This document shows, piece by piece, positions 1 through 5,223 of a DNA stretch of 5,223 nt (position 1 is the stretch's first letter; each line of letters opens with the position of its first letter). The DNA lies in IMG/VR virus record IMGVR_UViG_2740892230_000026; one strand, written 5' to 3'. The translations under genes were made by a program, and so were the position numbers. This DNA comes from a virus. Its lineage: Duplodnaviria; Heunggongvirae; Uroviricota; Caudoviricetes. The notes below the pieces were generated by a model. It was not told the DNA's origin. It worked only from the letters and a program-made list of their open reading frames with translations, and did not search any database.

Positions 1-22
1 TAACACTGTGTTACCTGGCTAA

Positions 23-646
23 TCAGAATTTATAGCCGATACCCACGATGAAGCCGTCAGTGCGCCAGTCGCCACTGGCGGAACCTTCATAAGCAAGGTC
101 AATAACCACCGTCTCTACGGGACTGAACTGAATCCCGGCATTCCAGGCCGGCGACAGATGACGCGCAGTATGGCCATCACTGGCGGTGGTGGTCTCCTTC
201 ACATACCCCGGTTTCACTTCATCACGCCGGTAATCCTGAACACTGTCAGACCAGCGGGTGTACGCCATCCCGGCCATGCCATAGAGACTGACCCGCTCAC
301 TGAGCTGCCAGACAGGGCCGGCCATCAGACTGACATAACGACCGCGCAGGCTTTCATAATGGAAGGTATTTTCACCCGTCTTCATCGTGTCACTTTTCTT
401 CACCGATGCATAACTCAGCGCGACAATGCCGCCCAGGTGATCCGTGAACTCATAACGGTATTTCACATTAATCCCTTTTAAATCACCTGCACGCGCACCG
501 GTACCGGACAATGCCGGTACGCCGCCCGGGTGAACCTGAGCATATCCCACGGAAAATGCACCGTGTCCGCTTTCAGCCTGTGCAGGAAGGGAAATGCCTG
601 TCAGCAGTGCGGTCCAGAATAAAATGGCTCCGTATAAATGTCGCAT
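23..646 (-). CDS. lom: Lom-family outer membrane beta-barrel protein (Ail/Lom/PagC/OmpX family), lambdoid prophage lysogenic-conversion gene
   Basis: Complete 207-aa ORF on the minus strand: ATG at 646..644, TGA at 25..23. A GAGAGG Shine-Dalgarno-like motif sits about 5 nt upstream of the ATG. The N-terminus MRHLYGAILFWTALLTGISLPAQA/ESG looks like a signal peptide with an AxA cleavage site. The C-terminus ends ...DWRTDGFIVGIGYKF, the aromatic terminal residue typical of beta-barrel outer membrane proteins. The motifs NVKYRYEFTD and AYEGSGSGDWRTDGFIVGVGYKF match my recollection of phage lambda Lom, and the gene sits immediately downstream of J as in lambda. Confidence 0.9.
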   Translation of the reverse strand: MRHLYGAILFWTALLTGISLPAQAESGHGAFSVGYAQVHPGGVPALSGTGARAGDLKGINVKYRYEFTDHLGGIVALSYASVKKSDTMKTGENTFHYESLRGRYVSLMAGPVWQLSERVSLYGMAGMAYTRWSDSVQDYRRDEVKPGYVKETTTASDGHTARHLSPAWNAGIQFSPVETVVIDLAYEGSASGDWRTDGFIVGIGYKF

Positions 647-670
647 GATGACCTCTCGTTTTCAGTCAAT

Positions 671-695
671 AAAAAAGGCACCTCCTGAGGTGCCC
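671..695 (-). terminator. Rho-independent terminator downstream of J (analogous in position to lambda tJ)
   Basis: On the minus-strand transcript the sequence is GGCACCU-CAGG-AGGUGCC, a 7-bp GC-rich stem with a 4-nt loop (plus coordinates 677..694), immediately followed by UUUUUU (plus A-run 671..676). It lies 19 nt after the J stop codon (716..714) and before the lom ribosome-binding site. The T-tract is on the minus strand only, so it terminates minus-strand transcription only. Confidence 0.55.
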
Positions 696-713
696 GTCCG
701 GGTTAATAAACCG

Positions 714-2369
714 TCAGCTGATACTGATCCCTGCTGTGGATTTTTTCATGACCACAACCAGTAAATCACTGATGTACGTTGTCGGCGTCCAGTTGTTCGC
801 ACCGGCCGACGACACATTAAACGTCAGGGTGACATGACCCCGCCCTGCCGGCATATCTATCACCGATGAGAACACCCGGCTGACATCCGTTGCCGGTTCA
901 TGGAAAATCTCAACCCCGTTCTTCAGCACCTGCAGCTTACAGGTGGAATACCAGTACGACTGCTGATTCGGGCTGTTGAAATTCTGGTGTTTCGTCCCGC
1001 GAAACAGCACCGGGGGAATGATGATCTGCCGGTCGAAGCCCTGGTCATCGTAAACTGTGACGGTTACCGTCCCGCTGGCATAACTGTTATTCCGGGGAAA
1101 GGCTTTCCCCACCGTCTTCACCAGGTCGCCTTCAATCTGGTTTGCAGACAGTTTCCCTCTGATGACACAGTTCTCGTTAATGGTGACATTATTGAGCGTG
1201 CCGGTATTCGCGGTAATTGCTCCGCTGATATCCGCGTTCCTGGCTGTCAGCTTCCCTTCCGGCGTCAGGGAAAACGTCGGGGGGTTGCCGGATGACGTGA
1301 TACTCACCGCAAACAGTCGTTTCAGGAACACGTCGTNNNNNNNNNNCGGCGTCAGGGAAAATGCCGGAGGATTGCCGGATGACGTGATGCTCACCGCAAA
1401 CAGTCGTTTCAGGAACACGTCGTTCATGAACAGCTGATTCCCCTGCGCCACAAATAACGGCGTGCTGTTGCCGCTCTCCGGATTTATCATCGCGATACGG
1501 TCAGCCAGCAGCAGTATGTTGCTCAGTGGCTGGCCATCAGTATCCTCAATCCCTGCACCAATCCCGGCCACATAGGGTATGCCATTTTTTGTTTTCTGTA
1601 CCTTCAGCATGTAAAGTGCAGCAAGGTCATCATTTGTGTCCTTCTGCACGCGCTGTANNNNNNNNNNAATGCCGTCTTTCGTTTTTTGAACCTTCAGCAT
1701 GTACAGCGCAGCCAGGTCATCATTTGTGTCCTTCTGCACGCGCTGTATCTGCTGTATGGTGGCGCTCTGGTCCTCCAGCGTTTTACTGACCGTCTGTGTG
1801 ATTTCATTGCGGGTTTCGGTGATGGAGGTCTTCATCTCCGCCATCTCATCCGCAAGCTGGCTGTTGTCTATCAGCTCCCACAGCCCCTGAGCCAGATGCA
1901 GTTTTCCTATTTTTTCCCGAAACAGCCCCAGATACCCTTCTGCATCATTGCTGGCCCGGCCACTGGCTTCCACAAAAGCAGATTTCCCCACCAGGTTGAC
2001 GCTGCGCACGTNNNNNNNNNNCGTGATGCTGGTCTTCATCTCCGCCATCTCATCTGCAAGCTGGCTGTTATCTATCAGTTCCCACAACCCCTGAGCCAGA
2101 TGCAGTTTTCCTATTTTTTCCCGGAAAAATTCCAGATACCCTTCACCATCATTGCTGGGCTGCCCGCTGACTTCCACAAACGCAGATTTCCCCACCAGGT
2201 TGACGCTGCGCACGTAAAACCAGAAATCCTTCCCGGGCTTAATGTGCGGGCCGGATACACTCCACTGACTGCCGGTCCCCAGATAACGGGCAGAGGTTTC
2301 CACCTGAGATGTGTCTGCGATTTTTGCCTCCGAAAACCAGAACTCAAACTGTACCGTCGGGTCATACAC
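714..2369 (-). CDS. J: gpJ C-terminal fragment as an ORF caller would see it (part of the J locus, not a separate gene)
   Basis: Six-frame ORF of 551 aa ending at the authentic J stop (716..714). The apparent start at 2369 is an internal GTG; the J frame continues upstream (...[19 protein letters not shown]). It crosses the N runs at 1337..1346, 1658..1667 and 2012..2021 and so contains duplicated peptides, for example [19 protein letters not shown][A/T]FSLTP twice and [14 protein letters not shown]... twice. Confidence 0.6.
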
Positions 2370-5223
2370 CGCAAGACGCGGGACCGCTGTTATCTGAAAA
2401 TAGCCCGGTGTCAGCTCAATCGTGGCGGGTACCGCAGGTGCATTAATCCTGAACGTGGTGGTGGCCGGTTCCCCCTGCTGGCCATAACTGTTAATCGCCC
2501 TGACTGTCAGGGTGTATTCCCCNNNNNNNNNNCGTTATCTGAAAATAGCCCGGTGTCAGTTCAATGGTGGCGGGTTTTGCTGGCGCGTTAATCCGGAAGG
2601 TGGTGGTGGCCGGTTCGCCCTGCTGGCCATAACTGTTAATTGCCCTGACCGTCAGGGTGTATTCCCCCGGCGGCANNNNNNNNNNGGGCGGCAGACCACT
2701 GAAACGATGCTCTGTATCCGCAGTGATGGCGGTGGTCACCAGACGGCTGTCTTCTCCGCTTCCGCTGGTCAGGCGCAGACTGAAGCGCACACCCTTCANN
2801 NNNNNNNNCGGCGGCAGACCGCTGAAACGGTGCTCTGTATCCGCGGTGATGGCGGTGGTCACCAGACGGCTGTCCTGACCGCTTCCACTGGTCAGGCGCA
2901 GACTGAAGCGCACGCCCTTCACCACCCGCGGCGTGTCCCATTTCGCCTGTGCCAGATACTGACCGTCAGCCGCGCTCACCTCCACCGTGAGGTGCTGCAC
3001 TGCCGGTGGGATGACGCTGTTCAGGGAACCTGACTGCGGCTCAAAGCGGGCACCGTTATCCANNNNNNNNNNATATTCCCCGCTGTCTGCGGTGACTTCG
3101 GCGGTCAGGTGCTGCACCGCTGGAGGGATGACGCTGTTCAGGGTGCCTGACTGCGGCTCAAAGCGGGCACCGTTATCCACGATGGCTTCTTTTTCCGGTA
3201 CGTGCTGCACCGCCGTGATGGCAAAGGTGCCGTCCGTGTTTTCCCGGACGGAGACACAGCGGAACAGGCGACGGCGCAGTGACGGCAGGGAGAGTCCCCA
3301 CACCCCGTATGTCTCCACACCATCAGGCAGGGTACTGACCTGTATCCGGTCCGGCGCGGGGTGTTCGGTGATGTCCACACTCACTGGCTTACCGCTGCCG
3401 TTAATCAGGTTCACCGTGGCGGCACCTGTCTCCGGCAGGGTCACCTCACGGTCCAGTGTCAGGGTGCGGCTGGCGGCATCGATGGACAGGATACGTCCGC
3501 CGGTCATGGTCCCGGCATAGTCGTTANNNNNNNNNNAAGTGTCACTTCACGGTCCAGCGTCAGGGTGCGGGTGGCAGCATCAATGGACAGGACACGTCCG
3601 CCGGTCAGGGTCCCGGCATAGTCGTTANNNNNNNNNNGCTCTGGTCGCCGTCAAAGTGCGCTCCGTTATCCACGATGGCTTCTTTTTCCGGTACGTGCTG
3701 CACCGCCGTGATGGCAAAGGTGCCGTCCGTGTTTTCCCGGACGGAGACACAGCGGAACAGGCGACGGCGCAGTGACGGCAGGGATAGTCCCCATACACCG
3801 TATGTCTCCACACCATCAGGCAGGGTGCTGACCTGTATCCGGTCCGGCGCGGGGTGTGCGGTGATGGCCACACTCACCGGCTTACCGCTGCCGTTAATCA
3901 GGTTCACCGTGGCGGCACCGGTCTCCGGCAGTGTCACCTCACGGTCCAGCGTCAGGGTGCGGCTGGCGGCATCGATGGACAGGACACGTCCGCCGGTCAT
4001 GGTCCCGGCATAGTCGTTATCACAGATTTCAATAATGTCACCGGGTGTGTGACGCAGCCCCTGTGACCCGAGCGTGAAATCCACCGTCTGCGTTTCCAGC
4101 AGTCCGGTCTTTATCACCCACAGCCCGGCACGGTGGGCCTGACCGCGACTGGTGCAACCGAACGCATCCATCTTCAGCAGGTTGCGCCCGTAGCGCAGTA
4201 TGGCTTCCGGGTCTTCCACCANNNNNNNNNNTCGGTCTTTATCACCCACAGTCCGGCACGGTGGGCCTGACCGCGGCTGGTACAGCCGAACGCGTCCATC
4301 TTCAGCAGGTTGCGTCCGTAGCGCAGTATGGCTTCCGGGTCTTCCACCAGTTCCGTGGAGGTCTGCCAGCCGTTCTGCGGGTCGGTGTAATTCACCTCCA
4401 CCGCCGTGTGCCGGTCCTTCAGGGCACTGAAGCTGTAGCGGAATCCCACGCCGTTATCATCCACCACCACATCGCTGTTGGTGTACGGCCACACCACATC
4501 CGACGGGCGGTCCTGAACGAACGTCAGCGTCTGGCCGTTCCATACCGGCATACAGCGCATCGCCGAGCAGAAATCACTGAGAACGTCCCACGCCTTACGC
4601 TGTTGTGACAGGTACGCATTAAAGGTCATCCGCGGCTCTGTGCCCCCGAAACCATCCGGGACCGTCTGGTCGCAGTACTGCCCGATGGCATACAGCGCCC
4701 ACTNNNNNNNNNNCCCTCCGAAGCCGTCCGGGACACGCTGGTCACAGTACTGCCCGATGGCATACAGCGCCCACTTGTNNNNNNNNNNTCCCACACCTTC
4801 ATTGTCAGCCACCACATCACTGTTTGTGTAGGGCCACACCACATCTGACGGACGGTCCTGCACAAACGTCAGCGTCTGCCCGTTCCATACCGGCATACAG
4901 CGCATCGCCGAGCAGAAATCACTGAGAACGTCCCACGCCTTACGCTGTTGTGCCAGGTACGCATTAAAGGTCATCCGCGGCTCGGTCCCCCCGAAACCAT
5001 CTGGGACCGTCTGATCGCAGTACTGCCCGATGGCATACAGCGCCCACTTGTCCACATCCGCGGCCCCCAGGCGTTTTCCCATGCCGTAGCGCGGGTGAGT
5101 CAGCATGTCCCACAGGCACCAGGCCGGGTTGTTGCTGTATGCCGGTTTCAGGCTGCCGTCCCAGATGCCGCTGTACGTGCGTTTTTCCGGGTCATAGTTT
5201 GACGGTACCTGAATGATGCGACC
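714..5223 (-). CDS. J: host specificity protein J / tail tip central fibre (gpJ), 5'-partial (N-terminal part lies beyond the window), interrupted by 12 N10 assembly gaps with redundant overlapping blocks
   Basis: The minus-strand frame is open from the window edge: 5223->5104 translates to [41 protein letters not shown], continuing [44 protein letters not shown]..., which I recognise as the gpJ region that follows the N-terminal portion. Further J-like stretches follow in order down to the TGA at 716..714: ...[16 protein letters not shown]..., ...[34 protein letters not shown]..., ...[29 protein letters not shown]..., ...[18 protein letters not shown]..., ...[15 protein letters not shown].... 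Gene order J then lom matches lambda. The true reading frame is broken and re-entered at the N runs, so a single clean translation cannot be given from this assembly. Confidence 0.88.
2491..3507 (-). CDS. J: gpJ central fragment (artefactual ORF piece of the J locus)
   Basis: Six-frame ORF of 338 aa with J-like sequence ([34 protein letters not shown]..., [14 protein letters not shown]..., [17 protein letters not shown]...). It crosses the N runs at 2523..2532, 2676..2685, 2799..2808 and 3063..3072. Its stop at 2491 is created by the frame shift at the 2523..2532 gap and is not a real gene end. Confidence 0.5.
3605..4249 (-). CDS. J: gpJ central fragment (artefactual ORF piece of the J locus)
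   Basis: Six-frame ORF of 214 aa with J-like sequence ([30 protein letters not shown]..., [40 protein letters not shown]...). It crosses the N runs at 3628..3637 and 4222..4231. Its start and stop are by-products of the gaps. Confidence 0.5.
   Translation of the reverse strand: MGDKDRXXXXVEDPEAILRYGRNLLKMDAFGCTSRGQAHRAGLWVIKTGLLETQTVDFTLGSQGLRHTPGDIIEICDNDYAGTMTGGRVLSIDAASRTLTLDREVTLPETGAATVNLINGSGKPVSVAITAHPAPDRIQVSTLPDGVETYGVWGLSLPSLRRRLFRCVSVRENTDGTFAITAVQHVPEKEAIVDNGAHFDGDQSXXXXTTMPGP
4174..5106 (-). CDS. J: gpJ N-proximal fragment (artefactual ORF piece of the J locus)
   Basis: Six-frame ORF of 310 aa beginning at an internal Met ([14 protein letters not shown]...). The authentic frame is open further upstream to the window edge at 5223. 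It crosses the N runs at 4222..4231, 4704..4713 and 4779..4788, and [13 protein letters not shown][T/R]VPDGFGG appears three times because of redundant blocks. Confidence 0.5.
   Translation of the reverse strand: MLTHPRYGMGKRLGAADVDKWALYAIGQYCDQTVPDGFGGTEPRMTFNAYLAQQRKAWDVLSDFCSAMRCMPVWNGQTLTFVQDRPSDVVWPYTNSDVVADNEGVGXXXXKWALYAIGQYCDQRVPDGFGGXXXXWALYAIGQYCDQTVPDGFGGTEPRMTFNAYLSQQRKAWDVLSDFCSAMRCMPVWNGQTLTFVQDRPSDVVWPYTNSDVVVDDNGVGFRYSFSALKDRHTAVEVNYTDPQNGWQTSTELVEDPEAILRYGRNLLKMDAFGCTSRGQAHRAGLWVIKTXXXXWWKTRKPYCATGATC

Follow-up and report, generated by a model that had tools for sequence, protein, structure and literature searches.

The window analysed here, a 5,223-bp stretch of DNA, is an entire scaffold of an E. 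coli-type draft assembly (CCPR01000153.1, GCA_000752855.1). Its minus strand carries an intact gene of the Ail/Lom family and the final 2,760 nt of the lambdoid host-specificity gene J (Table 1). On a protein identical to the 207-aa lom product, Pfam detects PF06316 (Ail_Lom) and PF13505. The lom gene lies directly downstream of J, as in lambdoid prophages, and inside the single-copy block B0. The hairpin located between the two genes is a consensus match only, with one site found versus 0.6 expected in shuffled sequences. The identity of J is supported by the RefSeq features under the match, by synteny with lom, and by the Ig_GpJ_C domain (PF12421), which is detected on a 206-aa C-terminal J fragment. 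The record does not include the N-terminal ~717 nt of J, the length of which in RefSeq is 3,477 nt.

The window is interrupted by 12 runs of N, each of exactly 10 N, and contains no other N, so that 13 sequence blocks (B0–B12) can be delineated. All 12 runs are located where the original prediction had placed them. The same prediction held that the flanks of almost every run repeat each other, and overlaps of at least 62 nt are indeed found at 11 of the 12 junctions, where the flanks are 81–94% identical copies of one J stretch. The exception is the junction between B4 and B5 (2676–2685), with an overlap of 8 nt only. Every overlap given as an example was recovered by block-versus-block BLAST and by reference-anchored comparison, namely, 1260–1336 versus 1347–1423 (77 nt, 5 mismatches), 1578–1657 versus 1668–1747 (80 nt, 9 mismatches), 1818–2011 versus 2022–2215 (194 nt, 20 mismatches), 2388–2522 versus 2533–2667 (135 nt, 14 mismatches) and 2686–2798 versus 2809–2921 (113 nt, 9 mismatches). 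Some overlaps skip a block (B7 with B9, 382 nt; B10 with B12, 260 nt), and two reference intervals are covered three times, 5653–5743 by B7, B8 and B9, and 6238–6299 by B10, B11 and B12. On the reference, the blocks tile positions 3002–6474 at a depth of 1–3 with monotonic block ends, and each of the 12 junctions overlaps. The 5,103 called bases correspond to 3,473 reference positions, leaving 1,630 redundant bases. For J itself, 4,510 nt are written (120 N included), in agreement with the predicted length of about 4.5 kb; the unique content amounts to 2.76 kb, versus the predicted value of about 2.6 kb.

Table 1. Features of the window. Reference coordinates are in L001 numbering; recurrences of 34-nt block suffixes are in window coordinates.
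Feature	Position	Strand	Reference	Evidence and remarks
Ail/Lom family outer-membrane beta-barrel gene, intact, 207 aa	23..646	-		ORF list, Pfam, RefSeq annotation
Terminator-like hairpin, 8-bp stem then T run	676..695	-		Between J stop codon and lom start codon
Host-specificity/tail-tip gene J, 3' part	714..5223	-		RefSeq match, PF12421, tiling on reference
B0: lom and 3' 623 nt of J	1..1336	.	3002-4337	Unique anchor of scaffold; suffix (1303-1336) recurs at 1390-1423
10-N spacer 1	1337..1346	.
B1	1347..1657	.	4261-4571	First 77 nt are alternative allele of 1260-1336; suffix recurs at 1714-1747
10-N spacer 2	1658..1667	.
B2	1668..2011	.	4492-4835	Starts on variant base; suffix recurs at 2182-2215
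10-N spacer 3	2012..2021	.
B3	2022..2522	.	4642-5142	99.8% identity to strain 7_33_46A allele; ends one base short of B5/B6 fork at reference 5143
10-N spacer 4	2523..2532	.
B4	2533..2675	.	5008-5150	Alternative allele of B3 end
10-N spacer 5	2676..2685	.		Sole junction with trivial overlap (8 nt)
B5	2686..2798	.	5143-5255	One fork branch, first base G
10-N spacer 6	2799..2808	.
B6	2809..3062	.	5143-5396	Other branch of B5/B6 fork, first base C; suffix recurs at 3146-3179
10-N spacer 7	3063..3072	.
B7: candidate rare mosaic allele	3073..3526	.	5290-5743	Suffix recurs at 3986-4019
10-N spacer 8	3527..3536	.
B8	3537..3627	.	5653-5743	Third allele of interval common to B7 and B9
10-N spacer 9	3628..3637	.
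B9	3638..4221	.	5362-5945	Suffix recurs at 4316-4349
10-N spacer 10	4222..4231	.
B10	4232..4703	.	5828-6299	99.6% identity to PE164 allele; suffix recurs at 5015-5048 (B12)
10-N spacer 11	4704..4713	.
B11	4714..4778	.	6238-6302	Third allele of B10/B12 interval; suffix recurs at 5018-5051
10-N spacer 12	4779..4788	.
B12	4789..5223	.	6040-6474	Overlaps B10 by 260 nt; reaches scaffold end within J

The coding sequence of J is correspondingly disrupted. A single continuous J ORF of about 1,158 aa is not found in the ORF list of the window; J is split over ORFs of 551, 338, 214 and 310 aa, among others, a fragmentation which we attribute to the assembly artefact proposed below and to the truncation of the scaffold. 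The reading frame is lost at four of the 12 junctions. Public gene calls on the contig (349, 204, 338 and 551 aa) are chimeric fragments, as anticipated for any ORF spanning the gaps, the clearest example being the 551-aa protein with its three XXXX stretches and duplicated peptides.

Finished genomes show a simpler arrangement. In 170 complete genomes, the whole window corresponds to 3,474 bp that are colinear and free of duplication. Genomes of the EHEC/EPEC type contain up to 13 J places, and the finished genomes with the alleles seen here have 5–12 each. The differences between overlapping blocks look like those between real alleles, with 122 of 175 (70%) falling at codon position 3 and the changed codons comprising 103 synonymous versus 42 non-synonymous cases. 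Moreover, known alleles are matched at 100% by B4 (strain PE164 and the sibling assembly L006), B5 (7_33_46A and the 2013C-3264 prophage at 0.43 Mb), B11 and the J part of B0 (O55:H7 DEC5B), at 99.8% by B3 and at 99.6% by B10. B11 is found at ≥99% identity in 64 complete-genome records, and the 60 matches listed are all at 100% (EHEC O157, O145, O103, O111 and others). In the genome of 2013C-3264, a B7-like allele is present in one prophage and both B11 and B5 are present at 100% in another; alleles competing for one interval in the window occupy two different prophages. A single position is covered by as many as three alleles; thus, the sample contained at least three J copies. These are most likely paralogs in one genome.

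The block ends bear a characteristic fingerprint. For nine of the 12 left blocks, the terminal sequence repeated in a later block is exactly 34 nt long, and prefix repeats do not exceed 15 nt. A variant base is the first base of nine of the 12 right blocks, versus a background of 9.8% (binomial P = 1.4e-7). This combination of constant N-run length, 34-nt repeats and variant-base starts is not due to chance. A comparable structure is found in the sibling assembly L006 (CCPQ01000057.1, adjacent WGS prefix), which contains 18 N runs in the same genes, 18/18 of exactly 10 N, and, at nine of the 18 junctions, a terminal repeat that is exactly 68 nt long. Terminal repeats of 34 nt in the window and 68 nt in L006 imply k=35 and k=69, respectively. 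When three real J alleles were used to simulate a de Bruijn graph with k of 35 or 69 and nodes printed minus k-1 bases, the modal suffix repeats were 34 or 68 nt, and the prefixes were 5–9 nt. The 34-nt terminal repeat is absent from B3, B4 and B5, three of the 12 left blocks, and from B8, an absence that calls for additional, unseen alleles or for breaks in coverage. Exact inter-block repeats longer than 34 nt also exist (36, 41, 73 and 122 nt), indicating that the blocks are not raw unitigs and were partly repeat-resolved before scaffolding.

The same fingerprint bears on the assembler. In SPAdes, neighbouring edges share k bases, and k is odd (21/33/55/77 and so on). Velvet-type node printing produces overlaps of k-1, which are even for odd k, and the minimum gap spacer of Velvet is 10 N. 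The terminal overlaps of 34 and 68 nt are both even, so that the suggestion of a SPAdes-like assembler did not hold; the sequence pattern points to one of the Velvet type. A Velvet pipeline which chooses k for each genome has been documented (PMC5320598).

Collectively, we consider it very probable that the structure is a short-read assembly artefact in which alternative versions of a multi-copy prophage J are laid end to end. The original prediction of fixed 10-N joins between overlapping, unmergeable contigs from several lambdoid J genes is thereby upheld by the colinear finished genomes, the k-1 signature and the allele-like differences. The isolate most likely contains several lambdoid prophages with at least three, and probably four or more, mosaic J genes that are 81–96% identical. 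A de Bruijn assembler at k=35 would fail to thread one path through the J tangle, and allele-specific nodes would run from each point of allele divergence to the next point of convergence. Read-pair links would then set nodes of different J copies at overlapping positions beside the lom-proximal anchor B0. The scaffolder would write its 10-N minimum spacer because the estimated gaps were negative, and each node would be printed without its first k-1 bases. The expected outcome is one J gene written 1.6-fold, with alternative alleles in series. The finding is therefore an ordinary one, of importance only as a warning about data quality.

The best match of B7 among 5,426 complete genomes is at 98.5%, with seven mismatches clustered in 94 nt, and its first 31 nt are those of a divergent type of J C-terminus. 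For B8, no locus in the comparison exceeds 94.4% identity. The 382-nt overlap of B9 with B7 includes the 122-nt exact repeat, and B9 starts with a unique 13 nt. B7 could be a mis-threaded chimera rather than a real allele. Alternatively, some blocks, such as B7, B8 and B9, may represent real, unsampled mosaic J alleles generated by recombination among co-resident prophages, a possibility which we take seriously while leaning slightly against it. If so, the tangle would record ongoing gene conversion between at least four tail-tip genes, one J would have a different receptor-binding C-terminus, and the blocks would not be assembler chimeras.

The same artefact might also have been produced from a mixed or contaminated culture in which at least two E. 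coli strains each contributed their own J. Paralogs and strain mixtures are not separable by sequence alone, three alleles at one position demand only three templates, and the assembly is fragmented, the scaffold being contig 153. Nevertheless, such an origin appears unlikely. The competing alleles differ by 4–19% and continue into J C-termini of different types, a divergence typical of different prophages and not of one prophage in two strains. Furthermore, multi-copy J is the default in the finished genomes with these alleles, in one of which competing alleles reside in two prophages. Finally, the sibling assembly is tangled in the same way and in the same genes, which would require two mixed cultures.

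As to the step at which the spacers arose, we favour the assembler itself and find it very improbable that a separate reference-guided or paired-end scaffolder inserted the fixed 10 N after assembly. Contig-ordering tools also typically use a fixed spacer length, and the block ends follow a monotonic order along a reference J, but the blocks are devoid of their first k-1 bases and yet keep the last k-1. In stand-alone FASTA contigs, k-1 shared bases are normally retained at each end; thus, the asymmetry of the block ends argues for node-wise printing inside the assembler. In addition, blocks of 65–113 nt are usually filtered out ahead of external scaffolding.

Although J is a host-range determinant and most differences between its duplicated segments are at scattered positions, the notion that the blocks are real, as tandem partial duplications or variant J cassettes serving a programmed variation of host range (DGR-like or cassette-switching), is effectively refuted and has a negligible probability: the N-run length is identical at every junction, the block ends show a k-1 signature that differs from one sample to the other, the frame breaks mentioned above interrupt the gene, and the duplication is absent in all finished genomes compared. 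Genuine tandem duplication was rejected since every junction consists of N and the relatives are colinear (3,474 bp, 170 genomes). A diversity-generating retroelement was likewise rejected, since adenine specificity is absent, with A involved in only 78 of the 175 substitutions, and the changes, 70% of them at codon position 3, are mostly synonymous, whereas DGR mutagenesis would give the opposite pattern. In the ORF list of the window, neither a reverse transcriptase nor an invertase was noted, the family scan covering lom and the C-terminal J fragment only.

Compared with known systems, the gene corresponds to lambda gpJ of lambdoid prophages from EHEC/EPEC-type E. coli in annotation, in the Ig_GpJ_C domain, in the synteny seen in finished relatives, where the gene order is L, K (C40 peptidase), I, J, lom and stf, and in nucleotide sequence, with single blocks being 93–100% identical to J genes of RefSeq. 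It differs in that the record is truncated at the start of J, carries the redundant bases and 120 N, and contains no authentic J ORF. The artefact resembles Velvet-type scaffolds in the fixed 10-N spacers over tangled or collapsed repeats, with the tangle limited to the multi-copy gene, in node ends that lie exactly k-1 past the last variant and starts on the first variant base, and in the sample-specific odd k (35, 69). Unlike in such scaffolds, some blocks share exact repeats longer than k-1, suggesting that repeat resolution or read threading acted first. Haplotig or uncollapsed-bubble duplications in diploid or metagenome assemblies similarly place alternative alleles in series, inflating the length and creating false duplications; here, however, the genome is haploid, and the alleles most likely represent paralogs from different prophages rather than two haplotypes of one locus.

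The duplicated, N-separated blocks of the window are an artefact of assembly in J, the host-specificity (tail-tip) gene of lambdoid prophages and a well-known multi-copy gene. All 12 runs of exactly 10 N listed in the original prediction were confirmed, the window has no other N, and the runs split it into 13 blocks, numbered B0 to B12 along the sequence. The lengths and mismatch counts of five predicted overlaps were likewise reproduced by block-versus-block BLAST and reference-anchored comparison. Overlaps of 62–382 nt with 81–94% identity are found at 11 of the 12 junctions; the remaining one, at 2676–2685, has an overlap of only 8 nt. In some overlaps the partner is the block after next, not the neighbour, and two intervals (B7/B8/B9 and B10/B11/B12) are covered by three blocks. 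In 170 complete E. coli genomes, the 5,223-base window is colinear with a stretch of just 3,474 bp. On a finished E. coli locus used as reference for tiling (L001), the blocks cover positions 3002–6474 gap-free at a depth of 1–3; the 5,103 called bases fall on 3,473 reference positions, which makes 1,630 of them redundant. Block ends are monotonic on the reference and block starts are not. The part corresponding to J occupies 4,510 nt, written for 2,760 nt of real gene; the unique length, put at about 2.6 kb in the original prediction, was slightly too low.

The block termini carry the fingerprint of a de Bruijn graph. In nine of the 12 left-hand blocks, exactly the last 34 nt are found again within a later block, whereas block prefixes have at most 15 nt in common with anything else. 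In addition, the first base of nine of 12 blocks is a variant relative to another block covering the same position, against a background of 9.8% variable sites among positions with more than one block (binomial P=1.4e-7). This asymmetry between suffixes and prefixes is what results from a k=35 graph in which nodes are printed as the last base of each k-mer: a node starts at its first distinguishing base and stops k-1 = 34 bases past the last one. Simulated graphs of three real J alleles at k=35 and k=69, with the first k-1 bases of each node left unprinted, gave suffix repeats with modes of 34 and 68 nt and prefix repeats of 5–9 nt. A stricter test, requiring that no k-mer be common to different blocks, failed as stated and was replaced by the terminal-suffix test; exact repeats of 36, 41, 73 and 122 nt between blocks show that the nodes had been partly repeat-resolved. 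B3, B4, B5 and B8 end without the 34-nt signature, implying further alleles that were not placed in the scaffold. About 10 further drafts have contigs ending no more than 2 nt from the B0 end; these were rejected as independent evidence, because exact-protein lookup finds only truncations at the same codon and the shared ends reflect selection bias.

The same signature is present in a second assembly. Contig CCPQ01000057.1 (GCA_000753515.1, with an adjacent WGS prefix), reached via the Lom protein, has 18 exact 10-N runs over the K/I/J tail genes, and its terminal repeat is exactly 68 nt at nine of 18 junctions, with the same asymmetry, giving k=69. Thus, the artefact is systematic for the submitter's pipeline and not a one-off. 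The runs in this sibling (L006 2137–12457) cover K, I, J and the C-terminus of the tail fibre. Edges in SPAdes graphs overlap by odd k, and the predicted SPAdes-like assembler is therefore disfavoured by the even terminal overlaps (34 and 68). Even overlaps, that is, k-1 for odd k, together with a k that differs per sample, match Velvet run with a k optimiser; the minimum gap in Velvet is 10 N. A literature search found no statement of this 10-N convention, nor of the odd-k overlap rule of SPAdes. A Velvet pipeline in which k was varied from 66% to 90% of read length per genome has been described (PMC5320598).

Judged from the sequences, the differences between blocks appear to be real alleles and not errors. 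Codon position 3 accounts for 122 of the 175 pairwise differences, and the changed codons comprise 103 synonymous and 42 nonsynonymous cases. B4, B5, B11 and the J part of B0 have 100% matches in other genomes, and the best matches of B3, B10 and B7 are at 99.8%, 99.6% and 98.5%, respectively. The preferred reference genome differs from block to block, so three or more J types are interleaved in the scaffold, and the intervals covered by three blocks also require at least three templates. The first 31 nt of B7 and the first 13 nt of B9 diverge from the other blocks. The J matched by B7 has a C-terminal part only ~71% identical to B0–B4; hence one or more of the co-assembled J copies differ in the receptor-binding end and must extend into another scaffold. 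None of the 5,426 complete genomes explains all blocks at 100%, the best single genomes covering the window at 96–97%, and the source lineage is therefore absent from this set.

The blocks most likely derive from paralogous prophages within one clone. Finished E. coli genomes have up to 13 J places (median 2) and, among the matches listed, most genomes with the rare B11 allele (100% identity) possess several, up to nine. In the finished genome of 2013C-3264, a prophage at 3.38 Mb carries a B7-like allele (98.5%) together with B10 (97.9%), and another at 0.43 Mb carries B11 and B5, both at 100%. The two J genes are 57%–100% identical along their length, with 18 common exact runs of at least 35 nt, and a k=35 graph becomes tangled on precisely such pairs. 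Paralogous prophages in one clone are therefore sufficient, and a mixed culture is an improbable source. The original reading of unmerged overlapping contigs from several similar J genes is supported, save for the assembler and the unique length. The colinearity of finished genomes and the k-1 signature, which differs between samples, rule out real tandem duplication. A DGR or cassette system was rejected, as only 78 of the 175 substitutions involve A, most are synonymous and the frame is broken at four junctions; the ORF listing of the window contained no reverse transcriptase candidate.

Two observations concern 2013C-3264. B7 (3073–3526) is identical to its allele over block positions 1–219 and 314–454, and all seven mismatches fall in 220–313, directly after the 122-nt exact repeat common to B7 and B9; either the allele is a true recombinant, or the assembly passed from one copy to another within this repeat. 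Both J genes of this genome (L025 2508–5902; L026 2479–5954) are annotated as frameshifted pseudogenes, which could mean either that these prophage tail genes are truly decaying or that long-read assembly introduced indels.

Features of the window discussed in the text
Feature	Coordinates	Strand	Remarks
Ail/Lom gene (lom)	23-646	minus	intact, 207 aa; Pfam PF06316
J, 3' part	stop codon at 714, runs off window end	minus	upstream of lom; PF12421 Ig_GpJ_C on 206-aa C-terminal fragment
Hairpin	676-695	minus	well-formed, 8-bp stem, 4-nt loop, then TTTTTATT; between J stop (714) and lom start (646)
551-aa ORF	714-2369	minus	spans three N runs, read as three XXXX stretches

In RefSeq genomes the matching DNA is annotated as "host specificity protein J" followed by "Ail/Lom family outer membrane beta-barrel protein", within the usual tail module order L-K-I-J-lom-stf. 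Exact-protein lookup places the 551-aa ORF only on the 5,223-bp contig CCPR01000153.1 (GCA_000752855.1), and the window is therefore this entire scaffold. Its left end lies 22 nt beyond the lom stop codon, within the lom-stf spacer, and its right end inside J, so at both ends the scaffold borders on prophage genes that are repeated too, namely stf (tail fibre) and J. The terminator-like hairpin would suggest that lom is transcribed apart from the late tail operon; the hairpin scan count is not above the shuffled expectation.

Other drafts show isolated single Ns in the J-lom region (L014 1–60, L010, L012, L013), exactly at variable sites of J alleles; one example is CACNTCNTCC, for which the alleles have CACGTCATCC and CACCTCGTCC. 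Here the common cause, collapsed paralogs, has led to another kind of artefact, the masking of polymorphic sites. Among relatives, the Cu/Zn superoxide dismutase gene sodC lies between I and J in PE164 and GCA_052767385.1 (L001 7325–7852; L005 5795–6322), ISEc31 lies between lom and J in O55:H7 DEC5B (L002 3680–4893), and T3SS effector genes (nleB2, nleC, nleG, cif and ospG-like) are found downstream of stf in several loci.

As predicted, proteins called across the gaps are chimeric. The overlap plus 10 is a multiple of 3 at eight of 12 junctions, so ORFs read through several spacers. In the 551-aa ORF, near-duplicate peptides flank each XXXX stretch, and the public gene calls on the contig (L024) are four such fragments of 349, 204, 338 and 551 aa. 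Chimeric J fragments are already indexed in the queried protein and gene-position collection, where they could give rise to spurious calls of repeats or duplicated domains; repeat finding, surveys of domain architecture and host-range studies of tail proteins can all be misled by them. With J falsely expanded in this public entry and in one or more sibling assemblies, the practical value of the case is a warning. The k-1 suffix and the variant first base allow this class of artefact to be recognized quickly, without reads, and the k used to be recovered. Biologically the case is not novel; that lambdoid prophage J genes of EHEC/EPEC-type E. coli occur in several copies and are mosaic is well known.

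Follow-up and report, generated by a model that had tools for sequence, protein, structure and literature searches.

What does the receptor-binding end of the J protein encoded at this locus recognise, and how far has it departed from that of phage lambda? The stretch of DNA analysed here (the window, 5,223 nucleotides) includes, on its minus strand, the last part of a J-like gene. A sequence-only reading of it had proposed that the C-terminal end of J is clearly diverged from lambda gpJ, and that it plausibly contacts a different outer-membrane receptor or a variant of LamB. We compared this end of J with lambda gpJ, with engineered gpJ chimeras whose receptor has been published, and with the J genes of phage records and complete E. 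coli genomes.

The 3'-end of J and the composition of the window

Translation of positions 714-1316 on the minus strand was identical to the peptide quoted in the sequence-only reading. When the last 206 amino acids of J were translated (717-1334, minus strand), residues 78-206 matched the Pfam family PF12421 (Ig_GpJ_C) over profile positions 4-135 of 135, with E=1.4e-39 and 135.7 bits against a cut-off of 26.2. The best match in a search of solved structures was not lambda gpJ but the gpJ called A8 gpJ 713 (PDB 9wca/9wcb, E=6e-101), and the lambda gpJ structures 8xcj/8iyk came next (E~1e-56). The profile score and the matches to solved gpJ structures bear out the proposal that the domain is the part of a lambda-like J that binds the receptor. 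Lambda J could be placed on the window pieces in order, from aa 240 to 1131, at 37-83% identity (tblastn). The feature is the 3'-end of a J gene, whose product is the tail tip attachment protein or central tail fibre, with lom after it; the lambdoid prophage from which it comes is of a type carried by Shiga-toxin-producing E. coli and related strains.

The coordinates of the features are collected in Table 1. The fibre segment that precedes the receptor-binding domain (RBD) is conserved and includes the identity stretch ending in NADISG, in which lambda G964 corresponds to window positions 1221-1223; lambda aa 964 is the fusion point used for engineered gpJ chimeras (PMC11338833). A Pfam Bactofilin match in this beta-prism region was rejected, with 17.1 bits against a cut-off of 27.9, as a resemblance between beta-rich repeats. 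An AlphaFold2 single-sequence prediction of the last 206 aa was unusable (mean pLDDT 47.4, pTM 0.38).

The gene that follows J, 67 nt downstream and on the same strand, encodes a product 65% identical to lambda Lom and is labelled 'Ail/Lom family outer membrane beta-barrel protein' in the matching genomes; the J-lom order is also that of lambda and of phage BP-4795. Between the two genes lies the terminator-like hairpin GGGCACCTCAGGAGGTGCCT, followed by T6, which has to be read as a pattern match only, since the scan gave one site and 0.7 were expected from shuffled sequences.

Upstream of this region the window cannot be read as a single continuous DNA, since it contains 12 runs of N, each exactly 10 N long. 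Adjoining pieces overlapped by 61-369 nt at only 86-96% identity when compared with each other, and they mapped to overlapping intervals of lambda J (for example aa 240-382, 298-318, 299-454, 417-610 and 484-635; tblastn). Because neighbouring fragments overlap at such identities, the part of the window beyond the first piece is a patchwork of several J paralogues and not one gene, and the pattern looks like a scaffold of short contigs drawn from several J paralogues of a genome with many lambdoid prophages. The J pieces were 89-99% identical in DNA to the J gene of BP-4795. Long open reading frames on the plus strand, antisense to J (e.g. 1686..2591), were rejected as genes; they cross N spacers, and coding on the strand opposite them is well supported. 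Contiguous J sequence in the window is confined to the last 206 codons, compared with the roughly 1,130-1,160 aa of an intact frame. These codons belong to the piece 1..1336, which is free of N runs, has an open reading frame intact throughout and carries the whole RBD finding, so that the finding is unaffected by the patchwork.

Table 1. Features of the window. Lambda residue numbers refer to gpJ.
Feature	Position	Strand	Basis
lom-like gene, Ail/Lom outer-membrane beta-barrel, directly downstream of J	23..646	-	PF06316, E=5.5e-49
Terminator-like hairpin between the J stop and the lom start	676..695	-	Consensus scan
J stop codon, TGA	716..714	-	Read from the sequence; translation ends ...GISIS*
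Ig-like C-terminal RBD of J, 129 aa, corresponding to about lambda aa 1000-1132	717..1103	-	Pfam PF12421
Site adjoining the loss of one residue present in lambda (R1103, close to specificity residue 1107)	804..806	-	Alignment
Segment HEPATDVSR, at the lambda ~1070-1078 hot spot, with most of the difference from the A8 RBD	876..902	-	Comparison with A8
5-aa insertion QQSYW relative to lambda, after T1053; same insertion in A8 gpJ	951..965	-	Alignment
Loss of four residues present in lambda (E1010-V1013, among them specificity residue 1012), after codons N82-N83	1086..1091	-	Alignment
Distal central straight fibre (beta-prism), lambda aa ~927-999	1104..1336	-	82% / 62% identity
Twelve further J fragments with 10-N spacers between them, lambda aa ~240-951	1347..5223	-	N runs, tblastn and overlaps

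Divergence from lambda gpJ

Lambda gpJ, which binds LamB (PDB 8xcj, 8xck, 8iyk), is homologous to the window J in its hub, FNIII, helical shaft, beta-prism and Ig-like RBD modules. In a global alignment, identity to lambda was 82% over lambda aa 927-964 and 62% over 965-990, and it fell to 43.5% in the RBD (64 of 147 columns, lambda aa 991-1132), far below the 90% above which the sequence-only reading would have regarded the C-terminus as not diverged. The lambda gpJ tail quoted in that reading matches the J of J02459 at every residue. The scaffold motifs FDRQI, FRG.K, DMPAGRG and GIS, which had been called conserved, are indeed common to the window J and lambda gpJ in the alignment.

The upstream parts of J had been described as much closer to lambda. 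By tblastn, the window pieces showed 81-83% identity to lambda at aa 240-454, 66-71% at 417-635, 53-58% at 600-683, 61% at 686-850, 37% at 789-873 and 62% at 853-951. The J of BP-4795 (1,158 aa, contiguous and with an identical RBD) was used as a stand-in for a comparison with lambda module by module, and gave 76% identity in the hub domains, 64% in the FNIII region, 64% in the beta-prism and 43.5% in the RBD. Its alpha-helical shaft (lambda 809-861) was only 26% identical and carried a 28-aa insertion (21+7 aa). The description is only partly right, because the helical shaft has diverged further than the RBD, and the RBD is among the most diverged modules of J without being the most diverged one.

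This distribution of differences can be set beside a published survey of 1,207 natural J homologues (Maddamsetti et al. 2018, PMC6646904), in which a disproportionate share of the variation fell in the specificity region (960-1132). Indels in J cluster at 1012, 1048-1049, 1077-1078 and 1107 in that work, the second and third of which are also considered here over the wider ranges 1048-1053 and ~1070-1083, and the specificity region recombines as an independent module. Further indel peaks lie upstream of it, some of them nested, and these fit the 21+7-aa insertion in the helical shaft. We used the published hot spots as proxies for the lambda RBD loops L1-L4, whose ranges are displayed only in figures in PMC11101478. 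The three indels that separate the window RBD from lambda all fall at these hot spots and touch three of the four. A LamB-type domain would combine high identity to lambda with the lambda loop lengths at 1012, 1048-1053, 1077 and 1107, a combination that the window RBD lacks. The pattern of divergence is a textbook instance of documented J variation, and the view that lambdoid phages are already known to vary in this way agrees with the published modular exchange and indels of J aa 960-1132.

Relation to A8 and the probable receptor

A8, the nearest characterised relative, is a chimera that takes residues 1-964 from lambda gpJ and its C-terminus from the J of a natural E. coli prophage (Brodel et al., Nature 2024, PMC11338833). 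It was built, together with a second chimera, 1A2, so that lambda-derived particles would use OmpC in place of LamB. [quoted passage not shown] The two chimeras differ in range, since A8 uses the OmpC of both K-12 and EDL933 and 1A2 only that of EDL933 (bioRxiv 10.1101/2022.09.30.509847), and 21 of 23 OmpC variants were reached by one or the other (PMC11338833; bioRxiv 2022; bioRxiv 2025). A search of solved structures with E. coli OmpC showed that PDB 9wcb holds an A8 gpJ chain together with a chain named 'Outer membrane porin C', indicating that the gpJ(A8)-OmpC complex has been solved; a literature search found no paper describing PDB 9wca/9wcb.

The window J was identical to the natural part of A8 (after lambda aa 964) at 130 of 168 positions (77%), without gaps. 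All three indels that distinguish A8 from lambda are present in the window J, and both its length and its loop lengths are the same as those of A8. Over 170 aa (the 168-aa natural part with the S and G that come before it) there were 38 substitutions, which were unevenly spread: one of 11 residues differed in the segment around 1012, three of 21 at 1048-1053 and two of 14 at 1107, and the differences peaked in the ~1070-1083 segment, with 7 of 13 residues, where the A8 version is IFNQSTTDAQGVF.

Since A8 has identical loop lengths and uses OmpC, the analogy between the two domains suggests that OmpC is probably the receptor of the window RBD too, possibly with a preference of its own among OmpC variants. 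Relative to lambda gpJ, the RBD of the window would then differ in its likely receptor, OmpC instead of LamB, as well as in sequence. Of the two options put forward in the sequence-only reading, a different outer-membrane receptor is the one favoured by this comparison with A8, and the LamB variant is the less likely. That the domain still binds LamB, perhaps a variant of it, and has diverged from lambda by neutral drift or by adaptation to LamB alleles, would be in keeping with the shared fold family and scaffold motifs; we consider it very improbable, given the low identity to the lambda RBD, the indels at all but one of the four specificity hot spots and the behaviour of a much closer relative, A8, which needs OmpC and functions in cells deleted for lamB.

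The OmpC assignment has its limits. A very small number of substitutions can change the receptor that gpJ uses, four being enough to give lambda J access to OmpF (PMC6646904), and HEPATDVSR, the segment that differs most from A8, lies at a published specificity hot spot.

Another outer-membrane protein, be it OmpF, another porin or a different beta-barrel, might be bound instead and operate the same trigger mechanism. Such a reading draws on the 23% of positions that differ from A8, concentrated as they are at a known specificity hot spot, on the ease with which lambda J gains OmpF, and on the J of Salmonella prophage Gifsy-1, whose C-terminal region is about 18% identical to lambda and which binds OmpC, OmpX and BtuB (PMC12312913), implying that J RBDs can be promiscuous. 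It appears a minor though appreciable possibility, because the loop lengths equal those of A8, all but one of the four hot-spot segments are almost the same as in A8, and OmpC was the receptor of both tested chimeras with J tails from natural E. coli prophages.

OmpC is also used by other lambdoid central fibres, namely those of phage 434 and of the EHEC phage phi330 (PMC12502783) and the J of Gifsy-1. In each of them a siphophage tail tip of the lambda type has its J homologue aimed at a trimeric porin, but the RBD classes differ from that of the window. Phi330, 434 and lambda are 35-40% identical in pairs (PMC12502783), and the RBD of WGPS6, the closest relative of phi330, was 41.7% identical to the window RBD. 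Because quite different RBD types use OmpC, RBD class and receptor are not related one to one. For A8 the use of OmpC has been demonstrated, whereas for the window allele we infer it, because few substitutions can retarget gpJ, the ranges of A8 and 1A2 differ, and unrelated RBD classes use the same porin. In the searchable literature we found no experiment on the exact allele of the window, and a literature search gave nothing relevant on receptors for the alleles of PhiR47_2, Lambda_ev and 3W, which are 89% identical to it.

With OmpC as the probable receptor, the way in which the tail tip would be triggered can be proposed by homology with lambda, for which the gpJ-LamB mechanism was described by Ge and Wang 2024 (PMC11101478). 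By analogy with lambda, three Ig-like RBDs would sit at the distal end of the J trimer fibre, and their bottom loops (four in each RBD in lambda) would enter the extracellular lumen of the trimeric outer-membrane porin. Binding to the porin would move the bases of the RBDs apart, and new hydrogen bonds would make the beta-prism more compact and twist it. Next the helical shaft would flip, the FNIII strings would be released and the hub domains would shift, so that the tail tube could open for ejection of the DNA.

Allele classes and distribution in E. coli

The last 200 aa of the window J were 100% identical in 23 phage records, among them BP-4795, Stx2 phage 1717 and Stx1a-, Stx2a- and Stx2c-converting phages, and 99.0-99.5% identical in three more. 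The 387-nt RBD DNA was found at 99% identity or more in 387 of 5,426 complete E. coli genomes, and an RBD class about 77% identical in a further ~620 or so. The whole piece 1..1336 was 99.0-99.5% identical to STEC and EPEC chromosomes. In genome annotations the RBD matches are named 'gpJ: phage attachment tail tip protein J' or 'host specificity protein J', and some copies are labelled as fragments, for example 'phage tail tip domain-containing protein'.

Judged by sequence identity to the window allele, the RBD alleles among the phage records form discrete classes: 100% (the window allele, with BP-4795, 1717 and many Stx phages), ~89% (Lambda_ev, 3W and PhiR47_2), 74-77% (the A8 class, with Turner, Chlobot and Stx1a_1602), 56-58% (WGPS2 and PPompW), ~44% (lambda and HK629) and 41-43% (2851, mEp460 and WGPS6). 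The natural part of A8 is 100% identical to the class of Turner, Chlobot and Stx1a_1602, and thus represents a different allele class from that of the window. BP-4795 (ORF72, NC_004813) and phage 1717 (NC_011357) have an RBD without any substantive difference and the same J-lom arrangement; the window differs from them in that its upstream J comes from several paralogues and in a somewhat different lom.

The copy in the window could belong to a defective, non-inducible prophage and have no function at present other than as a recombination stock for co-resident lambdoid prophages, which would be compatible with any of the receptors considered above. Single genomes carry matches of the RBD type, at any identity, in up to six places and matches to the J-lom junction piece in up to 13, some of the copies are annotated as fragments, and in the window several J paralogues are collapsed into one patchwork. 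We regard a functionless copy as quite unlikely, as the reading frame is intact across the first piece and the same 200 aa stand unchanged in 23 Stx-converting phage genomes that were deposited as phages, as would be expected if purifying selection kept the domain working.

The allele is already known, a catalogued and very common version of a well-understood module, and there is little new biology in it: variation in J specificity has been published, the allele has been deposited and annotated hundreds of times, and the receptor of a close relative has been characterised both genetically and structurally. Of modest practical value is its closeness to the A8 class, which binds OmpC: from it the receptor of BP-4795, 1717 and other long-tailed Stx phages can be predicted directly and the prediction put to the test. 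This is relevant to how stx genes spread and to the engineering of lambda-derived delivery particles. In long-tailed Stx and other STEC prophages the J receptor domain most often met with is the window allele, and it might discriminate among OmpC variants (accepting, for instance, the O157-type but not that of K-12, as is reported for 1A2) or might use, by way of HEPATDVSR, a receptor that is neither OmpC nor LamB. We think either property unlikely; if true, such discrimination, or such a receptor, would help to set which E. coli lineages acquire toxin-carrying phages.

Composition of the window

The window contained 12 N runs, each exactly 10 N long. Because the sequences flanking each one of these runs overlapped one another over 61-369 nt with 86-96% identity, and the pieces of the window matched overlapping intervals of lambda J, our sequence comparison indicates that the window is a set of short contigs of several J paralogues scaffolded together, and not a single contiguous gene. 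ORFs spanning the N runs, which carried X residues, were rejected as artefacts.

Features of the window and their coordinates
Feature	Window position	Strand	Remarks
lom-like Ail/Lom outer-membrane beta-barrel gene	23-646	-	207 aa; downstream of J
GC-rich hairpin GGGCACCTCAGGAGGTGCCT then TTTTTT	676-695	-	Pattern match only
Alpha-helical shaft piece of J	~1668-2011	-	Carries the equivalent of the lambda shaft (aa 809-861)
N runs, first six	1337-1346, 1658-1667, 2012-2021, 2523-2532, 2676-2685, 2799-2808		
N runs, last six	3063-3072, 3527-3536, 3628-3637, 4222-4231, 4704-4713, 4779-4788		

Receptor-binding domain and shaft of J

The receptor-binding domains (RBDs) of J in E. coli lambdoid phages fell into discrete classes according to their identity to the RBD of the window (100%, ~89%, 74-77%, 56-58%, ~44% and 41-43%), the phage records behind these classes including NC_004813, LR595860, PP925837, AP012537, J02459 and NC_049945. 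In the engineered A8 gpJ, the portion of natural origin was 100% identical to phages Turner, Chlobot and Stx1a_1602, and two J copies may be present in one Stx2a phage record (two places per record).

The shaft of J (lambda aa 809-861) diverged from lambda even more than the RBD did. The shaft piece of the window was 37% identical to lambda, and that of the contiguous J of the Stx phage BP-4795 (locus L004, 1414-4890) was 26% identical and bore a 28-aa (21+7) insertion. The shaft of lambda J flips on triggering, and part of it is refolded to beta-strands (PMC11101478).

Genes near J in related phages

The J tail of the lambda-like phage 1H12 (NC_049947) was 85.5% identical to that of the window, and just past the tail fibre region of this phage (L002, 7356-8600) we observed genes annotated as the manganese ABC transporter permeases SitD and SitC, which are an uncommon cargo in a lambdoid phage. 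In BP-4795, the side tail fibre genes were followed downstream by inserted IS3-family transposase genes (L004, 7296-9206), which adjoin the J-lom-stf module whose RBD is common to the window.

The lom-like gene and the J-lom intergenic hairpin

The lom-like product was 65% identical to lambda Lom. When piece 1..1336 of the window was compared with the J-lom region of BP-4795 by blastn, a single HSP of 96% identity was obtained, which started at window position 621 and left most of lom outside the alignment. The intergenic hairpin was localised between the stop codon of J (714-716) and the start codon of lom (646); the scan for terminator-like hairpins found one, against 0.7 expected. By its pattern this hairpin looks like an intrinsic terminator, which would part late tail transcription from lom.

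Follow-up and report, generated by a model that had tools for sequence, protein, structure and literature searches.

Three Alleles of a J Tail-Gene Segment in One Viral Window: A Very Probable Outcome of Draft Assembly of Paralogous Lambdoid Prophages

Introduction

The stretch of viral DNA analysed here in full (the window; 5,223 nt of IMG/VR record IMGVR_UViG_2740892230_000026) contains a segment of about 90 nt of the phage tail-tip (host-specificity) gene J three times, in three different versions. A sequence-only reading had drawn attention to the copies and had argued that copies all differing from one another call for three templates or more. The questions are whether such copies stand next to each other in any real phage or prophage and, if they do not, how they came to lie in one window and where three templates would have come from. 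As is well documented, the lambdoid prophages of pathogenic E. coli strains are numerous, and their J genes are paralogous and mosaic; short-read assemblies of such strains break up in prophage tail regions because of this.

Composition of the Window

The window consists of 13 pieces (65–1336 nt) linked by 12 N runs, each exactly 10 N long. All 13 pieces map, on the minus strand, to one lambdoid J-lom locus (the reference is that of phage 2851, designated L001 below), and the J frame is open in every one of them. The features are listed below in the order of the window. Letters in parentheses after an allele are the residues at its M/L, I/V, and S/T positions; the second triple is a further segment, encoding the peptide [T/R]VPDGFG, that also occurs three times.

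1..1336, minus strand: piece 1, with lom, the intergenic region, and the C-terminal receptor-binding part of J; J stop codon at 714-716; N run 1337-1346 next.
23..646, minus strand: lom (Ail/Lom outer-membrane beta-barrel protein), a 207-aa ORF; Pfam Ail_Lom over the full length, E = 5.5e-49.
676..695, minus strand: predicted terminator-like hairpin and T-run, located after the J stop codon and before the start of lom; 8-pair stem GGGCACCT/AGGTGCCT, then TTTTTATTGA.
1347..1657, minus strand: piece 2 (J); L001 3897-4207; on the reference gene, overlap with both piece 1 and piece 3.
1668..2011, minus strand: piece 3 (J); L001 4128-4471; 34-nt junction with piece 4.
2022..2522, minus strand: piece 4 (J, Ig-like domains); L001 4278-4778.
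2533..2675, minus strand: piece 5 (J); L001 4644-4786; overlap with piece 4 at 90.3% identity.
2686..2798, minus strand: piece 6 (J), which corresponds to the left part of piece 7 in another allelic form; L001 4781-4891; repeat family D7, 93%.
2809..3062, minus strand: piece 7 (J); L001 4781-5035; 34-nt junction with piece 8.
3073..3526, minus strand: piece 8 (J), ending in allele A; L001 4957-5382.
3437..3526, minus strand: allele A of the 90-nt J segment (M, I, S), at the end of piece 8.
3537..3627, minus strand: piece 9 (J), allele B as a stand-alone contig of 91 nt; flanked by N runs 3527-3536 and 3628-3637.
3538..3627, minus strand: allele B of the 90-nt J segment (L, V, T), within piece 9.
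3638..4221, minus strand: piece 10 (J, Phage-tail_3), containing allele C; L001 5001-5584 at 97.8%.
3930..4019, minus strand: allele C of the 90-nt J segment (M, V, S), inside piece 10.
4232..4703, minus strand: piece 11 (J, Phage-tail_3), ending in copy 1 of the second triple; L001 5468-5938; 34-nt junction with piece 13.
4714..4778, minus strand: piece 12 (J), a 65-nt stand-alone contig that is the R allele of the [T/R]VPDGFG peptide; L001 5878-5941; 34-nt junction with piece 13.
4789..5223, minus strand: piece 13 (J, towards the N-terminus), containing copy 3 of the second triple; L001 5680-6113; J frame open.

The Pfam domain set of J is present in the window, with Phage-tail_3 on pieces 10, 11, and 13 (E down to 4.9e-28), Ig_J_second and Ig_J on piece 4 (E = 2.2e-40), and Ig_GpJ_C on positions 714-1334 of piece 1 (E = 1.4e-39). 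On the minus strand, the J stop codon is followed downstream by lom, an order shared by phage 2851, E2863, and 2013C-3264. The predicted hairpin between the two genes was the single site returned by a consensus scan, against 0.2 sites expected. Both the domains and the one-strand J-lom order are those of lambda-type J and lom (lambda; Stx phages 2851, 1717, and YYZ-2008; O157:H7 Sp/CP-933 prophages), and the pieces are 90–100% identical to annotated gpJ genes of phages and E. coli chromosomes. Unlike a lambda-type J locus, however, the window has no single intact J; it has 13 overlapping fragments, at least three J alleles, and N spacers. A single J ORF (J has ~1130–1185 codons) cannot be read across the window because of the 10-N spacers and the overlaps, and the window ends before the N-terminal part of J is reached.

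Arrangement of the Repeats

When placed on the intact J gene of L001, adjoining pieces overlap. About 3.9 kb of pieces covers 2.3 kb of J, with 908 nt covered once, 1210 nt covered twice, and 192 nt covered three times. The right-end coordinates of the pieces on L001 never decrease along the window, while the left-end coordinates do not follow that order. Comparison of the repeat finder output with the positions of the N runs revealed that every repeat boundary falls on a 10-N run. The 1149 nt from piece 8 to piece 10 correspond to ~659 nt of one J gene in finished genomes. No tandem partial J copies were found among 5,426 finished genomes, where the region is occupied by a single J gene.

These data bear on the idea that the repeats are real cassettes, i.e., silent partial J copies lying beside the expressed gene and used in recombinational or DGR-like tail-tip switching. 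Cassette or DGR diversification is used by phage tail genes in other systems, and the same orientation of all pieces, together with their being in frame, speaks for such an arrangement. On the other hand, each repeat boundary is exactly 10 N, the pieces follow the gene order and overlap on the gene with exact 34-nt overlaps at the junctions (see below), and the single J gene of the finished genomes has no partial copies next to it. The window contains only J pieces and lom, with no reverse transcriptase or invertase ORF. The differences between alleles A and B are not adenine-specific (an adenine in allele A is involved in only three of the eight), those between overlapping pieces are mostly silent third-position changes, and the 90-nt segment is located at codons 503-533, outside the receptor-binding C-terminus. 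Real cassettes are, in our view, extremely improbable. A true tandem duplication was rejected on the grounds of the N spacers, the 34-nt junctions, and the collapse onto one gene in finished genomes.

Three Alleles of the 90-nt Segment

The repeat finder placed the three copies in one family (D3; 3437-3536, 3538-3637, and 3930-4029), and direct alignment likewise bore out that the ~90-nt segment is present in three distinct copies. Hamming counts over the 90 nt gave three differences between alleles A and C, five between B and C, and eight between A and B, so that the earlier estimates of 2–3 (A and C) and about 5 (B and C) were right; the M/L, I/V, and S/T amino-acid changes reported previously are also correct in the J-frame (minus-strand) peptides. 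Identity among the copies is 91–97%, far beyond chance. All three alleles map to the same 90 nt of the intact J gene, L001 5293-5382, which corresponds to approximately codons 503-533 of phage 2851 J.

Each allele has an exact counterpart in finished genomes. Allele A is identical at 90 of 90 positions to J of E2863 (two loci) and of 2013C-3264 (at 3.38 Mb), and allele C, again at 90 of 90, to J of O157:H7 strain F3113 and of 2013C-3264 (at 1.28 Mb). In the case of allele B (the whole of piece 9), identity is 91/91 in E2348/69, and there are 263 finished records with a best match of at least 99%. Among 66 sampled prophage loci, allele A was seen 32 times, allele B nine times, and allele C three times. 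The overlaps between pieces contain 102 substitutions in 1410 nt, with neither indels nor stop codons; 75 of the 102 are at codon position 3 (binomial P = 1e-16), and of the codons changed, 70 are silent and 22 lead to a replacement. Since the alleles have exact matches in finished genomes and the differences are biased by codon position, alleles A, B, and C are genuine variants of J.

The sequence-only reading had itself named the scenario that would undo its claim, namely that there are only one or two true J templates, with any further allele being due to errors of sequencing or assembly at contig ends of low coverage. Errors would be in line with the very small size of pieces 9 and 12 (91 and 65 nt) and with the location of two of the three copies at contig ends. 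This scenario is contradicted, however, by the presence of every allele, without a single mismatch, in J genes of finished genomes (piece 12, too, matches one of the J copies of 2013C-3264 at 100%), as well as by the prevalence of third-position differences and the lack of indels and stops. Nor can allele C be a graph chimera of A and B. Five switches would be needed at eight variable sites, and, with spacings below 34 nt between adjacent sites, C could not have been built from two templates in a k=35 graph (see below); the chimera was thus rejected. Overall, error as the origin of any extra allele was likewise rejected and is hardly credible. The requirement for at least three J templates in the source is supported, as a lower bound and nothing beyond that.

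Contig Ends and a Model of Assembly

At 8 of the 12 right-hand piece ends, exactly 34 nt are common to the interior of the next piece (piece 2, for example, has exactly 34 nt at its right end in common with the interior of piece 3), while the left-hand ends have almost nothing in common with the adjoining pieces. Exact 34-nt junctions would be the mark of a de Bruijn assembly with k=35, both the type of the assembler and the k value being deduced from the junctions. The right end of piece 8 is located exactly 34 nt past its last difference from piece 10, and the left end of piece 9 coincides with the exact point beyond which an intact phage and piece 10 are identical over 50 nt. Piece 9 is apparently a bubble branch of the assembly graph. 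The 34-nt overlap is missing at 4 of the 12 right-hand ends. The right end of piece 9 lies only 19 nt past its last variant, and a simple k=35 model therefore fits this piece only with a further allele outside the window.

In a simulation, k=35 graphs built from two to four J copies of 2013C-3264 yielded 39–114 unitigs of 35–1083 nt, a size range similar to that of the pieces of the window (65–1336 nt). The same N-separated, overlapping J pieces are found in other draft-derived public (IMG/VR) records. Short-read assemblies of poly-lysogenic STEC/EPEC strains likewise contain short contigs broken at forks between near-identical prophage genes, with k-1 overlaps and with alternative alleles present as separate small contigs; paralogous prophage features in EHEC are not resolvable by short reads (PMC5359411). 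Compared to such collapsed or fragmented assemblies, the fragments of the window are, in addition, ordered along the gene and joined by 10 N, and so they resemble tandem repeats at first sight.

The following course of events would account for the window. The source would most likely be one E. coli strain of EPEC/STEC type, resembling 2013C-3264 and lysogenic for several lambdoid prophages. Each prophage would have a separate J gene with lom next to it downstream, and the J copies would be ~90–99% identical, with long exact stretches in common. A short-read de Bruijn assembler, apparently with k=35, would have been unable to thread the J copies separately, and would have produced short contigs starting and stopping at graph forks, some of them allele-specific branches (down to 65 and 91 nt) and others merged shared stretches. 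The contigs would then have been sorted by their mapping place along one J locus, presumably in a reference-guided ordering step, and joined with fixed 10-N spacers. In this way, alternative alleles of the same J positions would have been placed one after another, and since three distinct pieces cover the 90-nt segment, three alleles appear.

Taken as a whole, this explanation is very probably correct: the window would be a stretch of a draft-assembly scaffold rather than a continuous piece of a chromosome, made of overlapping contigs of paralogous prophage J genes from one source genome. It combines known biology with an assembly artefact, a situation that is already known. The earlier description of three copies in one window consequently needs a qualification. 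While the three templates stand, the description was silent on the scaffold, and in a window of overlapping contigs and 10-N spacers the side-by-side position of the three copies is not that of any real DNA molecule. The main value of the analysis is one of caution, in that the apparent tandem repeats come from the construction of the draft assembly, and one should not rely on repeat annotations in the window or on genes called across the N spacers.

Source of the Three Templates

Finished E. coli genomes contain up to 13–14 J places each. Strain 2013C-3264 provides the best or near-best match to piece 1 (at 0.57 Mb, where identity to the J-lom locus is 99.2%), pieces 2 and 3 (0.98 Mb), piece 7 (1.28 Mb), and piece 8 (3.38 Mb, 98.5% identity, with the next genome at 94.7%). 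Moreover, pieces 2, 6, and 12 are each 100% identical to its J at 0.98 Mb, and piece 10 is 99.5% identical over 571 nt to its J at 1.28 Mb. The three full J copies of this strain, which belong to three prophages, have three different alleles of the 90-nt segment (A and C exact), and exact 35-mers shared between these copies make up 35–54% of their length. As one finished genome thus holds three alleles of the segment, paralogues suffice to explain three alleles, and paralogous prophages within one genome are their likely source. Elsewhere, piece 11 is 99.2% identical to J of E2348/69, the best finished-genome match of piece 13 is 97.7%, and 100% identity to all pieces is not reached by any finished genome. 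Exact stretches of pieces 4, 7, 8, and 13, and one running across a 10-N join, led to intact relatives but not to the source record; the stretch of piece 13 does not occur in the viral, genome, or metagenome collections searched.

The same scaffold artefact could also have arisen from a mixed sample (a metagenome, contaminated culture, or pooled assembly), in which case the alleles would belong to separate strains or free phages. Allele B is characteristic of ExPEC/EPEC strains that have one J place, while A and C are found in genomes of the STEC type, and no finished genome was found to have A, B, and C together among the loci sampled, both of which would agree with a mixture. Allele B was not found in the four sampled J loci of 2013C-3264; this absence, however, rests on only 4 of the 7–11 J places of the strain. 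A mixture is also at odds with the best or near-best match of four parts of the window to one finished genome, at four different J loci, and with the position of that genome as the unique best match for piece 8. Finally, with as many J places and at least three segment alleles in single finished genomes, a mixture is not needed. We therefore consider a mixed sample improbable and prefer paralogous prophages of one genome as the source.

Possible Recombination in Piece 8 and the Second Triple

Piece 8 joins a 281-nt stretch (3146-3426) to allele A. The stretch is 100% identical in intact prophages, where it runs into allele B, and no finished genome exceeds 98.5% identity to piece 8 as a whole. 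It is conceivable, if rather doubtful, that some of the pieces record real recent recombination between J genes of co-resident prophages, beyond breaks introduced by assembly. If so, gene conversion would be shuffling tail-tip segments among prophages inside one host.

The [T/R]VPDGFG segment, which had also been reported to occur at three places, was recovered as a triple, the T/R change included. Its copies are located at 4643-4703, 4715-4775, and 4988-5048, with pairwise differences of 7, 2, and 9.

Gene Content and Repeated Segments

Twelve runs of exactly 10 N each split the window into 13 pieces of 65–1336 nt, numbered here from left to right, all of which were open in the frame of J, the lambdoid tail-tip (host-specificity) gene. 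Piece 10 (3638–4221) matched the J gene of Stx and lambdoid phages at 97.8% identity. Pfam detected Ail/Lom near the left end, and J domains (Ig_GpJ_C, Ig_J_second, Ig_J, and Phage-tail_3) on the remaining pieces. J here is of the ordinary lambda type and is followed downstream by lom.

23–646, minus strand: Ail/Lom (Pfam)
676–695, minus strand: terminator-like hairpin, GGGCACCT-CAGG-AGGTGCCT and then a T-run, located downstream of the J stop codon (714–716) and upstream of lom (start at 646)

The sequence-only reading had described three copies of a ~90-nt J segment, and a repeat finder recovered them as one family at the same places (3437–3536, 3538–3637, and 3930–4029). When the copies were aligned at the nucleotide level over 90 common bases, allele A (3437–3526, the end of piece 8) differed from allele C (3930–4019, inside piece 10) at 3 positions, allele B (3538–3627, piece 9) from C at 5, and A from B at 8. 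The minus-strand translation was likewise as described, NDYAGT[M/L]TGGR[I/V]LSIDAA[S/T] followed by 10 further residues. A second triple that had been proposed was also genuine (4643–4703, 4715–4775, and 4988–5048; pairwise differences of 7, 2, and 9), and codes for 12 residues followed by [T/R]VPDGFG.

The Window as a Scaffold

Each direct repeat in the window consisted of sequence from two different pieces with an N run between them. All 13 pieces mapped to a single J-lom locus, the intact J-lom region of phage 2851 (L001), where neighboring pieces overlap, so that 2.3 kb of the gene lay under ~3.9 kb of pieces (908 nt under one piece, 1210 nt under two, and 192 nt under three). Two main stretches had triple coverage.

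L001 5293–5382: the 90-nt segment
L001 5878–5938: the second triple

The stretch from piece 8 to piece 10 measures 1149 nt in the window and corresponded to ~659 nt within one J gene in finished E. coli genomes. Given these overlaps and this collapse, the window consists of overlapping contigs joined into a scaffold, and no real molecule carries the three copies next to each other; their side-by-side arrangement is an artefact of assembly and scaffolding. The right-hand L001 coordinates of pieces 1–13 never fell (3973, 4207, 4471, 4778, 4786, 4891, 5035, 5382, 5382, 5584, 5938, 5941, and 6113), while the left-hand coordinates followed a different order. The pieces are thus ordered by their right-hand coordinate on the reference J and not by its left-hand counterpart. 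Scaffolding therefore probably took place in the opposite orientation, each contig being placed by its mapping start in the sense direction of J. Sorting by one end, together with the fixed 10-N spacers, suggests that the contigs were ordered along a reference locus.

At eight of the 12 right-hand ends, exactly 34 nt recurred inside the following piece, which is what a k = 35 de Bruijn assembler leaves where two paths merge; left-hand ends had almost no such sequence in common. Piece 8 (3073–3526) stopped exactly 34 nt beyond the last position at which it differs from piece 10. Piece 9 (3537–3627) comprised the whole of allele B and stopped on the left at the base from which an intact prophage equals piece 10 for 50 nt; it is apparently a branch specific to that allele, its flanks having been absorbed into other contigs. 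A k = 35 graph of two to four J copies from one finished genome yielded 39–114 unitigs of 35–1083 nt, matching the window pieces in size range.

Some ends behaved differently. The right end of piece 9 (3608–3627) lay 19 nt past the last variant, where the k = 35 model predicts 34, at the same position as the end of piece 8, which suggests either a fourth allele with the Leu variant outside the window or another cause of the break. The last 8 nt of piece 5 (2668–2675) equaled the start of piece 7 and did not form a 34-nt junction. Pieces 6 and 7 (2686–2798 versus 2809–2921) had a common start at L001 4781 and 93% identity, and constitute another allele pair.

N-separated pieces on overlapping parts of J were found in four more public draft-derived prophage records (in one of them, at L001 3733–5645, 4004–5297, and 3871–5486). 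The artefact therefore recurs and is present in viral contig collections.

IMGVR_UViG_2695420569_000026: N-separated J pieces (locus L147)
IMGVR_UViG_2671180433_000009: N-separated J pieces (locus L155)
IMGVR_UViG_2695420643_000018: N-separated J pieces (loci L143/L146)
IMGVR_UViG_2681813314_000020: N-separated J pieces (loci L141/L160)

Authenticity of the Alleles

Allele A was identical over 90/90 positions to J at two loci of the finished strain E2863 and at 3.38 Mb of the finished E. coli strain 2013C-3264 (NZ_CP027544.1). Allele B was identical over 91/91 positions in E2348/69, with 263 finished records giving a best match of 99% or more, and allele C was identical over 90/90 positions in O157:H7 F3113 and at 1.28 Mb of 2013C-3264. 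Across 66 prophage loci containing the segment (a biased sample), 19 alleles were counted, with 32 occurrences of A, 9 of B, and 3 of C. Pairwise overlaps between pieces (1410 nt) contained 102 substitutions, 75 of them at third codon positions (binomial P = 1e-16), in 70 silent and 22 replacement codons, with no indels or stops. The exact matches in finished genomes, the third-position bias, and the lack of indels and stops exclude sequencing error; the three alleles are real, and the overlap differences are divergence under purifying selection.

At the eight variable sites, C carried the A or the B base each time (A,B,A,A,A,B,A,B). It should not, however, be a k = 35 graph product of A and B, since adjacent variable sites are less than 34 nt apart. 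The earlier argument that three different sequences need at least three J templates therefore holds.

A cassette or DGR reading was rejected. The differences were not adenine-specific and the spacers were N runs; no reverse transcriptase or invertase was found in the window by ORF and Pfam analysis, and the segment (codons 503–533 of J) lies outside the receptor-binding end.

Origin of the Alleles

The biology behind three J alleles is already known: EHEC and EPEC carry many near-identical lambdoid prophages, whose paralogous genes are not resolved by short reads (PMC5359411). Finished E. coli genomes had up to 13–14 J places (median 2 in genomes with any). Strain 2013C-3264 was among the best matches for piece 1 (0.57 Mb, 99.2%), tied as best for pieces 2 and 3 together (0.98 Mb, 98.8%), and was near-best for piece 7 (1.28 Mb, 96.8%); for piece 8, no other genome came as close (3.38 Mb, 98.5%, against 94.7% in the next genome). 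Its 0.98 Mb J copy was 100% identical to pieces 2, 6, and 12, and its 1.28 Mb copy was 99.5% identical to piece 10 over 571 nt. The three full J copies of this strain, which have exact 35-mers in common over 35–54% of their length, carry mutually different segment alleles: A exactly, C exactly, and a third one base from A. Judging from these matches and alleles, paralogous prophages resident together in a single poly-lysogenic relative of 2013C-3264 suffice to explain all observations and are the likely source. Less probably, the three alleles come from a strain mixture, as allele B was not found in four J loci sampled from 2013C-3264.

Within piece 8, 281 nt (3146–3426) were 100% identical to intact IMG/VR prophages (L130, L132, L134, L136, and L137), in which this stretch runs into allele B; piece 8 runs into allele A instead, and left of 3145 it diverged strongly from the same prophages. 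Either J recombined naturally to give this mosaic, or the assembly graph was traversed along a chimeric path.

Two J copies of 2013C-3264 (L005 at 0.57 Mb and L187 at 1.28 Mb) are interrupted by an IS3-family transposase with one common protein accession, and its annotation marks frameshifts in several J and tail genes; a part of its co-resident prophages is thus decaying.
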